Assembly: GCA_015233145.1 (NCBI GenBank)
Contig: JADFYI010000001.1
Coordinates: 15,345 to 79,344 of the forward strand
DNA from: Candidatus Omnitrophota bacterium
GTDB lineage: Bacteria; Omnitrophota; Gorgyraeia; Zapsychrales; Fredricksoniimonadaceae
Direction of reading: 5' to 3'
DNA length: 64,000 nt
The translations under genes were made by a program, and so were the position numbers. This document shows positions 1 to 64,000 of the stretch, piece by piece. Every line of letters begins with the position of its first letter. Within the stretch, counting starts at the first letter, position 1. The notes beneath the pieces were generated by a model that saw nothing but the letters and a program-made list of their open reading frames with translations, did not search any database and was not told where the DNA came from.

Positions 1-1082
1 CCTTAAAACTTGGGATTGTCACAGGGCGCGACCTGGCGCAATCATGCCGGGATCATTTTTCAAGGCCTGTGACGTTTGCCCTTTGGATTTTGTGTGAAGT
101 GGCCATTGCCGCGTGTGACCTGGCTGAGGTGATCGGTTCAGCCATAGCCCTTAACCTTTTATTCGGGTTGCCTTTGGTTTTGGGGATTATTTTTACAGGA
201 ATTGATGTCCTTATCATATTGATGCTGCAGTCCCGGGGAGTTCGTGCCTTTGAGGCCCTTATTGCAGGCCTCATGGCCATTATCGGGATTTCTTTCTTTT
301 ATGAGCTTTTGATTGCCCACCCTGGATGGGGCGGGGTATTGGCTGGTTTTGTTCCTTCTGCCAGGATTGTCACAGAACCAGGCATGCTTTTTATTGCCCT
401 GGGGATTTTGGGGGCAACTGTGATGCCGCACAATCTTTATTTGCATTCCAGCATTGTTCAAACGAGAGCGTTTAAACGTGATGATGAAGGAAGGTCTTTC
501 GCGATTCGGTTTGCGAGCATTGATATTCTTCTTTCTTTATGCATTGCGATTTTTATCAATGCCGCGATATTGATTTTAAGTGCCGCGGCTTTTCATGGCA
601 CCGGGCATCAGAATATTGTGGATATTAATGACGCCTATAAGCTTTTATCGCCTATGCTGGGCGCTTCTTTTGCCAGTGTTGTTTTTGCTGTGGCGCTTCT
701 GGCATCAGGGCAGAGTTCTACGTTGACAGGAACCCTGGCCGGCCAGATTGTGATGGAAGGCTTTTTGGATATTCGCCTGCAGCCGTGGATCCGGCAGTTG
801 ATCACACGTTCAGTTTCCATTATCCCTGCCATTTTGGTGGCTGTTGTGATGGGGGCCAGGGGCATTGGCGCGCTTCTTGTCCTCAGTCAGGTTGTTCTTT
901 CCTTCCAGCTCGGATTTGCCATCGTGCCGCTGGTTTTTTTTACCAGTGACAAGAAAAAGATGGGGCGATTTGTTAATCCAGTTTGGCTGCAGGTTGTGGG
1001 GTGGGGTTCGACGGCAATGATCATTCTCTTAAACCTTTATCTTTTATGTCAGGCGGTGGGGTTATGTACCGTAAAATCTTGA
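1..1082 (+). CDS. mntH: NRAMP-family divalent metal (Mn2+/Fe2+) transporter, 5' end outside window
   Basis: Frame 3 is open from the window edge (LKLGIVTGRDLAQSC precedes the listed 69..1082 ORF). Multi-TM protein with the NRAMP signature GATVMPHNLYLHSS. Confidence 0.9.
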   Translation, partial: LKLGIVTGRDLAQSCRDHFSRPVTFALWILCEVAIAACDLAEVIGSAIALNLLFGLPLVLGIIFTGIDVLIILMLQSRGVRAFEALIAGLMAIIGISFFYELLIAHPGWGGVLAGFVPSARIVTEPGMLFIALGILGATVMPHNLYLHSSIVQTRAFKRDDEGRSFAIRFASIDILLSLCIAIFINAAILILSAAAFHGTGHQNIVDINDAYKLLSPMLGASFASVVFAVALLASGQSSTLTGTLAGQIVMEGFLDIRLQPWIRQLITRSVSIIPAILVAVVMGARGIGALLVLSQVVLSFQLGFAIVPLVFFTSDKKKMGRFVNPVWLQVVGWGSTAMIILLNLYLLCQAVGLCTVKS

Positions 1083-1507
1083 TTCCCTTGGACAATTCAT
1101 CGACAGATAAAGTTATTTTGAAGCATATTCGCATATTGGTCCGTGAAACCAAGTCTGCTTTGGTGTTTGTGCACGTGGCTGACGGGGTTGTGGCCCGTGT
1201 GCAGAATCAACTTAATCTTGAGGATTCCGAGGAAATAAAGAAAGACAAGGCTTACCTGGATGGTATTGTTCAGGAATTTGTTAAGGAAGGCTTTGATGTG
1301 CACCAGCATCTTCTTAAGGGAGAGCCGGTTGACGGGATTCTTGCCCTGGCCAAAGAAGAGAACGCGGATCTTATTGCGATGGCGACTCACGGACACCGGT
1401 TTTTGATGGACTTCATTTTGGGGAGTGTTGCTGATGGGTTGCGTCACAGGGCCAGTATTCCGATACTCATGATTCGTGCTGACCATCCTGTGAAGAAAGA
1501 CAATTAA
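1064..1507 (+). CDS. universal stress protein (UspA family)
   Basis: ATG at 1064 (MYRKILIPLDNS) lies inside ORF 983..1507. The C-terminal ATHGHRFLMDFILGSVADGLRHRASIPILMIR is the Usp nucleotide-binding G-x2-G-x9-G(S/T) region. Overlaps the mntH stop by 19 nt. Confidence 0.85.
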   Translation: MYRKILIPLDNSSTDKVILKHIRILVRETKSALVFVHVADGVVARVQNQLNLEDSEEIKKDKAYLDGIVQEFVKEGFDVHQHLLKGEPVDGILALAKEENADLIAMATHGHRFLMDFILGSVADGLRHRASIPILMIRADHPVKKDN

Positions 1508-1539
1508 TTCCAGGCTTATATAAAATCGTTTTCAAAAGA

Positions 1540-1567
1540 TTGCAAACCTTTGCCCCTCCGCTATAAT
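1540..1567 (+). promoter_or_regulatory. sigma70-like promoter candidate (TTGCAA-16 nt-TATAAT)
   Basis: TTGCAA at 1540-1545 and TATAAT at 1562-1567, about 45 nt upstream of the response-regulator ATG. Confidence 0.4.
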
Positions 1568-1613
1568 GCCTCTATGTTCATTTATCCCATCCGCCTTAAG
1601 ATAAGGAAAAGAC

Positions 1614-2024
1614 ATGTTTGAATTTTTAAAGAATATTTTTCGCAAAGAGAAATCAAAGACCATTCTGGTGATTGATGATTCTGAAGTTGACCGCACCCTG
1701 GCTGAAAGGATACTTTCCCAGAGGCATTATGTTTTGACTGCAAATTCCGGCGATGATGGCATTCGCCTGGCCTGTGAAAAACGGCCGGATGCGATTCTTC
1801 TGGATTTTATGATGCCTGGCATGAACGGCCCGGAAGTTTGCCGGCGTTTGAGGGATGACGAGCGGACAAAAACTACCCCGATTGTTTTTTTAACGAGCAT
1901 GGATACGCCGCAGCATCTTTTGGAAAGTTTTCAGCAGGAAGCTGATGCCTTTTTGGCAAAGCCGATAAATCCAAGAGACCTTTTATGGCAGATTGAGCGC
2001 GCGCTTCATCCGCCGGTTTTTTAA
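1614..2024 (+). CDS. stand-alone response regulator receiver domain (CheY-like)
   Basis: ILVIDDSEVD, DAILLDFMMPGMNG, FLTS and AKP give the acidic pocket, phospho-acceptor Asp, Thr and Lys in canonical order. No output domain is present. Confidence 0.85.
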   Translation: MFEFLKNIFRKEKSKTILVIDDSEVDRTLAERILSQRHYVLTANSGDDGIRLACEKRPDAILLDFMMPGMNGPEVCRRLRDDERTKTTPIVFLTSMDTPQHLLESFQQEADAFLAKPINPRDLLWQIERALHPPVF

Positions 2025-2099
2025 GGGTGTTCAGATTTTATAGGGGTATTGATGCGTAGGGGTTCAATTTATTGAACCCTGGATAAGGAGAGAAAAGAG

Positions 2100-3371
2100 A
2101 TGTTAGATCTTAAGTTTATTCGGGATAATGTTCAAGCCGTCCAAAAAGGCCTCGCTGCCAAGAACGCCAGGATCACTCTTGATGAGCTTCTGGCGCTGGA
2201 TGAAGAGCGCCGTAAGATTTCCATGAAAGCCGATGAGCTTCGCAGTAAAAAGAATGAAGCCAATGATGCCATATCTAAGCTCCTCAAAGAAAAGAAAGAC
2301 CCCAAAGACACGATTGCGTCCATGAAATCCATTGCCACAGACATCGATGCCTTGGAGCCGAAAATAAGAGAGCTGGATGAAAAAATTACCAATATTCTTC
2401 TTTTTATCCCCAACCTTCCGTATGCGTCGGTTCCCGTGGGCGGGCCTGAAAACAACAGGGAAGTCCGTTCTTGGGGCCAGATGCGTAAATTTGATTTTAA
2501 GCCCAAGGATCATATTGCCCTGGCAGAATCCCTTGATATGATCGATTTCAAACGCGCCACCAAAATCAGCGGCGCGAATTTTATTCTTTATAAGAAGGCT
2601 GGCGCACTTTTGGAACGCGCGCTTATCAATTTCATGTTGGATTTGCATACCCGGGAACATGGGTATATAGAAGTTTTTCCTCCGGTCTTGGTCAATGCCG
2701 CGTCCATGACCGGCACAGGACAGCTCCCTAAGATGAAAGATGATATGTATTATCTGGCAGGGGATGACCTTTACCTTATTCCTACGGCCGAGGTTCCTGT
2801 CACGAATATTTATCGTGATGAGATCCTGGATGAAAAAGACCTTCCCATCTATCACACTGCGTATTCTGATTGTTTCCGCAGGGAAGCTGGTTCTTATGGC
2901 AAGGATACCCGGGGGCTCATGCGTGTGCATCAGTTTAACAAGGTGGAGCTGGTCAAGTTTGTAAAGCCTGAAACATCCTATGACGAGCTTGAAAAACTTG
3001 TGAATAATGCGGAAAAGGTTTTTCAACTTTTAAATATTCCGTACCGCGTGCTTGAGCTGGCCGCGGGGGATATGAGTTTTGCCGCTGCCAAATGCTATGA
3101 CCTTGAGGTTTTTGCTCCGGGCCTGGATAAGTGGCTTGAGGCGTCAAGCTGTTCGAATTTCGAGGATTTTCAGGCCAGGCGCGCAGGCATTCGTTACAAG
3201 GGCAAAGACATGAAAAAACCTGCCTTTGTGCATACCTTAAACGGCTCAGGTGTTGCGACTCCAAGGACAGTGGTGGCCATTATGGAGAATTACCAACAGG
3301 CCGACGGCACAATTGAAGTGCCCCAGGTTTTAAGGCCCTATATGAACGGCCTTGCCGTGATTAAAAAATAG
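2100..3371 (+). CDS. serS: seryl-tRNA synthetase
   Basis: N-terminal coiled-coil arm ([10 protein letters not shown]...). Class II motifs [26 protein letters not shown] and [18 protein letters not shown]. Confidence 0.97.
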
Positions 3372-3383
3372 AGAGGGAGGAAC

Positions 3384-3980
3384 ATGAAGGATACTCTTTT
3401 TTTAATTCTTAAATTTGTTTTTGCGCTCATTATTCTTCCGGTTGTGGTGGCATTGACTTTTGCCTTTCAAAATGAGCTTGCGACTTTTGAACCTGCGCTT
3501 CGCCATACATTATGGCAGGGCATGGTAACGTATGTCCTTCTTCGCTTTTTTGTTTATGACTTCAGCGCAGTCTATGCCTTTGGCCAGGGGATCGTGACAT
3601 CTGTTTTTCAGTTTTTGAAGCCTTTGGTGAATGCGGCACCGTATGTTTTGCCGATTTATACCATCCTTGTTCTTTTGGTTTATGCCGTAATTTCTGTCAT
3701 GGGGAAACTTTCAGGATATGAGAGCGTTTTTATTTTTCTTTTTGCGTTTACGTTTACCATGCATATTGTCCTGACCGCCCAGGACCTTTACAAGAAGGAT
3801 TCCATCGCCGGGAAGCCGAATTACTTTTTCAGCATGATTTTGGTGTATATTTTTGATGTTTTTTTCATGGCACTTCTTATGAGCCTGATTCTCAAAGGCT
3901 TTTCATTTACCCATTTCTTCCAGGGGTTGACCGGCACATCCGCCGACATTTATCGGATGATATTTAAACAGCTTTTTTAG
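3384..3980 (+). CDS. hypothetical integral membrane protein (about 5-6 TM)
   Basis: ORF with a GGGAGG Shine-Dalgarno sequence. Hydrophobic segments run throughout and no family was recognised. Confidence 0.55.
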   Translation: MKDTLFLILKFVFALIILPVVVALTFAFQNELATFEPALRHTLWQGMVTYVLLRFFVYDFSAVYAFGQGIVTSVFQFLKPLVNAAPYVLPIYTILVLLVYAVISVMGKLSGYESVFIFLFAFTFTMHIVLTAQDLYKKDSIAGKPNYFFSMILVYIFDVFFMALLMSLILKGFSFTHFFQGLTGTSADIYRMIFKQLF

Positions 3981-3997
3981 GCCTTCCCTTTTAAAAG

Positions 3998-4025
3998 TTG
4001 TCAAAATTTAAAAAGGTTTTATAAT
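3998..4025 (+). promoter_or_regulatory. sigma70-like promoter candidate for tRNA-Ser(CGA) (TTGTCA-16 nt-TATAAT)
   Basis: TTGTCA at 3998-4003 and TATAAT at 4020-4025. The mature tRNA begins 16 nt downstream of the -10 box. Confidence 0.45.
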
Positions 4026-4040
4026 TACTTCGAAATTTTT

Positions 4041-4129
4041 GGAGAGATGCCTGAGTGGTTGAAAGGGACGGTCTCGAAAACCGTTATATCGGGTAACCGA
4101 TATCCAGGGTTCGAATCCCTGTCTCTCCG
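4041..4129 (+). tRNA. tRNA-Ser (anticodon CGA), no encoded CCA
   Basis: Manual cloverleaf: acceptor GGAGAGA/TCTCTCC+G, D stem CCT/AGG, anticodon stem ACGGT/ACCGT with loop CT-CGA-AA, long variable arm ATATCGG-GTAA-CCGATAT, T arm CAGGG-TTCGAAT-CCCTG. Confidence 0.92.
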
Positions 4130-4152
4130 TTTTTTCACCTTTGGTGAAAAAA
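4130..4152 (+). terminator. weak A/T-rich hairpin after the tRNA (TTTTTTCACC-TTT-GGTGAAAAAA)
   Basis: Perfect 10-bp inverted repeat directly after the tRNA 3' end. Only 4 GC pairs, so function is uncertain. Confidence 0.3.
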
Positions 4153-4190
4153 CAAAGCAATGGACAATAGAACAATAGATAAGGGCTCCA

Positions 4191-4655
4191 TTGAAAAGAA
4201 GGGTTTTTACTATCGGTGTTATTTTGTTTTGGGGATGCTCCTTAGTTTTTGCTGAGCCCATGTTTGCGCCAACCAAGGAGCAGGCCTTTAAATCACAGTT
4301 AATTGCTATTGTTGAATATAGCGGCTATCAATTGTTGGGGAAAATCGATTATTTCAGCGGGCCGGTGGCACGATACAAAATTATACGGATACTTAAGGGC
4401 GCTAATGTCTCCAAGGCTTTAGATGTCCGGTATGATTTTACTGACGGTTCAGCCTGTCTGCCGGAAGTTGGGTGGAAATTTTCAGAAGATTTGATGCCGA
4501 AAAAAGGTTCAAGATGGATTTTGTTTTTGAATGAAGATTCTCCAATGAAATACTGGGCGACATACAGAGGCCCTTTTGGCCGTTGGAGCGCTGATTTCAA
4601 GAACACCCTGGAAGTTGAGAACGCTTTGAGTAAAGGGCAGTTGAAAGGAGATTAG
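4191..4655 (+). CDS. hypothetical exported protein
   Basis: TTG start. Signal-peptide-like N-terminus MKRRVFTIGVILFWGCSLVFAEP. No family recognised. Confidence 0.5.
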   Translation: MKRRVFTIGVILFWGCSLVFAEPMFAPTKEQAFKSQLIAIVEYSGYQLLGKIDYFSGPVARYKIIRILKGANVSKALDVRYDFTDGSACLPEVGWKFSEDLMPKKGSRWILFLNEDSPMKYWATYRGPFGRWSADFKNTLEVENALSKGQLKGD

Positions 4656-4656
4656 C

Positions 4657-5175
4657 ATGGCATTAATTCACTGTCCCGAATGCAATGAACAAATTAGCGA
4701 TAAAGCCTTGGCTTGCCCCAAATGCGGACATCCGAGAATGTCTCAATTGATGGGATGGCGGGCGTTAGGGTTTGAATGGAAAACCAAAGAAGAGGTTTTT
4801 GGCTGGCCGTTGATCCATATTGCGGTTGGATTTGACAAGAAAACAGGGCGGTTGGCGGTTGCGCGAGGCATTATTGCCATTGGGCAGTTTGGGATAGGCG
4901 TTATTACTCTTGCTCAATTCGGGGTCGGACTGTTATTTGGATTAGGACAGTTTGTCGCGGGTTTTTGTGTGATCGGCCAATTTGCATTTGGCATTTTTTT
5001 CGGTTTGGGGCAAATTGCCACGGGAATGACAGCCATAGGGCAGTTTGGTTTTGGGCAGTATGTCCGCGCCATGGCGGGAATCGGCCAGCATTTATGGACA
5101 ATGAAGATCAAAGATCCTGAGGCCGTTGAACATTTTAGAAAGTTTTTTGATGTTTTAAAGCTTCATGCAGGTTGA
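4657..5175 (+). CDS. zinc-ribbon protein with a C-terminal glycine-rich GQF-repeat membrane region
   Basis: N-terminal CPECNEQISDKALACPKCGHP (CxxC-x13-CxxC). It is followed by six or more iterations of (I/L)GQF(G/A/V)xG within hydrophobic sequence. Confidence 0.7.
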   Translation: MALIHCPECNEQISDKALACPKCGHPRMSQLMGWRALGFEWKTKEEVFGWPLIHIAVGFDKKTGRLAVARGIIAIGQFGIGVITLAQFGVGLLFGLGQFVAGFCVIGQFAFGIFFGLGQIATGMTAIGQFGFGQYVRAMAGIGQHLWTMKIKDPEAVEHFRKFFDVLKLHAG

Positions 5176-5186
5176 ATTTTGAGTTA
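5142..5186 (+). repeat. 45-bp direct repeat, copy 1 (3' end and stop of the 4657..5175 gene)
   Basis: GTTTTTTGATGTTTTAAAGCTTCATGCAGGTTGAATTTTGAGTTA matches 6554..6598 at 43 of 45 positions. Confidence 0.9.
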
Positions 5187-5189
5187 GCC

Positions 5190-6368
5190 TCACAGAAGGT
5201 TACAGCCTTGAGAAAATAGCAGGGCATAAAAGATCAAGCCAGCGGTCATGAGGAAAGTCAAAACAATATCCACTGATTTGTTTTTTGAAAGCACTGCCAT
5301 GGATAAAAAGAGCGGGAAGACCGTTGACATGTGCCGGGCACAACTCAATAACCAAAAGATGGAATAAATATAGAAAATGAAAGAAAGAGAATAAATAACA
5401 TATGAAAGACGTACTCGTTTCATAGTTATAAAAATTAAAATTAAAGCCATGAAAAAAGAAACCAGTTGTGGGCCCCAAAGAACAAGACTATCAATGGATT
5501 TATCAATGAATGTCCTGTTTATCAAGTCTTTGATATTATCCATGATTGGAATATAATGAACATACCATTGCGTCTTCTTGAAATATATGAATTTCCACCA
5601 ATCGTCAAATATCAGTTTATTAATAAGCAGATAAATAAAAACCCCTAGACTCAGCCCCAATACAACGAAACTTCTATTGAACAGGTCTTTTGCCCAAGGC
5701 CCATAAAGTTTATTTTTTATTATTTCTAGAATATTGACTTCCTGCATATATTCCACAATGAGTATAATTCCTAAAAAAGGCCCCGTATTAGGACGGGTCA
5801 ACACGGCCATCATCGCAAGAATTCCAGAGTAAACCCAGGCTTTCGTTCTCAGGAAATAAGTCGCCCCCACAAATAAAGCCAGAAACAGGCCCTCGCTAAA
5901 TGTGATACTGAGGAAAAAAGAAAAAGGATATACCAATAAATATTTCACTGCACGCCAGGCCGTGTCTGAGTCATAGTCTAAGGACGCCAGCTTGTATAAA
6001 AATAATCCTCCAATAATAAGACTTAGGTTAGATACCAGCAGGCCTGCCAGGAAAAGGTCATGAACTAAGCCGCCAAGAAATCTTATAAACAGAGGGTACA
6101 GGGGGCCAAAAACAATGAGGGACTGCCTATCAACAGGGGCAGATGCGGGCGGATATCCTTCCTGGGCAATAGAAAGATAATGGTAAGAATCCCAATGGTT
6201 CCAAAGTCCGTTCATGGATGGCCAAAAAGGATCTATCTTGTGCTGAAAAAAGATCAAACCAGCATAGGCTGTAAAGAAAATTATCAGGCGTGAAGCAATA
6301 ACAATCAGCGCAATAGAACCTAATATTTTTAAGTCGGCTTTGTGTTTTTGAATGATTTCTTGTATCAT
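5190..6368 (-). CDS. polytopic membrane glycosyltransferase candidate (GT-C fold, PIG-V / mannosyltransferase-2-like)
   Basis: 392-aa ORF with about 10 TM segments. It has WNHWDSYHYLSIAQEGYPP after TM1, resembling the WD..WY..IA..GY loop of PIG-V-type GT-C enzymes. The gene is visibly AT-richer than its neighbours. Confidence 0.6.
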   Translation of the reverse strand: MIQEIIQKHKADLKILGSIALIVIASRLIIFFTAYAGLIFFQHKIDPFWPSMNGLWNHWDSYHYLSIAQEGYPPASAPVDRQSLIVFGPLYPLFIRFLGGLVHDLFLAGLLVSNLSLIIGGLFLYKLASLDYDSDTAWRAVKYLLVYPFSFFLSITFSEGLFLALFVGATYFLRTKAWVYSGILAMMAVLTRPNTGPFLGIILIVEYMQEVNILEIIKNKLYGPWAKDLFNRSFVVLGLSLGVFIYLLINKLIFDDWWKFIYFKKTQWYVHYIPIMDNIKDLINRTFIDKSIDSLVLWGPQLVSFFMALILIFITMKRVRLSYVIYSLSFIFYIYSIFWLLSCARHMSTVFPLFLSMAVLSKNKSVDIVLTFLMTAGLIFYALLFSQGCNLL

Positions 6369-6422
6369 CGATCAGTCAGGAAGAATTTTAATTTTAAATA
6401 AAAATCTGCAGAAATTTAGAAA

Positions 6423-6587
6423 ATTATAACACAACAATCCATTTTATGCCCCTTTTATGTGGTCTCCGGCGCGGCATCGCGTATCTCGCGTTATCCGACG
6501 AGAGAATATGCCTTCTGCAGGGCTGATGAATCCGTATGCAAAGATGCCGAAGGGTTTTTTGATATTTTAAAGCTTCATGCGGGTTGA
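6423..6587 (+). pseudogene. start-less relic of a paralogue of the 4657..5175 gene (3' end only)
   Basis: The open frame ends ...CKDAEGFFDILKLHAG*, against ...KDPEAVEHFRKFFDVLKLHAG* for the intact gene. No ATG or Shine-Dalgarno sequence was found, and similarity is confined to about the last 15 codons. Confidence 0.35.
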
Positions 6588-6598
6588 ATTTTGAGTTA
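6554..6598 (+). repeat. 45-bp direct repeat, copy 2
   Basis: GTTTTTTGATATTTTAAAGCTTCATGCGGGTTGAATTTTGAGTTA matches 5142..5186 at 43 of 45 positions. Confidence 0.9.
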
Positions 6599-6684
6599 TT
6601 AATGGTATATTAACTTGCGAATTTGAAGTCAATGATTTCTCGAGTGGAAATAAATTTTTTAAAAGAATATTTGAGTTTTTAGGC

Positions 6685-6845
6685 GAGACATCTGTTTGCC
6701 GTCAAGCTGTAAGCTTGTCGATGCCAACAGATGTCTCCAAAAATTCTGTAGAAAAAGACATTGAGGAAACTCCAGTCTGCCCGTCAAACTGATGGTTTGT
6801 CGTGGCAGACTGGAGTCTCCAAAAATGTCGGAGACATTTTTGGAG
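6685..6845 (+). repeat. two tandem hairpin units plus a tRNA-leader hairpin
   Basis: Unit A has outer stem 6685-6696/6726-6737 (12 bp) and inner stem 6703-6708/6712-6717. Unit B has outer stem 6769-6781/6804-6816 (13 bp) and inner stem 6785-6789/6795-6799. Both contain CCGTCAARCTG and TTGTCG, and both end in GTCTCCAAAAAT. A third hairpin, CTCCAAAAATGTC-GGA-GACATTTTTGGAG (6817-6845), overlaps tRNA nt 1-4. Confidence 0.75.
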
Positions 6846-6929
6846 AGGTGGCTGAGCGGCCGAAAGCGGCGGTCTTGAAAACCGTTGACCCGCAAGGGTC
6901 CGTGAGTTCGAATCTCACCCTCTCCGCCA
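6842..6929 (+). tRNA. tRNA-Ser (anticodon UGA), CCA encoded
   Basis: Acceptor GGAGAGG/CCTCTCC+G+CCA, D stem GCT/AGC, anticodon stem GCGGT/ACCGT with loop CT-TGA-AA, long variable arm, T arm GTGAG-TTCGAAT-CTCAC. Confidence 0.92.
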
Positions 6930-7006
6930 GATTAAAACATCGTTATGTAAATAACGATTTGACATAGAGTTACGATAATCAAGCCGTTATTGCGGAAAAA
7001 GTCTTC

Positions 7007-7753
7007 ATGAAAAAAATCATGATTTGTGCGTCGATACAACAGGGTTTAGGTCTTTGGTTTATTATCTTATTTTTTGTTTTCGGAAATATGCCGGTGGTAA
7101 AAGCGGAAGATATTTCTGCCCTAAATGGGGCAACGTATACTCATCATTCTGATTCAGCGATGCTCAAATCAGACGAGGAACTCGTTATCCAGGGGGACAC
7201 GCTTGTCTGTAGGAATCGAATCACATGGGCTTCGCCCGACATCGCTGACTCCATTGCAACGGGAACCAACGGATTTCGTCGTCAGATAATTGGAGAATGG
7301 GGAGAAATTGCTCGGATGCCAATCGTAGGGAGTGAAGCCCGTTGGCATAACTCTGAGGGGGAGTATATCTTTACAATTAGTGAAGACGGCAGCAGCATAA
7401 CCAAAAAAGAGAGTGGTGGAAGTAGTGTCTTTGAACGTAGCGGCACCACCCCTTCAGCCGACAAAGTCCAAGCGCATGGCGGCCATGCCTATCCGGCGGA
7501 CTGCGGGCCGACAGAACCGAACCGGACGGCTCCGATAACAACGGATCTATGTCCAGGGAATCTTGTGGCCATGACCTACTTTTGCGGCGGGAATACCGGA
7601 TGCCCTTACGTGTGTTGCCCGAAGGGGCTTCCTTATTTAAACCATTGCGATTGCAAATGCTATGCGACGACAGATTTCGAATGCGGTTCGCATTCAGTGT
7701 GTCAAGTTCAACAAAGGCAGCAACACTCAATAACCTCTTCGCTGAATTGGTGA
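7007..7753 (+). CDS. hypothetical exported protein with a cysteine-rich C-terminal region
   Basis: Signal-like N-terminus (...FFVFGNMPVVKAED). About 13 Cys fall in a roughly 70-aa stretch of the C-terminal third (CGPTEPN...CPGN...FCGGNTGCPYVCCPKG...HCDCKCY...ECGSHSVC). Confidence 0.55.
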   Translation: MKKIMICASIQQGLGLWFIILFFVFGNMPVVKAEDISALNGATYTHHSDSAMLKSDEELVIQGDTLVCRNRITWASPDIADSIATGTNGFRRQIIGEWGEIARMPIVGSEARWHNSEGEYIFTISEDGSSITKKESGGSSVFERSGTTPSADKVQAHGGHAYPADCGPTEPNRTAPITTDLCPGNLVAMTYFCGGNTGCPYVCCPKGLPYLNHCDCKCYATTDFECGSHSVCQVQQRQQHSITSSLNW

Positions 7754-7807
7754 GGTCCAGAAGAGTAGAGTGCGTTGCCGATGCCCAAACGATGCCCTAA
7801 AAATGGC

Positions 7808-7830
7808 GAGCCGTTGCGTTGCAACGGCTC
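7808..7830 (+). terminator. intrinsic terminator candidate
   Basis: GAGCCGTTGC-GTT-GCAACGGCTC forms a 10-bp perfect stem and is followed by TATTTTGTT. Confidence 0.55.
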
Positions 7831-7843
7831 TATTTTGTTCCTC

Positions 7844-7882
7844 ATAAGCCCGGCTAAGAATAAAAATTCTTGCCGGGCTTAT
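7844..7882. terminator. second long hairpin between convergent genes
   Basis: ATAAGCCCGGC-T-AAGAAT-AAAA-ATTCTT-GCCGGGCTTAT forms a 17-bp composite stem. It lies between the convergent 7007..7753 (+) and 7926..8840 (-) genes. Confidence 0.45.
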
Positions 7883-7925
7883 TTCGTCACAAACCAGGAG
7901 ATAGCCATGCTGTTCAGGGGGTTTT

Positions 7926-8840
7926 TTATGTCCGCGCGCGTCCTGTTTTATTGTTTACAGCGGAAAGGCCAGGTGAGCCTTTGAACTTAAAAAGTATTTT
8001 GTTTGCGAGCAGGAAAAAATTGTCAAAATGTTTTATAATCATAAAATAAAGCGTCCACTTCGTAAGCCCGTAGAGCATTAATGGAGACAGGAGTATCCGC
8101 AGTCCTAGAGGCTTTCGTATCCGCCCTTTTTCCAAGAATAATGATTTTCTTATTTCAGGGGCCACACTTTCCGCCGCATCTTTCATGTCCTTTTCAATAG
8201 ATACGCCCGTCCTCCTTAAGCTTAAATAGTAATCGCTTTTATGGTGGAACAGCATGCAAAAAGCGGAATCAAGGAAGCTTTTATGTCTTACGCTCACACA
8301 GTCCAGGATGGCAACTTTTTTGTTCACAAGAACGCTGGCCCAAAGCCATTCAATGCCCCAGGCTGACCGGTTTGCGATGAGATAGGGCAGTATCTCTTGC
8401 AGCAGTAACCCGGATTTAAAAACAGGACACATGCCTTCAACAAAATTGACATAACGCAACTCGCATCCCCAGTGCCTCGTTGTGATCCAGTGGCCGATAA
8501 AGCCGCCTGAAATTGAAGGCTGGCCGGCATCCAGGCCATAGTGATTAAATTTCTCAAAAAGGCGATTAAACGCATCTGTTGACGAAATAATGTCGTCATC
8601 GGCAAGGCAGACATATTTATAACAGGAAACCTCTTCATGATATTTCTCGATCGCCAGAAAGATTTTCTGAAATTTTCCAACAACCTGGGTTTCGAGATAA
8701 TAATCCGCATCACCCAGATATTTCCCGGATTCATTTCCGTAATAAATTAACAGAACATCAAACAACCTGTTTTTACCTTTGATCCAGGAACGGTGAAAAG
8801 ATCTGTCTCCGACTGCCGCGATGATCAGGTTTTCCTTCAT
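7926..8840 (-). CDS. DUF707-like protein (glycosyltransferase-like fold)
   Basis: The segment YVCLADDDI...NFVEGMCPVFKSGLL...SAWGIEW resembles the DUF707 pattern (D-x-D region, FVEGMAPVF, GWG) as I recall it. Confidence 0.55.
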   Translation of the reverse strand: MKENLIIAAVGDRSFHRSWIKGKNRLFDVLLIYYGNESGKYLGDADYYLETQVVGKFQKIFLAIEKYHEEVSCYKYVCLADDDIISSTDAFNRLFEKFNHYGLDAGQPSISGGFIGHWITTRHWGCELRYVNFVEGMCPVFKSGLLLQEILPYLIANRSAWGIEWLWASVLVNKKVAILDCVSVRHKSFLDSAFCMLFHHKSDYYLSLRRTGVSIEKDMKDAAESVAPEIRKSLFLEKGRIRKPLGLRILLSPLMLYGLTKWTLYFMIIKHFDNFFLLANKILFKFKGSPGLSAVNNKTGRART

Positions 8841-9034
8841 GAAAAGTCTCCAGTAGCTCCGCTTCAGTGCCAGGGTTGTGTATCATAAATCTTAGTCACA
8901 CAAAATGAAAAATACTAACAAAAATAATTGGCACTTGGAAACTTAGGGTCCATAAGTGGTTGTAATGATTCACAGTAAAGGCCGACTGATATTTGTTTGT
9001 GAATGAAAAAAAGAGCCTAAACCAGGGAGGAAAA

Positions 9035-10189
9035 TTGTTTACAGTTAGCGCTTTTCAGAAGGCATACAGCGGTAAACGTGTCTTGGTCTTGGGGCATACC
9101 GGTTTTAAAGGGGCCTGGTTAAGTTTGTGGCTTGCGCAAATGGGGGCAGATCTTGCGGGATTTTCCAAGGATATGCCTTCAGAGCCGTGCCTTTTCAAAG
9201 TCCTGAATTTGAAAAAGAAAATGAGACATGACACAGGAGATATTCGCAATCACAATCAACTGGCCAAAGTCTTTCGCGCCTTTAAACCGGAAATTGTTTT
9301 TCACTTAGCGGCGCAACCAATCGTTCGAACAGCCTATCGTGAACCAAAACTCACCTTTGATACAAATTCCGGAGGGACGGTCAACGTCCTTGAATGCATT
9401 CGCCAGTCACCAACAGTCAAGGCGGCCGTCATCATCACAAGTGACAAATGTTACGAAAATTACGGGATCAATCGCGGTTACCGAGAGGATGACCGGCTCG
9501 GAGGGGAAGATCCCTATAGCGCTTCCAAGGCTTGCGCCGAGATCGCTTTCAGCGCTTATTTTCGTTCATATTTTTTTCAAAAATTGTCCCCCATGATCGC
9601 CACAGCCCGCGCCGGGAACGTGATCGGCGGCGGGGATTGGGCCAGCGACCGGATTGTCCCGGACTGTGTGCGCGCATGGAGCAGCGGTAAAGTCGCCATG
9701 ATCCGCAGTCCGCATTCCACCCGTCCCTGGCAGCATGTTTTGGAACCGGTGAGCGGTTATCTCTGGCTGGGCGCCTGTTTATTACAGAAAAAAAGCGGGC
9801 TAACAGGCAGTTCGTTTAATTTTGGACCCCGGCATCATGCCAGCCGCGATGTGAAAAGTTTGGTGGATTTGTTTTTGTCTTTTTGGGGGGCGGGTTCCTG
9901 GAATTATATTCCGTCCAACGGAAAGAAAGAGGCCAGGCTGCTTAAATTATCACCGAGGAAGACTGCAGAAACGCTTTTTTGGAAGACAGCGCTTTCCTTT
10001 GCCGACACGGTCAAGTTCACGGCGTTGTGGTACCAAAAGTATTATTCGAAGAAAATTGACATGACAGAGTTTAGCTTGGGACAAATTGAATCTTATATTC
10101 AAAAGGCCAGGAACCAGGAATTGCCTTGGGCAGGGGGGGTGTCTTATGATCGATGGCGTTCAGCTCAAACCGTTGAAAATTATTCGTGA
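9035..10189 (+). CDS. rfbG: CDP-glucose 4,6-dehydratase
   Basis: GKRVLVLGHTGFKGAWLSLWL Rossmann start, plus SDKCYEN and YSASKA (catalytic S/Y-xxx-K). I prefer the TTG at 9035, which sits 5 nt after GGGAGG. The ORF track starts this ORF at 8993. Confidence 0.88.
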   Translation: MFTVSAFQKAYSGKRVLVLGHTGFKGAWLSLWLAQMGADLAGFSKDMPSEPCLFKVLNLKKKMRHDTGDIRNHNQLAKVFRAFKPEIVFHLAAQPIVRTAYREPKLTFDTNSGGTVNVLECIRQSPTVKAAVIITSDKCYENYGINRGYREDDRLGGEDPYSASKACAEIAFSAYFRSYFFQKLSPMIATARAGNVIGGGDWASDRIVPDCVRAWSSGKVAMIRSPHSTRPWQHVLEPVSGYLWLGACLLQKKSGLTGSSFNFGPRHHASRDVKSLVDLFLSFWGAGSWNYIPSNGKKEARLLKLSPRKTAETLFWKTALSFADTVKFTALWYQKYYSKKIDMTEFSLGQIESYIQKARNQELPWAGGVSYDRWRSAQTVENYS

Positions 10190-10583
10190 TGCGCGCGGTC
10201 AGGTTATGCATATGATGCGCTGCGATGACGGGGTCTTTACGCGTTTTGGCGAGATTTATTTTTCTGTGATTAATCCGGACGTGGTCAAGGGTTGGAAAAA
10301 ACATCAGAAAATGACCATGCATTTTGCTGTACCGGTCGGCGACATAAGGCTTGTCATTTATGATAACAGGCTCGGAAGCCCGACGAGAGGCGAGGTTCAG
10401 CAGATTTTGGTAGGGGAGGAGAATTACCAGTTGGTGTGCATACCCCCGGCAGTATGGTACAGCGTTCGCTCAGAAAATGATCATTGGGCCATGATTGCCA
10501 ATTGCAGTGATATCCCTCATGATCCTAACGAGATTGAGGAGGTCCCGATTGGAAGCGCGGATATCCCGTATGTGTGGACATAG
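10146..10583 (+). CDS. small cupin-type sugar-nucleotide epimerase (dTDP-4-dehydrorhamnose 3,5-epimerase-related)
   Basis: ATG at 10146 after a G-rich Shine-Dalgarno sequence. LKIIRDARGQVMHMMR...FGEIYFSVINPDVVKGWKKH is RmlC-like. Sits between rfbG and rfbF. Confidence 0.7.
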   Translation: MIDGVQLKPLKIIRDARGQVMHMMRCDDGVFTRFGEIYFSVINPDVVKGWKKHQKMTMHFAVPVGDIRLVIYDNRLGSPTRGEVQQILVGEENYQLVCIPPAVWYSVRSENDHWAMIANCSDIPHDPNEIEEVPIGSADIPYVWT

Positions 10584-10604
10584 TTCTTGCTAAGGAGTTG
10601 TCAT

Positions 10605-11372
10605 ATGAAAGTCGTCATATTTTGTGGAGGGATGGGAACGCGCCTTCGTGAAGAGACAGAGTTCAGGCCAAAGCCCATGGTTGAGATCGGCGGTCGTCCT
10701 ATTCTGTGGCACATCATGAGAAATTATCTGACCCACGGGATTAACGAATTTATCCTTTGCCTGGGGTATAAGCAGGAGTATATCCGGCAGTATTTCTTGA
10801 ATTATGAACATATGAACAATGACTTTACTATTCATTTTAACAGCGATACCAAGGTCCTTTTCCATGAGCGGCATACCGAAGACTGGCGCGTTACTCTCGT
10901 TGATACGGGGTTAAATACGCCCAAGGGCCGCCGTTTAAAAATGGTGGAGCCGTATATCAAGGAAGATACTTTTATGGTGACTTACGGCGATGGGGTTGGG
11001 AATATCAACATCCAGGCACTGTTGGACTATCATAGGGAGCAGAAAAAAATAGCAACGTTCACCGGTGTCCATCCGTTATCCCGGTTTGCAACCATCCAGA
11101 TGGATGATCGGGGAAAGATCAAATTATGGAAAGAAAAAAGGCAGATCGAGGAATATATCAATGCCGGATATTTTGTTTTTAACCGCGATATTTTTCATTA
11201 CCTGGATAAATATGAGGAGCTGGAAATGGCTCCCATGGAAAAATTGACGGAGGAAGGCCAGGTTGCCATGTACCGGCATGAGGGTTTTTGGCAGTGCATG
11301 GACACGTACCGTGACCATCAATTACTGGAGGGATTGTGGAATGACGGTAATGCGCCTTGGAAAATCTGGTAA
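10605..11372 (+). CDS. rfbF: glucose-1-phosphate cytidylyltransferase
   Basis: MKVVIFCGGMGTRLREETEFRPKPMVEIGGRPILWHIM with an AAGGAG Shine-Dalgarno sequence. ATG at 10605. Confidence 0.92.
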   Translation: MKVVIFCGGMGTRLREETEFRPKPMVEIGGRPILWHIMRNYLTHGINEFILCLGYKQEYIRQYFLNYEHMNNDFTIHFNSDTKVLFHERHTEDWRVTLVDTGLNTPKGRRLKMVEPYIKEDTFMVTYGDGVGNINIQALLDYHREQKKIATFTGVHPLSRFATIQMDDRGKIKLWKEKRQIEEYINAGYFVFNRDIFHYLDKYEELEMAPMEKLTEEGQVAMYRHEGFWQCMDTYRDHQLLEGLWNDGNAPWKIW

Positions 11373-11471
11373 AAAGACCTCTAAAAAGTCTAAACTTTAT
11401 TTTCGAACTTATGTTATACTGACAAAAATTAAAAACTTGATAAAAATGTCAGGAGGGCTGTCGTCCGCCTT

Positions 11472-12770
11472 ATGTTTCGAGATAAAGCGATTGAGACCAT
11501 TGACAAGTCTTCTTTGGAACGCCTTCAGCTGGAAAACTTAAAGAAGACCATTTCCTGCGCGCAAAAGACGCGTTTTTATAAGAACCGCCTTTCGAAAACC
11601 CGGATCAAGTCTCCCGACGATATCCGTTCCCTTAAAGATCTTCAAGATGTCCCTTTCACGACTAAAGACGACCTTCGCGCCTGTTATCCTGACGGGCTTT
11701 TGTCTGTAGATAAATCCGATGTGGTGCGCCTTCACACCTCAAGCGGCACCACAGGCATGCCTACGGTTATTTATCACACCCAGGCGGATTTGGATTACTG
11801 GACTGAGCTTGTTTCCCGGGGGCTGACCGCGTGCGGCGTTACCAAAAGCGATATTTTCCAAAACATGATGACCTACGGGCTTTTTACCGGAGGGCTGGGG
11901 CTTCATTACGGCGCTGAACGCCTGGGCGCTCTTGTGATCCCGGCCGGAGCAGGAAACACCCGCCGACAATTGCAACTGATGAAAGATTTTCACACAACAA
12001 CCCTTCATGCCACACCCAATTACATGCTGCATATCATGCTCAAGCTCGCGGAGTTTGACATTTCGCTTAAAGATTTGAACCTGAAAAAGGTTTTCTTAGG
12101 GGCTGAGCCTTATACGGAAAACACGCGCAAGAAGATTGAAGAGTTTTATCATATCGACGCCTATAACTGTTACGGCCTAAGCGAGCTGAACGGTCCGGGT
12201 GTTGCTATGGAATGCGAGCATAAAAGAGACCTGCACATCTGGGAAGATTCTTATATCGTTGAAATTATTAATCCCGACACAGGAGAAATCCTTAAAGATG
12301 GCGAAGCGGGCGAGCTTGTGTTAACCACCCTTAAAAGGGAAGCCACTCCTCTTCTGCGTTATCGCAGCCGCGATTTAACCAGGATTCTGACAGATACCTG
12401 CCCCTGCGGACGGACGCATCGGCGTATTTCCCGCATTACCGGACGAAGCGACGATATGCTCATCATTAACGGCGTTAATGTTTTTCCGTCACAGATTGAA
12501 GAAATTCTGATGAAGCGCCCTGAGGTCGGGACGAATTATCAGATTGTGGTGGATCAGCGCGAATCTTTAGACAGGCTCAGTATTAAAGTGGAACTTTATG
12601 CCAAGCTTTTCGAGGGGGATATCAAGGTTCTGGAAAGGTTAAGAGATTCCATCGCGCATGAAATGAAGTCAACGCTTTTGGTGGGCGTCCATGTTGAGCT
12701 CCATGAGCCAGGCAGCCTTCCTGTGAGCGAGGGCAAGGCCAAGCGCGTGGTGGATGAGCGAAAAAATTAA
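11472..12770 (+). CDS. paaK: phenylacetate-CoA ligase family (PaaK / F390-synthetase-like adenylating enzyme)
   Basis: Length and motifs fit: LHTSSGTTGMPTV (A3-like), YGLSE and GELVLTTL. The N-terminus has the characteristic LERLQLENLKKT. Confidence 0.85.
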   Translation: MFRDKAIETIDKSSLERLQLENLKKTISCAQKTRFYKNRLSKTRIKSPDDIRSLKDLQDVPFTTKDDLRACYPDGLLSVDKSDVVRLHTSSGTTGMPTVIYHTQADLDYWTELVSRGLTACGVTKSDIFQNMMTYGLFTGGLGLHYGAERLGALVIPAGAGNTRRQLQLMKDFHTTTLHATPNYMLHIMLKLAEFDISLKDLNLKKVFLGAEPYTENTRKKIEEFYHIDAYNCYGLSELNGPGVAMECEHKRDLHIWEDSYIVEIINPDTGEILKDGEAGELVLTTLKREATPLLRYRSRDLTRILTDTCPCGRTHRRISRITGRSDDMLIINGVNVFPSQIEEILMKRPEVGTNYQIVVDQRESLDRLSIKVELYAKLFEGDIKVLERLRDSIAHEMKSTLLVGVHVELHEPGSLPVSEGKAKRVVDERKN

Positions 12771-12783
12771 ATACGAGGGGTAT

Positions 12784-13200
12784 ATGGCCAAACAAATCAG
12801 AGTATTTTTGGATAACAAACCCGGACGTCTGGAGAAAGTGACGGGTGTCCTTGCTGCCAAAGGCGTTAACGTCCGTGCCATGCTTATTTCTGACAGGGGC
12901 GAATTCGGGATCGTCAAGTTTTTGGTGGATAAGCCGGATTTAACGATTGTTGTCTTAAAAGACGCGGGGTTTGCCGCGGCTGTGAAAGAAGTGGTTGCGG
13001 TGAGGCTCGATGATAAAATCGGCCGGCTTCATGACATGATTGAATTTTTATCTTCGCGCGGGATTAATATTTCCGATGGTTACGGGTTTGCCGGCCACTC
13101 GGTATTTTGCCTTGAAACAGAAGGGTTTGAAGAGGCGGCAAGGCTTTTAAAGGAAAATGGGTTTTATGTTTTATCCGACCAGGAATTATACGAAACTTAA
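12784..13200 (+). CDS. tandem ACT-domain protein
   Basis: ATG at 12784. IRVFLDNKPGRLEKVTGVLAAKGVNVRAM and VRLDDKIGRLHDMIEFLSSRGINI are two ACT beta-alpha starts. This is a common PaaK neighbour. Confidence 0.8.
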   Translation: MAKQIRVFLDNKPGRLEKVTGVLAAKGVNVRAMLISDRGEFGIVKFLVDKPDLTIVVLKDAGFAAAVKEVVAVRLDDKIGRLHDMIEFLSSRGINISDGYGFAGHSVFCLETEGFEEAARLLKENGFYVLSDQELYET

Positions 13201-13202
13201 AA

Positions 13203-13604
13203 ATGTCCAAAGCCAGGGATTTTTCTTTAAGAGATAAGTTTGCAACTTATAACAGCATGGAAGTTGTTGAGGTGGCCCAGGGCTTTGCGCGCGCCAGGCT
13301 CGATGTCAAACCTCAGCATCACAATGGCCTTGGGACTGTTCATGGGGGCGTGTTGTTTACTTTGGCAGATCTGGCTTTTGCGGCTGCTTCAAACTTTGGT
13401 GAAGACACGGTTGTGGGCATTAATGCCAGCATGTCTTTTTTTAAGGCCGCGTCCCAAGGGGTTTTGTTGGCCGAGGCCAGGGAAGTGACCCGCAGCGCAA
13501 AGCTGGTGGCTTACGAGGCCAAGGTTACGAATGATTCCGGTGATATTATCGCTGTTTTTCAGGGGACAGGGTATATCAAAAGCAACTCCAGGGTGCAGAA
13601 ATAA
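13203..13604 (+). CDS. PaaI-family hotdog-fold thioesterase
   Basis: NGLGTVHGGVLFTLADLAFAAA is the PaaI/YigI-type active-site stretch. 133 aa. Confidence 0.85.
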   Translation: MSKARDFSLRDKFATYNSMEVVEVAQGFARARLDVKPQHHNGLGTVHGGVLFTLADLAFAAASNFGEDTVVGINASMSFFKAASQGVLLAEAREVTRSAKLVAYEAKVTNDSGDIIAVFQGTGYIKSNSRVQK

Positions 13605-13628
13605 AATTATAAAAGAGAGGAAAAGCTT

Positions 13629-13799
13629 ATGCTTGGCATTGATGACCCTCAAGTGTGGTTGGCCTATTTGGCGTGCATTTTAAGTGCTCTTTTTTGTGTT
13701 GTTTATGGAATCATGAACTGGAATAAAGGCGATGAGCCGTTGCATGCAGAAGACAAAAAATGGGCTCAGGATGAAAAAGCCGCTGAAGAACAACTTTAA
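13629..13799 (+). CDS. 56-aa single-TM peptide, probable symporter small accessory protein
   Basis: Absent from the ORF track because it is under 60 aa. ATG at 13629, stop at 13797-13799, protein MLGIDDPQVWLAYLACILSALFCVVYGIMNWNKGDE.... It ends 9 nt upstream of the SSS transporter gene. Confidence 0.6.
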   Translation: MLGIDDPQVWLAYLACILSALFCVVYGIMNWNKGDEPLHAEDKKWAQDEKAAEEQL

Positions 13800-13808
13800 C
13801 CAGAGAGG

Positions 13809-15416
13809 ATGATTATGGAAAATGTGTTTCTTTTGACAATGGTTGTTCTTGTCTATCTTTTTATGATCGCTTTTCTGGGGTATTACGGTTACCGCAAGAC
13901 TAACAATGCCCTGGATTATCTTGTCGCTGGCCGCAACACTCATCCTGCGGTCATGGCCCTTTCTTATGGCGCCACGTTTATCAGCACCTCGGCCATTGTA
14001 GGGTTTGGCGGTGTGGCGGCCATGATGGGGATGGGCCTTTTATGGCTCACGTTTCTGAACATTTTTATAGGCATTATTATTGCGTTTATTTTCTTTGGCA
14101 AACGAACCCGGAAAATGGGGCACAATCTGGACGCGCACACGTTTCCTGAGCTTTTAGGGAAGAGATACCAGTCGCGCTTTGTCCAGGGATTTGCCGGACT
14201 TGTTATTTTTATTTTTATGCCTCTTTATTCAGCCGCAGTCTTGATCGGCGCGGCCCGTTTTTTGGAAACAACGTTTCCGAACATGCTGAATTTTAATGTC
14301 GCTGTTTTGATTTATGCGCTTATTATTTGCGCTTATGTTTTTGCGGGCGGCATCAAGGGGGTTATGTATACCGATGCCCTTCAGGGCGCGATTATGTTTG
14401 TGGGGATGCTGATTTTACTTGTGATGTGTTATGCGAATCTGGGGGGTGTCACCGCTGCCCATCAGGCATTGACAGCGATAGCAGACAAGGTTCCTGAGAA
14501 ACTCGCGGCCCAGGGGCATTTGGGCTGGACAAGGATGCCGGCCCTGGGGTCTCCGTTATGGTGGACCATGGTGTCCACGATTGTGATGGGTGTTGGGATC
14601 GGGGTTCTTACGCAGCCGCAGCTGGCTGTCCGTTTTATGACGGTTAAAAGCAATAAAGAGATTAACCGCGGAGTTGTGACCGGCGGCATCTTTATTTTGA
14701 TGATGACCGGAGTGGCCTATATCGTTGGCTCATTATCCAATGTTTATTTCTTGCGGAATCCGAAGTTCGGACAGATTGCCCTTAATCTTACCCAGGGCAA
14801 TGTGGATAAAATCATGCCTCTTTATATTAACAATGCCATGCCCACATGGTTTGTCTACGTTTTTATGCTGACGCTTCTTTCTGCGGCCATGTCAACTTCG
14901 AGTTCGCAATTCCACGCCATGGGAACAGCCTTTGGCCGCGATCTTTTTGAGAAAATATTTCTAAAAGGCAAGGGGTCAAAGCATACAGTTCTTCTGACAA
15001 GAGTCGGGATTTTGGTGGGGGTTTTGATTACGGTTATTCTGGGATTTAAACTTCCCACAAGTATTATTGCCATTGCCACAGCCATGTTTTTTGGCCTGTG
15101 CGCCAGCACGTTTTTACCGGCCTATGCCGGCGCCCTTTTTTGGAAAGGGATGACAAAAACAGGGGCCATTGCCAGCATGTTTGCCGGTTTTATCGTAACA
15201 GGGCTATGGTTTTTGTTTGTTCACAAGAAAGAGTCTGAAGCGTTGGGGCTTTGCCAGTTGCTTTTCCAGAAACCGACGTTGGCCACTTTTCCATGGACTG
15301 TGGTTGATCCAATTATGATTGCGCTTCCCATCTCTTTGGTTGTTGCGGTTGTGGTGAGTGTATGTACAACCCGACTGCCAAAGAATCACATAGAAGCATG
15401 CTTTAAGTATTTCTAA
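13809..15416 (+). CDS. sodium:solute symporter (SSS) family transporter
   Basis: 535 aa with about 13 TM segments. YLVAGRN near TM2 is typical of the SSS family. Confidence 0.88.
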   Translation: MIMENVFLLTMVVLVYLFMIAFLGYYGYRKTNNALDYLVAGRNTHPAVMALSYGATFISTSAIVGFGGVAAMMGMGLLWLTFLNIFIGIIIAFIFFGKRTRKMGHNLDAHTFPELLGKRYQSRFVQGFAGLVIFIFMPLYSAAVLIGAARFLETTFPNMLNFNVAVLIYALIICAYVFAGGIKGVMYTDALQGAIMFVGMLILLVMCYANLGGVTAAHQALTAIADKVPEKLAAQGHLGWTRMPALGSPLWWTMVSTIVMGVGIGVLTQPQLAVRFMTVKSNKEINRGVVTGGIFILMMTGVAYIVGSLSNVYFLRNPKFGQIALNLTQGNVDKIMPLYINNAMPTWFVYVFMLTLLSAAMSTSSSQFHAMGTAFGRDLFEKIFLKGKGSKHTVLLTRVGILVGVLITVILGFKLPTSIIAIATAMFFGLCASTFLPAYAGALFWKGMTKTGAIASMFAGFIVTGLWFLFVHKKESEALGLCQLLFQKPTLATFPWTVVDPIMIALPISLVVAVVVSVCTTRLPKNHIEACFKYF

Positions 15417-15627
15417 AAAGTTTCTTTCTGGATAGTATTAGCTGAAAAATCTTTAGGGAATAAGTGTGCCTTTTTTGTATAGAATGACAAGGAAAGGCGT
15501 AGAATGTCACTGGGTTGAATGAATTTGTTTTTCTATTAATAATATGTTATCTTTCTAGAACTTACGGATAATTCTCATATTACAAATAGAAAATCTTATA
15601 TTCCCAACAGGTTTTAAGGAGAGGGCG

Positions 15628-18600
15628 ATGCATTTTTCTTACTTTCATAAAAACAGGTTGTTTTCAAAAACACTTTCGGTTTTTCTTATTATTTCTTTCT
15701 TGGTAACGCTTGTCATGCCGTCCATAACGGCCCATGCCCAGGGATTGCCGGATTTACCTGCTGCGGGGACATTTGTTAATCCAGGCCCTTCATTTACGCC
15801 AACCATAGTCAGAGGGCTTACATTGCATCCGGAGAACCCCTTACGCTTTGATTTTATCATTGATACGGGTGATGCCGGCATGGATGGTGAGGCATTTAAA
15901 CAGGAATCAACCCGGCTTATAAAATATTTTCTAACGTCGCTCACAACGCCCGAAGATGAACTTTGGGTGAATTTGTCTCCTTATGAAAACAACCGAATCA
16001 TTCCGGAATCGTTTGGCCAGACGAATATGGGCGCTGATTTGCTGTCCCAGGATTATATTTTAAAGCAGTTAACAGCCTCATTAATGTATCCGGAAAAAGA
16101 TTTGGGCCGTAAATTTTGGGACAGGGTTTATGACAAGGCCCAGAAAAAATACGGGACGACTGATATCCCCATGGACACTTTTAATAAGGTCTGGATCGTA
16201 CCGGAGAAGGCCGTTGTTTATGAGAATGGTCAAAGTGTTTTTGTCATAGAAACGCACCTGAAAGTGATGCTGGAGCAGGATTTTATTGCTTCTAAAGCTG
16301 CAAAAGACATAGGTTCGCAGCCAACAGATAACGGGCCTCAAAGTTTTAATGTGCAGGCCGAGGCTTCTGAAGTTATCCGTGAAGTTTTGCTTCCTGAAAT
16401 TGAAAAAGAGGTTAATGAGGGAAAGAATTTTGCGCCTTTAAGGCAAATCATCAATTCCATGGTCCTTGCAATGTGGTATAAGGGCGCCTTGAAGCAAAGT
16501 TTGTTAGGTCAGGTTTATGTTGATAAAAATAAGACCAGAGGTGTTGACGCTCTCGATAAGGACGCGAAATCTAGAATTTATAATCAGTATTTGGAGGCGT
16601 TTAAAAAAGGGGTCTACAATTATATAAGAGAAGATTATGACCACTACACCCAGGAAACAGTGGCCAGAAAGTATGTTTCCGGCGGGTTTAAAACCCACAC
16701 AGATATGGCCATGATGACGGATGTTGTCCAGCGCTCGAAATTGAGCGGTGATTTTCGTTCGTTGCCGGTTTCTGTGCAGCAAAGGACGCTTACTCCCAAA
16801 GGAAAAGATGTTCAGGTGACCTGGGATGCTGTTGACCTTACCCCTGGTGATCATGCCATGGCTAGTGGTGTTGCTCTCGTTGGAAAACCACGTGTCGCGC
16901 AAATCCAGGATTTGATGGCCAGACTGAAAATAGAGTGGAGAAAAAAAGGCGGGGGAAACTTGCCTAAAATTGCGGTGATATCCGACTACCACGGGGAAGT
17001 TAAACTGTTTCTTGATTATATTGCCGACATCATATCACAGGAGATATCGAAGAAAGTTACTCTGGATGCAGAGGCGTTTCCTCAAAAATCCATGACTTCT
17101 CAGCTTGAAGAGCAGGGTGTGGATTTGAAAACTATTGATGTGACGTTCTATCTTTTAGGGGATTTTCTTGACAGGGGCGATTTTGGCGTAAAAAGTTTTC
17201 TCGTCGCAAAAGAATTGATTGATGAGGGGAAAGGATTTTATGTTACGGGAAATCATGACCTTTGGGCGTTTATGAATCTCATGGGTTTTCATTTGCCGGT
17301 TTACAAGGGGTACAATTATTATGGCCATGAAAAATCAGCAAAACTTGTTGAAGCGCATTGGGATGATGCGGACATTGTCAATGACAGGGTGGGCTGGTGG
17401 ACAGGAAAACTGGCTCAATACAATGAGGCTCAAAAGAAATTACAAGACGCGATTTTTGATGGAAATGCAAAAGATATAAGGGCGCGCCTTAAGGAAAATT
17501 ATCTGAAGATCAGAGATCAGCTGACCGAGGAGGAAAAAGCCCTGTGGAGAGATTTGGTCGGATATTATTTTGAGACAACAGATGTTTATACAGGATTGAA
17601 TGCTGTTGGAATGATGTCTGCTGATTGGTGGAATGAAAGGCTTATAAAAGTGAGGAGCATGCTGGAAAAAGGGACTCAGGCTGAAGTTGAACCAGCAGAG
17701 TTGTCTTTTTTCAAAGAATTGGAAGGATACACGGCCATTGCCGCAAACATAGTTAATGAGAGGCTGAATCAGGCCATGGAGCGAGGGGATTGGTGGTGGC
17801 AGATTTTTAATGATATTAATCATCAGAATTATACTTCGGTTGAATGGTGGGGTAAGGACTGGTCGTCACATAGCGGATGGGGAACAAGTGTTATTAAAGA
17901 AATTAATTTGCTGGAAGGTTCCTCATATTGGAATCAAAGCAATTACATTAATAATCCTCATCTTAAAGCGCTTGCAGATTTTTACAGGTCAAATTTTACC
18001 CTTTTTAGACGGGATATTTACGGCAATACTTACAGCCATGGCTGGCTTCCGGTGGATTCCAAAACAGGGGCAATAACTTTTTCCTACAAAGGCCGCCAAT
18101 ATTCAGGGGCTGATATTTGGGAGGGGCTCGAACTTATTCAAAATGATGTCAGAGATATGACAAAGCCTTTATCTGAGCTGTATGAGGCTCTTTTTTTAGT
18201 CAATTCATGGTATGCCGATGGGACCACAATCATAAAACCAAAGAATGTTTCTCATAATGTGTATGAACTTGGTCTTGAGAAAATTTTCTCTCAGCATGGC
18301 TTAAGAGTATGGCTCACTGGCCACAATCCTCAAAACACCCTTCGCCTGGAAGGCGTGCCTTTCAGGGTGAAACAAGGGGATTATGTCCTTGCCAATGTTG
18401 ATAAAGGCCTTAGTTGGAAGAAATTTTCAGATGCCGGCGCTTCTGTCCTTGTTAATGAAGATGGCATTAACATGAGAGGTTATTCTGGCCCGGATTTTAG
18501 AGAAATAGTTGACAATCCTGATACCTTAACTATAAAAGGTGAGGGAGACGGGCGGTTTGTTGTTAAGAAATCCTGGCCCAATGTGGGTTTGCGCAGGGAA

Positions 18601-18978
18601 GACTTTCTTAGAATTACTGAAGTTCAGTTGAACGAAGAACTGGCGCGTCTTTCTGCGCCCACATCACCAGATGCCGCACAAAAAGAAACGCCTGTCGGCG
18701 GTATTGACCTTAACCCTGTGATGTTGAATTTTCAGATTAAACGAAACGGCCAGGGCGTTCCACTCCCGGTCAGTGACCAGCCTGTTCAGGCATTGAAGAT
18801 TGATGGTTTTGCCCCTGTGATTATCAATGTTACGCCGATCAATGTGCAGATGTTGTTGGGCGTTAAGGCCGAGGTGAAAGAACCAGGCATTAATGTAAGT
18901 TTAAATTTCAGGTCATCAATTCGAGGGGGCAGGGGAGGAAAAACACTGCCCCGGGAATTGGTGGCCTTGTTGAACTAA
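15628..18978 (+). CDS. exported multidomain protein: unknown N-module, class-3-FBPase-like metallophosphoesterase core, GGIDLN C-module
   Basis: Signal peptide ends ...ITAHA/QG. Metallophosphoesterase motifs occur in order: ISDYHGE, GDFLDRG, GNHDLW, SHGWLP, LTGHNP. See the findings. Confidence 0.65.
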   Translation: MHFSYFHKNRLFSKTLSVFLIISFLVTLVMPSITAHAQGLPDLPAAGTFVNPGPSFTPTIVRGLTLHPENPLRFDFIIDTGDAGMDGEAFKQESTRLIKYFLTSLTTPEDELWVNLSPYENNRIIPESFGQTNMGADLLSQDYILKQLTASLMYPEKDLGRKFWDRVYDKAQKKYGTTDIPMDTFNKVWIVPEKAVVYENGQSVFVIETHLKVMLEQDFIASKAAKDIGSQPTDNGPQSFNVQAEASEVIREVLLPEIEKEVNEGKNFAPLRQIINSMVLAMWYKGALKQSLLGQVYVDKNKTRGVDALDKDAKSRIYNQYLEAFKKGVYNYIREDYDHYTQETVARKYVSGGFKTHTDMAMMTDVVQRSKLSGDFRSLPVSVQQRTLTPKGKDVQVTWDAVDLTPGDHAMASGVALVGKPRVAQIQDLMARLKIEWRKKGGGNLPKIAVISDYHGEVKLFLDYIADIISQEISKKVTLDAEAFPQKSMTSQLEEQGVDLKTIDVTFYLLGDFLDRGDFGVKSFLVAKELIDEGKGFYVTGNHDLWAFMNLMGFHLPVYKGYNYYGHEKSAKLVEAHWDDADIVNDRVGWWTGKLAQYNEAQKKLQDAIFDGNAKDIRARLKENYLKIRDQLTEEEKALWRDLVGYYFETTDVYTGLNAVGMMSADWWNERLIKVRSMLEKGTQAEVEPAELSFFKELEGYTAIAANIVNERLNQAMERGDWWWQIFNDINHQNYTSVEWWGKDWSSHSGWGTSVIKEINLLEGSSYWNQSNYINNPHLKALADFYRSNFTLFRRDIYGNTYSHGWLPVDSKTGAITFSYKGRQYSGADIWEGLELIQNDVRDMTKPLSELYEALFLVNSWYADGTTIIKPKNVSHNVYELGLEKIFSQHGLRVWLTGHNPQNTLRLEGVPFRVKQGDYVLANVDKGLSWKKFSDAGASVLVNEDGINMRGYSGPDFREIVDNPDTLTIKGEGDGRFVVKKSWPNVGLRREDFLRITEVQLNEELARLSAPTSPDAAQKETPVGGIDLNPVMLNFQIKRNGQGVPLPVSDQPVQALKIDGFAPVIINVTPINVQMLLGVKAEVKEPGINVSLNFRSSIRGGRGGKTLPRELVALLN

Positions 18979-19076
18979 TTCTCCCCTTTTTAGTTTCCAG
19001 CTCTTCTAATCCTGCCTTGATTATTTTATCTCTATAAGTCATAATCGTTTAACTTCTTTTAATCAATTCCATAAAA

Positions 19077-19871
19077 ATGTGTGGTTTTATGAAAAATTTA
19101 AAAACAAAAATGCCGGTGTTATTCGTAGGGCATGGTAACCCCATGAATGCCATCGAAGACAATGAGTTCAGTCGCTCATGGATCAAGGCTGCGAAGTCTT
19201 TGCCAAAGCCAAGGGCCATCTTATGCATCTCAGCGCACTGGGAAACCGATGACAGTACCTGTGTGACTGCCATGGAACATCCCAAGATGATTTACGATTT
19301 TTACGGATTCCCCAAGCCGCTTTACGAAAAGAAATATCCAGCCCACGGTTCACCTGAATTGGCAGCGTCGCTCCAGAAAATTGTGCGTAAGGCGCATGTT
19401 CAGTCAGATTTTGATTGGGGATTAGACCATGGCACCTGGGCGGTCCTCTGTCGGATGTTTCCTAAAGCAGATGTCCCTGTGGTCCAGCTGAGTCTTAACC
19501 GTAAAGAGGGGGCTGAGTTTCATTACAAGCTTGGCCAGGAGTTAAAAGGCCTTCGCCGTGAAGGTGTCTTGATTATTGGCAGCGGAAATATGGTCCATAA
19601 TTTAGGGCGGATGAGCTGGGAAGATGCGGCTTTTGACTGGGCGCTCAAGTTTGATGAGCAGCTTAAACAGCTGATCCTGTCAGGCGACCATGCTTCGATC
19701 ATAAATTATAAGTCGCTGGGCTCTGCGGCTGATCTTTCCATTCCCACAAATGAACACTATTTGCCATTGCTTTATGTTCTTGCTCTTCAGGAAAAGGATG
19801 ATTCCATCACTTTTTTTGCTGAGAAAATAACATTGGGTTCCATTTCTATGCGATCCGTGAGAATCGGGTAA
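19077..19871 (+). CDS. ygiD: 4,5-DOPA-dioxygenase-extradiol family protein (YgiD-like)
   Basis: PVLFVGHGNPMNA, ISAHWET, DFYGFP and DHGTWAVL are class III extradiol dioxygenase motifs. Confidence 0.85.
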   Translation: MCGFMKNLKTKMPVLFVGHGNPMNAIEDNEFSRSWIKAAKSLPKPRAILCISAHWETDDSTCVTAMEHPKMIYDFYGFPKPLYEKKYPAHGSPELAASLQKIVRKAHVQSDFDWGLDHGTWAVLCRMFPKADVPVVQLSLNRKEGAEFHYKLGQELKGLRREGVLIIGSGNMVHNLGRMSWEDAAFDWALKFDEQLKQLILSGDHASIINYKSLGSAADLSIPTNEHYLPLLYVLALQEKDDSITFFAEKITLGSISMRSVRIG

Positions 19872-19962
19872 GAGTGAAAGACAAACCTTTGATTGACTTT
19901 ACTTTTGATGTTTGATAATTTTTTATAATTATAATCAGTTTAAAATAAACCAAGGCGGCTTA

Positions 19963-22284
19963 ATGAAGAAAAACAATTTTCTCGCATTATTTTTTATCAC
20001 GCTGTCGACTCTGATGTTCGAAATAGTCATGACGCGCTTTTTTAGCCTGGTGATGTTTTACCATTTCGCGTTCCTGATTATTTCCATCGCCATGTTCGGC
20101 CTGACATTTGGCGCAATATTGGTTTATTTATTGCCGCGGCTCTTTATTACTGAAAAAGTGCAGCGAATGATGTCGCTCTGCTCTTTATTATTTGCAATAA
20201 CAATAGTGGCCAGCTTTTTGTTCCAACTTCTTGTTATTCCCTTAATTGCGCAAAGAGGGCAGGAAAATACAGCGCTTTTCTTTACTTACGCCGTATTGTC
20301 AATTCCCTTTACTTTTAGCGGTATTACTGTCTGTCTGGCGCTAACAAAATTTCCCAGCGTGCTCAGCAGAATGTACGCAGCCGATTTAACCGGAGCGGCC
20401 ATGGGATGCCTGGGGCTGATTGCGGTATTGGCGATCACCGATGCGCCAACCGCCGTATTTATCATTGCCGCCTTGGCCGCGATCGGGTCGTATTTGTTTG
20501 CTAACGGGAAAAATCTTTCGAAAGCGGCTGCTTTCACCGCTTGCGTTTTATTGCTTTTTTCAACAGCCCATTCCATCCTTGTCCATCAGCAAAAGTCGCT
20601 CCTTAGCCCGCGCTGGATCAAAGGACGAATTGCATCCAGGCCTCTGTATGAGAAGTGGAACACTTTTTCACGAATCGCGGTTTCCGGGGACCCTCTTTCA
20701 AAAGAATTATATAACGAATTAATCATTACAATCGACGATACCGCCGCGACACCCATCCTGAAATATAGTGGCGATGACAACGAGATCAAATTCCTTAAAG
20801 CTGACGTGGTGAATATCGCGCATTTTCTAAGGCCCCATTCCAGTGCGTTGATCATTGGTCCTGGCGGCGGCAGGGATGTGCTGTCTGCTGTGGCTTTTAA
20901 ACAGCGCCAGATTACTGCAGTGGAAATAAACGGTGATATTCTTGACGCAGTTAACAACCGTTTCGGTGATTTTTCCGGCCATCTTGACCGCCTGCCGGAA
21001 CTCAAATTTGTCAACGATGAAGCTCGCAGCTTTGTCGCCAGAACACCGGAAAGGTTTAACATCATCCAAACCTCTTTTATTGATACCTGGGCCGCCACGG
21101 CGGCCGGAGCAATGGTTTTTACGGAAAACTCCCTCTATACTGTCGAGGCCTGGCAGTTGTTTCTGAACCGCCTGGCTCCAGATGGCATTGTGACATTTTC
21201 TCGCTGGTATCACCGGGAGTTGCCTGCGGAAATGTACCGTTTGACAGCGGTTGCTGCCGCAGCGCTTAAGCGTAACGGCATCGATGACCCGAGCGGAAAT
21301 ATTCTGGTCCTGCGTCGGCGATACGGCGGGAAAGACGTTATTGACGACACCGGTGTTCTTTTGGTCGGCAAGCGGCCGTTTACGTCCGAAGAATTGAGTG
21401 TGATCGATCAACTCTCACCCTATCTTCACTTTGATGTCATTTTCAGTTCTCAAAAATCGGCTGACAGCATATTTACTCAGATAGCCCAGGGCAAATCACC
21501 CGACTTAATTCCAGGTCTAACCTTGAATATTACGCCATCTGTCGATGACAAGCCCTTCTTTTTCTTTATGTTGAAAGTGAAAGACTTTCTGACTTTAAAA
21601 TCTTTTGATCAGGGGATGCAGACAGCCAACACCAAAGCGGTGTCAATTATGATTGTTTTACTTTTTACGGTTTTGGGCCTGTCATTTTTCTGTTTAATGG
21701 TGCCGCTTTTTTTGACCCACAAAGGGCAATCGCTGAAAGGCTCAGGGTCATTTTTCGTCTTTTTTGCTGCCATTGGATTAGGGTTTATGTTCATTGAAAT
21801 TTCTCAGATGCAGCGGCTTATTCTTTTCCTGGGCCATCCGGTTTATGGGCTGTCGATTGTTCTTTTTTCCTTGCTTGTTTCCAGCGGATTGGGAAGCCTG
21901 TTCACCGACAGATATATTGCTGACTTCCGACGGCATCTGTTTTTCTCGGCCTGGTTAATTGCCGCACTTGCGGTGACTGGCCTTTTGACCGTGCCGGTTC
22001 TTTCGGTTTTTCAATCTTCCTCAAATCTGGTAAGGTTTTTAATATCCATTTTGATTCTTCTGCCCGCCGGTTTTCTTATGGGAATGCAATTTCCTTTCGG
22101 GATGAAAATTGCCTTATCCCGACAAGGAGCGATATCTCCCTGGCTCTGGGGAATCAATGGCGCGGCCTCAGTTTGCGCATCAGTTTTGGCTATGGTGATT
22201 GCGTTGGTTTTTGGAATATCAACGACATTCTGGATGGGGTTTGTCTTTTATCTGGTCGCGTTCTTTATTGTTGCGCGAAAATAG
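19963..22284 (+). CDS. fused polytopic membrane / spermidine-synthase-like methyltransferase-fold protein
   Basis: ATG at 19963 (MKKNNF). About 7 TM segments, then LIIGPGGGRDV...VEINGDI...NDEARSF...IIQTSFID (aminopropyl/methyltransferase fold), then about 6 more TM segments. Confidence 0.75.
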   Translation: MKKNNFLALFFITLSTLMFEIVMTRFFSLVMFYHFAFLIISIAMFGLTFGAILVYLLPRLFITEKVQRMMSLCSLLFAITIVASFLFQLLVIPLIAQRGQENTALFFTYAVLSIPFTFSGITVCLALTKFPSVLSRMYAADLTGAAMGCLGLIAVLAITDAPTAVFIIAALAAIGSYLFANGKNLSKAAAFTACVLLLFSTAHSILVHQQKSLLSPRWIKGRIASRPLYEKWNTFSRIAVSGDPLSKELYNELIITIDDTAATPILKYSGDDNEIKFLKADVVNIAHFLRPHSSALIIGPGGGRDVLSAVAFKQRQITAVEINGDILDAVNNRFGDFSGHLDRLPELKFVNDEARSFVARTPERFNIIQTSFIDTWAATAAGAMVFTENSLYTVEAWQLFLNRLAPDGIVTFSRWYHRELPAEMYRLTAVAAAALKRNGIDDPSGNILVLRRRYGGKDVIDDTGVLLVGKRPFTSEELSVIDQLSPYLHFDVIFSSQKSADSIFTQIAQGKSPDLIPGLTLNITPSVDDKPFFFFMLKVKDFLTLKSFDQGMQTANTKAVSIMIVLLFTVLGLSFFCLMVPLFLTHKGQSLKGSGSFFVFFAAIGLGFMFIEISQMQRLILFLGHPVYGLSIVLFSLLVSSGLGSLFTDRYIADFRRHLFFSAWLIAALAVTGLLTVPVLSVFQSSSNLVRFLISILILLPAGFLMGMQFPFGMKIALSRQGAISPWLWGINGAASVCASVLAMVIALVFGISTTFWMGFVFYLVAFFIVARK

Positions 22285-22446
22285 TCACAAAATTGTCGAA
22301 CCATGCCGCACCCTCACCAGAAGGGTGGTTAACCTTTCGATATTAACTGCCAGGTTATTATTTCTATTTTTTATATTTGCTTGCCGTTTGCATGTTATTG
22401 AAAAGAATCGGAATGTAACATAAATCAAGCGATAGCAGCGTGTAAA

Positions 22447-23763
22447 ATGAAATACGTGTTTCTTCAAACTTTTGGGTGCCAGATGAACGAGTACGACAGC
22501 GAGCTTGTGCGTTCGATTCTTGAAGACGCAGGGTATTCGTTTGCCGAGGCTGAAGAGGATGCCGATATTATTATGCTGAATACTTGTTCAGTCCGGGAGA
22601 ACGCGCATCGCAAGGTTTTTGGCTATATTCATGAGATTCGTCATCGCCGTCAAGGCAAGCCCGTGTTAATCGGTATTTTGGGCTGTATGGCGACCGGGCT
22701 TCGGGATGAGCTTTTGGCAGATAAGAAACTGGCTCTGGATTTTGTGGTGGGGCCGGACAGTTACAAGCGCCTGCCCGAGATTCTGAAAAACGTTCAGGAT
22801 GATCATGCCAGGGGCTATGATGTCACGCTTTCAGAATTTGAAACCTATTCGGATGTTGATCCCACCCGGGTCAGCGGTGTGAATGCCTGGGTTGCGGTCA
22901 TGCGCGGGTGCAATAATTTTTGCGCGTTTTGCATTGTGCCTTATACCCGGGGGCGTGAGCGCAGCCGTTCTGTGGCCAATGTTCTTGGGGAAGTCAAGCG
23001 TTTGGCAGATGAAGGTTTTCAGCAGGTCACGCTTTTAGGCCAGAATGTGAATTCTTATCATCATGAATCAGAGGATTTTGCCGCGCTTCTCGATGCGGTT
23101 TCTAAGATTGAGGGAATCCGCCGTATTCGCTTTACCTCACCACACCCTAAGGATTTTCCTCAAAGCCTGATTAAGGTCGTGGCTGAGAATCCCAAGGTTT
23201 GTAAACAGATTCATCTGCCGCTTCAGGCTGGGAATGACCGGGTTCTCGAACTCATGAATCGCAGCTATACGGGTAAGGAGTTCAGGGATTTAGTGACTAA
23301 TATTCGTAAGGCTTGCCCCAAGATTGCGCTCACCACAGATGTGATTGTTGGATTTCCCACAGAAACCGATGCCGAGTTTGAAGATACGTATCGCGTAATG
23401 AGGGAAGTTGAGTTTGATTCTGCGTTTATGTTCAAGTATTCGCCTCGCCCTAAGACCATGGCGGCGAGGAAGTTAAAAGATGATGTTTCAGAACTTAAGA
23501 AGACTGCGCGTATTGTGAAGCTGAATATCCTTCAAACCGCTATTTCTCTTAAGAAAAACAAGGCCCTGGTAGGTGATATTCAGGAAATTTTGATGGAGCA
23601 GGCTGGAAAGATCAAGGCTGGCTCTGCTTATGGCCGTAATGATGCGAATAAGATCGTGACCTTGCCTCAGGGTGAGTTTAAGCCTGGCCAATGGGTCCAG
23701 GCCCGGATTGTCCGCGCCACGCCACATCAGTTGAAAGGGGAATTGAATTCCCCGACAAATTGA
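22447..23763 (+). CDS. miaB: tRNA-i6A37 methylthiotransferase
   Basis: N-terminal FLQTFGCQMNEYDSE, radical-SAM CNNFCAFC, C-terminal TRAM domain. Confidence 0.95.
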   Translation: MKYVFLQTFGCQMNEYDSELVRSILEDAGYSFAEAEEDADIIMLNTCSVRENAHRKVFGYIHEIRHRRQGKPVLIGILGCMATGLRDELLADKKLALDFVVGPDSYKRLPEILKNVQDDHARGYDVTLSEFETYSDVDPTRVSGVNAWVAVMRGCNNFCAFCIVPYTRGRERSRSVANVLGEVKRLADEGFQQVTLLGQNVNSYHHESEDFAALLDAVSKIEGIRRIRFTSPHPKDFPQSLIKVVAENPKVCKQIHLPLQAGNDRVLELMNRSYTGKEFRDLVTNIRKACPKIALTTDVIVGFPTETDAEFEDTYRVMREVEFDSAFMFKYSPRPKTMAARKLKDDVSELKKTARIVKLNILQTAISLKKNKALVGDIQEILMEQAGKIKAGSAYGRNDANKIVTLPQGEFKPGQWVQARIVRATPHQLKGELNSPTN

Positions 23764-23818
23764 TATATAGTATCCAAAATCATTATTATGATGATTTTTT
23801 GAGAATTTTAGCGTATTG

Positions 23819-23950
23819 GAGAGCCGTCCGGTGCATGTCAGTCGCTCGGACAGTCCTCGTTTCGCTGCCAAGGTTGGAATCATAGTTTTTGATTGTTTGT
23901 GGAGCAGCTCACTGCGGAACTCGCTTGGTGACATGCCCCCTCCGGCTCTC
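23819..23950 (+). repeat. intergenic repeat, copy 1: 100-nt core (23835-23934) inside the stem GAGAGCCG/CGGCTCTC
   Basis: The core is 89/100 identical, without indels, to 31129-31228. The core ends are ATGTCA/TGACAT. Confidence 0.9.
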
Positions 23951-24022
23951 AAAGAGGCGTTTTAGGGCAGTACCTTATATTTATAATAAATTAATAACTT
24001 CTTATTAACGTAGATAATAATT

Positions 24023-25078
24023 ATGCCAAATGTTCTTCCACTCACAGCCCCAGAGCTTTACGATAAACTTAAGAATATTAAGGTGGGGGGAAGTGTTTGC
24101 CAGTATTCTTTGAAGAAATGTGAAGAATATATCCCCCTGGTCAATGAAATCCTGCGTTTAAAGAAGGAAAAGAACGCGGTTATTCTGGTTCATTCCTATG
24201 TTACTCCGGAAATCGTTTATAGTGTCGCGGATTATGTGGGAGATTCCTATAAATTAAGCCGTGATGCCATGAAGTCCAAAGCCAGGGTCATTGTTTTTGT
24301 GGCTGTGCGGTTTATGGGAGAAACAGCAAAAATTCTTAATCCTGATAAAGAAGTCATTGTCCCGGCCAAAGACCCGGGCTGCACGCTTGCGGATTCTATT
24401 ACTGCCCAGGATGTTCAAAATCTCCGCAAGCAGTATCCTGATCATACGTTCATGTGTTATGTGAATACTTCCGTAGAGGTCAAGGCCGAGTGCGATGTGT
24501 GCGTGACTTCGGCAAATGTTTATCAGATTGTCGAGAAATACCCATCGGACAAAATTTATTTTCTGCCGGACAAATTTATGGGCCAGAACCTTGTCAATGA
24601 AATGAAAAAACGCGGAATTAAAAAAGACATCAAGTTTTGGAACGGTGTCTGTTATGTGCATGAAGAGTATACGGCGGAGCAGATTTTTAAGGTCCGCAGC
24701 GAGTATCCTGATGTGAAAATTGTGGCACACCCTGAGTGCAACGCGGAAGTTGTCCGGAATTCCGACTTTGTCGGTGGTACAGAGCAGCTTTTGGATTATA
24801 TGAGAAAAACCAGGGCCAGGAAATTCTTGATGCTCACAGAGTGCGGGCTCTCCTCACGGCTTCAATCAGAATTTCCTGACAAGGAACTTGTCGGAAGCTG
24901 CAGCTTGTGCAAATATATGAAGTCGAATGCGCTTGAGGAAATCCTTGAGGCCTTAAAGTCGCCCAAACCCAGCCAGGTCGTTAAAATTGATGAGCCTGTG
25001 CGTTTAAGGGCGTTAAAATCTCTGGAAGCCATGTTCCAATATGCTGAGATGAAGCCGTCGTCCAGGGTTTGTGAATAA
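24023..25078 (+). CDS. nadA: quinolinate synthase
   Basis: The three-fold repeat architecture fits, with HSYVTPEI, FMGETAKILNP, PGCTLADS, AHPEC and LTECG. Confidence 0.92.
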   Translation: MPNVLPLTAPELYDKLKNIKVGGSVCQYSLKKCEEYIPLVNEILRLKKEKNAVILVHSYVTPEIVYSVADYVGDSYKLSRDAMKSKARVIVFVAVRFMGETAKILNPDKEVIVPAKDPGCTLADSITAQDVQNLRKQYPDHTFMCYVNTSVEVKAECDVCVTSANVYQIVEKYPSDKIYFLPDKFMGQNLVNEMKKRGIKKDIKFWNGVCYVHEEYTAEQIFKVRSEYPDVKIVAHPECNAEVVRNSDFVGGTEQLLDYMRKTRARKFLMLTECGLSSRLQSEFPDKELVGSCSLCKYMKSNALEEILEALKSPKPSQVVKIDEPVRLRALKSLEAMFQYAEMKPSSRVCE

Positions 25079-25081
25079 AAT

Positions 25082-26209
25082 ATGCAATATGTAGAAACAA
25101 AAACAATTCTTTTTTCAAAGCCTTCTGATGAGCTGACCTTGAAAAGCGGGGTCAAGCTTGGCAGTATCAGTGTGGTGTATGAGACTTACGGCGAGCTTAA
25201 CGCGCAGAAGTCCAATGCCATTATGATCCTTCATGCGTTTACGGGCGATGCTCATGCCGCTTTTTATCACAAAGGCGATGACAAGCCCGGCTGGTGGGAT
25301 GCCATGATCGGCCCTGGAAAGGCCTTTGACACCAACAAGTATTTTGTGATTTGTTCCAATGTTATTGGCAGCTGCAAAGGGACAACAGGCCCGAGTTCTC
25401 TTAATCCTCAAACAGGAAAGCCGTATGGATTGGGTTTTCCTGTCATTACCATCCAGGATATGGTAACGGTTCAAAAGAAGTTGCTTGAGCATTTGGGGAT
25501 AGCGAAGCTCTTGAGCGTTGCAGGCGGGTCCATGGGTGGCATGCAGGCTGTGGCCTGGGCGGTCATGTATCCTGAAATGCTTAATTCTGCGATTGTGATT
25601 GCCGCCTGTCATCGCCACACGGCCCAGCAGATTGCGTTTCATGAAGTGGGGCGCCAGGCTGTGATGGCAGATTCCGACTGGATGGCCGGGGATTATTATG
25701 GCAAGGCGGTGCCTAAGCGCGGGCTTGCGGTAGCGCGGATGCTTGGGCACATTACCTATATGAGCTGGATGTCCATGGAGCAGAAGTTTGGCCGAAAGCT
25801 TGTGGGTAAAGGAGAGCTCGGATATAACTTTTCCAAAGATTTTGAGGTGGAAGGTTATTTGGCACACCGCGGCCAGAGTTTTGTGGATCGTTTTGATGCC
25901 AACAGTTATTTATATCTCACCAAGGCCATGGATTATTTTGACCTTACAGAAGGGACCAGGAAACTGACCGAAGTTTTTAAGAACGTTAAATCTGACTTTC
26001 TGGTGATCAGCTTTACATCCGACTGGCTTTATCCGTCGCCTCAATCCAAGGAAATGGTGCGGGCCCTTAAAGCCAATGATGTTGAGGTCTCTTATGTGGA
26101 GCTTAAAAGTGATTACGGGCATGATGCCTTTTTGGTTGAGTTTGACGACCAAACGCGTGCGATTACGCATTACTTGGCCAAAGTTCAGCGGGAAAGGGCC
26201 AGCCAATGA
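25082..26209 (+). CDS. metX: homoserine O-acetyltransferase
   Basis: [10 protein letters not shown], nucleophile elbow GGSMGGMQA, and C-terminal GHDAFL. Confidence 0.95.
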
Positions 26210-26799
26210 TCAGGCTTGATTACGCGATTATTGCCGATATTATTGAACCCAACGCCAAGGTGCTGGACTTGGGGTGCGGGAGCGGGGAACTTTTGGCTCT
26301 TCTTAAAGAGAAAAAGAATTGCCGCGGCACAGGCATTGAGATTGATGACAAAGAGGTTGTCAATTGCCTTGAGCGCGGTGTTTCAGTAGCCCAGGGTGAC
26401 ATTGATTCGGATCTGGATGTTTATGAAGACAACCGGTTTGATTATGTGGTCTTGAATGAAAGCTTGCAGCAGGTCATGAATATTGAAAAAATCCTTGATG
26501 AGGCGCTTCGGATCGGCAAACGGGTTATCGTCGGGATTCCTAATTTCTGCCATACGAGCGCGCGATTCCAGATATTTTTTGGCGGGCAGGTGCCGATAAC
26601 AGAAAGCCTGCCGTACAAGTGGTATAACACCCCCAACGTTCGTTTTTTGAGCCTGTATGATTTTGAGAAATTTTGCGCTGAAAAGAATATTGCCATTGAG
26701 AAAGCCAGGTATTTTACGAGAGGCAAGGAAGTTTCTTTATTCCCCAATCTTTTGGCTCACGCCGGTATTTTCGTTCTTCAGAAGAAATTGTCGAAATAA
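26206..26799 (+). CDS. metW: methionine biosynthesis protein MetW
   Basis: ATGA overlap with met[16 protein letters not shown]-binding motif. About 197 aa. Confidence 0.9.
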
Positions 26800-26824
26800 C
26801 CCTTGATAGTTTAGAGCGGAAAGT

Positions 26825-28030
26825 ATGCAGGATAAGATTCATTATGATTTTTTGATTATTGGCAGCGGCATCATGGGCCTTGCCATGGCCCGTTTTTTAA
26901 ACGCCGAGAACCCCAAGGCCAGGATTCTGGTGATTGATAAAGAGAAAGAGCTGGGAGAGCATTCTTCGGGCCGCAACAGCGGCGTTCTTCATGCCGGATT
27001 TTATTATACAGCCAACAGCCTCAAGGCCCGTTTTACGGTTGAGGGGAGCAGGTTATTAAAGGAATACTGCCAAAAAAAGAATATCCCCTTTAATGCCTGC
27101 GGCAAGCTTGTTGTGGCTATGGATGACAAAGAGCTTGAGATGCTCCACGAGCTTGAGCGACGGGGTAAGAGAAACGGGTCTAATGTCACATTGATCAGCG
27201 CTGAGGAGGCTAAAGAGTATGAGCCGAGCGTTTTTACGCATAAAAAAGCCCTTTATTCGCCGGATACAGCCAGCTTAGACCCTGTCAATGTCCTTCGGAC
27301 CCTTAAAGACGACCTTGTGAAGGCGGGCGTCAAGTTTGTTTTCGAAGCCAAATATTTGACCCATAAAAACAATGTGGTTGTCACCTCCGCCGGAGATTTT
27401 GAAGCCAGAAAAATTATCAATTGCGCAGGGCTTTATGCGGATAAAGTCGCCCAGGATTTCGGGTTTGGCAAGAAATACACCATGATTCCTTTTAAGGGGC
27501 TGTATCTTAAATACAAGAAGAACAAAACCGATGTCCGGATGAATGTTTATCCAGTGCCGAATCTGAAAAATCCTTTTCTGGGCGTTCATTTTACAAAAAC
27601 CGTTGATGGCACCATTAAAATCGGGCCAACCGCGATCCCGGCGTTTTGGCGTGAAAATTACGCGTTTAACTATCGCTTTCAGCCCAAAGAACTTTTAGAG
27701 ATTGCCTTTGAAGAGTCGAGGCTCTTTTTTTCAAATGCCTTTGGATTCCGTGATTTGGCGTTTGAAGAGATCAGGAAATATCATCGGGATTATTTTATAG
27801 GGCTTTCCACGCGCATGGTGAGAAGCGTTGACCCCCAGGGTTTCGGCGAATTTACCCGTCCGGGGATGCGCGCCCAGCTTTTGGACAAGACCCGGCGTGA
27901 GCTTGTTCAGGATTTTGTGATTGAGGGGGATAAGAATTCCATCCATGTGCTTAACGCCATATCGCCGGCCTTTACCTGTGCGTTTCCGTTTGCTGAGTTC
28001 GTGGGCCGAGAATATGTTTGCGCTTCTTAA
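26825..28030 (+). CDS. lhgO: FAD-dependent L-2-hydroxyglutarate oxidase-like oxidoreductase
   Basis: YDFLIIGSGIMGLA dinucleotide fold and GRNSGVLHAGFYY. The length fits LhgO. Confidence 0.75.
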   Translation: MQDKIHYDFLIIGSGIMGLAMARFLNAENPKARILVIDKEKELGEHSSGRNSGVLHAGFYYTANSLKARFTVEGSRLLKEYCQKKNIPFNACGKLVVAMDDKELEMLHELERRGKRNGSNVTLISAEEAKEYEPSVFTHKKALYSPDTASLDPVNVLRTLKDDLVKAGVKFVFEAKYLTHKNNVVVTSAGDFEARKIINCAGLYADKVAQDFGFGKKYTMIPFKGLYLKYKKNKTDVRMNVYPVPNLKNPFLGVHFTKTVDGTIKIGPTAIPAFWRENYAFNYRFQPKELLEIAFEESRLFFSNAFGFRDLAFEEIRKYHRDYFIGLSTRMVRSVDPQGFGEFTRPGMRAQLLDKTRRELVQDFVIEGDKNSIHVLNAISPAFTCAFPFAEFVGREYVCAS

Positions 28031-28100
28031 TGGGCGGCATGAGTGAAAGTTCCAGGGGATGTCCTCGACAAAACAGTAATCAAGACAACCAGGAGACGAT

Positions 28101-28652
28101 ATGAAGAAATATACTATTTCCGTACAACCAACACCTAATCCTAATGCGCTTAAATTTGTTTTAAATGTTCCTTTGAAAGCGCGGGATACGGCTGTTTTTA
28201 AGACCAGAAAAGATGCTGACGCCGTGCCTCTTGCCAAAGCTATTCTCAAACTTGACGGCGTGACCGAGCTTTATTTTAGCGGAAATTTCTTAACAGTGAC
28301 CCAGAACGGCGCAGCAGATTGGGATAAGCTCGAAAAAGAGGTTAAAGACACGGTGTTGAAATTGATGGATGCCCATAACCCTGACTTTGAGCTTTCTTCA
28401 GTGAAAAACGATTCCCCCAAGCCAGGAGGGGAATTGGCCAAGATTAATGAAATCCTTGACCGCACTATTCGTCCAGCGCTCCAGCATGACGGCGGCGATC
28501 TGGAGATTTTATCTTTAGAAGGAAAAACTCTCACGATAAGTTATCAGGGCGCTTGCGGCTGCTGCCCTCATGCGGCCATGGGAACGCTTTACGCGATTCA
28601 AAACATTTTACGCGACCAGTATGATTCTGAAATTCTTATCGAAATGGCCTGA
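28101..28652 (+). CDS. nfu: Nfu-type Fe-S cluster carrier (Nfu N-domain + NifU C-terminal domain)
   Basis: IRPALQHDGGDLEIL...GACGCCPHAAMGT carries the CxxC motif of the NifU C-terminal domain. Confidence 0.85.
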   Translation: MKKYTISVQPTPNPNALKFVLNVPLKARDTAVFKTRKDADAVPLAKAILKLDGVTELYFSGNFLTVTQNGAADWDKLEKEVKDTVLKLMDAHNPDFELSSVKNDSPKPGGELAKINEILDRTIRPALQHDGGDLEILSLEGKTLTISYQGACGCCPHAAMGTLYAIQNILRDQYDSEILIEMA

Positions 28653-28667
28653 TAGGGGCTCTTGGTT

Positions 28668-30122
28668 ATGCCTAAAGAGATTAATAAATCTGTACCAGAA
28701 ACCAGCCTGACCGGCGATTATAAATTCGGTTTTCATGCGGACCTGGAGACTGACAGCGCGCCAAAAGGTTTAAACGAAGACATCATTCGCCTGATTTCCA
28801 GAAAGAAGAATGAGCCTGAGTTTATGGTGGACTGGCGGCTCAAGGCGTATCGCCATTGGCTGACCATGAAAGAGCCACATTGGGCGAACTTTACCTATGG
28901 CCCCATAGATTACCAGGATATCTGTTATTATTCGGCCCCTAAAAAGAAAGGCGACGGCCCCAAAAGCCTGGCTGAGGTGGATAAGGAAGTTGTCCGGACC
29001 TTTGAAAAATTGGGCATCCCTTTAGGCGAGCAAAAGCGTTTGGCAGGGGTTGCCGTGGATGCGGTTTTTGACAGTGTGTCTGTCGGCACGACCCATCAAC
29101 TGGAGCTTGAGAAGGTGGGCATTATTTTTTGTCCGATTTCCGAGGCCCTTCAAAAACATCCTGACCTGGTAAGAAAGTATTTAGGGAGCGTTGTTCCTCC
29201 TACAGACAATTATTTCGCGGCGCTTAATTCCGCGGTTTTTACGGATGGATCATTTTGTTATATCCCCAAGGGCGTGCGTTGCCCCATTGAACTTTCAACT
29301 TATTTTCGCATCAATGCCAAAGACACGGGCCAGTTTGAACGCACGCTGATTGTGGCTGAAGAAGGCTCTTATGTTAATTATCTGGAAGGCTGCACTGCAC
29401 CGGTAAGAGATGAGAACCAGCTGCATGCTGCTGTGGTTGAACTTGTGGCTTTGGATAATGCTGAAATCAAATATTCAACGGTCCAGAACTGGTATTCCGG
29501 CGATAAAGAAGGCAAGGGTGGGATTTATAATTTTGTGACCAAGCGCGGAAAATGTTTGGGCCATAACTCCAAAATTTCATGGACTCAGGTCGAGGCAGGG
29601 AGTGCTATTACCTGGAAATATCCCAGCTGTATTTTGCAGGGCGATCATTCGGTGGGCGAGTTTTATTCCGTGGCCTTGACCAATAATCGCATGCAGGCTG
29701 ATACAGGCACTAAAATGATCCATATCGGCAAAAATACCCGAAGCACCATTATTTCTAAAGGGATTTCTTCCGGGCATGCTAATAACAGTTATCGCGGGCT
29801 TGTGAAAGTTTTGCCGTCAGCGGAAAATGCCAGGAATTTTTCCCAGTGCGATTCCATGCTTGTGGGTAATAATTGCAGCGCCAATACGTTTCCTTATATT
29901 GAGATTGAAAATAACAGCGCCACTATGGAACATGAGGCCACGACATCCAAGATCAGCGAGGAGCAGGTGTTTTATCTTCAGTCGCGCGGCCTGAACAAGG
30001 AAGAAGCCATTTCTTTGGTCATTAACGGGTTCTGCAAGGAAGTATTTAAGGAATTGCCGCTGGAGTTTGCAGTAGAGGCAGTTAAGCTTTTGGAAATGAA
30101 ACTAGAAGGCAGCGTGGGTTAA
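28668..30122 (+). CDS. sufB: Fe-S cluster assembly protein SufB
   Basis: ATG at 28668. [19 protein letters not shown] and [12 protein letters not shown] are SufB signatures. Confidence 0.95.
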
Positions 30123-30140
30123 CTGATTTGCATGATAAGG

Positions 30141-30310
30141 ATGTGATGTTGGCGACTGGAATTTTTCGAGCGGTGTCGGTCGAGTGAGCGGGTATGGTTT
30201 TGTCGTCACTTGAGTGACGACAAAGAGCGAACGAGACCGTCAAGTGCCGGCCGCCACGCTGGGACGGCCAAACGTCCGCGAGAAAAATGTAAGAAGCCAA
30301 CAGATCACAT
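30141..30310 (+). repeat. 170-nt rod-like imperfect palindrome in the sufB-sufC spacer
   Basis: Outer stem ATGTGAT-GTTGGC (30141-30153) pairs with GCCAACAGATCACAT (30296-30310). A second tier pairs TTTTTC..GCGG with CCGC..GAAAAA. The central perfect hairpin is TTGTCGTCAC-TTGA-GTGACGACAA (30200-30223). Confidence 0.8.
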
Positions 30311-30348
30311 TTTAAAGAAAACTTCAGATAGTTTTTAATGGGAATAAT

Positions 30349-31101
30349 ATGCTAAATATTAAAAATTTATACGCGAGTGTTCAGGGCAATCAGATTTTAA
30401 AAGGCGTGTCTCTGGCCGTTAATGCCGGTGAAGTTCATGCGATTATGGGGCCCAATGGCTCCGGGAAAAGCACGCTTTCCAGGGTCGTGACAGGCCATCC
30501 CCAGTATACTGTGGATGGGGGCGTCTTGGAGTATGACATTGGCGGGCAAATGACGAATATTATCGGAAAAGAGCCTGATGAACGCGCGCGGGAAGGCATT
30601 TTCCTGGCTTTTCAATATCCCGTTGAAATTCCCGGGGTTCCGGCCTCTGAGTTTTTAAGGGCTTCTTATAATGCGGTGGGCCGGCACCATGGCCTTGAGG
30701 AAATGGACCCTATTGATTTTGACGTGTTTGTCCGTGAGAAGATGAAGGTCTTGGAAATGGATGACAAATATCTGGACCGTGCCTTGAATGTGGATTTTTC
30801 AGGGGGAGAAAAGAAGCGCAATGAAATTTTACAGATGGCTGTGTTAAACCCGCGCCTGGCACTTTTGGATGAGACAGATTCCGGGCTTGATATTGATTCC
30901 ATGAAAATCGTGGCCCATGGGGTAAATACGCTGCGCAGCAAGCGCAATGCCATGATTGTGATTACGCATTACCAAAGGCTGCTCAATTTTATCAAGCCTG
31001 ATTTTGTGCATATTCTGTATCAGGGAAAAATCATCAAGTCCGGCGGCCCTGATTTGGCCTTAAAGGTTGAAGATAAGGGTTACGATTGGCTTATCAAGTG
31101 A
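30349..31101 (+). CDS. sufC: Fe-S cluster assembly ATPase SufC
   Basis: Walker A GPNGSGKST, ABC signature FSGGEKKR, Walker B LALLDETDSGLD. Confidence 0.96.
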   Translation: MLNIKNLYASVQGNQILKGVSLAVNAGEVHAIMGPNGSGKSTLSRVVTGHPQYTVDGGVLEYDIGGQMTNIIGKEPDERAREGIFLAFQYPVEIPGVPASEFLRASYNAVGRHHGLEEMDPIDFDVFVREKMKVLEMDDKYLDRALNVDFSGGEKKRNEILQMAVLNPRLALLDETDSGLDIDSMKIVAHGVNTLRSKRNAMIVITHYQRLLNFIKPDFVHILYQGKIIKSGGPDLALKVEDKGYDWLIK

Positions 31102-31109
31102 TTAGGCGG

Positions 31110-31246
31110 GCAGGGTGACCTTTGGGACATGTCAGTCGCTCGGACAGTCCTCACTTCGCCGCCAAGTTTGGAATTATAGGTTTTGAATATTTGTGGAGCG
31201 GCTCGTTGCGGAACTCGCTTGGTGACATATCCCAAAGGTTCCCTGC
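31110..31246 (+). repeat. intergenic repeat, copy 2: 100-nt core (31129-31228) inside the stem GCAGGGTGACCTTTGGGA/TCCCAAAGGTTCCCTGC
   Basis: Same core as 23835-23934 and same orientation. The flanking inverted repeat has a different sequence. Confidence 0.9.
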
Positions 31247-31275
31247 TTTCTAAACATATGAGATGAGCTACAGTT

Positions 31276-32388
31276 ATGAATACAGCATTTGATTCAACAC
31301 AACTTTTTAAGAGCCTTTCCCAGGGCCGGGAAGAGAGTTTTAAGGCCCTGGCGGCTTTGCCCTGGCCTAATTTTAAAGACGAGGATTGGAAGTATACAAG
31401 TTTGAATGCCCTGGCGCAGGCATCCTGTGTGCCGTCATCAAAACCTTTTGTCTTTGAAAACTGTCAGAAGTTTCTTACAAACGCGCCGTTGATAAAAGAG
31501 AATGTGAATCCTGGCGGCCTTTTTAAAGCCTTGAATCGTATTTTCTCACCGTCATGCCAGATGATTGATATTCCCCCGGGCCTTGAGGTCAATCTTCCGC
31601 TTAAGATCGTGTACGCGCTTAATGCTTCCGATAACGGCAAGGCCTTTTTCCCTGGGCTTACGATAAGGCTTGGCAAAGGCGCACGGGCCAGGATTTTGCA
31701 AATTTTCTCATCCCGTAACGCCGCGGGAATTTTGATTGATGATGTGAACGATATTATGCTTGAGCCGGAGGCTGAACTTGAGCTGGTCCAGATTTTTCTT
31801 AATGATGCTCAAAGTTTTCAAATTTCGCATACGCATGTCCACCAGAAGAAAGACAGCCGTTTAAGGATGTTCCAATACACTGACGGGGCCAACGTGTTCC
31901 GCAATAATTTAAATGTTGTGTTAGATGCCGAGGGGTCAGAAACGGTTTTAAACGGCTTGCATGACTTAAAAGATATTCGCCAGGCAGACAGCCACACCTT
32001 TGTGGATCATGTGGCGCCCAATGCCAGGAGCAACCAGCTTTATAAGAGCATTTTGGATGGGGAGTCGCGTTCGGTCTTTAACGGAAAGATCCTTGTCCGC
32101 CGGGAAGCCCAGTTGACTAATTCCTACCAGCTTAATAAAAATCTTTTGTTGAGCCGGGATGCCAGGGTGGATACCAAGCCCCAGCTCCAAATTTATGCTG
32201 ATGACGTGAAGTGTTCCCATGGCGCCACGATCGGCCAGCTGGATGATGAACAGCTTTTTTACCTTCAGACCCGGGGAGTCGGTAAAGATGATGCCAGGAA
32301 AATGCTTATCCGGGGCTTTGTGGACGACGTGATTAATCAGGTGAAAGACTTGGGATTAAAAAAGTCTCTTCTTGAAGCCATTTCTTAG
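31276..32388 (+). CDS. sufD: Fe-S cluster assembly protein SufD
   Basis: The beta-helix C-terminal region TKPQLQIYADDVKCSHGATIGQLD is typical of SufD. Position after sufC fits. Confidence 0.9.
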   Translation: MNTAFDSTQLFKSLSQGREESFKALAALPWPNFKDEDWKYTSLNALAQASCVPSSKPFVFENCQKFLTNAPLIKENVNPGGLFKALNRIFSPSCQMIDIPPGLEVNLPLKIVYALNASDNGKAFFPGLTIRLGKGARARILQIFSSRNAAGILIDDVNDIMLEPEAELELVQIFLNDAQSFQISHTHVHQKKDSRLRMFQYTDGANVFRNNLNVVLDAEGSETVLNGLHDLKDIRQADSHTFVDHVAPNARSNQLYKSILDGESRSVFNGKILVRREAQLTNSYQLNKNLLLSRDARVDTKPQLQIYADDVKCSHGATIGQLDDEQLFYLQTRGVGKDDARKMLIRGFVDDVINQVKDLGLKKSLLEAIS

Positions 32389-32399
32389 GAGTTTGACTT

Positions 32400-33620
32400 A
32401 TGCTGGATATTCAGAAAATCAGAGAAGATTTTCCCAATTTACGCGCGCATGGCCGCGATGAAAAGCCGCTGGTGTATTTTGACAACGCCGCGACAACATT
32501 TAAGCCATGCCAGGTTATTTCTTTGACCCATTCCCATTACTGCCAGCGTACGGCTAATATTCACCGCGGCGTGCATTATTTAAGCGAAGTGGCCACAGCC
32601 GAGTATGAATCAACACGCGAGAAATTGCGCCGTTTTTTTAATGCTAAAAGCCTTTACGAGATCATTTTTACCAAAGGCGCCACAGAATCCATTAATCTTG
32701 TGGCCCACAGTTACGGCCGAAAATTTATTAAGGCCGGGGATGAGGTGATCATTTCCGAGATGGAACATCATTCCAATATCGTGCCCTGGCAGATGCTGCG
32801 TGAAGCAACAGGCTGTGTGCTTAAAGTCATCCCCATGAACGATCAAGGCGAGCTTTGCCTGGACGAATTTCAAAAGCTTTTAACGCCGCGCACAAAAATA
32901 CTTTCCATTGTGCATGTTTCCAATTCCCTGGGGACTGTGAATCCTGTCCGGGAAATGATCAAGCAGGCCCATGCCGTGGGTGCTGTGGTGCTTTTGGATG
33001 CGGCGCAGGGGGTTACCTATGAGCCCATTGATGTCCAGGCATGGGATGCGGATTTTCTTGTCATGTCAGGCCACAAGATCTTCGGGCCAACGGGTGTGGG
33101 TGTCCTTTACGGCAAGGAAAAGCTCCTTGAAGCCATGCCTCCGTATCAGGGTGGAGGAGATATGATTTTGAGCGTTACTTTTGATAAAACGATTTATAAC
33201 CGTTTACCGCACAAGTTTGAGGCCGGAACCCCTAATATTGCCGGGGTCATCGGCCTTGGCGCGGCCATTGATTATGTGAGTGCCTTGGGCTGGAAAGACG
33301 TTATGCAGTATAAAAAAGAACTTTTGGCGCACGGCACCAAGGTTTTAAGCGCTGTACCGGGGATAAAGTTTTTTGGCACTGCTAAAAATAAAACAACGAT
33401 TTTCTCTTTTACTATTGGCGACATTCATCCTCATGATTTAGGAACGCTTCTGGACAGGGAAGGGTTTGCCATTCGTACAGGCCATCATTGCACCCAGCCT
33501 GTGATGAAACACTTCGGGATTCCCGCAACGGCCCGGGCGTCACTGGCGTTTTATAACACCAAAGAAGAGCTGGATGCCTTTGCCAAGGCACTTATTAAAG
33601 TCATTGAGGTTTTTCAATGA
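32400..33620 (+). CDS. sufS: cysteine desulfurase SufS (class V aminotransferase group II)
   Basis: SGHKIFGPTG carries the PLP lysine and RTGHHCTQP carries the catalytic Cys loop. Confidence 0.94.
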   Translation: MLDIQKIREDFPNLRAHGRDEKPLVYFDNAATTFKPCQVISLTHSHYCQRTANIHRGVHYLSEVATAEYESTREKLRRFFNAKSLYEIIFTKGATESINLVAHSYGRKFIKAGDEVIISEMEHHSNIVPWQMLREATGCVLKVIPMNDQGELCLDEFQKLLTPRTKILSIVHVSNSLGTVNPVREMIKQAHAVGAVVLLDAAQGVTYEPIDVQAWDADFLVMSGHKIFGPTGVGVLYGKEKLLEAMPPYQGGGDMILSVTFDKTIYNRLPHKFEAGTPNIAGVIGLGAAIDYVSALGWKDVMQYKKELLAHGTKVLSAVPGIKFFGTAKNKTTIFSFTIGDIHPHDLGTLLDREGFAIRTGHHCTQPVMKHFGIPATARASLAFYNTKEELDAFAKALIKVIEVFQ

Positions 33621-34072
33621 GCGAGCATTCTGACGAGCTTTATCAGCAGGTCATTTTAGAGCATAACCGCAAGCCGCGTAATTATGGCAAGCTTGCTCTT
33701 TCTACCCATGAAGCCGAAGGTTATAATCCGTTGTGCGGGGATCATCTGTTTGTCCGCGCGAATGTGAATGCCGAAGGCGTTATTGTGGATGTGGCTTTTG
33801 AAGGCGACGGGTGCGCGATTTCCAAGGCCTCGGCTTCGCTCATGACCGCAGCGGTCAAGGGCAAAAAGGTTGAAGAAGCTAAAATACTTTTTGAAGAGTT
33901 CCGCCGCCTGGTTTTGAAAGAGATTGACCCTGATAAAGACCCCCATCACTTGGGCAAACTTACCGTGTTTTCCGGCATCTGGAAATATCCCTCCCGCGTC
34001 AAATGCGCCATCCTCTCCTGGCACACCCTCAAAGGCGCCTTGGATAAGGAAAAGACAGTTTCTACTGAATAA
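33617..34072 (+). CDS. sufU: SufU / IscU-like zinc-dependent sulfurtransferase-scaffold
   Basis: ATGA overlap with sufS. NPLCGD, GDGCAIS and KYPSRVKCA supply the three conserved Cys. Confidence 0.9.
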   Translation: MSEHSDELYQQVILEHNRKPRNYGKLALSTHEAEGYNPLCGDHLFVRANVNAEGVIVDVAFEGDGCAISKASASLMTAAVKGKKVEEAKILFEEFRRLVLKEIDPDKDPHHLGKLTVFSGIWKYPSRVKCAILSWHTLKGALDKEKTVSTE

Positions 34073-34074
34073 GG

Positions 34075-35034
34075 CTAAGAATATCCTTTAGGATTGGAGA
34101 CCGGCAGGTTTTTGAATTCCCCCAAGAGCCGCACTTCACGAATCAACTTGATTGAAAATTTCTTTTCCACCATAGCCATCATTTGAAGGGTGAGGGCCAG
34201 GACGTCTTCGGCCTTTGCGTTGTCATCGCGGGTGATGATATTGGCATGGTTTTTGTAAGAATGGGCGCCCCCAACGCGAAGGTCTTTGGCGCCGGCTTGA
34301 TCCAAAAACCATCCGGCAGATTGTCGGGGGCCGGCTTTGGACGTTGGCTCAACATTGCGGAAAAAAGAACCCGCAGACGGCGAGTCCTGCCAGCGGCCGT
34401 GTTTTTCTTCACGGGTGCGGATTGTTTCTTCGCGTTTCTGGAGCATGGTTTTTGTATCGCCGGAAGGAAGTTCAAACTCAGCGTTGAGAATAATATCGTT
34501 TGAATGTTTGATATCAGAATCGCGGTAAGAAAAAGAAATCGCGCTTTTAGGAACGCTGATAACAGTGTTATCAGGTTTTAAAAGCGTTAAAGACACAAGG
34601 CTGTCTGAGATTTGTTTTCCATAAGCCCCGGCGTTTCCGGCAATAGCACCTCCGACTGTTCCGGGGATGCCGCTAAAGGTTGTCATGCCGTCCAGCCCGG
34701 CGTTAATGGCAAAGCGGGCCAGGTCATCAAATTGTGTCGCGGCATCAACGGTTAAGCGGTTTCCTTTTTGTTCGATAAGAGGGGTGTTTGTGGTATATCG
34801 AACAATAATTTTATCAATGCCGTTATCCGAGGCCAGGATGTTGGAACCAAAGCCCATGACCAGAAAAGACGCGTGAATTTTGCGAAGAGCCTTGATTGCG
34901 GCCGTCATTTCTTGGGCGTTTTGGCATTCGATCATGGCCTTACAAGCCCCCCCAAGTTTAAAGGTGGTGTGGTCGCGTAAAAGCGCATGGGGTGTCACTT
35001 TGATGCCGAGTTCCTGGAGAATAGAAAGGTTCAT
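34075..35034 (-). CDS. murB: UDP-N-acetylenolpyruvoylglucosamine reductase
   Basis: Start at MNLSILQELG (35034). TTFKLGG, GFGSNIL, GTVGGAIAGNAGAYG and SAGSFFRN. The stop lies 2 nt from the convergent sufU stop. Confidence 0.92.
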   Translation of the reverse strand: MNLSILQELGIKVTPHALLRDHTTFKLGGACKAMIECQNAQEMTAAIKALRKIHASFLVMGFGSNILASDNGIDKIIVRYTTNTPLIEQKGNRLTVDAATQFDDLARFAINAGLDGMTTFSGIPGTVGGAIAGNAGAYGKQISDSLVSLTLLKPDNTVISVPKSAISFSYRDSDIKHSNDIILNAEFELPSGDTKTMLQKREETIRTREEKHGRWQDSPSAGSFFRNVEPTSKAGPRQSAGWFLDQAGAKDLRVGGAHSYKNHANIITRDDNAKAEDVLALTLQMMAMVEKKFSIKLIREVRLLGEFKNLPVSNPKGYS

Positions 35035-35035
35035 G

Positions 35036-35956
35036 TCAGATCTTTGGGCTTGGGAAAATGATCTTTTCCTCAGGGTTGTCAAATGATGTTATAGGAGCGT
35101 CGGGATAGCTCGCTTTAATTTTAGCAATAATCTCGTCAACAAGATACCGTGGCACAGAAGCGCCTGAGCTTACTCCGATGCATTTTTTTTCAGAAAGAAT
35201 TTTTGTGTCAAGCTCGTTGGCATTGTCAATGATGATGCTTTTGACACCAAGCTGTTCGCCCATTTCGCGCAGGCGGTTGGAGTTGGAACTCTTTGGTGAC
35301 CCGCAGATAATGATAAGGTCGCATAATTTGGCGAGTTCCTTGACAGCATCCTGCCGGCTTTGGGTGGCATAACAAATATCATCTTTTTGCGGGCCTGTAA
35401 GCCGTGGGAATGCGGCGCGCAATTTGAGGATGAGCTCGCGCGTTTCATCCACAGAAAGGGTTGTTTGGGTGATAAAGGCCACTTTTTTATGGCGCGGGAT
35501 GTTAAGTTTTTCAATATCATGGACATTCTGCACAATGTGCAAAAGGCTGTCTTTGACATATCCGGCAGTGCCGACAACTTCTTCGTGGCCTTTATGGCCG
35601 ATTAAAATGACATCAATATTTTCCTGGGAAAATTGAATGGCCTCGTTATGGACCTTTGTGACCAAAGGGCAGGTGGCGTCAATAAAGTGAAGATGCTTTT
35701 GTTTTGCTGTCTCAAGGACCAAAGGAGGGACGCCGTGGGCGCTAAAAACGACCCGGCCGTTATCAGGCACCTCACGGATGTCATTGACAAAAACGACACC
35801 CCGTTCCTTAAAACTGTTGACGACGGCGGTGTTATGCACGATTTCGTGATAAACATAAAGAGGGGTGCCGTATTTTATGAGCGCCTGTTCAACAATATCA
35901 ATGGCGCGGGCGACCCCTGCACAAAAACCTTGAGTCCTTGCGAGCAATATTTGCAT
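35036..35956 (-). CDS. ispH: 4-hydroxy-3-methylbut-2-enyl diphosphate reductase
   Basis: True start is MQILLARTQGFCAGVARAI, at 35956. Three cluster Cys are present (FCAG, ATCPLV, ICYAT). The 64-codon upstream extension in the ORF track has no homology. Confidence 0.93.
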   Translation of the reverse strand: MQILLARTQGFCAGVARAIDIVEQALIKYGTPLYVYHEIVHNTAVVNSFKERGVVFVNDIREVPDNGRVVFSAHGVPPLVLETAKQKHLHFIDATCPLVTKVHNEAIQFSQENIDVILIGHKGHEEVVGTAGYVKDSLLHIVQNVHDIEKLNIPRHKKVAFITQTTLSVDETRELILKLRAAFPRLTGPQKDDICYATQSRQDAVKELAKLCDLIIICGSPKSSNSNRLREMGEQLGVKSIIIDNANELDTKILSEKKCIGVSSGASVPRYLVDEIIAKIKASYPDAPITSFDNPEEKIIFPSPKI

Positions 35957-36019
35957 TGATGCCTCTATTCCGTTAGAATGCTTTTGCATTATAACATTCA
36001 TTAATCTTGAGTAAAGAAT

Positions 36020-37237
36020 ATGCCTAAAATCCTTCGTCGAAAAACACCCGCTGTCAAAATCGGTAAAGTTTTGATGGGAAGCGACCATCCAATAGTGATC
36101 CAGTCTATGACAGACACTCCGACTGCTGATGCCGATGCCACATTCCATCAGACAGTCGAGCTTGTGGAGGCCGGGTCAGAATTGGTCCGGTGGACGATCA
36201 ATGACGATGCGGCCGCCCAGGGGGCCATTAAGGCCATAAAATCTTTGCGGGCTTTTCATATCACGACTCCCATTATTGGAGATTTTCATTTTAATGGCCA
36301 TGCCCTCTTGACAAAACACGGGGAGCTGGCCGAGCTTCTGGACAAGTACCGTATTAATCCCGGCAATGTCGCATCTGCCAGAAAGGATGACGATAATTTT
36401 TCTTCTATTATCAAGATCGCTGTCAAAAATAACAAGGCTGTGCGCATTGGCGTCAATTGGGGCTCTTTGGATAAAGACCTTTTGGCGGATTTGATGGATA
36501 AAAATGCGCGTTTAGCAAAGCCGAAAACAATCAAAGAAGTCATGTACGACACCGTGGTTGAAAGCGCCATGGACAGTTGCCACCGGGCGCTTGACCTGGG
36601 GCTGCCTAAAAATAAACTTGTTGTGAGCGCCAAGCTTTCCATTCTTCAGGATACTGTTGAAGTTTATCAAAGGCTTGCGGAACTTTGCGACTATTGCCTT
36701 CATTTGGGTTTGACGGAAGCCGGCGGCGGGGTGCGCGGGGTCACGGCAAGTGTTGCGGCTCTGTCAATACTTCTTCAAAAGGGGATCGGAGATACGCTGC
36801 GGGTCTCATTAACACCGGAGCCTGGCGTGTCACGGGCCAAAGAAGTCGAGGTTTGCCAGGAAATTTTACAGGCCATGGGATTTCGGTTTTTCATTCCAAG
36901 TGTCACGAGCTGTCCGGGATGCGGACGGACCAAGAGTATTTATTTTCAAGAACTTGCGCAATCTATCCGGGACCATATTTCTTCCCGTATGCAGGAATGG
37001 CGTAAGGAATACCCGGGTGTTGAAACTCTTAAAGTTGCGGTCATGGGCTGTGTGGTGAACGGCCCCGGTGAAAGTAAGCATGCGGATATCGGCATCAGCC
37101 TGCCAGGAGCCTTTGAAGAGCCCGTGGCTCCGGTTTATATCGATGGAGAAAAGATTTTGATGCTTAAAGGCGATAAGATTAAAGAAGAGTTTATTCAGAT
37201 TCTTGAGAGTTTTGTGGCCCGGCGTTTTGGGAAATGA
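36020..37237 (+). CDS. ispG: 4-hydroxy-3-methylbut-2-en-1-yl diphosphate synthase
   Basis: PIVIQSMT, RINPGN and SCPGCGRT...GCVVNGPGE (4Fe-4S ligands). Divergent from ispH across 63 nt. Confidence 0.94.
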   Translation: MPKILRRKTPAVKIGKVLMGSDHPIVIQSMTDTPTADADATFHQTVELVEAGSELVRWTINDDAAAQGAIKAIKSLRAFHITTPIIGDFHFNGHALLTKHGELAELLDKYRINPGNVASARKDDDNFSSIIKIAVKNNKAVRIGVNWGSLDKDLLADLMDKNARLAKPKTIKEVMYDTVVESAMDSCHRALDLGLPKNKLVVSAKLSILQDTVEVYQRLAELCDYCLHLGLTEAGGGVRGVTASVAALSILLQKGIGDTLRVSLTPEPGVSRAKEVEVCQEILQAMGFRFFIPSVTSCPGCGRTKSIYFQELAQSIRDHISSRMQEWRKEYPGVETLKVAVMGCVVNGPGESKHADIGISLPGAFEEPVAPVYIDGEKILMLKGDKIKEEFIQILESFVARRFGK

Positions 37238-37253
37238 CCTGCTTTGCCCCTGG

Positions 37254-38060
37254 CTAAACGAGCCCCACGGTTTTGACAATCTTCCGTTTTTCGAACAGGA
37301 CATATTCTTTATAGCCAGCCGCCAAAGCCCATTCGCGGCCGTTATCCATGTCCATGCCGACTTCTTCAGGGCGGTGGGCATCAGAACCAAATGTGATCGG
37401 AATCCCTTTCTGGCAGTAAATTTTTAAGTCATGCAAAGACGGGTAAATTTCTTTGGCAGGCTTGCGGAGCCCGGAGGTGTTAATTTCAATGACAACCCCG
37501 GTTTTCTTAAAAATACGGGCGTTTTCCTCAACTTCGTCTGTCAGGTCTTTTTTAGGATGAAAATTAAACTTTTTAACAAGGTCAACGTGGCCCAGGATAT
37601 CAAAGATGCGGGCAAGGGCGCTTTTTCGCAGTAACCTGAAGTATTCACGGTAAACCTCATCCACATCACGGATGTCCCATTGTTTGAGTTGAATCGGGTC
37701 GTCAAAACCCCATTTATCAATAAAGTGAACTGACCCGATCACATAGTCATAAGGGTATTGGGCGAGCATCGCCTTGGTGCGGTCTTCGTAACCAGCCATG
37801 TAATCGGCCTCAATCCCGACACGCACAGTGAGCTCGCCGGAAAATTCAGCGCGCACGCTTTCAACCATGTCATGATAGATCGGAAGCTGGGAGTAATCCA
37901 TGGTGATGGTGGGGTCTTTGTGGGACAACAGCGGCGCATGGTCAGAAAAGCCGATTTCCACAAGCCCTGTTTGGATGGCGCGTTTGGCATAGGCCTGCGG
38001 CGCGCCTGTGGCGTGTCCGCAAAGGGGAGTGTGCATGTGGTAGTCTGAAATAATAAGCAT
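37254..38060 (-). CDS. PHP-domain histidinol-phosphatase family protein (HisJ/HisK type)
   Basis: Start MLIISDYHMHTPLCGHA (38060). GSVHF, GHVD and SDAH are PHP metal-ligand motifs. Confidence 0.75.
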   Translation of the reverse strand: MLIISDYHMHTPLCGHATGAPQAYAKRAIQTGLVEIGFSDHAPLLSHKDPTITMDYSQLPIYHDMVESVRAEFSGELTVRVGIEADYMAGYEDRTKAMLAQYPYDYVIGSVHFIDKWGFDDPIQLKQWDIRDVDEVYREYFRLLRKSALARIFDILGHVDLVKKFNFHPKKDLTDEVEENARIFKKTGVVIEINTSGLRKPAKEIYPSLHDLKIYCQKGIPITFGSDAHRPEEVGMDMDNGREWALAAGYKEYVLFEKRKIVKTVGLV

Positions 38061-38152
38061 ATTTTTTAAAGTTAGTAAGATTATAACACAGCCGTGCAAT
38101 CGGGCAACGACGCACAGATAAATTTTCTTATTAAAGCCTTTCAGTTTGTCCT

Positions 38153-38181
38153 TTGACGAGTTTATCCCGGTATGTTAGTAT
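38153..38181 (+). promoter_or_regulatory. sigma70-like promoter candidate (TTGACG-17 nt-TAGTAT) upstream of folE
   Basis: TTGACG at 38153-38158 and TAGTAT at 38176-38181. Confidence 0.4.
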
Positions 38182-38231
38182 GCAAAACAGTTTTTCTTTA
38201 AGTTATTTGTGTTTTTTATGAGGAGAGTGTT

Positions 38232-38783
38232 ATGCCGGAAAACAAGGAAAAAATTTACCGCAGCCTTCTTGTCTCTATTGGCGAGAACCTTGACAGGGAT
38301 GGCTTGAAGGCCACGCCCAAACGTGCTGCCAGGGCCTTTGAGCATCTGACAGTGGGTTATTCCCAGAATATTGATGAAGTCATCAATGGCGCGATTTTCG
38401 AGTCAGATAACGATGAGATGATTATCGTCAAGGATATTGAAATGTATTCCTTGTGCGAACACCATTTATTGCCGTTTTTTGGCAAGTGCCATATCGGCTA
38501 TATCCCGCGAGGGAAAGTCATGGGGCTTTCCAAGCTGGCGCGTGTTGTGGATGTTTACGCCAAGCGGCTCCAGATCCAGGAGAACCTGACAAAACAGGTG
38601 GCGGACACGATTATGAAGTATACCAATGCTTACGGCGTCGGCGTTGTGATTGAGGCCAAGCATTTATGCATGATGATGCGCGGGGTTGAAAAACAGAATT
38701 CTGTCATGAAAACTTCCTGTATGCTCGGTGTTTTCCGTTCCCAGGGCACAACCCGCAGTGAATTCTTGAGTTTGATAAAATAA
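38232..38783 (+). CDS. folE: GTP cyclohydrolase I
   Basis: [29 protein letters not shown] and [12 protein letters not shown]. Confidence 0.95.
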
Positions 38784-38787
38784 TTTT

Positions 38788-39189
38788 ATGAAAACAATAG
38801 TTTCGATCCATATCAGGGACCTTGCCCTTAAAGCGGTTATCGGCACTGAAGAGCGCGAGCGAAAAAATGCCCAGGAGCTTGTCCTTAATATCTTCTTTGA
38901 ATATGACGCGTCTTTGGCTGTCCAAACCGATGCTTTGGGCCATGCGGTTGACTATCAGGCCCTTGTTCAAAAGATCAAAGGAAAAATAGAGCAGTCGAAA
39001 TATTTTTTGATTGAACGGCTGGGGCAGGATGTTCTTGAGCTTATGATGGCGGATGCAAGAATTTTATCAGCAAAGGTCATTATTGATAAGCCTCAAGCTT
39101 TGGCAGAGGCGCGTTCTGTGGCTGTCCAGATGTCTATAAACAGGGAAGGCAGCTCAAAGGCAGCTATTTCAACAACAAGGTGTTATTAA
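38788..39189 (+). CDS. folB: dihydroneopterin aldolase-like protein
   Basis: IGTEERERKNAQELVLNI...DALGHAVDYQAL fits the FolB tunnelling-fold pattern. Position after folE fits. Confidence 0.7.
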   Translation: MKTIVSIHIRDLALKAVIGTEERERKNAQELVLNIFFEYDASLAVQTDALGHAVDYQALVQKIKGKIEQSKYFLIERLGQDVLELMMADARILSAKVIIDKPQALAEARSVAVQMSINREGSSKAAISTTRCY

Positions 39190-39192
39190 GTT

Positions 39193-39666
39193 ATGGGATG
39201 GCTTGTTTTTTTATTAATTGCAGCATTTCCGGTTGCTGAAGTTTATGTCCTTATTAAGGTGGCATCACGGATCGGTTTTGGGGATACGTTGTTTCTTTTG
39301 ATATTTTCAGGGGTTTTTGGAGCCTACCTTGCCAGTATCCAGGGAAAAATAACCCTTAACAAGATGCAGGCCTGTTTAGCGCAGAACAAGCTTCCTACAA
39401 AAGAAATGATTGATGGCCTTCTTATTTTCCTGGGAGGCATTTTATTTATCATTCCGGGATTTATTAGTGACATTATAGGTTTTTTCCTGATATTCCCGCT
39501 GACGCGCTGGGTCATCCGTATGGGAATCCTGCATAGCGCAGAGGTAAGCCTTTCCAGGCGCGCTGCCCGGGGGGCTTCCCAAGGCCCGGAGGGTGTCAAC
39601 AAAGGGCCTGTTTCCACAGAAGGCTTTAATAAAGGGAATGCCCAGGACGCCGAGATTGTTGAGTAA
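39193..39666 (+). CDS. fxsA: FxsA-family cytoplasmic membrane protein
   Basis: FPVAEVYVLIKV...LIFLGGILFIIPGFISDIIGFFLIFPLTR. Confidence 0.8.
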   Translation: MGWLVFLLIAAFPVAEVYVLIKVASRIGFGDTLFLLIFSGVFGAYLASIQGKITLNKMQACLAQNKLPTKEMIDGLLIFLGGILFIIPGFISDIIGFFLIFPLTRWVIRMGILHSAEVSLSRRAARGASQGPEGVNKGPVSTEGFNKGNAQDAEIVE

Positions 39667-39762
39667 TGCTTTTTGGCCGAAGAAATTTCTTCTAAATTTC
39701 TCTTGCAAAGGGTTTTTTTGTTGCTACTATAATGTCTGCTTTGACCGGAAAGGCATTATTTT

Positions 39763-40506
39763 ATGAGACTTGAAGACACAATAGCCTTTATTACAGGATC
39801 TGCGCGCGGCATTGGCCGCGAGATCGCGGAAACCTTTGCCAAAGAAGGCGCATTAGTCCTCATTTCAGATATTAATGCCGAAGCCGCTCAAAAAACTGCT
39901 GAAGAGTTTGTCCAAAAAGGGTATAAAGCTGACCATGCTTCCTGCAATGTGACGAATTCAGCGGATGTCGAGCAATGTGTAGACAAGATTCTGGCCAAAT
40001 ACGGCCGTATTGATATTCTGGTGAACAATGCCGGCATTACCAAGGATAATCTTTTCATTCGCATGAAGGAAGAGGATTGGGATGCGGTTATTGCGGTTAA
40101 CCTTAAGGGTACCTTTAACGCCTCAAAGTCAGTTTCAAAGGCCATGTTAAAGGCCCGTAAGGGAAAAATGATCAACATTGCCTCGGTTATTGGCGTTATG
40201 GGCAATGCAGGGCAGGCCAATTATGCGGCCAGCAAGGCCGGCGTTATTGCGCTGACCAAGTCTTTGGCAAGGGAGTTTGCTTCGCGCAGTATTAATGTTA
40301 ACGCGGTCGCGCCTGGTTATATCAAAACAGATATGACCGACAAGCTTTCCGAGGATGTCAAAAACAAGATCCTCGAGAACGTGCCCCTGGGGCGGATGGG
40401 GTTGCCTTTGGATGTTGCGAATGTCTGTTTATTCCTCGCGTCTAAAGAATCGGATTATGTCACCGGCCAAACAATTCTTGTTGACGGCGGCATGGTAATG
40501 TATTAA
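39763..40506 (+). CDS. fabG: 3-oxoacyl-ACP reductase
   Basis: TGSARGIG, NNAGIT and YAASKAG (SDR catalytic YxxxK). Sits upstream of acpP. Confidence 0.93.
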   Translation: MRLEDTIAFITGSARGIGREIAETFAKEGALVLISDINAEAAQKTAEEFVQKGYKADHASCNVTNSADVEQCVDKILAKYGRIDILVNNAGITKDNLFIRMKEEDWDAVIAVNLKGTFNASKSVSKAMLKARKGKMINIASVIGVMGNAGQANYAASKAGVIALTKSLAREFASRSINVNAVAPGYIKTDMTDKLSEDVKNKILENVPLGRMGLPLDVANVCLFLASKESDYVTGQTILVDGGMVMY

Positions 40507-40544
40507 AAGAGTTATTTAAGGAACGATAAAAAGGAGGCTATTCA

Positions 40545-40781
40545 ATGGCTGTCGCAGAAAAAGTTAAATCTATTATTGCAGAACAACTGGGCGTAAAAAT
40601 CGAAGAGGTCAAGCCTGAGGCATCTTTTATTGATGATCTGGGCGCAGATTCTCTTGATACGGTTGAGCTCATTATGGCTCTCGAAGAAGAGTTTAATATC
40701 GAGATCCCTGATGAGGATGCTGAGAAAATGACTAAAGTTGGCGACGCGATCAAGTACGTTGAGACAAAGACTGCCGCGTAA
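40545..40781 (+). CDS. acpP: acyl carrier protein
   Basis: [19 protein letters not shown] carries the phosphopantetheine Ser motif DSLD. Confidence 0.97.
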
Positions 40782-40818
40782 GCTTCCCTAATATATACTC
40801 AGTTCAGTTTCAAACCAT

Positions 40819-40843
40819 GCCCCGACAGCTCCTATGTCGGGGC
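40819..40843 (+). terminator. hairpin and T-run between acpP and fabF (attenuator or partial terminator candidate)
   Basis: GCCCCGAC-9 nt-GTCGGGGC is followed by AAAATCTTTTTA. Confidence 0.45.
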
Positions 40844-40861
40844 AAAATCTTTTTATAGGAT

Positions 40862-42115
40862 ATGGAATTTATGGAGAAAAGACGAGTCGTTATCACAGGA
40901 ATTGGTGTTGTTTCGCCTTTAGGGACAGGGGTTGAGAGTTTCTGGAATGCCATGGTCAGCGGAAAAAGCGGTGTCAAGCGGATTACCAAGTTTGATCCCG
41001 CCCAGTTTGACACCCAGATCGCGGCTGAAGTTAAGGATTATAATCCGGAAACTTATTTTAGTTCCAAAGATGCCCGTAAAATTTCCCTTTTTGTGCAATA
41101 TGCGATTGTTGCTGCCCGTGAAGCCATGAAGAATTCCAATTTTGTCATGGCCAATGCAGACCCTCATCGCGTGGGTGTTGTTATTGGTTCAGGCATTGGC
41201 TGTATCAAATCTGCGGAAGAGGAGTATCAGAAATTTCTGGAAAAAGGGCCTGGCCGTATTTCTCCGTTTTTCATTCCCAAGATGATTATTAATGAAGCGG
41301 CGGGCCATGTCTCGATTGATATCGGCGCCAAAGGGCCGGCGACATGTTCCGTAACTGCCTGCGCCACAGGCACAACCTGTATCGGCGATGCTTTTAAAAT
41401 GATTCAGTATGGAGAAATTGATGCTGCGTTTGCCGGCGGAACCGAAGCGGCTGTTTCTATTTTAGGTATTGGCGGGTTTTGTGCGCTTAAAGCATTGTCA
41501 ACACGCAATGACGCCCCCGAGGCTGCGAGCCGTCCGTTTGATAAAGACCGCGATGGGTTTGTGATGGGGGAGGGCGGCTGCGTTCTTGTTCTTGAAGAAC
41601 TGTCTTATGCCAAAAAACGCGGCGCTCCTATTCTGGCCGAGGTCGTGGGCTTTGGCCAGACTTCGGATGCGTTTCATTCCACGGCTCCTGCGGATGACGG
41701 CGAGGGCGCCAAACTGGCCATGCTTAACGCCTTAACGTGGGGCGGTTTGAAGCTTCAGGACGTAAATTATATTAATGCCCATGGCACATCCACTTATTTA
41801 AATGACAAAATTGAAACACTGGCCATTAAAAAGGCTTTTGGCGATTATGCCGGGAAAGTGGCTGTCAGCTCTACCAAATCCATGACAGGCCATCTTTTAG
41901 GGGCAGCTGGTGCAGTCGAGTGCGCGGCCTGTGTTCTTGCGATCCGTGACCAGATTATTCCTCCGACGATAAACTATACGACTCCTGATCCTGAATGCGA
42001 TCTTGATTATGTTCCCAATCAGGCGCGTAAGGCAAAGGTGAATTTGGCTATTTCCAATTCCCTGGGGTTCGGCGGCCATAACGCGACCATCGCGGTTAAA
42101 AAGTTTCAAGAATAA
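40862..42115 (+). CDS. fabF: beta-ketoacyl-ACP synthase II
   Basis: Active-site ACATG, with HGTST and GHLLGAAG (Cys-His-His triad context). Confidence 0.95.
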   Translation: MEFMEKRRVVITGIGVVSPLGTGVESFWNAMVSGKSGVKRITKFDPAQFDTQIAAEVKDYNPETYFSSKDARKISLFVQYAIVAAREAMKNSNFVMANADPHRVGVVIGSGIGCIKSAEEEYQKFLEKGPGRISPFFIPKMIINEAAGHVSIDIGAKGPATCSVTACATGTTCIGDAFKMIQYGEIDAAFAGGTEAAVSILGIGGFCALKALSTRNDAPEAASRPFDKDRDGFVMGEGGCVLVLEELSYAKKRGAPILAEVVGFGQTSDAFHSTAPADDGEGAKLAMLNALTWGGLKLQDVNYINAHGTSTYLNDKIETLAIKKAFGDYAGKVAVSSTKSMTGHLLGAAGAVECAACVLAIRDQIIPPTINYTTPDPECDLDYVPNQARKAKVNLAISNSLGFGGHNATIAVKKFQE

Positions 42116-42130
42116 CAAGGACACCGGAAT

Positions 42131-43186
42131 ATGAAAAATTACAAGATTGCCACGATCCCGGGTGACGGCACAGGCCCGGAAGTTGTCCGCGAAGGCTTAA
42201 AGGTCATGTCGGCAGCAGCCCAAAAGTTTGGGTTTAAATATGAAACTGTGAATTTTGATTTTGGCGGTGAAAGGTACCTTCGCATGAAAGAAGTTTTACC
42301 GGAATCCGCGATCAGTGATTTGAAACAGTTTGATGCGATTTTCCTGGGGGCCATCGGGCATCCTGATGTGAAGCCCGGCATCCTTGAAAAGGGCATCCTT
42401 TTGAAACTCCGTTTTGATTTGAACCAGTATATTAATCTTCGTCCTGTCCAGCTTTTTGACGACCGCTTTTGTCCGCTTAAAGGGAAGACCCCGGCGGATA
42501 TTAATTTCACGGTTGTCCGTGAGAATTCCGAGGGGCTTTATGCAGGGGCGGGCGGAAACTTATTTAAGAACACTCCGCAGGAAGTGGCGATTCAGGAAAG
42601 CATTAATACTCGTTTTGGCGTGGAACGTTGCGTCCGTTACGCTTATGAGTATGCGAGAAAATACAGCCGAAAGAAGCAGTTGACTTTGTGCGGAAAAACC
42701 AATGTTCTTACTTATGCTTTTGATCTGTGGCAGCGCACGTTTAATGAAGTTGGCCAGGAATACAAAGATATTAAGACGGATTATGCTCACGTGGACGCCA
42801 TTACCATGTGGTTTGTAAAGAATCCTGAATGGTTTGACGTTATTGTGACGGACAATATGTTTGGGGATATTATTACGGATTTGGCAGCCATGATCCAGGG
42901 CGGCATGGGCATTGCGGCTGGCGGAAATATTAACCCGGACGGAGTTTCGATGTTTGAGCCTATTGGCGGCTCGGCCCCCAAATACACAGGGCAAAATATC
43001 ATCAATCCGCTCGCGGCTATCGGCGCAGGGGCTCTTTTGTTCCGTGAACTGGGTGAAGAAAAAGCCGCGACAGCCATGGAGCAGTCGATTCGCTTGGTTG
43101 TGACCACAAAGCTTAAAGACCTGGCCGCAGGCAAGATGGGGTATTCAACGACGGAAGTCGGAGACTTGGTTGTCAAAAGTTTATAA
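42131..43186 (+). CDS. isopropylmalate/tartrate dehydrogenase-family oxidative decarboxylase
   Basis: IPGDGTGPEV, VRENSEGLY and NMFGDIITDLAA. The N-terminal half looks closer to tartrate/D-malate dehydrogenase than to classical LeuB, so substrate is uncertain. Confidence 0.8.
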   Translation: MKNYKIATIPGDGTGPEVVREGLKVMSAAAQKFGFKYETVNFDFGGERYLRMKEVLPESAISDLKQFDAIFLGAIGHPDVKPGILEKGILLKLRFDLNQYINLRPVQLFDDRFCPLKGKTPADINFTVVRENSEGLYAGAGGNLFKNTPQEVAIQESINTRFGVERCVRYAYEYARKYSRKKQLTLCGKTNVLTYAFDLWQRTFNEVGQEYKDIKTDYAHVDAITMWFVKNPEWFDVIVTDNMFGDIITDLAAMIQGGMGIAAGGNINPDGVSMFEPIGGSAPKYTGQNIINPLAAIGAGALLFRELGEEKAATAMEQSIRLVVTTKLKDLAAGKMGYSTTEVGDLVVKSL

Positions 43187-44185
43187 ATGGGGTTTAAGGT
43201 TATGAAGAAGTATGTTGTTGCTATTTTAGGGGCGCGTTCCGCTGTCGGGCATTGTATGTATGACATTGTCAAGCAGAGGAATTTTCCTGTCAAAGAATTA
43301 CGTTTAATTTCCCCGAGCGGTGCCAAAGGCGAGATGTTCGGCCTGCCTTTACTGGCGCTTAATGAGGAAGTTTTTAAGGGTGTTGATGTGGTTTTAAGCT
43401 CTCCGGGAGCTGAGATCAGCAAAATCTGGTCTCCTGTTGCGGCCAGGGCAGGCGCTGTTGTGATTGATAACACAAGCCAGTTTCGCATGGATAAAAATGT
43501 GCCCCTGGTTGTTCCTGAGGTCAATCCTGAAGATGTGAAGTGGCATAAGGGGATTATTGCCAATCCCAATTGCTCGACGATCCAAATGGTTGTGGCGTTA
43601 AAGCCTCTCCATGATTATGCCAAAATCAAGCGCGTTGTTGTTTCTACATATCAGGCTATTTCGGGTGCTGGTTCCGAGGCTATGGATGAGATGAGAAACC
43701 AGCTTAAAGGCGACCTCCTGCCCAAGAAGCTGGCCCATCAGATTTTGCATAACCTGATTCCGCAGATTGATGTCTTTACGGATAATTTCTATACCAAGGA
43801 AGAGATGAAGATGGTGAATGAAACCATGAAGATCATGCACGACGATGGCATCAGGGTCACGGCCACATGCGTGCGTGCGCCGGTTTTTAATTCCCATTCC
43901 GAGGCTGTGAATATTGAGACAGAAAAGAAACTGACCAGGGCCAAGGCAATTGAACTTTTGTCCAAAGCGCCGGGAGTCAAGGTTGTGGACGATCCGGCGA
44001 ATAAGGTTTATCCCATGCCCATTCATGCGGATGGCAAGGATGAGACTTTTGTCGGCCGTATCCGTGAGGACGAGTCGATAGCCAATGGCATCAATATGTG
44101 GATTGTTTCCGACAACCTCCGCAAAGGGGCGGCTTTAAACGCTGTGCAGATTGCCGAGAAATTGATTGAATACGGAATGATTTAA
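43187..44185 (+). CDS. asd: aspartate-semialdehyde dehydrogenase
   Basis: ILGARSAVG, active-site ANPNCSTI, and VSDNLRKGAALNAVQIAE. An alternative start exists at 43202. Confidence 0.93.
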   Translation: MGFKVMKKYVVAILGARSAVGHCMYDIVKQRNFPVKELRLISPSGAKGEMFGLPLLALNEEVFKGVDVVLSSPGAEISKIWSPVAARAGAVVIDNTSQFRMDKNVPLVVPEVNPEDVKWHKGIIANPNCSTIQMVVALKPLHDYAKIKRVVVSTYQAISGAGSEAMDEMRNQLKGDLLPKKLAHQILHNLIPQIDVFTDNFYTKEEMKMVNETMKIMHDDGIRVTATCVRAPVFNSHSEAVNIETEKKLTRAKAIELLSKAPGVKVVDDPANKVYPMPIHADGKDETFVGRIREDESIANGINMWIVSDNLRKGAALNAVQIAEKLIEYGMI

Positions 44186-44194
44186 AAGATTCTT

Positions 44195-44938
44195 ATGCGA
44201 ACCTTCAAGCTTACTATTGAATATGATGGCGTTGATTTTCATGGTTGGCAGGTTCAGCTGAATGCCCAAAATACTGTTCAAGGCGAACTCGAAGCTGCTC
44301 TTTCCAAAAACTTTAAGAAAAAACGTGTTGTGGTGATTGGGTCAGGCCGTACTGATAAAGGCGTCCATGCCCGTGGCCAGGTGGCTCATTTTCGCATGAA
44401 GACAACGATGCCGACTGATGAGCTGATGCGGGCCATAAACCATAACCTTCCCTCCGGGATTGTGATTAAATCGGTGGAGGAGGCGGAGGCCGGATTTCAC
44501 GCCCAGCGCAGTGCCAGGGGAAAGTCGTATTCCTATACCATCCTTAACAGAAGCTATCCTTCAGCGTTAGACCGTCAGCGGTGTTATTTCTTTCCAAGGA
44601 AAATCAATTTAGGCTTAATGCGCAGCGAGGCCAGGGCCTTCTTGGGCCGTCACGATTTTGCGAGTTTTGCCAATGTGGACCATTCCAGGACCTGTGAGAC
44701 GATAAGGACTGTCCGCCGGCTTGAGATTAAGAAACGCGGCGATTTTATTGTGGTGACGATTGAGGCCGACGGGTTCCTTTACAAGATGGTCAGAAATATT
44801 GTCGGCACGCTCCTTCAGGTCGCCAGCGGCCGTTTTCCATCAGGAAGCGTTAAAAGGATGCTTAAAGAAAAGGACCGCCGGTCAGCCGGGTTAGCCGCGC
44901 CGCCCGAAGGCCTTTGCCTGGAGCGGGTGGAATATTAA
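44195..44938 (+). CDS. truA: tRNA pseudouridine(38-40) synthase
   Basis: IEYDGVDFHGWQVQ and the catalytic GSGRTDKGVHA. Confidence 0.94.
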   Translation: MRTFKLTIEYDGVDFHGWQVQLNAQNTVQGELEAALSKNFKKKRVVVIGSGRTDKGVHARGQVAHFRMKTTMPTDELMRAINHNLPSGIVIKSVEEAEAGFHAQRSARGKSYSYTILNRSYPSALDRQRCYFFPRKINLGLMRSEARAFLGRHDFASFANVDHSRTCETIRTVRRLEIKKRGDFIVVTIEADGFLYKMVRNIVGTLLQVASGRFPSGSVKRMLKEKDRRSAGLAAPPEGLCLERVEY

Positions 44939-44966
44939 TTGACTTTCAGAAAAACTATGTTATATT
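44939..44966 (+). promoter_or_regulatory. sigma70-like promoter candidate (TTGACT-16 nt-TATATT) upstream of rplM
   Basis: TTGACT at 44939-44944 and TATATT at 44961-44966. Confidence 0.4.
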
Positions 44967-45022
44967 TTAAACTCATTTGAAAACTTTGGTTTAAAGAAAA
45001 AACTTTTTTAAAGAGAGATAAT

Positions 45023-45460
45023 ATGGCAGTTCAGAAGACAGCATTACCGACACAAGAGCAGATCAACAAGAAATTTTATCTCGTTAACGCCGATGGAAAA
45101 ACACTTGGCCGCCTTTCTGCCAGGATTGCGGCTATTCTTCGCGGGAAGAATAAAGCGGCTTTTACGCCGTTTATGGAAACGGGAGACAGCGTTATCGTTG
45201 TCAATGCCGAGAAGATTCGCGTGACCGGTAAAAAGATGACAGATAAGGTTTATGACCGTTATACCGGTTTTCATTCCGGTTTAAAGGGCGTCAAATTGCA
45301 GGATATGCTTGCCAAGCGTCCGAACAAGGTTTTAGAGCTTGCGATTCACCGTATGATTCCCAAGGGGAAATTGGGGATATGTCTTAAGAATAATTTGTTT
45401 ATTTATTCCGGCAGTGAGCATCCTCACAAGGCTCAAAAACCGGTTGTTTTGGACATTTAA
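45023..45460 (+). CDS. rplM: 50S ribosomal protein L13
   Basis: WYLVNADGKTLGRLSARIAAILRGK-type N-terminus and YTGFHSGLK. Confidence 0.97.
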   Translation: MAVQKTALPTQEQINKKFYLVNADGKTLGRLSARIAAILRGKNKAAFTPFMETGDSVIVVNAEKIRVTGKKMTDKVYDRYTGFHSGLKGVKLQDMLAKRPNKVLELAIHRMIPKGKLGICLKNNLFIYSGSEHPHKAQKPVVLDI

Positions 45461-45483
45461 TCGTTATTACGAGGAGCATTGAC

Positions 45484-45879
45484 ATGGTTGAAGTTGTTAA
45501 GTATTGTGCTACTGGCCGCAGAAAAACATCGATAGCCCGTGTGGTTTTAACGCCAGGCACAGGCAAGATTTTAGTGAACGGCAAGGGTTTTGAGGCCTAT
45601 TTTCCGCGTGAAACGGATCGTATCCTTATTTTGATACCGTTTAAATTGACCAATCTTTTTAATAAGTTTGATATGGAAGTCAATGCGTTGGGCGGCGGCA
45701 TTACCGGTCAGGCTGGAGCCATTAAAATGGCGATTTCAAGAGCCCTCACAATGTTTGATGCAACAACCCGTGCCGTGCTCAAGGACAACCTCTGCTTAAG
45801 GCGCGATTCCCGCATGAAAGAACGTAAAAAGCCTGGGCAGAAGGGGGCTCGCAGAAGATTCCAGTGGGTTAAACGCTAA
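45484..45879 (+). CDS. rpsI: 30S ribosomal protein S9
   Basis: GTGRRKTSIARV...GGGITGQAGAIKMAISRAL...RDSRMKERKKPGQKGARRRFQWVKR. Confidence 0.97.
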   Translation: MVEVVKYCATGRRKTSIARVVLTPGTGKILVNGKGFEAYFPRETDRILILIPFKLTNLFNKFDMEVNALGGGITGQAGAIKMAISRALTMFDATTRAVLKDNLCLRRDSRMKERKKPGQKGARRRFQWVKR

Positions 45880-45943
45880 TTTTTTCGTCGAAAATGCCGG
45901 CGTTTTTCGCCGATAATTTCCAGCCTATTCCTTCAAAAGTTTA

Positions 45944-45972
45944 TTGACGGAGTAGGCTTTTTCTTTTAATAT
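45944..45972 (+). promoter_or_regulatory. sigma70-like promoter candidate (TTGACG-17 nt-TAATAT) upstream of argC
   Basis: TTGACG at 45944-45949 and TAATAT at 45967-45972. An AT-rich stretch follows before the argC ATG. Confidence 0.4.
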
Positions 45973-46015
45973 AAAAACTCGTTATTTATTAATTATTAAT
46001 ATAGAATATCAATAT

Positions 46016-47035
46016 ATGATACGCGCAGGCATCGTCGGTATAAGTGGTTTTTCAGGAAAAGTGCTTTTGGACATCCTTCTTAAGCACACGGGAGTCCGTG
46101 TGACTTATGTGGCCGCACACACCACAACCGGCCGGGTGGATCATATCTGGCCTGAGTTTAAGAATCGGACAGACCTTGTGTGCGAAAAATACACCCTTGC
46201 GGGGGCTGTAAAAAATTGTGATGTTATTTTTCTGGCCCTTCCGCACACAGAGTCCATGAATACTGTCGACGGGCTTTTGGCCGCAGGAAAAAAGGTCATT
46301 GATTTAAGCGCGGATTACCGTTTGAAGAAAGTGTCTCTTTATAAGAAATGGTATCATGTTGACCACAAGGATTCTCAAAACCTTTCCAAGGCGGTTTATG
46401 GCCTGCCTGAGCTTTTCAGGGAAAAAGTGAGGAAGGCCAGGCTCGTGGCCAACCCCGGGTGTTATCCGACGGCAGCCATCTTAGGGCTTGCCCCCATGGT
46501 TTCCATATACCCCGGGAACATTGATTCGCTGACCATTGATGCCAAGTCCGGTGTTTCCGGGGCGGGGCGTAAAGTTGCCGAAGGCCTCATGCATTCCTTT
46601 GTGAATGAAAATTTCAAGGCCTACAGGGTTTTGAACCATCAGCATACGCCGGAGATTGACCAGTATTTGAGCCATTTGGCCAAACGGAATATGAACGTCA
46701 CTTTTGTGCCGCATCTTTTGCCGATTGATTCCGGAATCCTGGAAACAATCTACATCAGGCTTAAAACAAAAATTTTTGATAAAAAACTTTTTGAATTTTA
46801 CCGGAAGTTTTATAAGACAGAAACTTTTGTGCGTGTCTTGGATTTGGGATCGCAGCCGGAAATCAGAAACATTGTCAAAACAAACTTTTGTGATATCGGC
46901 CTTGCGGTGAGCGAGGATGGCAGGATGGTTGTTGTCACGTCTGCGATTGATAATCTCGTCAAGGGCGCAAGCGGCCAGGCTGTTCAAAACATGAATGTTA
47001 TGTTCGGGTTTAAGGAGACTGAAGGGCTTTTATGA
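46016..47035 (+). CDS. argC: N-acetyl-gamma-glutamyl-phosphate reductase
   Basis: IVGISGFSG, active-site NPGCYPTA, and IDNLVKGASGQAVQNMN. Confidence 0.95.
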   Translation: MIRAGIVGISGFSGKVLLDILLKHTGVRVTYVAAHTTTGRVDHIWPEFKNRTDLVCEKYTLAGAVKNCDVIFLALPHTESMNTVDGLLAAGKKVIDLSADYRLKKVSLYKKWYHVDHKDSQNLSKAVYGLPELFREKVRKARLVANPGCYPTAAILGLAPMVSIYPGNIDSLTIDAKSGVSGAGRKVAEGLMHSFVNENFKAYRVLNHQHTPEIDQYLSHLAKRNMNVTFVPHLLPIDSGILETIYIRLKTKIFDKKLFEFYRKFYKTETFVRVLDLGSQPEIRNIVKTNFCDIGLAVSEDGRMVVVTSAIDNLVKGASGQAVQNMNVMFGFKETEGLL

Positions 47036-48168
47036 AGATTGTGAAGGGGGGAGTTACGGCTCCCAGGGGTTTTAAGGCAAATGGTTTTTGGGCTGGCATC
47101 AAGCGTTCGGGAAAGCCTGATCTTGGGCTTATTTTCTCCGATGCACCTTGTGTTGCCGCGGCCGTATTTACAAAGAATTCTGTCAAGGCGGCGCCTGTTA
47201 TTGTCTGCATGAAAAATATCAAGAAGGGCGACAGCCGTGCGGTTATCGCCAATAGCGGCAATGCGAATTGCTTTACCGGAGAGTACGGCATCATGTATGC
47301 CGAAAAGATGACGGAAATCATTGCCACTCATCTTGATATTAAAAAAAGTCAGGTCTTGGTCATGTCAACCGGGATTATCGGCCGGCCGTTTCCTTATGAG
47401 AAAATCAAAGGGGCAGTCCCTGCCCTTGTTAAAGGGTTAAGTTCGAAAAAGGGGATCAATTTTGCCAAGGCCATCATGACGACCGATAAAAAGGACAAGC
47501 AGGCGGCGATCCAGGTCGAGATCAACGGCAAGGTAGTGACTATCGGCGGTTGTGCCAAAGGTTCCGGCATGATTGAGCCGAACATGGCGACCATGCTGGC
47601 TTCCGTTACCACTGACGCGGCGATCAGGCTTCCTTTGCTTAAGCTTGCGCTTAAACAGGCAGTGGATGTTTCCTTTAATTCCATTACGGTTGACGGATGC
47701 ATGAGCACCAACGACATGGTTTCTGTCCTTGCCAATGGCAGGGCGCAGAATAAAGTCATTTCCGCCCAGGGAGAAGATTTTGAACTTTTTTGTGATGCGC
47801 TCAAGTATGTTTGCTTAAAACTCGCCAAAGACATTGTCATTGACGGGGAAGGCGCTGAACGCGTTTTTGAAATTACAGTCACCGGCGCCAAAACAAAAAA
47901 ACAGGCCAAGACAGCGGCCATGAAAGTGGCGAATTCCAATTTGGTCAAGACTGCGGATTATACGGAAAATCCCAATTGGGGGCGTGTGGCCGCGGCGATC
48001 GGCGCTTGCGGGTTTAAGACAACGGAAGAGAACCTTAAAATTGATTTCTCTGTGAAAAAGAATTTTATTTACATTAATGCTGATCTGGGGTTGGGGGAGG
48101 CATCAGCGACAGTTTATACATGCGACCTTACACACGGGTATATCGACATCAATGGAAAATATAATTAA
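47032..48168 (+). CDS. argJ: bifunctional glutamate N-acetyltransferase / amino-acid acetyltransferase
   Basis: GFKANGFWAGIK and the autoprocessing site ATMLASVTTDA. ATGA overlap with argC. Confidence 0.95.
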   Translation: MKIVKGGVTAPRGFKANGFWAGIKRSGKPDLGLIFSDAPCVAAAVFTKNSVKAAPVIVCMKNIKKGDSRAVIANSGNANCFTGEYGIMYAEKMTEIIATHLDIKKSQVLVMSTGIIGRPFPYEKIKGAVPALVKGLSSKKGINFAKAIMTTDKKDKQAAIQVEINGKVVTIGGCAKGSGMIEPNMATMLASVTTDAAIRLPLLKLALKQAVDVSFNSITVDGCMSTNDMVSVLANGRAQNKVISAQGEDFELFCDALKYVCLKLAKDIVIDGEGAERVFEITVTGAKTKKQAKTAAMKVANSNLVKTADYTENPNWGRVAAAIGACGFKTTEENLKIDFSVKKNFIYINADLGLGEASATVYTCDLTHGYIDINGKYN

Positions 48169-49006
48169 AAAAGCCAGCGTTCTCGTAGAAGCTGTCCCGT
48201 ATATTCATCAATTCCGGCGTAAAGTTTTTGTCATTAAATACGGCGGGAGCGTCCTGCATGACGATGTTATCCGCCGAAGAATTCTTGAAGATATTGTTTT
48301 TTTAAGTTATGTCGGCATCCGGATCATCCTTATTCATGGAGGGGGTCCGCATATTTCCAACCGCCTGCGCGAGATTGGTGTCGAGCCGGAATTTCATAAC
48401 GGAATCCGCGTGACAGATGAAAAGACGCTCAAGGTCGTTATCGAAGAGCTTGATCAGATTAATGCCCAGATTGTCAACGAAATCCGCGAGCTCAAAGGCG
48501 ATGTCACGAGCCTGAGCGGCGATGAAAATCTTGTGCACGTTGAAAAGAAACAGGCTGACCGTGATTTGGGGTTTGTGGGCACCATTACGTCGATTGAAAA
48601 GAAACTTCTGGCCAGGCATTTGCGCAAGGGGCATATTACGGTTGTCTCGCCTTTGGGCATCAGTATCGAGCAGCAGCCCCATAACGTCAACGCCGATGAA
48701 GTGGCGAGCGCTATCGCATCATCCATGAGGGCGGAAAAGTTTGTGCTTTTGACGAATGTGCCCGGTGTCTTGCGCGACCCGAAAGACCCGAATTCTTTGT
48801 ACTCGACATTGACTGTGGCGCAGGTTGAAAAATTGAAGAAAGAAGGGATTATTGCCGGCGGGATGATCCCCAAAGTCGATTCCTGCGTAGAAGCTGTCAA
48901 CGGCGGGATCCCCAAGGCTCATATTATTGACGCGCGCATGGATCGTGCGCTCCTGCTTGAAATCTTCACAGATACGGGTGTCGGAACCCAGATTTTGCCG
49001 AAGTGA
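48152..49006 (+). CDS. argB: acetylglutamate kinase
   Basis: Start MENIIKKASVLVEAVPYIHQFRRKVFVIKYGGS (48152). HGGGP and NADEVA. Confidence 0.94.
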   Translation: MENIIKKASVLVEAVPYIHQFRRKVFVIKYGGSVLHDDVIRRRILEDIVFLSYVGIRIILIHGGGPHISNRLREIGVEPEFHNGIRVTDEKTLKVVIEELDQINAQIVNEIRELKGDVTSLSGDENLVHVEKKQADRDLGFVGTITSIEKKLLARHLRKGHITVVSPLGISIEQQPHNVNADEVASAIASSMRAEKFVLLTNVPGVLRDPKDPNSLYSTLTVAQVEKLKKEGIIAGGMIPKVDSCVEAVNGGIPKAHIIDARMDRALLLEIFTDTGVGTQILPK

Positions 49007-49038
49007 TTTTTCCTGAAATGGATTGAGGCTCTTGTCAG

Positions 49039-50226
49039 ATGACAAAAAAAGAAATTTTTGAAAATTATGATCAGTTTATCTTCCCGACTTACACGAGGAT
49101 GCCGGTCATCCTTGTCAAGGGCAAGGGGAGCGTTGTCACAGACATTGACGGAAAAAAGTACCTGGATTTCTTTCCAGGCTGGGGTGTTTCCAATGTCGGG
49201 CATTGCCACCCCAAGGTCATGGCCGCGGTGAGGGACCAGATCGGGAAGATGATCCACGTTCCCAATAATTTTTTTCATCCCAACCAGGCCAGGCTGGCCA
49301 GGGAAATCGTGAACCAGACATTCCCTGGAAAAGTTTTCTTTTGCAACAGCGGCGCTGAGGCGAATGAGGCGGCCATTAAATTTGCGCGCATTTATGGAGA
49401 GGGCCGGCGGTTTGAGATTATTACAACCCTGAACTCTTTTCATGGCCGGACGCTGGGCGCTTTGGCTGCTACAGGCCAAACCAAGTACCAGAACGGTTTT
49501 CAGCCGTTGCCTGGGGGGTTTAAGACAGTTCCTTTTAATGATATTGATGCCTTGAAGTTTGCGATTACGGACAAGACCGTTGCCATTATGCTGGAACTCA
49601 TTCAGGGCGAAGGCGGGATTAATATTGCCTCAAAAGAATATGTTCAGGAAGTCCGCCGGATTTGCGATGAGAAAAACATCCTTTTGATCCTGGATGAAGT
49701 CCAGACCGGAATAGGGCGGACCGGGGCAATGTTTGCCTACAAACATTTTTCTGTGGAGCCGGATGTCCTGACCATGGCCAAAGGACTGGGCGGCGGCATG
49801 CCTATCGGCGCGATGCTGGCCAAGAAATCCATTGCGCATATTTTAAAGCCGGGTATGCACGGCACAACCTTTGGCGGAAGCCCGATTGTGACCAAGGCAG
49901 CCATAGGGGTTTTTGAAGCCATTGCCAAAGAAAAGATGCTCAAAAATGCCAGGGATATGGGCGAGTATCTTGTCAGGAAGTTGACAGAGTTAAGCCATGA
50001 ATTCTCTTTCATTCTTGAAGTGAGGGGCCTTGGCCTTATGATTGGCGTTGAGCTTTCGATTGAAGGAAAACCGGTTTTTGACGAATGCCTTTCCCAGGGG
50101 CTCATTATCAATTGCACCCAGGGAAAAGTTTTGCGTATTATGCCGGCCTTGAACATCACCAAAAAGCAGGCCGATAAAGCGCTCTTGATTTTAAGAAATG
50201 CCCTCCAGAAGGTGGCCCTATCATGA
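49039..50226 (+). CDS. argD: acetylornithine aminotransferase
   Basis: FCNSGAEANEAAIK, LILDEVQTGIGRTG and TMAKGLGGG (PLP lysine). Confidence 0.94.
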   Translation: MTKKEIFENYDQFIFPTYTRMPVILVKGKGSVVTDIDGKKYLDFFPGWGVSNVGHCHPKVMAAVRDQIGKMIHVPNNFFHPNQARLAREIVNQTFPGKVFFCNSGAEANEAAIKFARIYGEGRRFEIITTLNSFHGRTLGALAATGQTKYQNGFQPLPGGFKTVPFNDIDALKFAITDKTVAIMLELIQGEGGINIASKEYVQEVRRICDEKNILLILDEVQTGIGRTGAMFAYKHFSVEPDVLTMAKGLGGGMPIGAMLAKKSIAHILKPGMHGTTFGGSPIVTKAAIGVFEAIAKEKMLKNARDMGEYLVRKLTELSHEFSFILEVRGLGLMIGVELSIEGKPVFDECLSQGLIINCTQGKVLRIMPALNITKKQADKALLILRNALQKVALS

Positions 50227-51170
50227 AGCCTGGAAAGGGACTTATGAAACGTGACTTTATCAGTTTAAAGGATTTCTCCTCAGGAGAAATTAGCAACCTT
50301 TTAAGCCTTGCCAAGCAACTGAAGTCCAATCCCCGCCACGGGTGCGATTTCTTAAAGGGCAAGTCTGTGGCCTTGATTTTCCAAAAGCCTTCGAACCGCA
50401 CGCGTGTTTCTTTTGAAACAGGGATATTCCAGCTAGGCGGCAATGCCATTTATCTTGCGCCGGATGATATCAGCCTTGGCAAGCGTGAGCCGACAGCAGA
50501 TATAGCCAAGACCTTGTCCCGTTATGTGGACGGCATTGTGGCGCGTGTGTTTTCGCACCACGACCTTTTGGACCTTGCCAAATACGCGACGGTTCCGGTC
50601 ATTAACGCGCTTTCCAACCTTTCGCATCCGTGCCAGGTGCTGGCCGATATCCTGACGGTGCAGGAGAAGTTCGGAAAACTCAAAGGCATCAAGTTCGCCT
50701 ATATCGGCGACGGTAATAATATGACGAATTCGCTTCTTATGGCCGGAGCTAAAACAGGGATGGCCATTTCCGTGGCCACTCCTAAAGGTTATGAGCCTGA
50801 CCGCGGTTATGTCAAAGCGGCTGAAGATGCGGCCAAAACAACAGGTGCCAAAATTGTCCTGACGCACGACCCGCGCGAGGCTGTGAAAGGCGCGCAGGTC
50901 ATCTATACGGATACCTGGGTCAGCATGGGGCAGGAAGACGAAAAGACTCAAAGGCTTAAGGATTTCGAAGGTTATCAGATTGATGAGAAACTTGCTTCTA
51001 TTGCCGATAAAAATTATATTTTCATGCATTGCCTTCCGGCCCACCGGGGCCAGGAGGTCACGGCAGATGTGATTGACGGGCCCCATTCTGTTATTTTTGA
51101 CGAAGCAGAGAACCGTTTGCATGCCCAAAAGGCGGTTATGATTTATCTGCATACGTTTAAACATCAATAA
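50223..51170 (+). CDS. argF: ornithine carbamoyltransferase
   Basis: FQKPSNRTRVSFE (STRTR-type carbamoyl-phosphate motif), HPCQVLAD and HCLPA. Confidence 0.95.
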   Translation: MKPGKGLMKRDFISLKDFSSGEISNLLSLAKQLKSNPRHGCDFLKGKSVALIFQKPSNRTRVSFETGIFQLGGNAIYLAPDDISLGKREPTADIAKTLSRYVDGIVARVFSHHDLLDLAKYATVPVINALSNLSHPCQVLADILTVQEKFGKLKGIKFAYIGDGNNMTNSLLMAGAKTGMAISVATPKGYEPDRGYVKAAEDAAKTTGAKIVLTHDPREAVKGAQVIYTDTWVSMGQEDEKTQRLKDFEGYQIDEKLASIADKNYIFMHCLPAHRGQEVTADVIDGPHSVIFDEAENRLHAQKAVMIYLHTFKHQ

Positions 51171-51186
51171 GAGGAGCGGTTGCTTT

Positions 51187-52362
51187 ATGAAGAAAGTTGT
51201 TCTTGCTTATTCCGGCGGGTTGGATACGTCGTGCATTATTCCGTGGCTCAAGGATCGCGGATATGAAATCATTGCCGTGATCGGCGATGTCGGCCAGGGG
51301 GATGATTTTAATAAAGTCAAGGCCAAGGCCATCAAGTCCGGTGCTGTGAAGGCGTATTGTCTGGATTTAAAAAAAGAACTGATTGAGGACTTTGCTTTCC
51401 CTGCGCTCAAGGCCGGGGCCCTTTATGAGGGGAAATATAACCTGGCGTGCGCGTTGTCGCGCCCGTTGATTGCCTATCACCAGGTGCTTGTGGCGCGTCA
51501 AGAAAAGGCTGACGGCCTGGTGCACGGCTGCACGGGAAAAGGCAACGACCAGGTCCGTTTTGAAGTGACCTACAGGTTAATGGCGCCCAAGATGGAAGTG
51601 ATCGCCCCTGTGCGTGGCTGGGAATTCAAGTCTCGCGACGAAGAGATTGATTATGCCAGGGCCAAGGGGATTCCTGTGACCGCAACGAAAAAGAGCCCGT
51701 ACAGCATTGATACCAATGTTTATGGCCGTGCCATGGAAAGCGGTGTTCTTGAAGATCCTATGGTCGAGCCGCCCAAAGATATTTTTTATATGACCGAAGA
51801 CCCCCAGAAGGCACCCCGTAAGCCTGGTTATGTGGAGATTGAATTCCTGAAAGGAATTCCCGTGGCTGTGAATGGGAAAAAGATGGCGCCGTTGCCTCTG
51901 GTTCTTAAATTAAATGAGATTGCAGGCAGGCACGGGGTTGGCCGTGTTGACATGATTGAAAACCGGCTGGTGGGGATCAAGTCGCGCGAACTTTATGAGA
52001 ACCCGGCAGGCACGGTGCTCCATTTGGGGATTCGTGAAATTGAAAGCCTGGTGCTTGACCGTGACAGCCTGCGTTTTAAAGAAATTTTATCCCAGAAATA
52101 CGCTGAGCTGACCTATAACGGGCTTTGGTGGACGCCGTTGAAGTCGCAGATGGACGCCTTTTTTAATAAGTATCATGAGCATACGACGGGTACTGTCCGC
52201 ATCAAGCTTTATAAAGGGAATGCCATGGTCGTGGGGCGCAGGTCTCCCCATTCCCGTTATAGCGAGAAGATGGCCACCTATGGCAAAGGAGATAAGTTCG
52301 ACCAGTCACTGGCAGAGGGTTTTATCAAGCTGTGGACTGTGCCGTTTCAGAAGCATCAATGA
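51187..52362 (+). CDS. argG: argininosuccinate synthase
   Basis: VVLAYSGGLDTS PP-loop, HGCTGKGNDQVRFE and GRVDMIENRLVGIKSRE. Confidence 0.96.
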   Translation: MKKVVLAYSGGLDTSCIIPWLKDRGYEIIAVIGDVGQGDDFNKVKAKAIKSGAVKAYCLDLKKELIEDFAFPALKAGALYEGKYNLACALSRPLIAYHQVLVARQEKADGLVHGCTGKGNDQVRFEVTYRLMAPKMEVIAPVRGWEFKSRDEEIDYARAKGIPVTATKKSPYSIDTNVYGRAMESGVLEDPMVEPPKDIFYMTEDPQKAPRKPGYVEIEFLKGIPVAVNGKKMAPLPLVLKLNEIAGRHGVGRVDMIENRLVGIKSRELYENPAGTVLHLGIREIESLVLDRDSLRFKEILSQKYAELTYNGLWWTPLKSQMDAFFNKYHEHTTGTVRIKLYKGNAMVVGRRSPHSRYSEKMATYGKGDKFDQSLAEGFIKLWTVPFQKHQ

Positions 52363-52378
52363 AGCCGGGGAGAGAAAT

Positions 52379-53752
52379 ATGTCCAAACTTTGGGGTTCGC
52401 GCTTTACAGGCCGTTTAAGCAGGCTTTCCGAGGAGTTTACTTTTAGTATTGCCTATGATTCCAAGTTGGCGCTTTATGATTGCATTGCGAGCATAGCCCA
52501 TGCCGAGATGCTTAAGAAACAAAAGATTATTCCTCAAAAGGATGCTTTGGCGCTCATTAAAGGCCTTAAAAAAATTATGGCTGATATTGAGTCAGGCAAG
52601 TTTAAATGCGATCCCAAATCTGAAGATATTCATACCGACATTCAGGTCAAACTTAAAAAGCTCATTGGCAGCGCGGCTGACAGGCTCCATACCGCGCGCT
52701 CCAGAAACGACCAGGTGGTGACAGATGTCCGGCTTTACTGCCTGGATCATCTCGAAGGGATTCTGGCCCTGATCGAGGGGCTTCAGATCGCTGTTGTGAA
52801 GTTTGCCGACAACTATCAGGATGTCATTATTCCCGCCTATACGCATCTTCAGTCAGCCCAGCTTGTGCTTTTGGCGCATCATATGCTGGCGTATGTGGAA
52901 ATGCTCGAGCGCGACAAGGGCCGCTTTGATGATGCGGCCAAGCGCATTGGCACAAATACTCTTGGCGCTTGCGCCCTCTCGGGGACAACCCTTCCGATTG
53001 ATAGAAATTTTGTGACGCAGAAACTTGAATTTTTATCAACGTCAGCCAACAGCATGGATGCGGTTTCTGACAGGGATTTTGTGATTGAGCTTTTAAGCGA
53101 TATCGCCATTACAGGCATGCACCTTTCCCGTATGTGCGAGGATTTGATCCTTTGGGTGACCAGCGAGTTTAACTTTATCACGCTCGATGATGCCTTTTGC
53201 ACCGGGTCTTCCATTATGCCGCATAAAAAGAATCCGGATGTCCTGGAACTCATTCGCGGCGCGTCATCAAAGTTCCCGGGCCGCCTGGTTGAGCTTTTGA
53301 TTCTCATGAAAGGGCTTCCTCTGACATACAATCGCGATATGCAGATGGATAAGCCGGCGCTTTTTGATTGTGTCGAAACGCTCGAAAACATGCTCGCCGT
53401 CATGGCCGAGCTCTTTGGCGGGATTAAGGTTAACCGCGAGCGTTTAAGCGCGCGTGTCAAAGACGAGTATTTCTTCAGCGTTGATATCCTCGACTACCTT
53501 GTGAAAAAGGGCCTTTCTTACCGTGAAGCCCACGACACGGTCGGCCTTATGGCCAAAGAGTGTCTGGATAAGGGGCAAAAAATTTCCGGGTTGTCTCTTT
53601 CTCAGCTTAAGAAGTATTCGCGGCTTTTTGAGCTTGATGTCAAGCGCCTTTTAACCCCCGAAGCTTCTGTCCGCGGGAAAAAATCATTGGGCTCAACGAA
53701 TCCGGTCATGGTGTCCAGCGAAATTAAGAAATGGAAAAAGAGGTTGCATTAA
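52379..53752 (+). CDS. argH: argininosuccinate lyase
   Basis: Start MSKLWGSRFTG (52379). RSRNDQV and GSSIMPHKKNPD signatures. The upstream extension in the ORF track overlaps argG and is rejected. Confidence 0.95.
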   Translation: MSKLWGSRFTGRLSRLSEEFTFSIAYDSKLALYDCIASIAHAEMLKKQKIIPQKDALALIKGLKKIMADIESGKFKCDPKSEDIHTDIQVKLKKLIGSAADRLHTARSRNDQVVTDVRLYCLDHLEGILALIEGLQIAVVKFADNYQDVIIPAYTHLQSAQLVLLAHHMLAYVEMLERDKGRFDDAAKRIGTNTLGACALSGTTLPIDRNFVTQKLEFLSTSANSMDAVSDRDFVIELLSDIAITGMHLSRMCEDLILWVTSEFNFITLDDAFCTGSSIMPHKKNPDVLELIRGASSKFPGRLVELLILMKGLPLTYNRDMQMDKPALFDCVETLENMLAVMAELFGGIKVNRERLSARVKDEYFFSVDILDYLVKKGLSYREAHDTVGLMAKECLDKGQKISGLSLSQLKKYSRLFELDVKRLLTPEASVRGKKSLGSTNPVMVSSEIKKWKKRLH

Positions 53753-55023
53753 TGTACCGGCACCCGATCCACAGTTTTAAATATAAAAACAATGAGCTTT
53801 TTTGCGAGGGCGTCAAGGTCAGCGCCATTGTTAAAAAGGCAGGCACACCTTGCTATATTTACAGCCACACGACTATTGTTGAGCATTTTCGAAAGATAAA
53901 ACATGCTTTTAAGGCTGTTGATCCGGTCATTTGTTTTTCCATGAAGGCCAACAGCAACCTCGCGGTCTTAAAAACACTGGTCAATGAGGGCGCGGGCCTT
54001 GATATTGTTTCCGGCGGAGAGCTTAAAAAAGCGTTATTGGTCAAGGCCAACCCTCAAAAAATTGCGTATGCTTCTGTGGGCAAGACCGACGAAGAAATTG
54101 TCGAGGCTATCCGCGCGGGGATTCTGCTTTTTAATGTGGAATCAAAACCGGAACTCCTCAACATTAACCGTATCGCCTTAAGGCTGAAAAAGAAAGTTCA
54201 GGTCGCGCTTCGGATTAATCCTGATATTGAGGCGCCGACCCATGAGAAGATCAATACCGGGAGCCTGAAAAAGAAATTCGGCATTGATTTAAAGACGGCC
54301 CGTGAAATCTTTTTAAATGCTGGGCAGTATAAGAACCTTTTCATTAACGGTGTCCATATCCATATCGGCTCGCAGATCACAAAAAGCGCGCCTTTTCTCG
54401 AGGCCATTGAAAAAGCGCTGGCGTTTATTGATGAGCTTTCCATGGATGGGGTGAGGATTGATTTTTTTGATATCGGCGGAGGGCTTGGGATTTTTTATAA
54501 AGACGAGACCCCCCAGACCGCCAAAGCGTATGCGGCAAAGGTGCTTCCGCTTTTAAAGGGGCGCAACTTCCGCCTTATTATGGAGCCGGGCCGGTTTGTG
54601 GTTGGCAATGCCGGTATTTTTGTGACCAGGAAACTTTACACCAAAGACAACGGCGTTAAGAAGTTCATGATTGTAGACGCCGGAATGAATGATTTTCTCC
54701 GTCCGAGCCTTTACGATGCGTACCATGAAATTGTGCCTGTGAAGAAAAACAAGGCAAAGCCCATTGTCTGCGATGTGGTGGGGCCTATTTGCGAGAGCGG
54801 GGATGTGTTTGCCCATGACCGGAAAGTGGCGGCCGCCAAAGACGGCGAATATCTGGTCATGATGAGCGCCGGGGCGTATGGTTATGTGATGTCGAGCAAT
54901 TACAATGTGCGGCCGCGTGCGGCTGAGGTGATGGTGAAAGGCAAAAACTGGGCCATTGTCCAAAAGCGGGAAAGTTTTAATGACCTTGTTCGCGGCGCGA
55001 GCATACCGGGATTCCTAAAATGA
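53752..55023 (+). CDS. lysA: diaminopimelate decarboxylase
   Basis: ATG at 53752 overlaps the argH stop (TAATG). FSMKANSN (PLP lysine), HIHIGSQ and CESGD. Confidence 0.94.
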   Translation: MYRHPIHSFKYKNNELFCEGVKVSAIVKKAGTPCYIYSHTTIVEHFRKIKHAFKAVDPVICFSMKANSNLAVLKTLVNEGAGLDIVSGGELKKALLVKANPQKIAYASVGKTDEEIVEAIRAGILLFNVESKPELLNINRIALRLKKKVQVALRINPDIEAPTHEKINTGSLKKKFGIDLKTAREIFLNAGQYKNLFINGVHIHIGSQITKSAPFLEAIEKALAFIDELSMDGVRIDFFDIGGGLGIFYKDETPQTAKAYAAKVLPLLKGRNFRLIMEPGRFVVGNAGIFVTRKLYTKDNGVKKFMIVDAGMNDFLRPSLYDAYHEIVPVKKNKAKPIVCDVVGPICESGDVFAHDRKVAAAKDGEYLVMMSAGAYGYVMSSNYNVRPRAAEVMVKGKNWAIVQKRESFNDLVRGASIPGFLK

Positions 55024-55853
55024 TAAAAATTCCTTTCTTAAAAATGCAGGGTGCTGGCAATGATTTTATTGTGATTGATCATAAGCCAGGCCTTGATTAT
55101 CCGGCATTTGCCAAAAAAGTGTGCCACCGCAATATGGGGATTGGCGCTGACGGCGTTTTGGTGCTGGATGAATCCAGGTCGTGCGATTATAAGATGCGCA
55201 TTATCAATTCCGACGGCTCTGAGGCTGAAATGTGCGGGAACGGCGCGCGCTGCATGGCGGTTTATATTGTCAACAAATTCGCGGTTGTGCCTGAGGTTTT
55301 TACGATTGAAACCCTGGCCGGCGTTATCAAGGGCTCTGCCAAGGGCGAGCTGGCTCATGTGAAACTTTCTGATCCAAGAGACTATCGGCCGAATATTGAA
55401 CTTAAACTCGGCGACCAGAAGCTTGTGGGCCATTTTATCAACACCGGGGTCCCGCATACGATTGTTTTTGTGCAAGGCCTCTATGAATGCGACGTGAATG
55501 GTTTGGGGCGTATTATCCGCAACCATCAGTTTTTTTCTCCCCGTGGGACTAACGTGAATTTTGTTGAGAAATTAAAAGAAGGCTGTATTGCGCTGCGCAC
55601 GTATGAACGCGGCGTTGAGGCGGAAACCATGGCCTGCGGCACAGGGAGCGTGGCTGCGGCGATTGTAGGGTACCTTCAAGGCCCGCAGCCGCTCGAGGCT
55701 AAAAATGGTGCGGCTATGCGCGTGGTGACCAAAAGCGGGGAGATGCTTGATGTGACTTTTGACCTTGATTTAAAAGAGGGGAAGCCCTCCGTTACCAATG
55801 TCTGGCTGAAGGGCAGCGGAAAAGTTGTTTGCAAGGGCGAATATTATTATTGA
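55020..55853 (+). CDS. dapF: diaminopimelate epimerase
   Basis: KMQGAGNDFIVID with catalytic Cys motifs MCGNGARC and MACGTG. Confidence 0.95.
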   Translation: MIKIPFLKMQGAGNDFIVIDHKPGLDYPAFAKKVCHRNMGIGADGVLVLDESRSCDYKMRIINSDGSEAEMCGNGARCMAVYIVNKFAVVPEVFTIETLAGVIKGSAKGELAHVKLSDPRDYRPNIELKLGDQKLVGHFINTGVPHTIVFVQGLYECDVNGLGRIIRNHQFFSPRGTNVNFVEKLKEGCIALRTYERGVEAETMACGTGSVAAAIVGYLQGPQPLEAKNGAAMRVVTKSGEMLDVTFDLDLKEGKPSVTNVWLKGSGKVVCKGEYYY

Positions 55854-55874
55854 TTAAAAATAAGGAGTAACCTT

Positions 55875-56756
55875 ATGGATTTCAAAGGATGCATTGTGGC
55901 TTTAATGACACCGTTCACAGAACACAGTGTGGATGAGTGGAAGCTGGCAGAACTTGTTGATTTTCAAATTAAAAACGGCATCCGCGGCATTGTGCCTTGC
56001 GGGACGACCGGTGAATCGCCCACGTTATCGCATGAAGAGCATGACAAAATTATTGAAATCACAGTGGATGCCGCGCACAAGCGTGTTCCGGTCATTGCAG
56101 GAACAGGCTCTAATTCCACAGCAGAGGCGATCCGTTTGACACGCCATGCTGAAGAAGCCGGCGCCGACGCTGCGCTTGTGGTAACGCCTTATTACAATAA
56201 GCCGACCCAAAAGGGCCTTTATCTTCATTTTAAGGCTGTGGCTGACAGCGTGAAGATTCCGGTTGTTCTTTATAACATTGAGGGCCGCTGTGCGCGCAAT
56301 ATTGAGACCGAGACCATCAAGAAACTTGTGAAAGACTGCAAGAATATTGTTGGTGTCAAAGAGGCGTCAGGGAACCTCGAGCAGGCCAGGGCTGTGAAAG
56401 AAGCCTGCGGAAAGAAGTTTGCCCTGATTTCCGGGGATGATGCCTTGACAATCCCGATGATGAAGCTCGGGGGTGTGGGTGTTATTTCTGTTGTGGCTAA
56501 TATTGCCCCCAAGGAAACATCAACAATTGTGAATTTGATGCTTAAAGGCAATGTTAAGGAAGCAGAAGAGCGTCAGGAAAAACTGATGAAGCTCATTAAA
56601 GCCATGTTTATTGAAACAAACCCCATTCCTGTGAAGACCGCGGCAGGCCTTATGGATATTTGTTCGCCGAAAGTAAGATTGCCTTTGTGCGAGATGGAGA
56701 CGGCAAATCTTGAAAAATTAAAGCTTGTTTTAAGACAGTATAAGCTTATCAATTAG
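55875..56756 (+). CDS. dapA: 4-hydroxy-tetrahydrodipicolinate synthase
   Basis: GIVPCGTTGESPTLS, YYNKPTQ and VGVKEASGN (Schiff-base lysine). Confidence 0.95.
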   Translation: MDFKGCIVALMTPFTEHSVDEWKLAELVDFQIKNGIRGIVPCGTTGESPTLSHEEHDKIIEITVDAAHKRVPVIAGTGSNSTAEAIRLTRHAEEAGADAALVVTPYYNKPTQKGLYLHFKAVADSVKIPVVLYNIEGRCARNIETETIKKLVKDCKNIVGVKEASGNLEQARAVKEACGKKFALISGDDALTIPMMKLGGVGVISVVANIAPKETSTIVNLMLKGNVKEAEERQEKLMKLIKAMFIETNPIPVKTAAGLMDICSPKVRLPLCEMETANLEKLKLVLRQYKLIN

Positions 56757-56767
56757 GACAGGGTTAT

Positions 56768-57484
56768 ATGATTAAGTTAGCCATTAGCGGGTGTCAGGGA
56801 AGAATGGGCCAGCTTATTTCTGATCTGGCATCAAAAAATAAGAATTTTGAAATTTTTGCCTTGATTGAAAGCCCTTTGTGTAAGGATGTCCCTGAATCAT
56901 CTTATGGGGTTAAGATTTCCAAAGATATTAACGCTGTCAAAGGCGCGGATGTCCTGATTGATTTTACGCTTCCTGAGCCGACCATGAAGAGCCTGGAAGC
57001 CTGCCTGAAACATAATGTCCGCATGGTGATCGGAACCACCGGGCTTTCCGATGACGAGCGTCTCGCGATTCAAAAAGCGTCACAGAAGATTGCCATTGTC
57101 CAGTCCACAAACATGTCGGTGGGGGTTAACGTTGTGTTTGGGCTTCTTAAGACTATGGCAGCGTCGCTGAAAGGCTATGACGTGGCCATCACGGAAACGC
57201 ATCATATCCACAAGAAAGACGCGCCTTCCGGAACAGCCAAGACCATGGCCGAGGTCATAGGCGAGGTCCGGGGCAAAAAAGTGACGGATATCAGTTCTGT
57301 GCGCGAGGGCGAAGTCGTGGGCTATCATAAAGTGACTTTTGACAGCCCTGTTGACACGATTGAAATTTCCCACAATGCCAAGAACCGTGGCATGTTTGCC
57401 GAGGGAGCCATTATCGCGGCTGGTTTCCTGGCGAAAAAGAAGAATGGTTTTTATAACATGCAACAGGTTTTAGGCTTGGTTTAA
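56768..57484 (+). CDS. dapB: 4-hydroxy-tetrahydrodipicolinate reductase
   Basis: ISGCQGRMG, VIGTTGL and ETHHIHKKDAPSGTA. Confidence 0.94.
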   Translation: MIKLAISGCQGRMGQLISDLASKNKNFEIFALIESPLCKDVPESSYGVKISKDINAVKGADVLIDFTLPEPTMKSLEACLKHNVRMVIGTTGLSDDERLAIQKASQKIAIVQSTNMSVGVNVVFGLLKTMAASLKGYDVAITETHHIHKKDAPSGTAKTMAEVIGEVRGKKVTDISSVREGEVVGYHKVTFDSPVDTIEISHNAKNRGMFAEGAIIAAGFLAKKKNGFYNMQQVLGLV

Positions 57485-57498
57485 AGGAGCAGGTTTTT

Positions 57499-58668
57499 AT
57501 GTCATTGAATTTTGAGTTTTCCGACCGTTTAAAACAGCTCCCGCCGTATCTTTTTCTTGAAATTGACAAAGCCAAACGCGCAGCCCTGGCCCAGGGGCGC
57601 GATATCATTAATCTTGGCGTGGGCGACCCTGACCAAACAACTCCTCAGGTCATTATTGATGCCATGAAAAAGGCTTTGGATAATGGCGCGAACCTCCATT
57701 ATCCTTTTGACGCTGGAGTCCCGCAGTTGAGAGTTGAAATTGCCAAGTGGTTCAAGAAGCGTTTTTCTGTGGATCTTGAGCCTTCCTCAGAGATTTATCC
57801 CTTGATCGGGTCCAAAGAAGGGCTTGCCCATTTTCCGTTGGCGTTTATCAATCCCGGTGAAAAGGTTCTTTTAACCGAGCCGGCGTATCCTGCTTACCAG
57901 GCGGCCGTGGCTTTTGCAGGAGGGAAGATCCAGTACCTTCCCATCAAGGCCTCCAATGATTTTTTGCCGAAAATATCAGATATCGCGGAATCGAAAAACG
58001 CCAGGATGATTATTGTTTGCTATCCCAACAATCCGACTGCGGCTGTGGCGAATAAAGAGTTTTATGCCGAGCTTGTCAAGGTCTGCAGGGAAAAGAATAT
58101 CATCATAGTGTCGGACCTGGCGTATTCCGAAGTTTATTACGACGGCGTGAAGCCGCCGAGTATCCTGGAAGTGGAAGGCGCCAAAGAGATCGCCATTGAA
58201 TTCCATTCCTTTTCCAAAACGTATTATATGACCGGCTGGCGTTTGGGCTGGGCCTGCGGAAGCCCTTTGCTTGTTTCCGGCCTGGCCAAGGTGAAATCAA
58301 ACGTGGATTCCGGCGTTTTTAATGCCATTCAGCATGCGGGCATTGCCGCGCTTAATATTGATCCGGCAGAAGTTGAAGATATGCGCAACTGTTATCAGGA
58401 GAGGCGGGATGCCCTCATTAACGGCTGCCGTTCCATTGGCTGGAAGATTGACTTTCCAAAAGGTGCCTTTTATGTCTGGGCTAAAATCCCGTCAAAATTT
58501 TCAGACTCTATGACCTGCGTCCAGGCGTTCCTGGACCAGGCAGATATTGTCATGACCCCTGGCGTGGGCTTTGGTAAAAGCGGGGAAGGTTATGTCCGCA
58601 TGGCCTTGACTGTGCCTGTGGAGCGGATTCACGAAGCCGTGGGCCGCATGGCCAAAGTTTTACAATGA
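57499..58668 (+). CDS. dapL: LL-diaminopimelate aminotransferase-type class I aminotransferase
   Basis: LPPYLFLEIDKAK...INLGVGDPD, NNPT and SFSKTY (PLP lysine). The position between dapB and folK, with no dapD/dapC/dapE in the cluster, supports DapL. Confidence 0.7.
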   Translation: MSLNFEFSDRLKQLPPYLFLEIDKAKRAALAQGRDIINLGVGDPDQTTPQVIIDAMKKALDNGANLHYPFDAGVPQLRVEIAKWFKKRFSVDLEPSSEIYPLIGSKEGLAHFPLAFINPGEKVLLTEPAYPAYQAAVAFAGGKIQYLPIKASNDFLPKISDIAESKNARMIIVCYPNNPTAAVANKEFYAELVKVCREKNIIIVSDLAYSEVYYDGVKPPSILEVEGAKEIAIEFHSFSKTYYMTGWRLGWACGSPLLVSGLAKVKSNVDSGVFNAIQHAGIAALNIDPAEVEDMRNCYQERRDALINGCRSIGWKIDFPKGAFYVWAKIPSKFSDSMTCVQAFLDQADIVMTPGVGFGKSGEGYVRMALTVPVERIHEAVGRMAKVLQ

Positions 58669-58684
58669 TTTTTGGAGAACGCTT

Positions 58685-59080
58685 TTGTCTATTGTTTATC
58701 TCGGCTTAGGTTCCAATGTGGGGAATCGTGAAGAAAATATCCTCGCCGCTGTTAAAGGGCTTGAGGCGGGCGGCATAAAAGTCATAAAATTGTCCTCTAT
58801 CATAGAAACAGACCCTGTCGGCGGACCCGTGCAGGGTCTTTTTCTTAATGCGGTTTTAAAAGCGGAAACGAGCCTTCCCCCTTTGGAACTCCTTAAAACG
58901 TGTCAGGGGATTGAGAATGCTCTTGGCCGGGTGCGCGTTGTCAACAATGGGCCGCGGACCATTGACATTGATATCCTGCTTTATGATGATTTGAAACTGA
59001 ATGTCCCGGGCCTGGTTATTCCGCACCCCAGAATGTATGAGCGGGAATTTGTTACCCGGCCGTTACAAGAGGTTATATGA
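58685..59080 (+). CDS. folK: 6-hydroxymethyl-dihydropterin pyrophosphokinase
   Basis: TTG start. YLGLGSNVGNRE, GPRTIDIDILLYDD and PHPRMYEREFV. Confidence 0.92.
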   Translation: MSIVYLGLGSNVGNREENILAAVKGLEAGGIKVIKLSSIIETDPVGGPVQGLFLNAVLKAETSLPPLELLKTCQGIENALGRVRVVNNGPRTIDIDILLYDDLKLNVPGLVIPHPRMYEREFVTRPLQEVI

Positions 59081-59937
59081 GAATAATAAAGACGATCAAG
59101 GCGTTAAGGCTTTGTCTGGCGGGTTTTCGGCGTAAGGGCAAAACCATTGGTTTTGTCCCGACCATGGGTTATTTTCACAAAGGGCATATTTCCTTGATGA
59201 AAGCGAGCAAAAAGGCCAATGACATTACCGTGGTGAGCCTGTTCGTAAACCCGTTGCAATTCGGCCCCCGGGAAGACCTGGCAAAATACCCGAGGGATTT
59301 CAAACGCGATTCCTTGATGGCCAAAGAGGCGGGAGTGGATATTCTTTTTTGCCCATCTCCCCGGGAAATGTATCCAGGGAGCCTTTTGACGCGCATCAGC
59401 GTTGCGGAAATGTCCCAGGGGCTTTGCGGGGCCTCGCGCCCGGGCCACTTTGAAGGGGTTGCGACTGTGGTGGGGAAGCTGTTAAATATTGTCCAGCCTG
59501 ATGTCATGTGCCTCGGACAAAAGGACGCGCAGCAAGTGGCTGTCTTAAAAAAGATGGTTTTAGATTTAAATTTTCCCTTAAAACTGAACGTTGTCCCGAC
59601 CGTGAGAGAGCCCGATGGCCTGGCCATGAGCTCAAGAAATGTTTACCTTTCTCCGTCGGAAAGGAAGGAGGCTCCGGCAATTTATCGTGCCCTTAAGGCG
59701 GCCAGAGTCCTCATCCTTTCGGGTGAACTCGACGCAACGAAAATAAATTCTAAAATAAAAAAGTTGATTCTCGAGGGGACAAGTGCTAGTATCGAATATA
59801 TTTCTTGCGTCGATCCGGACAGCTTAAAGGCTGTCCGTCGGATAAAGCTTCCTGTGATGGTGGCTGTAGCCGTGCGGTTTTCTGCCGCGCGGCTCATAGA
59901 TAATATAGTGGTGACACGATCAATTGGTTCTCCATGA
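59077..59937 (+). CDS. panC: pantoate-beta-alanine ligase
   Basis: GFVPTMGYFHKGHISLM, VSLFVNPLQFGP, GQKDAQQ and MSSRN. Confidence 0.95.
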   Translation: MRIIKTIKALRLCLAGFRRKGKTIGFVPTMGYFHKGHISLMKASKKANDITVVSLFVNPLQFGPREDLAKYPRDFKRDSLMAKEAGVDILFCPSPREMYPGSLLTRISVAEMSQGLCGASRPGHFEGVATVVGKLLNIVQPDVMCLGQKDAQQVAVLKKMVLDLNFPLKLNVVPTVREPDGLAMSSRNVYLSPSERKEAPAIYRALKAARVLILSGELDATKINSKIKKLILEGTSASIEYISCVDPDSLKAVRRIKLPVMVAVAVRFSAARLIDNIVVTRSIGSP

Positions 59938-60761
59938 AGCGTTCAAGCGGTAAATTAAAGTTAGGGATCGTCGGGTGTGGCGCCATCGGTTCCCGCATGG
60001 CTTTAAGCACTCGAAAAGAATTGAGAAGCCAGTTTATGCTCTCAGCGCTTTACGACATTGATGCCGCCAAATCCCGCAAGCTGTCCGAACGGCTGAAATC
60101 TCCGCGTATTGTCAAAAAATCTCTCGCAAGCCTCCTGTCTTCTTCAGATATTATTGTTGAATGCGTTAATACCAGCGGGACCGTAGATATTGTCCGCCAG
60201 GCTTTGATGGCCAGAAAAAGCGTCCTGGCCATGAGTGTGGGGCGGCTCCTTAACCAAAAGAGCCTTTTTTCTTTAGCTGAAAGAAACAAAGTTTCACTTT
60301 TTATCCCGTCAGGAGCTATCGCAGGCCTTGACGCGGTAAAGGCCGTGACCCTGGCCGGATTTTCCACCATAACCTTAACCACGCGCAAGCCCCTGGCCGG
60401 ATTTGAGGGAAACCCCTATATTAAGGAAAAGGGCATTAACCTTAAGAACGCCAAAAAGGATGTTGTCCTGTTTGATGGGCATGCCCGGGAAGCCGTCAAA
60501 TATTTTCCTCAAAATATCAATGTGGCTGCAGCGCTCCAACTGGCTGCCGGCCCGCGCTGTGTCCTTCGGGTTAAGATTGTGGCCGCTCCTAAATTAGCGC
60601 GTAATACTCATGAAATTGTGCTCGAAGGCCCTTTTGGCCGTATTGTGACCAGGACCGAGAATGAGGTTTGCCCGGATAACCCCAAGACCAGTTATCTGGC
60701 GGTCTTGTCAGCTATCCAGACGTTAAAACAATGCTATTATCAGGTTAAAATTGGCACATAG
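59934..60761 (+). CDS. nadX: L-aspartate dehydrogenase
   Basis: LGIVGCGAIG Rossmann start and PSGAIAGLDA. The length and C-terminal domain resemble Thermotoga-type NadX. Confidence 0.72.
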   Translation: MKRSSGKLKLGIVGCGAIGSRMALSTRKELRSQFMLSALYDIDAAKSRKLSERLKSPRIVKKSLASLLSSSDIIVECVNTSGTVDIVRQALMARKSVLAMSVGRLLNQKSLFSLAERNKVSLFIPSGAIAGLDAVKAVTLAGFSTITLTTRKPLAGFEGNPYIKEKGINLKNAKKDVVLFDGHAREAVKYFPQNINVAAALQLAAGPRCVLRVKIVAAPKLARNTHEIVLEGPFGRIVTRTENEVCPDNPKTSYLAVLSAIQTLKQCYYQVKIGT

Positions 60762-60770
60762 AAAGGGATA

Positions 60771-61634
60771 GTGAATTCTATGGAAATTGTTTATGGGGTT
60801 ATTATTGGCATTGTGGTGATTTTCTTTATGGGCATCCGGATCGTCCGTCCCACACAGCGCGGGGTCGTGGAACGGCTCGGTAAATATAACCGTTATGCGG
60901 TTCCCGGGTTTAACTGGGTTATCCCGATCATTGAAAACATGTTTCTTTTAAATATTACAGAGCAGCTGATCGAGGCGTCTCCTCAGGAAATTATTACCAA
61001 TGACAACCTGAATGCCAAGGTGGATGCCCAGGTTTATTTCAAGATCCGCCCGGATGAGATGAGTATCAAAAATGCCATGTACAACGTCCAGAACTGCCAG
61101 TATCAGATTGTTAATCTGGCGCGCACCACGTTGCGCAATATTATCGGGACATTAACGCTCAAATCAGCCAACAGCGAACGCGGCAAGATTAACGCCGAGC
61201 TCTTGAATGTTCTTCTTAAGGAAACCAAAGACTGGGGCATTGAGATCGTTCGTACGGAACTCAAGGAAATTGATCCGCCCAAGGATGTTCAGGAGACCAT
61301 GAACAAGGTTGTGAAGGCGGAGAATGAAAAAATTGCGGCCATTGATTTTGCCACAGCCCGTGAGACTGAGGCTGACGGCGAGAAACGCGCCGAGATCAAG
61401 CGTGCTGAGGGTATTAAACAGGCTAAAATACTGGCGGCCCAGGGTGAGGCCGAGGCTATCCGGCTGGTGAATGAGGCTGCTAACCAGTATTTTGTGGGCA
61501 ATGCCCAGCTTTTAAGGAGGCTCGAAGCCGTTGAAACTTCTCTACAGACGAACACCAAGATTGTTGTTCCTCCGGGGAGTGACCTGGTGAATGTTATTGG
61601 CGATCTGGCAGGTGTCGCGCCAATAAAGAAATAG
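60771..61634 (+). CDS. SPFH/band-7 (stomatin-like) membrane protein
   Basis: N-terminal TM segment, VRPTQRGVVERLGKY, TNDNLNAKVDAQVYFKI, and a coiled-coil AEA-rich tail. Confidence 0.88.
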   Translation: MNSMEIVYGVIIGIVVIFFMGIRIVRPTQRGVVERLGKYNRYAVPGFNWVIPIIENMFLLNITEQLIEASPQEIITNDNLNAKVDAQVYFKIRPDEMSIKNAMYNVQNCQYQIVNLARTTLRNIIGTLTLKSANSERGKINAELLNVLLKETKDWGIEIVRTELKEIDPPKDVQETMNKVVKAENEKIAAIDFATARETEADGEKRAEIKRAEGIKQAKILAAQGEAEAIRLVNEAANQYFVGNAQLLRRLEAVETSLQTNTKIVVPPGSDLVNVIGDLAGVAPIKK

Positions 61635-61671
61635 GATGATCAAAAACACACAGTTGAAAGGGGGTGACAAC

Positions 61672-61926
61672 ATGGCTAAGAAAGTTGCAAAAGTCGGAGT
61701 GAAGAAGGAGAAGGGTTTTCTTTATTTCATCGACAAGGACGGAGACGTCTCTTCAGCGGTGATGGCCCGTGGCGCCAAAAAGGGTGGCAAACCCAAGAAG
61801 GTGGCTAAGGTCGGTATTAAGAAGGAAGCTGGCTTCCTCTATTTCATTGACAAGCAGGGAGATATTTCTTGCGCGGCAATGGTTAAGGGCGGCAAGAAAA
61901 AGGCAAAGAAGGGAAAGAAGAAGTAA
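61672..61926 (+). CDS. 84-aa lysine-rich protein built from two tandem 41-aa repeats
   Basis: ATG at 61672 after an AAAGGGGG Shine-Dalgarno sequence. [36 protein letters not shown] is followed by [36 protein letters not shown]. Confidence 0.7.
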
Positions 61927-61949
61927 TTTTCCTTTTGTAGTCTTTTTAA

Positions 61950-61984
61950 ATGGCCCTCGTTTCTGGAATAGAAACGAGGGCCAT
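61950..61984 (+). terminator. strong hairpin terminator candidate
   Basis: ATGGCCCTCGTTTCT-GGAAT-AGAAACGAGGGCCAT forms a perfect 15-bp stem. The T tract after it is weak (TCATTTCC). Confidence 0.6.
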
Positions 61985-62028
61985 TCATTTCCTTGTAAGT
62001 GTCTTTGGAAATGAACGACGAAGTTAAA

Positions 62029-64000
62029 AAAGGAAAAAATGCAGTTAGATCGTATTGTCATAAAAAAAGCCAGGGAACACAACCTTAAAAACATTTCGTT
62101 AGAGCTTCCCCGTAATAAATTTATTGTGATTACAGGGTTAAGCGGCTCGGGAAAGTCTTCGCTGGCGTTTGACACGATTTATGCCGAAGGCCAGCGCCGG
62201 TATGTGGAGAGCTTGTCAGCTTATGCCCGCCAGTTTTTGGATCAGATGCAAAAGCCGGATGTGGAATCCATTGAGGGGCTCAGCCCCACCATTTCGATTG
62301 AACAAAAAACCACCAGCCGTAACCCGCGCTCCACAGTGGCCACTCAAACTGAAATTTATGACTATATGCGCCTCCTATTCGCGCGGGTGGGTGTTCCCTA
62401 TTATAAAGGACGAAAACTTGAAAAGCAGTCAGCCCAGGAGATGGTGGCGCGTATTCTAAAGTTGCCTGAAGGAACAAAGGTTAATATTTTAGCGCCCATG
62501 ATTCGCGGCAAGAAGGGGACTTATCCAGACATTCAAAAGCAGGTGATGAAAGCCGGCTTTGCCCGGTTGCGTGTGGACGGTGAAATTTACGGGGTTGAGG
62601 AAAAGTTCAAGCTCGACCGTTATAAAATCCATCACATTGATATTGTTGTGGACCGGGTGGTTGTTAAAAATGATGTGAAAAACCGTTTAACGGATTCTGT
62701 GGAAACAGCGCTTCGTGTGGGCAAGGGTGTTCTTATTGTTTCTTTTTATGATGACCAGCCGGATCTGATTTTGAGCGAGACGTTTTCTGTGCCGGATGAA
62801 GACATTAATCTTCCGGAATTGGAGCCCAGGACATTTTCTTTTAATTCCCCTTACGGCGCCTGCAGTGCGTGCAACGGGTTGGGGACAAAAATGGAAATTG
62901 ATGTGGATTCCCTGGTCACAGACCCCCAAAAACCATGGGTTTCAGCCATTGTGCCCTGGAAAAAGGGACAGCGGGGGTACATGATGTATTATCGCGCTGT
63001 GCTTCGGGAACTGGCCGGGCTTTATGATATTGATGTGACATGCCCTTTTAAGAAACTTCCCAGGGATTTTAAACGCCGTGTGCTTTTTGGCGGGGAAGAC
63101 ATTATCTGGGGCAGGAAATTTGAGGGTGTAACCGGGTATCTTGAGCGCCTGTTCCGGGAAACAGACAGCGAGTGGCTTAAAGAAGAGATTGCCAGGTTTA
63201 TGTCCGAGGCGCCCTGTCCGGTGTGCGAGGGTCGGCGTTTAAAAAGAGAAACCCTTATGGTGCTTGTGGCAGGCAAGAATATTGCCGAGATAACAAAGTT
63301 TTCTATTGTCGAAGCCAGGAAATTTTTTACCAAAATAGATCTTCCCAAAGAGGGAAAACTTGTTGCCGAGCCGATCCTCAAGGAAATTAACCGCAGGCTG
63401 GATTTTTGCATCAACGTGGGGCTTGAGTATCTGACGCTTGACCGACGCAGTTCAACGCTCTCAGGCGGCGAGGCCGAGCGCATCCGTTTGGCGACTCAAG
63501 TGGGCTCAGGCCTGGTGGGCGTTGTTTATGTCCTGGATGAGCCGTCGATCGGGCTTCATCAGAAAGATAATGAACGGCTTTTATCAAGCCTTCATGCGCT
63601 TCGGGATTTAGGCAATACCCTTATTGTGGTCGAGCATGATGAAGACACGATCCGCAAGGCGGATTATGTGGTTGACCTGGGGCCTGGCGCCGGGGAATAT
63701 GGCGGCAAGATCCTTTACGCGGGGCCGGTGGATGGGCTTTTGACGTCACAAGAGTCTTTGACCGGGCAATATTTAAGAGGGGAGCTCAAGATCGAACTGC
63801 CGCTTCAGCGCCGGAAGATCGACCCGGCATACGCCATTACCATCAAAGCTGCCGGCGCACACAACCTGAAAAATATTGATGTGAGCATCCCTCTGGGGAC
63901 ATTTGTGTGCGTGACAGGGGTTTCAGGCTCCGGGAAATCCACGCTCGTGGATAATGTGTTATATAAAGCGCTTGCCCAGCGTATTTATAAAACCCGCGAA
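62029..64000 (+). CDS. uvrA: excinuclease ABC subunit A, 3' end outside window
   Basis: The frame is open from ATG 62029 to the window edge. It is absent from the ORF track because no stop is reached. Motifs include [62 protein letters not shown], and a second Walker [11 protein letters not shown]. Confidence 0.96.

Follow-up and report, generated by a model that had tools for sequence, protein, structure and literature searches.

In a 64-kb stretch of DNA from an Omnitrophota genome (hereafter the window, by which we mean the whole stretch that was analysed), two tandem hairpin units, A and B, stand directly upstream of tRNA-Ser(UGA), and we read them as copies of a transferable pre-tRNA leader module that may gate 5' processing of the tRNA downstream. 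We put the probability of this reading at roughly 0.4, and the proposed effect on RNase P is one that we infer from sequence and predicted folds. One feature was absent from the preliminary description of this locus: the tail of each unit is, to judge from its sequence, complementary to the leader/tRNA junction of the cognate tRNA, with the unit's own 5' flank as the alternative partner.

Two hairpin units upstream of tRNA-Ser(UGA)

The window contains a serine-decoding cluster consisting of serS, tRNA-Ser(CGA) and then tRNA-Ser(UGA). The relevant features, in window positions, are as follows.

2100-3371: serS
4041-4130: tRNA-Ser(CGA), with its own promoter TTGTCA-17-TATAAT and the leader/tRNA junction ATTTTT/GGAGAG as in tRNA-Ser(UGA)
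6584-6611, plus strand: promoter-like site TTGAAT-16-TATATT, with TG before the -10, the sole sigma-70-like match in 6300-7100
6655-6684, plus strand: 5' flank of unit A, TTTTTTAAAAGAATATTTGAGTTTTTAGGC, whose T-run (6676-6680) is able to pair with the A-run 3' of unit A
6685-6737, plus strand: unit A hairpin, with a 12-bp outer stem, apex CCGTCAAGCTGTAAGCTTGTCG with a T.T mismatch, and basal pairs GAGAC/GTCTC
6733-6744, plus strand: unit A tail, GTCTCCAAAAAT, of which 6734-6744 is perfectly complementary to 6836-6846 (11 nt, 100%)
6745-6764, plus strand: conserved spacer TCTGTAGAAAAAGACATTGA, whose GACATT (6757-6762) is able to pair with AATGTC (6824-6829)
6765-6820, plus strand: unit B hairpin, GGAAAC...GTCTCC, with a 17-nt outer helix containing one A.C, and apex CGTCAAACTGATGGTTTGTCG (6782-6802)
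6815-6829, plus strand: unit B tail, GTCTCCAAAAATGTC, the putative switching strand, able to close unit B with 6757-6770 or the leader hairpin with 6833-6846
6816-6846, plus strand: leader hairpin, arms 6816-6829 and 6833-6846, 14 perfect bp, loop GGA (6830-6832)
6842-6929, plus strand: tRNA-Ser(UGA), CCA encoded, detected by ARAGORN and by the Rfam tRNA model (58.7 bits)

Sigma-70-like matches in 6300-7100 are no more numerous than in shuffles, and the interval between unit B and tRNA-Ser(UGA) is too short for any promoter. Because the sole promoter-like site lies upstream and there is no room for one downstream, the units would form part of the leader transcript, and both should lie within a leader of ~220-230 nt started at 6584-6611. 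The leader of tRNA-Ser(CGA) contains no hairpin unit, despite a junction identical to that of tRNA-Ser(UGA). HQL16_00140, encoded on a 231-kb contig of a Candidatus Omnitrophica MAG, is 100% identical to the glycosyltransferase-like protein that lies upstream, and the closest homologue of the latter (44% identity) is found in a non-syntenic setting without a tRNA.

The positions and pairings reported in the preliminary description for both units and for the leader hairpin all match the sequence. Both outer stems enclose CCGTCAARCTG-NNRG-YTTGTCG, both units end in GTCTCCAAAAAT, and an A-run directly follows each unit. The outer stem of unit A pairs GAGACATCTGTT (6685-6696) with AACAGATGTCTC (6726-6737) over 12 bp and can be extended to 15 nt at 93%, and that of unit B pairs ACTCCAGTCTGCC (6769-6781) with GGCAGACTGGAGT (6804-6816) over 13 bp and extends to GGAAAC/GTCTCC (6765-6781 with 6804-6820, 17 nt at 94%, including the one A.C). 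These stems had been described as pairing perfectly over 12 and 13 bp while being entirely different in sequence; the pairing is as described, but the difference was overstated, since TCTG/CAGA is common to both and the basal GAGAC/GTCTC of unit A resembles the GGAAAC/GTCTCC of unit B. The inner stem is 5 bp in each unit (C6703-G6717 to C6707-G6713 in A, C6785-G6799 to C6789-G6795 in B), with a T.T mismatch in both (6702/6718 and 6784/6800), and the compensatory change noted earlier within it, G6706-C6714 in A against A6788-T6796 in B, is correct. The 46-nt cores of the two units are 74% identical, and the covariance model introduced below scores unit A at 77.4 bits and unit B at 87.8 bits.

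The motif search that had been proposed was carried out on the 64-kb window: at up to 1 mismatch GTCTCCAAAAAT occurs 5 times against 0.92 expected, a count reached by 0 of 100 shuffles, and the core-plus-tail pattern CGTCAA-N9-TTGTCG-N12-GTCTCC occurs twice, once in each unit, against 0.00 expected. The region 6675-6850 (176 nt) folds at -83 kcal/mol, versus -44 +/- 4 kcal/mol for shuffles (z -9.39), and its minus strand folds equally well (z -9.52). Units A and B and the leader hairpin are among the seven strongest short-range inverted repeats of the 64 kb (I1, I5 and I7 of 17).

Alternative partners of the tail in two genomes

Within the leader hairpin, positions -1 to -9 of the leader and +1 to +5 of the tRNA are buried, and with them the RNase P cleavage site at 6841/6842; with the tRNA starting at 6842, its positions 1-5 fall inside the 3' arm. 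The same stretch is the target of the unit A tail, whose complement at 6836-6846 consists of the leader T-run and positions 1-5 of tRNA-Ser(UGA). The leader hairpin is present in the full-length minimum-free-energy fold, in which the acceptor stem is unformed and the unit and the leader hairpin adjoin without a gap, making stacking possible. Since the unit B helix shares 6816-6820 with the 5' arm of the leader hairpin, the two folds compete. On the upstream side, the tail AAUGUC (6824-6829) plus UCC is predicted to pair with GACAUU (6757-6762) plus GGA, lengthening unit B, and the GACATT/AATGTC pairing is present both in the fold with the acceptor stem enforced and in the stepwise fold. Stepwise folding predicts an extended, closed unit when the 3' end is at 6829, with the 5' flank of unit A paired to 6738-6746, and the sequestor when the 3' end reaches 6846. 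In these predicted folds, then, a single tail strand can pair with either of two partners but not with both, and pairing with one of them covers the RNase P site.

A second Omnitrophota MAG, L038, has one unit with a leader hairpin between the tadA stop codon and tRNA-Ser(GCU), with the sequence GGAAT-ATCCGATGGC-CCGTCAAACTGTTGGTTTGTCG-TGCCCATTGGAT-GTCTCCAAAAAA-CGC-GGA-GCG-TTTTTT/GGAGAGG, and a strong promoter-like site, TTGTCA-16-TAGAAT, lies upstream in L038. Compared with unit B of the window, this L038 Ser unit is identical at 23 of 24 apex positions and 11 of 12 tail positions but at only 6 of 20 mid-stem positions, which are paired in both. Aligned as two sequences, the modules have 98.5% of cells paired, with nine pairs changed on both sides (six in the unit, three in the leader hairpin), a number reached by 1 of 500 shuffles and compared with 0-2 in slid registers; when all three Ser units are compared, seven pairs are changed on both sides. 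In the leader hairpin the changes from the window to L038 are U-A to A-U, G-C to C-G and U-A to G-C, that is, 3 of 13 pairs with none broken. Where the window tail reads AAUGUC, the L038 Ser tail reads AACGCG, and both partners have changed in step: the upstream partner from GACAUU to CGCGUU, as read from the sequence, and the downstream partner from GACAUU to GCGUU. Across the two genomes compared, both alternative helices thus appear to be kept by compensatory change. The preliminary description had proposed that the acceptor 5' strand could be sequestered in a precursor, and the persistence of the leader hairpin in L038 with its three compensatory changes argues for this, as does the existence of an Arg-specific version.

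A covariance model of the three Ser units (window A, window B and L038 Ser) brought up this latter unit, as a weak match (17.7 bits) that lies in the same operon of L038, 26 nt upstream of tRNA-Arg(ACG). The module is not specific to tRNA-Ser. The Arg unit, TTTTTA-GCGCC-TGG-CCTCAGCC-TGTTG-GGCTTCGG-TCC-T-GGCGC-AAAAAT, is shorter than the Ser units, with an identical loop and a related apex. Its base GCGCC/GGCGC equals the start of tRNA-Arg, its tail complements the Arg junction TTTT/GCGCC, and its 5' arm GCGCCTG is identical to the 5' acceptor strand that tRNA-Arg(ACG) has in other lineages. The Arg unit and window unit A also have homologous flanks: the score of the spacer AAAAAT(GT)TCTGTA(G)AAAA..ATTG(A/T)GG was reached by 2 of 2000 shuffles and that of the 5' flank by 19 of 2000. 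The complement to the junction is 14 nt long for Ser(UGA) in the window, 14 nt for L038 Ser(GCU) and 9 nt (TTTTGCGCC) for L038 Arg(ACG), and these are the only three tRNAs with a perfect junction-spanning complement of at least 6 nt within 200 nt upstream among the Omnitrophota tRNA records compared, a set that includes many duplicate loci.

The 3' tail is invariant among the Ser units, whereas its 5' partner is degenerate (GAGAC, GGAAAC, GGAAT, with a recurrent A.C), which points to selection on the pairing of tail and junction and not on a symmetric palindrome. Wobble pairs leave undecided which strand is the folded one, as L038 has two sense G.U pairs and the A.C of unit B and L038 would be a G.U on the antisense strand. 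Constrained folds, whose predicted energies take no account of tRNA tertiary structure or modifications, gave -84.4 kcal/mol with the acceptor stem enforced and -86.3 kcal/mol with the leader hairpin enforced for Ser(UGA) in the window (1.9 apart), -77.2 and -75.5 kcal/mol for L038 Ser(GCU) (1.7 apart), and -53.3 and -58.2 kcal/mol for L038 Arg(ACG).

Distribution and competing explanations

Four units were found in two genomes (window A, window B, L038 Ser and L038 Arg), all four directly upstream of a tRNA and in its orientation; with four units and two genomes only, all statistics rest on very few sequences. The covariance model search proposed in the preliminary description recovered the L038 Arg unit and no further copy in ~149 kb of Omnitrophota DNA. 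A scan of the genome collection with the pattern CCGTCAANCTGNNNNNTTGTCG (16 fixed bases), for which we estimate ~280 chance matches in 596 Gb, returned at least 119 matches, and L038 is the sole real one among the matches listed. Neither the leader-hairpin pattern in viral contigs nor a distant blastn search of plasmids and phages gave a match. Rfam 15 contains no family that matches at the gathering threshold, the only hits over the units being sub-threshold microRNA-precursor-type hairpins, and ARAGORN and the Rfam tRNA model match just the two true tRNAs of the window and not the units.

Several other matches were set aside. The window match at 61942-61986 (18.7 bits with the covariance model) is an ordinary 16-bp terminator-like hairpin, three metagenome matches (L120-122) are chance occurrences inside a coding region without a tRNA and with a pattern spacing of 10 N versus 9 in the units, and the one viral-contig match to the core-plus-tail pattern was also judged to be chance. 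The leaders in L127 were not counted as members, having a similar architecture only with bulges and mismatches and a different apex.

The synteny tRNA-Arg(ACG)-tadA-tRNA-Ser(GCU) is kept across Omnitrophota. At loci with TadA 92, 86, 82, 81 and 80% identical to that of L038, tRNA-Ser begins 4-25 nt past the tadA stop codon and there is no unit. The closest relative of L038, L133, has identical tRNA-Ser genes and 89.5% nucleotide identity over aligned operon positions, and relative to it L038 has three extra blocks within 850 bp, namely the Arg unit in the leader of tRNA-Arg (71 nt), the Ser unit in that of tRNA-Ser (87 nt) and a block of 67 nt in the trailer of tRNA-Arg. This last block is unrelated to the units; it opens by repeating the pre-existing trailer perfectly in inverted orientation (TTTTTTCAAG-GATT-CTTGAAAAAA), and a further hairpin comes next. 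The Arg block may be flanked by a direct repeat of 5-7 nt, GTTCT(T/G)T; the Ser units have no clear terminal inverted repeats beyond the palindrome itself and no evident target duplication. The locus with the closest relative of the window's SerRS (L143, 82% identity) keeps the serS synteny and has neither tRNA-Ser genes nor a unit there. The module is patchy, and behaves as an insertion/deletion block, not as a feature conserved at the orthologous loci of close relatives.

Palindromic MITEs are exemplified by Correia, RUP and ERIC, and the class is recognised by terminal inverted repeats, target-site duplication and dispersed copies. The main alternative, though in our judgement a somewhat unlikely one, is that the units are a small non-autonomous palindromic insertion of this general kind (MITE- or REP-like, or generated by template switching), which lands in tRNA leaders or is tolerated there because RNase P removes it, with the RNA structure a side effect. 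The three L038 blocks missing from L133 amid 89.5% identity fit this well, as do the tandem copies in the window, the occurrence of the module with homologous flanks before different tRNAs in different genomes, the possible direct repeat at the Arg block, the inverted trailer copy in the third block, and an apex head of CGTC (CCTC in the Arg unit) that is reminiscent of CGTC-tagged REPs. Such an element would, however, need tRNA-specific sequence, and we found no copy outside tRNA leaders in the ~149 kb, a single orientation, neither clear terminal inverted repeats nor target duplications at the Ser units, no transposase gene in a scan of 16 neighbouring ORFs, and a window that is not generally palindrome-rich. 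A useless 13-14-bp sequestor of a tRNA 5' end should moreover be lost, and it is instead kept with compensatory changes. A role for the units as processing or stability hairpins, that is, double-strand nuclease sites, exonuclease blocks or small-RNA precursors that do not switch, is in our view improbable. REP-type hairpins do stabilise upstream mRNA, each unit is a helix of ~22-30 bp, the L038 blocks exactly flank the tadA mRNA between tRNA-Arg and tRNA-Ser, and the gapless abutment of unit and leader hairpin would permit stacking; yet the window leader transcript has no ORF, leaving nothing to protect or separate, and the tRNA-specific tail with its three-way partner matching and the strict conservation of the apex are left unexplained.

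Still less probable is an origin of the units as decayed tandem tRNA duplicates, in which the acceptor stem was retained and the body collapsed into a hairpin. The basal helices do copy the cognate acceptor stem (GCGCCTG for Arg, GGAGA-like for Ser), other loci carry a truncated 5' copy of tRNA-Ser(GGA) (in L125, an exact match over 24 nt that lies 82 nt 5' of the gene) or tandem leader-plus-GCGCCTG repeats before tRNA-Arg (in L127), and the 3' arm of unit B matches the D-arm of tRNA-Ser(GCU) at 11 of 12 positions. Against this, similarity beyond the acceptor ends is not significant after multiple testing and is alike on both strands, no tRNA model matches the units, and the apex common to Ser-type and Arg-type units is not expected from independent decay. 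We give little credence to a DNA-level role, in which transcription of the tRNA gene, or recombination there, would be controlled by a cruciform or a protein-binding palindrome: the perfect palindromes and the equal folding of the two strands speak for it, but the half-sites covary, which is the opposite of a sequence-specific operator, no recombinase or regulator gene adjoins the units, and an invariant 3' tail with a degenerate 5' partner is unfit for a symmetric DNA site.

A number of further classes were considered and discarded. Two of these had already been dismissed in the preliminary description, with which we agree: the only terminator candidate is a trivial 6-pair match inside unit B, with an A-run and not a U tract after each unit, and a CRISPR array is excluded by there being two units only, whose variable parts are self-complementary stems and not spacers. 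Its suggestion of a REP-like family, on the other hand, failed on stem length, tail and copy pattern. REPs have an 8-9-bp stem, an unpaired head, a CCA tail and a 4-5-nt loop, and are dispersed in copy numbers from tens to hundreds, frequently as inverted dimers (PMC3733652). Similar to these, the units are short imperfect intergenic palindromes that are variably present between relatives, and REPs and MITEs are also often transcribed and folded as RNA; the CGTC/CCTC head, the A-T-starting stem and the 5-nt loop further recall CGTC-tagged REPs (PMC3733652). In contrast to REPs, the units have CGTC paired and an inner stem of 5 bp, occur in tRNA leaders only and in one orientation, and have flanks that match the adjacent tRNA. 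Membership among CGTC-tagged REPs was rejected on a head that is paired save for the T.T mismatch, a 5-bp stem and a GTCG tail, and membership in a dispersed REP family on there being two copies in the 64 kb, both in one leader and in direct orientation, and none elsewhere in ~149 kb. The units are likewise not hammerhead or other self-cleaving ribozymes (no conserved core, no Rfam match), integron attC sites (no RYYYAAC/GTTRRRY cores), parts of a permuted or split tRNA (the tRNA downstream is complete), or a tRNA or tRNA-like gene (no cloverleaf was detected, and the tRNA likeness is confined to the acceptor ends). A promoter in the spacer was discarded because the -10-like TATTTT abuts the L038 tRNA-Arg and the start would be inside the tRNA, and anticodon-arm mimicry by the apex because its would-be anticodons, GAU, GUA and GUU, have no relation to either Ser or Arg.

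A possible gate on tRNA 5' maturation

In the reading that we prefer, a leader module that gates 5' processing, the units would be copies of a structured module of ~65-100 nt in the transcribed 5' leaders of tRNA genes of some Omnitrophota. Its apex (CG-U-CAARC-UGNNR-GYUUG-U-CG) is conserved in sequence, its mid-stem is free to vary provided that pairing is kept, and its base imitates how the acceptor stem of the downstream tRNA begins. The 3' tail, GUCUCC plus an A-run in Ser units and GGCGC plus an A-run in the Arg unit, complements the U-rich leader and the first five nucleotides of the tRNA. In one state the tail would pair with the module's own 5' flank, leaving the tRNA free to be folded and cut; in the other it would pair with the leader/tRNA junction, burying the RNase P site and removing half of the acceptor 5' strand. 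By such an exchange the module could gate or delay 5' maturation, and the conserved apex may be the site at which a protein or other factor, whose existence we infer, tips the balance.

The location in leaders only, the single orientation, the tRNA-specific tails, the compensation in multiple helices, the near-equal fold energies and the conserved apex all favour the gate, as does the persistence of a perfect sequestor over a tRNA that is presumably important. On the other side, the module is absent from L133 and from four more lineages at the tadA-tRNA-Ser locus, which is typical of insertions and unusual for a needed regulator, a hairpin whose internal loops are all small is a poor small-molecule pocket, the promoter call is at chance level, and tRNA-Ser(CGA) has an equal junction but no module. 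We would also like to note that the unrelated trailer palindrome of L038, with its inverted copy of the flank, means that a DNA-level process could yield complementarity without RNA selection. The gate and the tolerated insertion are not exclusive, as a transferable cassette could also act in cis. A stronger version, a natural modular "anti-acceptor" switch in which each cassette tail is matched to its tRNA and a signal-sensing apex controls RNase P processing and hence individual tRNA supply, is one we consider unlikely.

Hairpin substrates of RNase P (PMC12439589), namely acceptor/T-stem minihelices and pre-4.5S RNA, resemble the units in having a U-rich leader, a G and a continuous helix of at least 12 bp, and the first helix pairs of the units copy the tRNA acceptor stem; the units differ in having no T-loop and no RCCA 3' tail, with an A-run tail instead. 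Attenuator and T-box leaders are similar in that three segments are present, the middle one complementary to both neighbours, and which helix is the first to form depends on the order in which they are transcribed; T-box leaders, moreover, read the acceptor end of a tRNA. Those leaders control transcription or translation of an mRNA through terminator and anti-terminator helices, whereas here there is no terminator and no Rfam match, and it is the tRNA itself that would be under control.

Alternative RNA folds that control bacterial gene expression are well known for mRNAs. Regulation of tRNA 5' maturation by the tRNA's own leader has so far been engineered only: in the synthetic RNase P riboswitch (Nucleic Acids Res 2021), RNase P is blocked, both in vitro and in E. 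coli, once the pre-tRNA leader is sequestered in a designed hairpin (PMC7897497). Similar to that construct, the units are structured elements directly upstream of a tRNA, with a 3' strand predicted either to close the sensor or to form the leader sequestor hairpin, and the two folds are predicted to be near-equal in energy, as the states of the riboswitch were designed to be (PMC7897497). The riboswitch, however, is man-made, binds theophylline and masks the single-stranded leader only (PMC7897497), whereas the sequestor described here also takes tRNA positions +1 to +5 and its "sensor" is a plain long hairpin. No natural counterpart was found in the literature searched.

If the units are a selfish palindrome they are still unusual, being confined to tRNA leaders and matching the sequence of their neighbour, and the question is raised of how such a match arises. 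The prediction is open to direct test with a few in vitro transcripts and RNase P. Should the gate be real, it would offer a compact, re-targetable part for synthetic biology, and in the organisms themselves it would constitute a natural, tail-tuned module by which the supplies of individual tRNAs are gated at the RNase P step. If the stronger, anti-acceptor version holds, the synthetic RNase P riboswitch would gain its first natural counterpart, and bacteria would have a new tRNA-specific layer of regulation.

Serine-decoding genes around the hairpin modules

Hairpin units A and B lie in a cluster for serine decoding that occupies window positions 2100-6929 and comprises the following features:

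2100-3371, serS
within the cluster, conserved ORF of ~200 aa
4041-4130, tRNA-Ser(CGA)
6842-6929, tRNA-Ser(UGA)

Both tRNA-Ser genes share the same junction, with ATTTTT ending the leader and GGAGAG beginning the tRNA, and the hairpin modules are found only at the second of them, tRNA-Ser(UGA), tRNA-Ser(CGA) having none. In L143, the locus of the closest SerRS relative (82% identity), the order Nramp-Usp-serS-~200-aa ORF is retained and the tRNAs are missing. The window tRNA-Ser(UGA) encodes its 3' CCA (6926-6929), whereas CCA is not encoded in the tRNAs of L038 (L038 6241), a locus from another Omnitrophota MAG.

In unit B, the 3' arm (window 6803-6814), GTGGCAGACTGG, equals the D-arm of Omnitrophota tRNA-Ser(GCU), GTGGCAGAGTGG, at 11 of 12 positions; the score of this match was reached in 11-20 of 1000 shuffles, a figure uncorrected for about 56 comparisons.

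Palindromes in L038 and in the window

When compared to its closest relative, L133, L038 carries an insertion in the tRNA-Arg(ACG) trailer whose sequence is unrelated to the hairpin units:

L038 7010-6934, minus strand, region of the 67-nt insertion

It holds a perfect 10-bp palindrome, TTTTTTCAAG-GATT-CTTGAAAAAA, composed of the pre-existing trailer and an inverted copy of that trailer, followed 3' by the hairpin GAGGCT..GGCGACT-AAC-AGTCGCC..AGCCTC and then by TGGTGTTTT.

Besides the units, the window has two further strong palindromes:

61949-61985, perfect 16-bp terminator-like hairpin, AATGGCCCTCGTTTCT / AGAAACGAGGGCCATT
30199-30224, perfect 12-bp palindrome in an intergenic gap, TTTGTCGTCACT/AGTGACGACAAA

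Leaders and gene order at other Omnitrophota loci

At L125, an exact 24-nt direct repeat (594-617 and 676-699) is made up of two T's from the leader and nucleotides 1-22 of tRNA-Ser(GGA). Of its two copies, the upstream one lies directly 3' of a TTGACA-17-TACTAT promoter and runs on into a degenerate stretch resembling an anticodon arm. It has the appearance of a truncated pseudo-tRNA and is located 82 nt 5' of the real tRNA-Ser(GGA) gene.

L127-L132, features at 3477-3828 and 1190-1386

At these loci tadA and tRNA-Ser(GCU) are separated by an inserted GIY-YIG ORF of 89 aa, stable hairpins directly adjoin both tRNA 5' ends, and tRNA-Arg is preceded by a leader of the form AAAGATTTAAGGA...|GCGCCTG, repeated three times in tandem. 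These leaders are like the units in architecture, but their apex differs and their pairings are imperfect. Downstream of tRNA-Ser(GCU) in L135, a c-di-GMP-I-GGC riboswitch aptamer was detected (1403-1480); its 59.1 bits put it right at the gathering cutoff.

The order tRNA-Arg(ACG) - tadA - tRNA-Ser(GCU) is kept in many Omnitrophota lineages (L038, L123-L141), and the deaminase gene therefore adjoins the gene of its own substrate tRNA.

Follow-up and report, generated by a model that had tools for sequence, protein, structure and literature searches.

Within the 64,000 nucleotides of Candidatus Omnitrophota DNA analyzed here (the window), two related hairpin elements were observed, both intergenic and both in the same orientation as the flanking + strand genes. 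Copy 1 (23819..23950, + strand) is located in the miaB-nadA spacer. Copy 2 (31110..31246, + strand) is located between sufC and the next gene of the SUFBD family, starting 8 nt past the stop codon of sufC and leaving 29 nt up to the next ORF. SufC of the window is identical to an NCBI protein labelled Candidatus Omnitrophica, which assigns the window to a MAG of that group. Alignment of the cores at 23835-23934 and 31129-31228 required no gaps and gave an identity of 89/100, the 11 differences falling on core positions 25, 26, 32, 39, 47, 52, 59, 61, 72, 77 and 78. Six of these 11 differences represent three compensated pairs, namely 25/78, 26/77 and 32/72, which read G-C, T-A and T-A in copy 1 and A-T, C-G and C-G in copy 2. 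An earlier inspection of this DNA by its letters only (the sequence-only reading) had described two gapless 100-nt cores with three compensated pairs, co-oriented with their neighbouring genes, and was borne out on these points. In 200,000 simulations placing 11 random substitutions on the 27-pair fold, at least three double-compensated pairs arose with a frequency of 7e-5. Exactly two copies were found in the window by BLAST, a repeat finder and covariance model R1 with filters off. The covariance model (CM) matched 23830-23940 in copy 1 and 31124-31234 in copy 2 with 76.7 bits each and E-values of about 9e-19 (8.6e-19 and 9e-19, respectively), the next best match having an E-value of 0.86.

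In copy 1, the copy-specific distal 5' arm GAGAGCCG (23819..23826, +) pairs with the distal 3' arm CGGCTCTC (23943..23950, +). The proximal arms GCATGTCA (23833..23840, +) and TGACATGC (23929..23936, +) likewise pair with each other and include the termini ATGTCA/TGACAT, which are common to copy 2. Further inwards, an invariant 5' block GCTCGGACAGTCCTCG (23844..23859, +) and an invariant 3' block CTGCGGAACTCGC (23912..23924, +) were observed, both of which recur identically or nearly so in about 50 copies. Between them lies a variable inner hairpin, P2 (23859..23912, +), comprising the compensated pairs 23859/23912, 23860/23911 and 23866/23906. In copy 2, the copy-specific distal 5' arm GCAGGG-TG-ACCTTTGGGA (31110..31127, +) pairs with the distal 3' arm TCCCAAAGGT-T-CCCTGC (31230..31246, +). 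Its 5' block GCTCGGACAGTCCTCA (31138..31153, +) ends in an A with T31206 as partner, and the inner hairpin (31153..31206, +) is followed by the 3' block TTGCGGAACTCGC (31206..31218, +). An outer stem of different sequence around each copy had been placed at precisely these positions by the sequence-only reading. For core positions 24-26, the MFE fold of the single sequence uses another register than the one originally suggested. The original register is supported by the family alignment, with column 25/78 showing GC 27, AU 2 and GU 2 and column 26/77 showing CG 22, GC 6 and UA 1, as well as by the paired fraction given below, and is therefore regarded as right.

Three Omnitrophota relatives featuring the same gene order (SufC 84–86% identical; fetched loci of 12–21 kb each) were compared with the window at the two spacers, as the sequence-only reading had advised, and both sites proved to be empty. 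The miaB-nadA spacer comprises 259 nt in the window versus 41, 84 and 88 nt in the relatives, and the spacer downstream of sufC comprises 174 nt versus 67 nt, 11 nt and an overlap. Moreover, the covariance model detected no copy anywhere in the three relatives' fetched loci. A further polymorphic site was observed in Bdellovibrio, where HCB117 and s4 carry a copy that faces polA just past a lipoprotein gene and three other genomes lack it, the lipoprotein-polA spacer measuring 426 nt with the element versus 84, 10 and 6 nt without it. The position of the element is conserved in two Bdellovibrio species and in L020/L037. No pre-existing hairpin matching the arms was present in the relatives at the empty sites (the two window sites and the Bdellovibrio site).

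One genome per species was scanned using two short anchors taken from the core. This genome scan yielded 22 loci, 21 of which clearly represent the same element, in records of eight phyla, namely Omnitrophota, Bdellovibrionota, Planctomycetota, Fibrobacterota, Actinomycetota, Gemmatimonadota, Latescibacterota and Myxococcota. Among the carriers are Hallerella (Fibrobacterota), Bdellovibrio including complete genomes of isolates, Phycisphaeraceae, Planctomycetales, Coriobacteriia, Longimicrobiales, Latescibacterota, Omnitrophota and Haliangiales. A scan of metagenomes, for which the anchors comprised 21 bases only, added about 27 copies along with nine obvious chance matches in coding DNA, and bases left free in the search pattern were also conserved. 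In total, about 50 copies beyond the window were obtained from the eight phyla and from unassigned metagenome contigs, with about 1–8 copies per genome under the search patterns used. Since the conserved blocks were partly forced by these patterns, the spread of variants is underestimated. The window copies are members of a low-copy family that is distributed patchily across phyla.

The family plan comprises, in 5' to 3' direction, a P1 arm, the block GCTCGGACAGTCCTCG, the variable inner segment P2, the block CTGCGGAACTCGC and the other P1 arm. P1 arms are 7–45 bp long, nearly perfect and different in sequence in every copy, and P2, with a length of 9–73 nt, is freely variable and usually forms a hairpin. 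The 5' and 3' blocks are non-complementary, lie on the same strand and are almost invariant across phyla. Together they account for about 29 bases and form an asymmetric bubble, to which the two strands contribute about 13 and 10 nt, the 5' block including the 9-bp palindrome GGACAGTCC. On the P1 side, the bubble is closed by the first two bases of the 5' block, which pair with the last two of the 3' block (G-C and C-G); the closing pair G1-C13' is switched to C-G in L037 and L050. The pair that closes P2 is mostly G-C; window copy 2 and L002 have A-U at this position, and L006 and L039 have G·U. In the 32-sequence alignment, 71.7% of the cells are paired in the named structure, versus 54% after shuffling and 38–47% with slid partners. 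Furthermore, pairing and covariation of P1, P2 and the closing pairs were above all 500 shuffles (0/500 reached the observed value). The Omnitrophota copies (window copies 1 and 2, L018 and L064) have the core and 7–10 bp of the proximal arm in common, the distal arm being locus-specific.

P1 and P2 contrast sharply in the way their pairing is kept. In 24 copies, the P1 arms comprise 487 Watson-Crick, four G·U, four A/C and 12 other pairs, and three of the four G·U pairs represent one inherited position. In the two copies of L038, located on one contig, the arms are only about 75% identical and every difference is mirrored, including a 1-nt indel. Likewise, the arms of orthologous Bdellovibrio copies are about 72% identical, with all differences compensated, partly in runs of three, and the non-coding flank of these orthologues is about 93–95% identical, i.e., arms and P2 change faster. 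Selection on an RNA helix neither mirrors indels nor avoids wobble pairs, whereas templating of one arm on the other does. The near-lack of G·U pairs and the mirrored 1-nt indel therefore suggest that P1 reflects upkeep of a palindrome at the DNA level and not RNA selection: the outer arms look like DNA inverted repeats, not like RNA helices under selection. The sequence-only reading had concluded that the fold is kept while the sequence is not and had taken this as the signature of a folded RNA or single-stranded DNA. The former holds for the paired parts of about 50 copies; compensatory change as proof of a selected RNA fold fails in the outer stems, considering 487 Watson-Crick versus four G·U pairs and the mirrored indel. 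Purifying selection on the blocks, as deduced from the Bdellovibrio orthologue pair, was withdrawn as well, since one change in 29 block bases corresponds to the neutral expectation given the identity of the non-coding flank.

For P2, family-weighted counting yielded 65 G·U pairs on the + strand versus 15 on the - strand, i.e., an about fourfold difference, the + strand being rich in G and T (G 940, C 727, T 645, A 336). In addition, TTCG occurs 41 times in P2 versus nine occurrences of CGAA, GCTTCGC is recurrent, and the shortest P2 consists of GGCTTCGCC alone. The prevalence of P2 wobble pairs on the + strand indicates that one particular strand is constrained to fold. This finding is in line with the folded single strand, either RNA or single-stranded DNA (ssDNA), put forward in the sequence-only reading. 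For the folding + strand, the sequence fits RNA and ssDNA alike.

Landing sites are diverse. Nested copies were identified in L008, L010, L019 and L060, each exactly at the P2 position of another copy, with the same orientation in L008 and L010 and the opposite orientation in L019 and L060. Pairs on the same contig are always convergent and inverted, one of them within a larger palindrome. Moreover, two copies reside in frame within protein-coding genes. The L051 copy lies in hypF, with the zinc fingers of the protein on one side and its YrdC domain on the other, and the L002 copy lies in antisense orientation in the linker of a TrpG-TrpD fusion ORF (trpGD). The peptides encoded by these two copies differ and are read from opposite strands. 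Since Pfam domains of one protein were found on both sides, the HypF insertion is no annotation artefact. The sequence-only reading had offered, as an alternative, a mobile mini-element that inserts into pre-existing hairpins. Its mobility is supported by the empty sites, the nesting and the in-gene copies; hairpins as targets apply to nesting only and not to the window and Bdellovibrio sites.

In clear tandem contexts, seven copies are co-oriented with the flanking genes and three anti-oriented; antisense to the flanking genes are L053, L064 and the inner L019 copy. GC skew on the element strand is positive at 25 loci and negative at 12, and a 2:1 bias towards the coding, G-rich strand was observed. 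In four complete genomes, with the origin assumed at position 1, the element strand is leading in two cases and lagging in three. Direct repeats across the junction were measured in the 36 copies whose arm ends are clear. None (0 nt) was present in 19 of them, and the longest had 1 nt in 10 copies, 2 nt in five and 3 nt in two; thus, no target-site duplication of fixed length was observed. The motif CGCTCGG...CGCTYGG, considered as a 7-nt target-site duplication, was rejected as not general, the Bdellovibrio and L002 copies being devoid of it. The flanks outside the arms share no motif, the window copies being preceded by GGTG and GGGA.

At annotated loci, flanking genes are mostly ordinary housekeeping genes (gene calls in GC-rich loci being approximate), and all-versus-all clustering of locus ORFs revealed no recurring neighbour protein family. 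No transposase was found among the 10 window ORFs tested. The gene between the two inverted copies of L037 encodes a MopE-like protein and not a transposase, and no similarity to transposases was obtained for the ORFs that separate the L017 copies or adjoin the L038 pair. Where a block matched on its own (first 26 loci and window), the match belonged to a nested or tandem partial copy or was chance-like. In 300 kb scanned by the covariance model, decayed copies were few, which was also counted against a mobile element, and the only degenerate copies are outer members of nested pairs. The window copies ride along as passengers in the leader of nadA and in the suf operon, and nothing suggests that they regulate the adjacent genes.

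Searching the whole window against Rfam 15 at the gathering threshold returned two tRNAs only. For copy 1, E-values up to 10 gave only noise of 10–11 bits, and at ten carrier loci nothing was obtained at the element. The core thus matches no Rfam family, in line with the sequence-only reading, which had not recognised it as a known ncRNA class. Literature text searches for either block in DNA and RNA form and on both strands retrieved only primers and unrelated sequences, and keyword searches (MITE, REP, hairpin-loop insertion) retrieved REP/REPIN, MITE and RPE papers, none of which describes an element with this core. Three scans of viral contigs gave only chance matches in coding sequence, and a Roseomonas match from a PLSDB blast of the minimal core was rejected, being weak and devoid of the 3' block. 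As far as checked in Rfam 15 and by literature searches, the family is undescribed as an RNA or a repeat.

Several particular candidates were rejected. An intrinsic terminator does not apply, as no T-run directly follows the hairpin in the window (AAAGAGG 3' of the arms in copy 1, TTTCTAAAC in copy 2) and a run of at least four T within 60 nt after the element was found in 10/49 copies overall. Small end hairpins inside each block were dismissed because C13' covaries with G1 (L037) and not with G3'. Inspection against known motifs was performed for hairpin-ribozyme loop A (ACAGUC resemblance), the K-turn, the sarcin-ricin motif, the IRE, the T-box antiterminator bulge, sigma-54 or ECF promoters, the dif site and the Tn3 end; in these cases, partner bases or required pairings are missing.

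Among described repeats, RPEs of Rickettsia are palindromic and occur in intergenic regions as well as in frame within coding sequences, so that the encoded proteins gain a peptide segment, and insertion into one another has been reported for pneumococcal BOX, RUP and SPRITE (PMC10969869). The present family resembles RPEs in that both are palindromic 100–150 bp repeats without a known transposase, located between genes and in frame in genes. It is set apart from them by description, as RPEs possess a family-wide sequence and a conserved peptide, whereas here 29 central bases are kept across eight phyla, and arms and peptide vary. With REPINs it shares intergenic hairpin repeats, presumed ssDNA action, vertical persistence at orthologous sites, inverted pairs and a factor encoded elsewhere. 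REP/REPIN systems are characterized by a conserved REP of 20–40 nt that carries GTAG or CGTC as its head at the foot of the hairpin and by a single-copy RAYT (Y1 transposase). In the present family, GTAG...CTAC heads were found in 1/49 copies, and no RAYT gene was detected among the scanned ORFs (64 kb of this genome; loci of 1–21 kb from others). Furthermore, the conserved parts of REPINs are two inverted, paired ends, whereas here they are unpaired, central and on one strand, with pairing provided by the variable arms instead.

Bacterial MITEs (Correia, ERIC, BOX/RUP/SPRITE) are likewise small, non-autonomous and hairpin-forming, show presence/absence polymorphism and insert into one another. 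Presence/absence polymorphism and several copies per genome (2–8 per genome or metagenome family) are MITE-like traits also present in this family. Each MITE family is recognised by its own terminal inverted repeats and by a target-site duplication of fixed length, and its origin can be traced to an IS. Here, in contrast, the terminal repeats are the variable part, a fixed duplication is lacking and no parent IS was found in the window and the fetched loci. A DDE-type MITE was rejected, as the arms differ within one genome (window copies; L038 A and B) as well as between genomes, without a fixed duplication. The combination of identical outer repeats and target-site duplications, by which the sequence-only reading would have recognized an ordinary MITE, was looked for and did not appear. 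Miniature IS200/IS605 elements (PATEs) resemble this family in their ends, which are asymmetric, not inverted and located on one strand, in lacking a target-site duplication, and in that an ssDNA hairpin mechanism is presumed. They differ in that the present copies show no target tetranucleotide, no TnpA/TnpB gene nearby and no consistent replication-strand bias (four complete genomes, origin assumed at position 1). An IS200/IS605-derived element was rejected, since no conserved tetra- or pentanucleotide target is present 5' of the left end, and a lagging-strand mechanism of the IS200/IS605 style is weakened by the two leading and three lagging element strands (origin assumed). The closest described systems in behaviour are RPEs with respect to in-frame insertions, REPINs with respect to ssDNA hairpins, vertical persistence and inverted pairs, and BOX/RUP/SPRITE. 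The trait distinguishing the family from all of these is that the unpaired centre, not the paired ends, defines it, and that the same centre is found in eight phyla.

Based on these results, the element is probably a non-autonomous mobile palindromic element of the RPE, REPIN or MITE kind. This interpretation is favoured by the gain at empty sites, the nesting, the in-frame copies within genes, the occurrence in both orientations and the lack of a linked gene, five observations that fit a cis-regulatory RNA or a host DNA module poorly. Action through one folded single strand is a tentative proposal that may well prove incorrect. The acting strand would be the + strand as in the window, most likely as ssDNA exposed in replication or repair and less likely as a transcript. 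The arms may serve only as a clamp that brings the two blocks together into a bubble on this strand, and the bubble is probably the recognition site, being recognised or cut by a putative trans-acting factor. The arms may stay complementary because one is templated on the other, be it by fold-back synthesis, template switching or hairpin mismatch repair; alternatively, one arm may be re-synthesised from the other when the element moves. Such templating would explain why the arms change fast, in blocks and with mirrored indels, and yet remain perfect. The shared core and proximal arm of the Omnitrophota copies, combined with their locus-specific distal arms, would fit outward extension of the palindrome after insertion or fold-back synthesis.

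Several points count against a mobile element. No mobilising enzyme or autonomous parent was found in the window and the fetched loci, no transposition intermediate is known, and the low copy number (about 1–8 per genome) is unusual for MITEs. Transposon ends normally differ between IS families and genera, and the cross-phylum invariant blocks resemble a ribozyme or aptamer core more than transposon ends. A structured RNA motif is judged unlikely but remains a serious rival. Its functional part would be the invariant asymmetric loop between two variable helices, acting, for example, as a small ribozyme, an RNA-protein recognition module or a processing signal; the hairpin carrying it would be duplicated or transferred, with the long outer stem serving for processing of the RNase III type. 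Ribozymes and aptamers are typically recognised by loop bases that stay invariant between covarying helices, and this arrangement is found here for about 29 loop bases, including the exchange of G1-C13' for C-G in L037 and L050. The RNA motif is also supported by the + strand specificity of the G·U pairs in P2 (65 versus 15), the excess of TTCG over CGAA (41 versus nine) together with the recurrent GCTTCGC and the minimal P2 GGCTTCGCC, the 2:1 bias towards the coding, G-rich strand, the few decayed copies and the low copy number. However, no Rfam match was obtained even at E-values up to 10, the outer stem is almost free of G·U pairs, and a T-run follows only 10/49 copies. Moreover, copies occur antisense to flanking genes (L053, L064, inner L019) and in both orientations within ORFs, and neither a consistent position nor a gene association, as for a cis-regulator, is apparent. 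Since the flanks are unrelated, no conserved promoter is possible.

A site-specific recombination site folded from ssDNA, of the integron attC or CTX-phage attP hairpin type and used by a tyrosine recombinase, is very unlikely, even though recourse to a host recombinase such as XerC/D would make a dedicated gene unnecessary. As in attC sites, the fold is kept over the sequence, a central bubble is unpaired, the terminal structure is variable and one strand is used; a fixed target-site duplication is lacking, and the L019 copy is located directly 3' of a xerC/D-like gene. Nonetheless, the attC core sites R'' (RYYYAAC) and R' (GTTRRRY) were both present in 0/49 copies, the long outer arms have no attC counterpart, and inspection revealed no dif-like arm-spacer-arm arrangement. 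In addition, no integron, cassette or intI/attI context was found at any annotated locus, the xer neighbour is restricted to one family, and variation is concentrated in precisely those paired parts to which a recombinase would bind. The low copy number, the conserved position in two Bdellovibrio species and L020/L037, the palindrome GGACAGTCC in the 5' block and the mostly housekeeping neighbours could be ascribed to a chromosomal protein-binding or architectural DNA module of the BIME/RIP type, kept by the host, occasionally duplicated and not itself mobile. To our knowledge, no DNA-binding protein has one specificity across the eight phyla. The in-frame hypF and trpGD copies and the nested copies are hard to explain by such a module, empty sites exist in syntenic relatives, and the strand-specific wobble of P2 points to a single strand and not to duplex DNA, so that a host module is highly improbable.

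The occurrence of the same 29 bases in eight phyla points to a very conserved partner, either an enzyme or intrinsic chemistry. As a speculative extension, to which little probability is attached, these invariant bases might constitute the working centre of a single-strand machine, the bubble being catalytic itself (a small self-cleaving or self-ligating ribozyme or DNAzyme-like motif by which the hairpin would move) or hijacking a universally conserved host enzyme. If the latter were true, the element would spread across phyla without a transposase of its own. Since Bdellovibrio isolates carry the element, bench testing is possible. The family also represents a caution for the discovery of ncRNAs, since its outer stems show perfect compensatory changes and yet behave as inverted repeats of DNA do, without wobble pairs, with mirrored indels and with faster change than the neighbouring spacer. 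Covariation alone would misread such stems as RNA helices under selection. Finally, the element adds a peptide to HypF and TrpGD and resides in operons and 5' leaders, so that annotation, and possibly expression, is affected in lineages for which MAGs are the main source.

Among the annotated genes neighboring the element, those associated with translation were over-frequent, as observed at the fetched loci L006, L007, L011, L045 and L053, and also at L003, L038, L047, L048 and window positions 22447-23763. Genes encoding aminoacyl-tRNA synthetases (leuS, metG, tyrS, cysS and valS) accounted for five of roughly 75 annotated neighbors, approximately ten times the share expected if, by our own rough estimate, such genes make up about 0.7% of all genes. 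Further neighbors of the translation type were typA, lepA, frr, miaB and a gene encoding an RlmI-like methyltransferase. The placement of the element relative to these genes was inconsistent, since it was located either upstream or downstream and in varying orientation, and it therefore does not look like a leader.

Wherever two copies were found on the same contig, they were convergent and inverted. This applied to L017 (4701-6089), L038 (4424-4889), L030 (7300-8080), where the pair lies within a far larger palindrome, and L037 (1584-3497), where the copies flank a MopE-like gene that is missing from the syntenic locus L020. Moreover, the GC-rich element family from metagenome Ga0307509 (L041-L043, L047, L055, L056 and L065) adjoins short tandem repeats, among them (GGGGCGT)n and (CACCGC)n, and the start of the 5' block in its member L042 shows an 8-nt tandem duplication (GCTCGGAC). 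At L011, a locus on a Latescibacterota chromosome record, an isolated stretch at 2088-2446, about 1.6 kb from the element, corresponds to positions 47-390 of bacterial 16S rRNA; it could be either a piece of an rRNA gene or an artefact of the assembly.

Repeated sequences were also detected in the tRNA-gene region of the window. A 45-nt direct repeat (5142-5186 and 6554-6598, 96% identical) flanks an ORF of 392 amino acids on the minus strand (5190-6368), which showed a weak match to PMT_2 under the Pfam cut-off. ORF and repeats are situated between two long-arm tRNA genes, the 5' regions of which are likewise repeated (4032-4129 and 6833-6926). This arrangement resembles either a local duplication or a segment that was inserted at a tRNA gene. 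A cluster of hairpins, with arms at 6685-6699/6723-6737, 6765-6781/6804-6820 and 6816-6829/6833-6846, was noted together with a 46-nt repeat (6699-6744 and 6781-6826) at 6685-6846, upstream of the second tRNA gene. Elsewhere in the window, a stretch of about 1 kb (51171-52174) within a densely packed array of plus-strand genes harbors no ORF of at least 80 amino acids, and an Rfam search of this stretch returned no match.

In two syntenic Omnitrophota relatives, the position upstream of miaB differs in gene content: electron-transfer flavoprotein genes occupy it in the closest relative (L027-L029), and a gene for a large serine recombinase comprising Resolvase, Recombinase and Zn_ribbon_recom domains lies immediately 5' of miaB in L067 (131-1792). 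Upstream of nadA, the motif (T/G)ATATAGTA(T/A)C(C/T)CA was kept in the window (23764-23800) and in all three relatives (L027, 3183-3200; L067, about 3103-3125; L068, about 3510-3530). This conserved motif probably represents the nadA promoter or an operator, and in the window a copy of the element has inserted between it and the nadA start codon.

Follow-up and report, generated by a model that had tools for sequence, protein, structure and literature searches.

In a 64-kb window of a Candidatus Omnitrophota genome (the window being the whole stretch of 64,000 nt that was analysed), the iron-sulfur assembly genes sufB and sufC are separated by a spacer of 226 nt (30123-30348), most of which is occupied by a rod-like imperfect palindrome. 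An initial annotation described this palindrome as a discrete hairpin element, unrelated in sequence to a core repeat found elsewhere in the window, and placed it in one family with the hairpins that precede a tRNA-Ser gene. The locus raises the question of what such an element is, how it came to lie between two co-directional suf genes and whether it has relatives.

The flanking genes are both on the plus strand. sufB (28662-30122) encodes a protein of 486 aa assigned by NCBIfam NF008773 (SufB, 886.8 bits), with a C-terminus that matches those of relatives, and its TAA stop codon lies 15 nt ahead of the base of the rod. sufC (30349-31101) encodes a protein of 250 aa that matches TIGR01978 (SufC, 330.6 bits) and has 100% identity to MBF0484922.1, a protein encoded on a 231-kb contig of a Candidatus Omnitrophota MAG. 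After sufB and sufC the operon continues with SufD, SufS and SufU, in this order, as assigned with NCBIfam.

Structure and folding of the sufB-sufC spacer

The rod extends over 30138-30313 (~175 nt), with a DNA-level core at 30141-30310, and re-reading of the spacer showed the coordinates and strings quoted in the initial annotation to be correct throughout. The multi-tier imperfect hairpin that had been reported to fill the spacer was borne out by folding, and the comparison of both strands with shuffled controls that had been proposed as a check gave structures far better than chance on either strand. Specifically, the plus-strand RNA of the 226-nt spacer reached -84.0 kcal/mol as compared with -58.5 +/- 4.4 kcal/mol in 200 dinucleotide shuffles (z -5.82), with 0/200 shuffles as good, while the minus-strand RNA of the spacer reached -67.4 kcal/mol (z -6.09) and a DNA fold of the 180-nt rod -40.6 kcal/mol (z -6.02). 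The window has 24 intergenic gaps of 60 nt or more; when these were ranked by folding against mononucleotide shuffles, the tRNA-Ser leader alone (z -7.1) was more anomalous than the sufB-sufC spacer. The sufB-sufC hairpin is real and statistically robust.

The rod forms a quasi-continuous helix of 16-, 2-, 7- and 4-bp segments with small loops between them (all coordinates on the plus strand). The outer stem pairs ATGTGATGTTGGC (30141-30153) with GCCAACAGATCACAT (30296-30310), matching at 13/15 positions with a 2-nt bulge, so that the repeats are imperfect, and as RNA one A-U pair and two G-U pairs carry it on to 30138/30313. The left arm (30138-30153) thereby forms 16 bp with 30296-30313 around a GA bulge at 30303-30304, and this pairing is retained in the centroid structure. 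The right arm (30296-30313), which contains GCCAACAGAT, is followed by only four U. A 2-bp block in the fold separates the outer stem from the second tier, whose left arm (30161-30175; AUUUUUC then GCGGUG) pairs with the right arm at 30276-30288 (CCGC then GAAAAAU); the right arm was recovered by both inverted-repeat search and folding, and the tier is present in the centroid. The third tier is partial and absent from the plus-strand centroid structure: its left arm (30176-30198) is weakly paired, the MFE structure pairing only CGGUC/GACCG and isolated 2-bp blocks, and its right arm (30225-30244), located by folding and string search, contains CCGTCAAG. At the tip (30199-30224, no strand assigned) lies a perfect 26-bp palindrome with 12-bp arms around a central TG, in which TTTGTCGTCACT and AGTGACGACAAA are 100% complementary; by our own arithmetic, ~0.04 hairpins of this type would be expected by chance in 64 kb.

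The rod is asymmetric because a GC-rich segment of 31 nt in the right arm (30245-30275) is without a left-arm counterpart; in the MFE structure, 30249-30255 pairs with 30262-30269 within this segment to give a side hairpin. The rod is also GC-enriched (55-57%) relative to its flanks and to the window (46.8%, or 47% when rounded). Two pieces of residual spacer remain outside the hairpin. The left one (30123-30137) has seven bases that pair with the right flank in both the spacer-wide MFE and the centroid structure, and the right one (30314-30348) is AT-rich (GC content of 0.27 in 30300-30399) and includes, as read from the sequence, a possible ribosome-binding site (GGGA) for sufC.

Two further regions of the window may be mentioned here. 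The gap between convergent genes at 7754-7925 (z -4.4) contains two strong hairpins, one of them a 17-bp stem with a single bulged base (7844-7882), and is probably a bidirectional terminator. The region 62176-63021 (846 nt, 49% GC) is free of ORFs of at least 100 aa, does not fold anomalously and matches nothing in Rfam at gathering thresholds.

Transcription context

Consensus scans of the plus strand of the spacer found no promoter and no terminator. An intrinsic terminator was not called at the rod, where the outer stem is followed by UUUU only (the criterion being at least 5 of 8 U). On the minus strand a weak promoter-like match (9/12) at 30338-30309 points into the rod, and promoter-like matches are unenriched (9 vs 5.8 +/- 2.7 in shuffles). 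Since the consensus scans detected neither promoter nor terminator on the plus strand of the spacer, the rod is most likely part of the suf mRNA, in which it would be carried as a co-transcribed intercistronic stem-loop. Upstream of sufB, some close relatives (L001:2124-2522 and L004:2180-2581) have a gene for an Rrf2-family regulator next to nfu, between it and sufB; this gene is missing from this position in the window (28653-28661) and in relatives L005 and L106.

The sufB-sufC junction in related genomes

The junction was compared across 80 metagenome loci recovered with SufC; 110 loci were fetched in all, of which ~85 are suf loci. After its own match, the nearest relatives of the window's SufC shared only 82-86% identity, so that no close relative is sampled. 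Among these loci the sufB-sufC spacer measures 15 nt in L001-L003; in L004 and L005 the gene calls of the database give 2 nt, and the earliest in-frame start codon gives a 4-nt overlap. The remaining loci of this group have spacers of -4 nt (L106), 12 nt (L109), 42 nt (L107/L108) and 76 nt (L110), and in the closest relatives the range is -4 to 15 nt. More broadly, the junction measures -4 to +2 nt in ~40 of ~60 Omnitrophota-like suf operons. As the junctions of relatives are mostly tight, the tight junction is ancestral and the 226-nt spacer derived. By this comparison the rod, which is missing from the closest relatives, is a lineage-specific insertion into an ancestrally tight junction (overlapping, or with a spacer of up to ~15 nt), in agreement with the initial proposal of a discrete hairpin element in the sufB-sufC spacer.

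Searches for further copies and homologues

Within the 64-kb window, which was the part of the genome itself that was searched for rod copies and for the motif family, blastn and nhmmer detected only the rod and its own reverse complement. Similarly, no copy of the whole rod was found with nhmmer or blastn in the 110 fetched loci, including the ~85 suf loci. Larger collections were scanned with the tip palindrome only, a query that copies conserving just the termini would escape: the 24-mer of the tip had no match in IMG/VR and none in JGI metagenomes, and the tip with a 2-8-nt loop had 20 matches in GTDB representative genomes, every one of them in an unrelated taxon and most in GC-rich ones, as would be consistent with chance.

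Protein-level searches were also run, since small ORFs are frequently mis-annotated on repeats. In a phmmer search of 1.84 billion representatives, the minus frame that is open (60 aa) gave only two matches, both of them spurious and to repeat adhesins; the open plus frame (63 aa) gave nothing in a word-index search of a 5.8-billion-cluster index, and an exact look-up of four ORFs of the rod among annotated proteins gave nothing. The rod shows no coding signal, and none of the frames tested has a homologue. A remnant of a gene was rejected, the symmetric palindrome arguing against it together with the lack of a homologue. At the RNA level, Rfam reported only the two tRNA-Ser genes of the window at gathering thresholds and nothing over the rod at E up to 10, and 6S RNA or another Rfam family was rejected for want of such a covariance-model match. 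A retron ncRNA was discarded, the neighbours being SufB and SufC and no reverse-transcriptase gene being adjacent. An assembly or amplification artefact was set aside because the arms of the rod match imperfectly and do not repeat the sequence next to them. In all the data searched (the 64-kb window of its own genome, the fetched loci and the collections), the rod appears as an orphan.

These results bear on whether the rod has a function of its own, either as the gene of a stand-alone sRNA (6S-like in its rod shape, or antisense) or through its tip acting as a DNA operator for a dimeric suf regulator. 6S RNA resembles the rod in size and shape, the minus-strand promoter-like match (9/12, 30338-30309) is aimed into the rod, and the tip palindrome is perfect where the remainder is degenerate. 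We nevertheless regard such a unit as extremely unlikely: promoter-like matches are not enriched (9 vs 5.8 +/- 2.7, as above), Rfam was silent at E up to 10, relatives have nothing at this position, the tip is without another copy in the window or the collections, and an operator between genes one and two of an operon would be atypical.

Relationship to the tRNA-Ser leader hairpins

In the window, a pair of hairpin units arranged in tandem (6685-6737 and 6765-6820) precedes tRNA-Ser(tga) (6842-6929), and GTCTCCAAAAAT follows each unit. In its second copy, GTCTCCAAAAAT pairs perfectly over 14 bp (6816-6829 with 6833-6846, that is, the leader and the first 5 nt of the tRNA), and the leader AAATTTTTGGAGAG is common to both tRNA-Ser genes. 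The long tRNA-Ser leader region also carries one copy (6554-6598) of a 45-nt direct repeat, 96% identical to the other copy at the 3' end of an ORF (5142-5186).

The proposal that the rod and the two tRNA-Ser hairpin units form one family of variable-length hairpins marked by GCCAACAGAT and CCGTCAAG was made from motifs shared by the two sites, and both strings do occur in both places, with GCCAACAGAT in the right arm of the outer stem at each. By our own arithmetic (~20 chance 10-mers multiplied by the share of the leader hairpins), this co-location has a probability of roughly p = 0.05. The level of sharing is, however, that of chance. Between the rod and the remainder of the 64-kb window, 15 exact 10-mers are held in common vs 19.6 +/- 6.1 for shuffles, one 11-mer (in a coding region, 16319) vs 5.0, and no 12-mer vs 1.2. 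CCGTCAAG occurs 4 times in the window vs 1.4 expected, a count reached by 8/100 shuffles, and GCCAACAGAT is found exactly a third time, as part of an 11-mer match, in a coding region. The covariation described for the last 5 nt merely restates the complementarity of the arms within each hairpin. Neither blastn (word size 7) nor nhmmer linked the suf rod to the tRNA-Ser leader region, and the GTCTCCAAAAAT that ends both leader units is missing from the suf rod, which is followed by TTTTAAAG instead. A common family of the rod and the leader hairpins is accordingly judged very unlikely.

The other part of the initial description, that the rod is unrelated in sequence to the core repeat, holds. 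This 106-nt core fills the next spacer, sufC-sufD (31128-31233), and has a second copy at 23834-23939, which likewise fills a spacer, 7.3 kb upstream; the two copies are 88% identical. The core ends in CATGTCA...TGACATG, and its flanks are self-complementary and different for each copy (23811-23840/23929-23958 and 31102-31134/31223-31254), which looks as if the core had been inserted into the centre of pre-existing palindromes.

Hairpin inserts at the suf junctions of relatives

The survey of spacers was extended to all four suf junctions (B-C, C-D, D-S and S-U) in relatives with at least 66% SufC identity, and yielded 35 different spacers with a length of 45 nt or more, or 37 with the window's own two. 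Hairpin inserts of 45-184 nt, unrelated in sequence, are present in related lineages at each of the four junctions. Of these 37 long spacers, 20 fold with z below -3. Long rods are found in relatives as well, with lengths of 168 nt (L027/L028, at sufB-sufC), 148 nt (L053) and 184 nt (L058). Homology of the window's rod with the 168-nt rod of L027/L028, which occupies the same junction, was considered and rejected, the alignment being similar in the coding flanks only and nhmmer being silent. Small-hairpin families recur at several junctions and in several genomes, some with further inserts in their loops, which leads to tiered hairpins like the suf rod, and GTAG-tagged REP-like hairpins are present in L026 and L062. 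None of the small-hairpin families of the relatives occurs in the 64-kb window. Hairpin-forming intergenic inserts are therefore general in the clade as sampled here, and they belong to many unrelated families rather than to one. In Omnitrophota, unrelated hairpins of 45-230 nt have repeatedly split suf junctions that were ancestrally overlapping, and some of these hairpins come from dispersed families.

Several of these families can be described individually. One consists of CCCCTCTTT, a loop and AAAGAGGGG, then TTA or CA, then GGGGGAG, and is always in the sense orientation, with copies at L038:2940-2973 and 6442-6505, L040:5092-5123, L056:5144-5175 and 6415-6448, L042:6421-6452 and L032:6364-6395. 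Its GGGGGAG is Shine-Dalgarno-like and could alternatively pair with the 5' arm, and one copy has a 30-nt insert in the loop. Other small hairpins, GTCATTCCCGCGAAAGCGGGAATC and GTCATTGCGAG..GCAATC, are dispersed, with constant GTCAT/ATC flanks and variable stems, on both strands and in some cases with nested inserts (L034:2958-2981, L043 with four copies, L057, L061 and L031; L046:3766-3799, L052, L062 and L066). Finally, some sufB-sufC hairpins of relatives have arms made of inverted tandem heptamers, for example GTCACAA(G) x4 facing TTGTGAC x4, or CGTGAAG units (L066:2907-3000, L068:662-756, L069:2906-3000 and L074:854-1249). The heptamer-repeat arms suggest slippage and template switching.

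The recurrence of unrelated hairpins at suf junctions across many Omnitrophota lineages could be taken to mean that the rod is an intercistronic RNA under selection, either as an RNase III site or 3'-exonuclease barrier that sets the level of sufB relative to sufCDSU mRNA, or as a compact fold that keeps the genes coupled by holding the sufB stop near the sufC start despite the insertion. The sense strand is the more stable one here (-84 vs -67 kcal/mol) and in 22/37 related spacers (Wilcoxon p = 0.02), the CCCCTCTTT..AAAGAGGGG..GGGGGAG family is always sense with its Shine-Dalgarno-like run, and the rod begins 15 nt past the sufB stop. The size of the ribosome footprint is established, the downstream edge of a terminating ribosome lying roughly 15 nt past the stop, so that the base of the rod may be positioned at about that edge.

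The plus (mRNA-sense) strand is more stable than the minus strand by 12-17 kcal/mol. This advantage of the sense strand hints at a constraint at the RNA level, but it follows G>C skew; the shuffle-normalised z is equal on both strands, and the advantage is therefore compositional. The G-U pair counts favour neither strand of the rod (2 vs 3). Most relatives, including the closest ones, are without a hairpin at sufB-sufC, inserts occur at any of the four suf junctions with no positional preference, and the rod has no homologues on which covariation could be seen. Taken together, a selected role of the rod in the suf mRNA is considered unlikely.

Comparison with known element classes

The rod was compared with the main classes of bacterial intergenic palindromes. 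Correia elements (CREE/NEMIS) of Neisseria are palindromic non-coding intergenic inserts of 100-155 bp, often located within operons, and are co-transcribed as a long hairpin that RNase III may cleave or that may protect the transcript (PMC2649163, PMC10969869). The rod is alike in being a non-coding palindromic insert in an intergenic region, possibly also with flanking TA; Correia elements, however, number in the hundreds, their 26-nt terminal repeats are well conserved and their TA duplication is clear, whereas the rod is known in one copy and has imperfect termini and a TA without statistical weight, and the comparison is one of descriptions rather than of consensus sequences, between different phyla. 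ERIC/IRU sequences of enterobacteria and Yersinia are imperfect palindromes of ~127 bp, located in intergenic DNA that is transcribed, that form a rod in mRNA and alter the stability of flanking cistrons (PMC10969869, PMC2229807). They resemble the rod as imperfect palindromes in intergenic regions, but ERIC is multi-copy with a conserved consensus, whereas the rod is an orphan, longer (~175 nt) and asymmetric, with 31 nt extra in one arm.

REP sequences are GC-rich palindromes between co-directional genes, plausibly acting as RNA elements, of 20-40 bp and high copy number with an unpaired GTAG/CGTC tag at one end (PMC3733652). The rod is likewise a GC-rich palindrome between co-directional genes, and the GTAG-tagged hairpins of L026 and L062 lie at sufB-sufC. 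A REP assignment was rejected for the rod, which is ~175 nt long, is without a terminal tag, has CGTC only within the stem of the tip and is single-copy in the data. Measured against the description of MITEs, the rod falls within the size range (~175 nt as compared with about 50-500 bp), its ORFs are without homologues and it has terminal inverted repeats, though imperfect ones. As to a target-site duplication, there is only a TA on each side (30136-30137 and 30313-30314), which is indistinguishable from chance in AT-rich flanks. Replication template switching, which creates a perfect inverted repeat in a single event and is able to extend stems already present (PMC8794818), is a mutational mechanism and not a family of elements. 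The rod is assigned to no named family.

Origin and significance of the rod

The rod is probably an orphan palindromic insert, similar to a MITE or to ERIC/Correia-like elements, which would be carried as a stem-loop in the suf mRNA and would be near-neutral. According to this explanation, ~175 bp of non-coding, GC-enriched and imperfectly palindromic DNA was inserted between sufB and sufC in this lineage and would fold as a long intercistronic stem-loop in the mRNA. Its persistence would not depend on coding but on a compact intergenic hairpin doing little harm. Consistent with passive insertion are the degree of structure (z of -5.8, -6.1 and -6.0), the short junctions of the closest relatives, the recurrence of unrelated inserts in relatives and the presence, at the sufC-sufD junction of the same operon, of a different repeat with a second copy 7.3 kb away. 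Counting against it are the single copy in every search, the imperfect terminal repeats and the lack of a convincing target-site duplication. Because no second copy was found, the mobility of the rod is unproven. The insert may have arisen by transposition of a non-autonomous element, or the hairpin may have grown in place by template switching during replication. The latter would explain a perfect tip inside a degenerate rod, as well as the heptamer-repeat hairpins of relatives.

Two side effects would be expected from such an insert. The stop-start coupling of sufB and sufC would be lost, leaving sufC to rely on its own ribosome-binding site, and, by analogy with Correia and ERIC elements, the long helix might be cut by RNase III or might block 3'-exonucleases.

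A broader and distinctly improbable possibility is that the tight, coupled junctions of Omnitrophota have been colonised repeatedly by unrelated rods because a rod is the only kind of insert that selection tolerates or favours there, which would make these hairpins a convergent class of regulators independent of sequence. If this were true, the rod would reunite the upstream stop with the downstream start, and a double-stranded module on the sense strand, such as an RNase III site, would tune the ratio of SufB to SufCDSU, and the 175-nt rod of the window would be the largest example.

By itself the rod matters little, being one more non-coding palindromic insert, without relatives that would permit a test of covariation or mobility. 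It has a modest value in that it illustrates the wider colonisation of Omnitrophota suf junctions by hairpins. For annotation it advises caution, since long structured intergenic RNAs in Omnitrophota need not be riboswitches or sRNAs, and the inserts at suf junctions may offer a natural experiment on how far an operon tolerates intercistronic structure.

Follow-up and report, generated by a model that had tools for sequence, protein, structure and literature searches.

A dispersed hairpin repeat with variable arms and an invariant asymmetric junction in the sufC-sufD spacer of an Omnitrophota bacterium

REP sequences shield upstream mRNA from exonucleases and, when they are located near stop codons, can also affect translation of the upstream gene. 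They are palindromes of 20-40 nt that have a conserved stem sequence with a 5' GTAG, that are linked to a RAYT gene and that contain no large non-palindromic core. BIMEs can attenuate transcription, and the pneumococcal BOX elements, which are transcribed and enriched downstream of genes, are built from outer modules that pair around a variable middle (PMC3049150). The ERIC/IRU repeats of Enterobacteria are imperfect palindromes of ~127 nt that lie in intergenic regions and also inside operons, where they are co-transcribed and have an effect on upstream mRNA stability that depends on their orientation (PMC2229807, PMC3049150). Correia repeats (CREE/NEMIS) of Neisseria are hairpin repeats of 100-155 nt that are transcribed with their neighbours and whose long stem is a target of RNase III (PMC2229807, PMC3049150). 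Here we analyzed an element between sufC and sufD in a 64-kb stretch of DNA (64,000 nt, hereafter the window) from a Candidatus Omnitrophota bacterium. Our best reading is that it is a dispersed REP/ERIC/BOX-like repeat that fails the defining tests of each known family.

The window contains, in order, SufB (28662-30122), sufC (30349-31101, plus strand, 250 aa; NCBIfam TIGR01978, 330 bits, and the ORF list), sufD (31276-32388, plus strand, 370 aa; NCBIfam TIGR01981, 257 bits), SufS (32400-33620) and SufU (33617-34072), all of them assigned by NCBIfam. Its SufD is 100% identical to the SufD of a Candidatus Omnitrophica MAG. An earlier sequence-only reading had placed the end of sufC at 31101 and the start of sufD at 31276 with 174 nt between them, which is borne out by the sequence and the ORF list, and the element follows directly upon the sufC stop codon (TGA, 31099-31101). 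Neither a sigma-70-like promoter nor an intrinsic terminator was found between sufC and sufD (31100-31276), and this spacer contains no separate promoter-like site for SufD, SufS and SufU. A polycistronic suf mRNA would thus have to include the element, which supports the earlier claim that any such transcript must carry it.

The neighbouring sufB-sufC spacer (30123-30348) is 226 nt long versus 15 nt and 77 nt in relatives, and it contains a second stem-enclosed structure (~30138-30314) that is unrelated to the sufC-sufD element. Its outer stem is formed by AGGATGTGATGTTGGC and GCCAACAGATCACAT, inside of which is an 11-bp hairpin (GTCGTCACT..AGTGACGAC), and it folds at -84 kcal/mol (z = -5.8). 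An E-value scan of Rfam gave no match to this insert, and no other copy of it is present in the window or in the loci compared. The suf operon of the window thus has two different structured inserts. Note also that in two relatives (L125 and L127) the NifU-like gene and sufB are separated by a gene for an Rrf2-family regulator. In the window (28101-30122) these two genes are just 9 nt apart, indicating that the regulator is missing from this suf operon.

The sufC-sufD copy (copy 2, plus strand) is bounded by two arms that constitute inverted repeat I7. The 5' arm (31110-31134) reads GCAGGG, a TG loop, ACCTTTGGGA, a mismatched C and ATGTCA, and the 3' arm (31223-31246) reads TGACAT, A, TCCCAAAGGT, T and CCCTGC. 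The outer stem has the form that the sequence-only reading had given it, with GCAGGG (31110-31115) paired to CCCTGC (31241-31246), TG opposite T as a 2x1 internal loop, and a second helix of ACCTTTGGGA (31118-31127) with TCCCAAAGGT (31230-31239). Past one C.A mismatch the stem continues as a further helix of ATGTCA with TGACAT (31129-31134 and 31223-31228). Enclosed by the arms is a 5' junction motif, GCTCGGACAGTCCT (31138-31151), that occupies invariant columns in alignments A2 and A3 and forms a closing G-C/C-G pair, a 6-nt bulge (UCGGAC) and AGUCC paired with GGA(A)CU; variants of it elsewhere have the form GCTC-TA/AAA/AGA/GAA-CAGTCC. A variable apical domain that is AT-rich in this genome (31152-31206) then leads to the 3' junction motif TGCGGAACTCGC (31207-31218), which also occupies invariant columns.

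When the region 31100-31280 is folded as RNA, as the sequence-only reading had proposed, a stable rod of -61.0 kcal/mol is obtained relative to -51.0 +/- 4.1 kcal/mol for shuffled sequences (z = -2.46, with 4 of 200 shuffles as good); 31105-31254 folds at -59.1 kcal/mol. The minimum-free-energy fold converts the whole element into an RNA rod from 31102 to 31254 on the plus strand. The outer helix reaches these ends through three G.U pairs, all in its outermost part, and extends this far in the sense strand only. Position 31102 is the nucleotide after the sufC stop codon, and 31254 lies 21 nt short of the sufD start.

Copy 1 of the element (23819-23950, plus strand) lies between miaB (stop 23763) and nadA (start 24023). 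It has arms GAGAGCCG and CGGCTCTC, an inner helix of GCATGTCA with TGACATGC and junction motifs at 23844-23857 and 23913-23924. The claim that the sufC-sufD spacer holds the second copy of one repeat is confirmed by 88% identity over 106 nt between 23834-23939 and 31128-31233, and a 40-mer of the core has 0 matches in 100 shuffles. The flanking stems of the two copies are unrelated in sequence, such that the arm sequence of copy 2 is specific to that copy. The apical helix exhibits one clear compensatory change between the copies, GCTGC/GCAGC in copy 1 versus GCCGC/GCGGC in copy 2, which replaces a U-A pair with a C-G pair. Copy 1 alone does not fold better than its shuffles (z = -0.70). A covariance model (R1) built from 43 members, which are homologues from other organisms, has only two hits in the 64-kb window: copy 2 with 51.5 bits (E = 9e-12) and copy 1 with 43.9 bits (E = 2e-9). 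Between the miaB stop codon and copy 1 there is also an AT-rich hairpin, AAAATCATTATTATGATGATTTT, with a T-run (23776-23808) that resembles a terminator of miaB, in which case copy 1 would be located past it, in the upstream region of nadA.

An exact scan with a 20-mer of the core recovered the same architecture from an Omnitrophota MAG (L002) and a Planctomycetales MAG (L003), both of which have perfect outer stems of 17-18 bp with unrelated sequences. A scan with the two-motif pattern matched at least 120 metagenome loci. As judged by neighbouring proteins, the gut loci are from Collinsella and one further locus (L096) is from a Nannocystis-like myxobacterium, and a 900-kb Collinsella aerofaciens record has 13 BLAST places. 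On these sequence assignments the family spans at least four phyla. Its common plan is a pair of arms of variable sequence (17-45 bp), GCUC-NNA-CAGUCCU, a variable apical hairpin and UGCGGAACUCGC. Proceeding inward, the arm is followed by a small variable internal loop, GC, UCNNAC, AGUCCU and then a short helix with the apical hairpin, and the 3' side returns through UGC, GGA(A)CU(C), GC and the second arm. The apical hairpin may be long or shrunk to a 6-nt loop (L112 1192-1253, L023 3710-3771). The 900-kb record (NZ_OY725717.1; L135-L139) is labelled 'Collinsella aerofaciens plasmid 6'. It holds core chromosomal genes (ribosomal proteins, recA, ftsK, pnp and aminoacyl-tRNA ligases) and behaves like a chromosome segment, not a plasmid.

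Database searches gave no described counterpart. Rfam 15 at gathering thresholds found two tRNAs in the whole window and no match to the element, and Rfam E-value scans of copy 2 and of a Collinsella copy returned only sub-threshold generic long-hairpin hits. The Collinsella-1 motif (RF01700; PMC2864571) is absent from the Rfam scan hits and is a different motif. Literature searches on the motif sequences and on repeats of this description found nothing relevant. Viral contigs gave 0 hits for three core patterns and the window copy had no match in plasmids, and on this basis a phage or plasmid origin was rejected. We discarded three loci (L001, L004 and L116) as chance hits, as their matches are in coding sequence only, and likewise regard a 3'-motif match inside the XerC-like gene of L003 as a chance coding match. 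Another locus with apparent arms of at least 57 bp (L010) was set aside as an assembly artefact: its positions 1-410 are a perfect palindrome with >110 nt on either side of the element, almost certainly from fold-back assembly at the hairpin. Contigs that stop at the element are numerous elsewhere, indicating that the repeat breaks metagenome assemblies. The two tRNA genes of the window (4041-4129 and 6842-6926, in regions 4032-4129 and 6685-6926) are accompanied by short direct and inverted repeats of their own (families D2, D3 and D5; inverted repeats I4, I9, I20 and I21) that are unrelated to the element.

Pairing within the family is maintained through compensatory changes, as is expected of structured cis-acting RNAs in general. 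RNAalifold gave double changes at 18 of 23 pairs. In a set of 59 distinct sequences, 18 of 25 model pairs have double changes, and the covariation score was 0.676 versus 0.164 in shuffles (0 of 500 reach it) and <=0.13 in slid controls. Among these sequences 96.7% of cells are paired versus 69.8% in shuffles, and covariation is observed at 11 of the 11 modelled arm pairs and 7 of the 7 apical pairs. In the same set the GC/GC and AGUCC/GGA(A)CU helices never vary. A rare variant (L023, L081) changes UCC/GGA to UUC/GAA, a double change by which the inner helix is kept. At orthologous Collinsella loci the strains differ in their arms, with every arm pair being self-complementary. Arm diversity is 0.1-0.37, which is like that of other intergenic DNA, and the diversity of the junction motifs is near 0.00.

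The arms themselves do not exhibit a preference for G.U wobble over A.C mismatches. Specifically, G.U pairs account for ~1.6% of arm cells, and the arm mismatches comprise 30 of the G.T type versus 29 of the A.C type. Selection at the RNA level would favour the G.T type, so this symmetry fits maintenance at the DNA level, for example by template switching between the arms of the palindrome. The covariation of arms that are Watson-Crick only is thus weaker evidence for RNA and is no proof of an RNA function. We also observed that the 5' arm is richer in G than in C in 37 of 42 arm types (460 G versus 305 C) and that T likewise exceeds A; because the arms are palindromic, this 5'-arm excess of G and T holds on both strands.

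Several other explanations of the arms were considered and rejected. Arm hypermutation does not apply, as arm diversity is no higher than that of other unconstrained intergenic DNA at the same loci. A role of the arms as guides or spacers was dismissed, given that 11-mers of the window arms match elsewhere in the window no more than by chance and that two arm sequences have no viral matches. Site-specific recombination between copies was suggested by hybrid arms (L079 and L123 relative to L057 and L066, and others), which turned out to be one orthologous locus from different strains. Recombination between alleles, or chimeric assembly of a strain mixture, at the identical core accounts for these hybrid combinations.

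Copies beside stop codons are also biased in orientation. At 16 of 41 distinct loci the 5' arm lies 4-42 nt past the end of a coding ORF in the sense orientation and has no such ORF in antisense; antisense-only adjacency to a stop codon occurs at 0 of 41 and both orientations at 1 of 41. The ORFs behind these counts were called by a simple method with a GC3 filter, and curated annotation or matches to protein families served as a check for only nine copies (three in L135, two each in L136, L137 and the window). In PGAP-annotated C. aerofaciens DNA, sense copies follow the stop codons of tsaD, a hypothetical gene, a glycosyltransferase gene, dut and pnp. Orientation is thus fixed relative to transcription, as it is in cis-acting RNAs. 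About half of the copies next to a stop codon have closely spaced co-directional genes on either side, which makes the sufC-sufD position typical of the family. At convergent gene pairs there are two facing copies, each one sense to its own gene (L034 and L136; L069 likewise), indicating that orientation follows transcription rather than replication. In L034 and L136 a canonical bidirectional terminator is located between the facing copies, which indicates that the element belongs to the 3' UTR rather than being the terminator itself. Some copies lie outside any obvious sense transcript, namely one beside a tRNA promoter (L005) and plus-strand copies upstream of rnj and cstA, and the pnp copy lies after the apparent intrinsic terminator of pnp.

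Facing pairs are a frequent arrangement, with the two copies 55-190 nt apart (L137 2528-2891; L135 7002-7368; L034 5669-6041; L069 562-885 and 4304-4535). In pairs between co-directional genes (pnp to rnj, tsaD to cstA), no sense gene precedes the second copy, which is oriented antisense to the through-transcript. Such a second copy might be a stand-alone unit or an inverted duplication.

Comparison of these properties with the known systems shows where the element departs from each of them. ERIC conserves its whole sequence including terminal inverted repeats and is confined to one bacterial family. The element conserves only an internal asymmetric junction with free arms, is present in at least four phyla and has no sequence similarity to ERIC. 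REP/BIME sequences resemble the element in being extragenic palindromes of 3' UTRs and of spacers between cistrons. Relative to REP, the element has variable arms of 17-45 bp, lacks the GTAG and contains a non-palindromic conserved junction, and no RAYT (IS200/IS605-like Y1) gene was seen in the flanks that were read. Correia repeats are genus-specific and have conserved 26-nt terminal inverted repeats with a TA target duplication, whereas the element has neither conserved ends nor a target duplication, two marks of the classical MITEs (Correia, RUP). In BOX the paired modules boxA and boxC are conserved and the middle varies in copy number, and the element follows the reversed logic. The attC sites of integrons share with it a hairpin whose structure is conserved and whose sequence is variable, a location after stop codons, a fixed orientation and pairing at the DNA level. 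However, attC sites conserve their outer R''/R' boxes (RYYYAAC / GTTRRRY) and occur with accessory genes in cassette arrays beside an integrase, whereas the conserved part of the element is internal, its outer ends are unconserved, its copies follow housekeeping genes scattered over the chromosome (sufC, tsaD, pnp and dut among them), and it has no linked integrase. Finally, the 3' arm of copy 2 is followed by TTTCTAAAC with no U-tract, which distinguishes it from an intrinsic terminator. Given that the element most resembles these co-transcribed hairpin repeats and fails the defining tests of each group, we file it as a variant of the ERIC/Correia/REP/BOX class.

How the element arrived in the suf operon can be approached by comparison with relatives. 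The suf gene order is the same in the nearest available relatives, with 67 nt and 1 nt between sufC and sufD, and the covariance model detects no element in these two gaps. The sequence-only reading had proposed to check related suf operons for presence or absence of the insert, and the element is absent from them, but these relatives are only 53% and 45% identical in SufD, so that the timing of the suf insertion cannot be judged. SufC has 250 aa in the window and in both relatives, and SufD has 370 aa versus 373 aa in the nearest relative, which indicates that neither gene has been cut by the element. With both genes intact and the syntenic operons of relatives lacking the element, it looks as though an insertion is tolerated inside this operon, as had been supposed. 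A second filled and empty site occurs downstream of a DUF711 gene, where C. aerofaciens-type strains have the element and C. tanakaei-type genomes have an ordinary terminator instead. In addition, a minus-strand copy in the Planctomycetales locus L003 (6779-6992), which has the variant motif GCTCAAACAGTCC, holds a plus-strand copy (6822-6948) in its apical loop, indicative of a nested insertion. Together the filled and empty suf and DUF711 sites and this nesting suggest that the element is mobile and that its arms move as one with its core. The nested pair sits just downstream of the XerC-like recombinase gene. A link to IS110 was rejected, as the transposase gene beside the DUF711 gene in L129 is at the locus without the element.

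These observations bear on a reading in which the element is a selfish, MITE/REP-like mobile palindrome that acts at the DNA level and has no suf function. Template switching during replication (quasi-palindrome correction) would keep its arms complementary, the conserved junction would be the recognition site of a mobilising enzyme, and the orientation bias would come from the insertion mechanism or from loss of harmful antisense insertions. The nested copy, the occupied and empty DUF711 sites and the relatives' suf operons without the element all agree with this, as do the multi-copy nature of a repeat at which many contigs break, the Watson-Crick-only arms with symmetric G.T and A.C mismatches, the patchy distribution over four phyla and the orphan copies outside obvious transcripts. 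However, no target-site duplications are present at the arm bases in 32 distinct loci, and there are no conserved ends or conserved terminal inverted repeats, the arms being unrelated even between orthologous loci. No transposase or reverse transcriptase is linked to the element in about 1.4 Mb of flanking DNA, where all neighbours checked are housekeeping genes, and no copy in the loci examined is split by an ORF between the two motifs, as an autonomous version would be. The absence of phage-contig hits, and of a plasmid hit for the window copy, also speaks against it. Furthermore, copies with an invariant junction persist at orthologous loci of diverged strains, and the facing copies at convergent genes have an orientation that tracks transcription and not replication. 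We regard a selfish palindrome of this kind as less probable than the RNA reading set out below, but as the leading alternative to it.

A variant that also starts from mobility is that of a hairpin mobile across phyla that would pass through a single-stranded (RNA or DNA) intermediate, gain its second arm by snap-back priming and be targeted in sense to positions after stop codons. Snap-back priming would explain perfect Watson-Crick arms of arbitrary sequence, the absence of a wobble signature and the G-rich 5' arm. On this variant the junction would be recognised by a universal cellular machine, for example the terminating ribosome or an RNase. Were this so, the element would tag the points where reading frames end in unrelated bacteria. 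We consider this variant improbable.

The occurrence in at least four phyla, the invariant asymmetric junction and the placement always in sense beside a stop codon argue instead for a strand-specific role that is probably exerted at the RNA level, rather than for a purely neutral insertion. The reading that we prefer, to which we assign a probability of roughly 0.45, is that of a dispersed and co-transcribed element that forms an RNA hairpin in intercistronic spacers and 3' UTRs, with the invariant junction docking a conserved factor. Applied to the suf operon, the element would be transcribed within the sufBCDSU mRNA, and its transcript would fold into a ~150-nt rod that starts right after the sufC stop codon. 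This rod may then affect its own mRNA in cis, in the manner of ERIC, Correia and REP/BOX. The long duplex could block 3'-5' exonucleases, could be a substrate of a double-strand-specific RNase, or both. With either a block or a cut, the stabilities of the two segments, sufBC and sufDSU, would become independent of each other. The putative conserved factor would dock at the invariant junction, and arrival at suf would have occurred by a copy-and-insert process that carried the arms together with the core.

A related effect on the operon could be achieved if the element were a factor-dependent or conditional terminator, or an attenuator, that works without a U-tract and sets the subunit ratio by reducing read-through from sufBC into sufDSU. 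The very stable GC-rich hairpin, the sense placement immediately after stop codons and the precedent of BIME elements that can attenuate transcription in operons (PMC3049150) are all compatible with this. However, neither window copy is followed by a U-tract and the sufC-sufD spacer has no terminator-like site, convergent Collinsella genes have their own canonical bidirectional terminator beyond the element, and many copies lie between tightly spaced co-directional genes, essential ones included. Together with the lack of a promoter-like site for SufD, SufS and SufU in the spacer, this makes attenuation very improbable. We give an equally small chance to an mRNA-embedded small-RNA gene, in which a double-strand-specific RNase would cut the arms and free a ~70-110 nt core hairpin with a role in trans (such as RNA component of a ribonucleoprotein or sponge for a protein), since the near-perfect arms of 17-45 bp in the length class of rRNA processing stems, the invariance of the junction across phyla and some copies that could stand alone between a divergent promoter region and a bidirectional terminator are set against an apical domain that is highly variable, down to a 6-nt loop (L112, L023), no conserved promoter and no Rfam family match.

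If the intercistronic and 3'-UTR RNA hairpin reading is true, then an undescribed structured element with a junction conserved at the nucleotide level is present in core-gene 3' UTRs and intercistronic spacers and is at work in Omnitrophota, Planctomycetota, Myxococcota and a common human gut actinobacterium. Such conservation of the junction over several phyla implies that a conserved partner exists for which no one has searched, and the spacers that carry the element are currently blank in genome annotation. Even if the element is selfish DNA, the combination of perfect arms of free sequence around a conserved core with strict placement in sense after stop codons is unusual and of mechanistic interest. 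Collinsella aerofaciens is cultivable and has 13 BLAST places in one 900-kb record, which makes the family directly testable. As an RNA element it would represent a general means of tuning the relative output of genes within an operon, which here would be SufBC versus SufDSU in essential Fe-S assembly.
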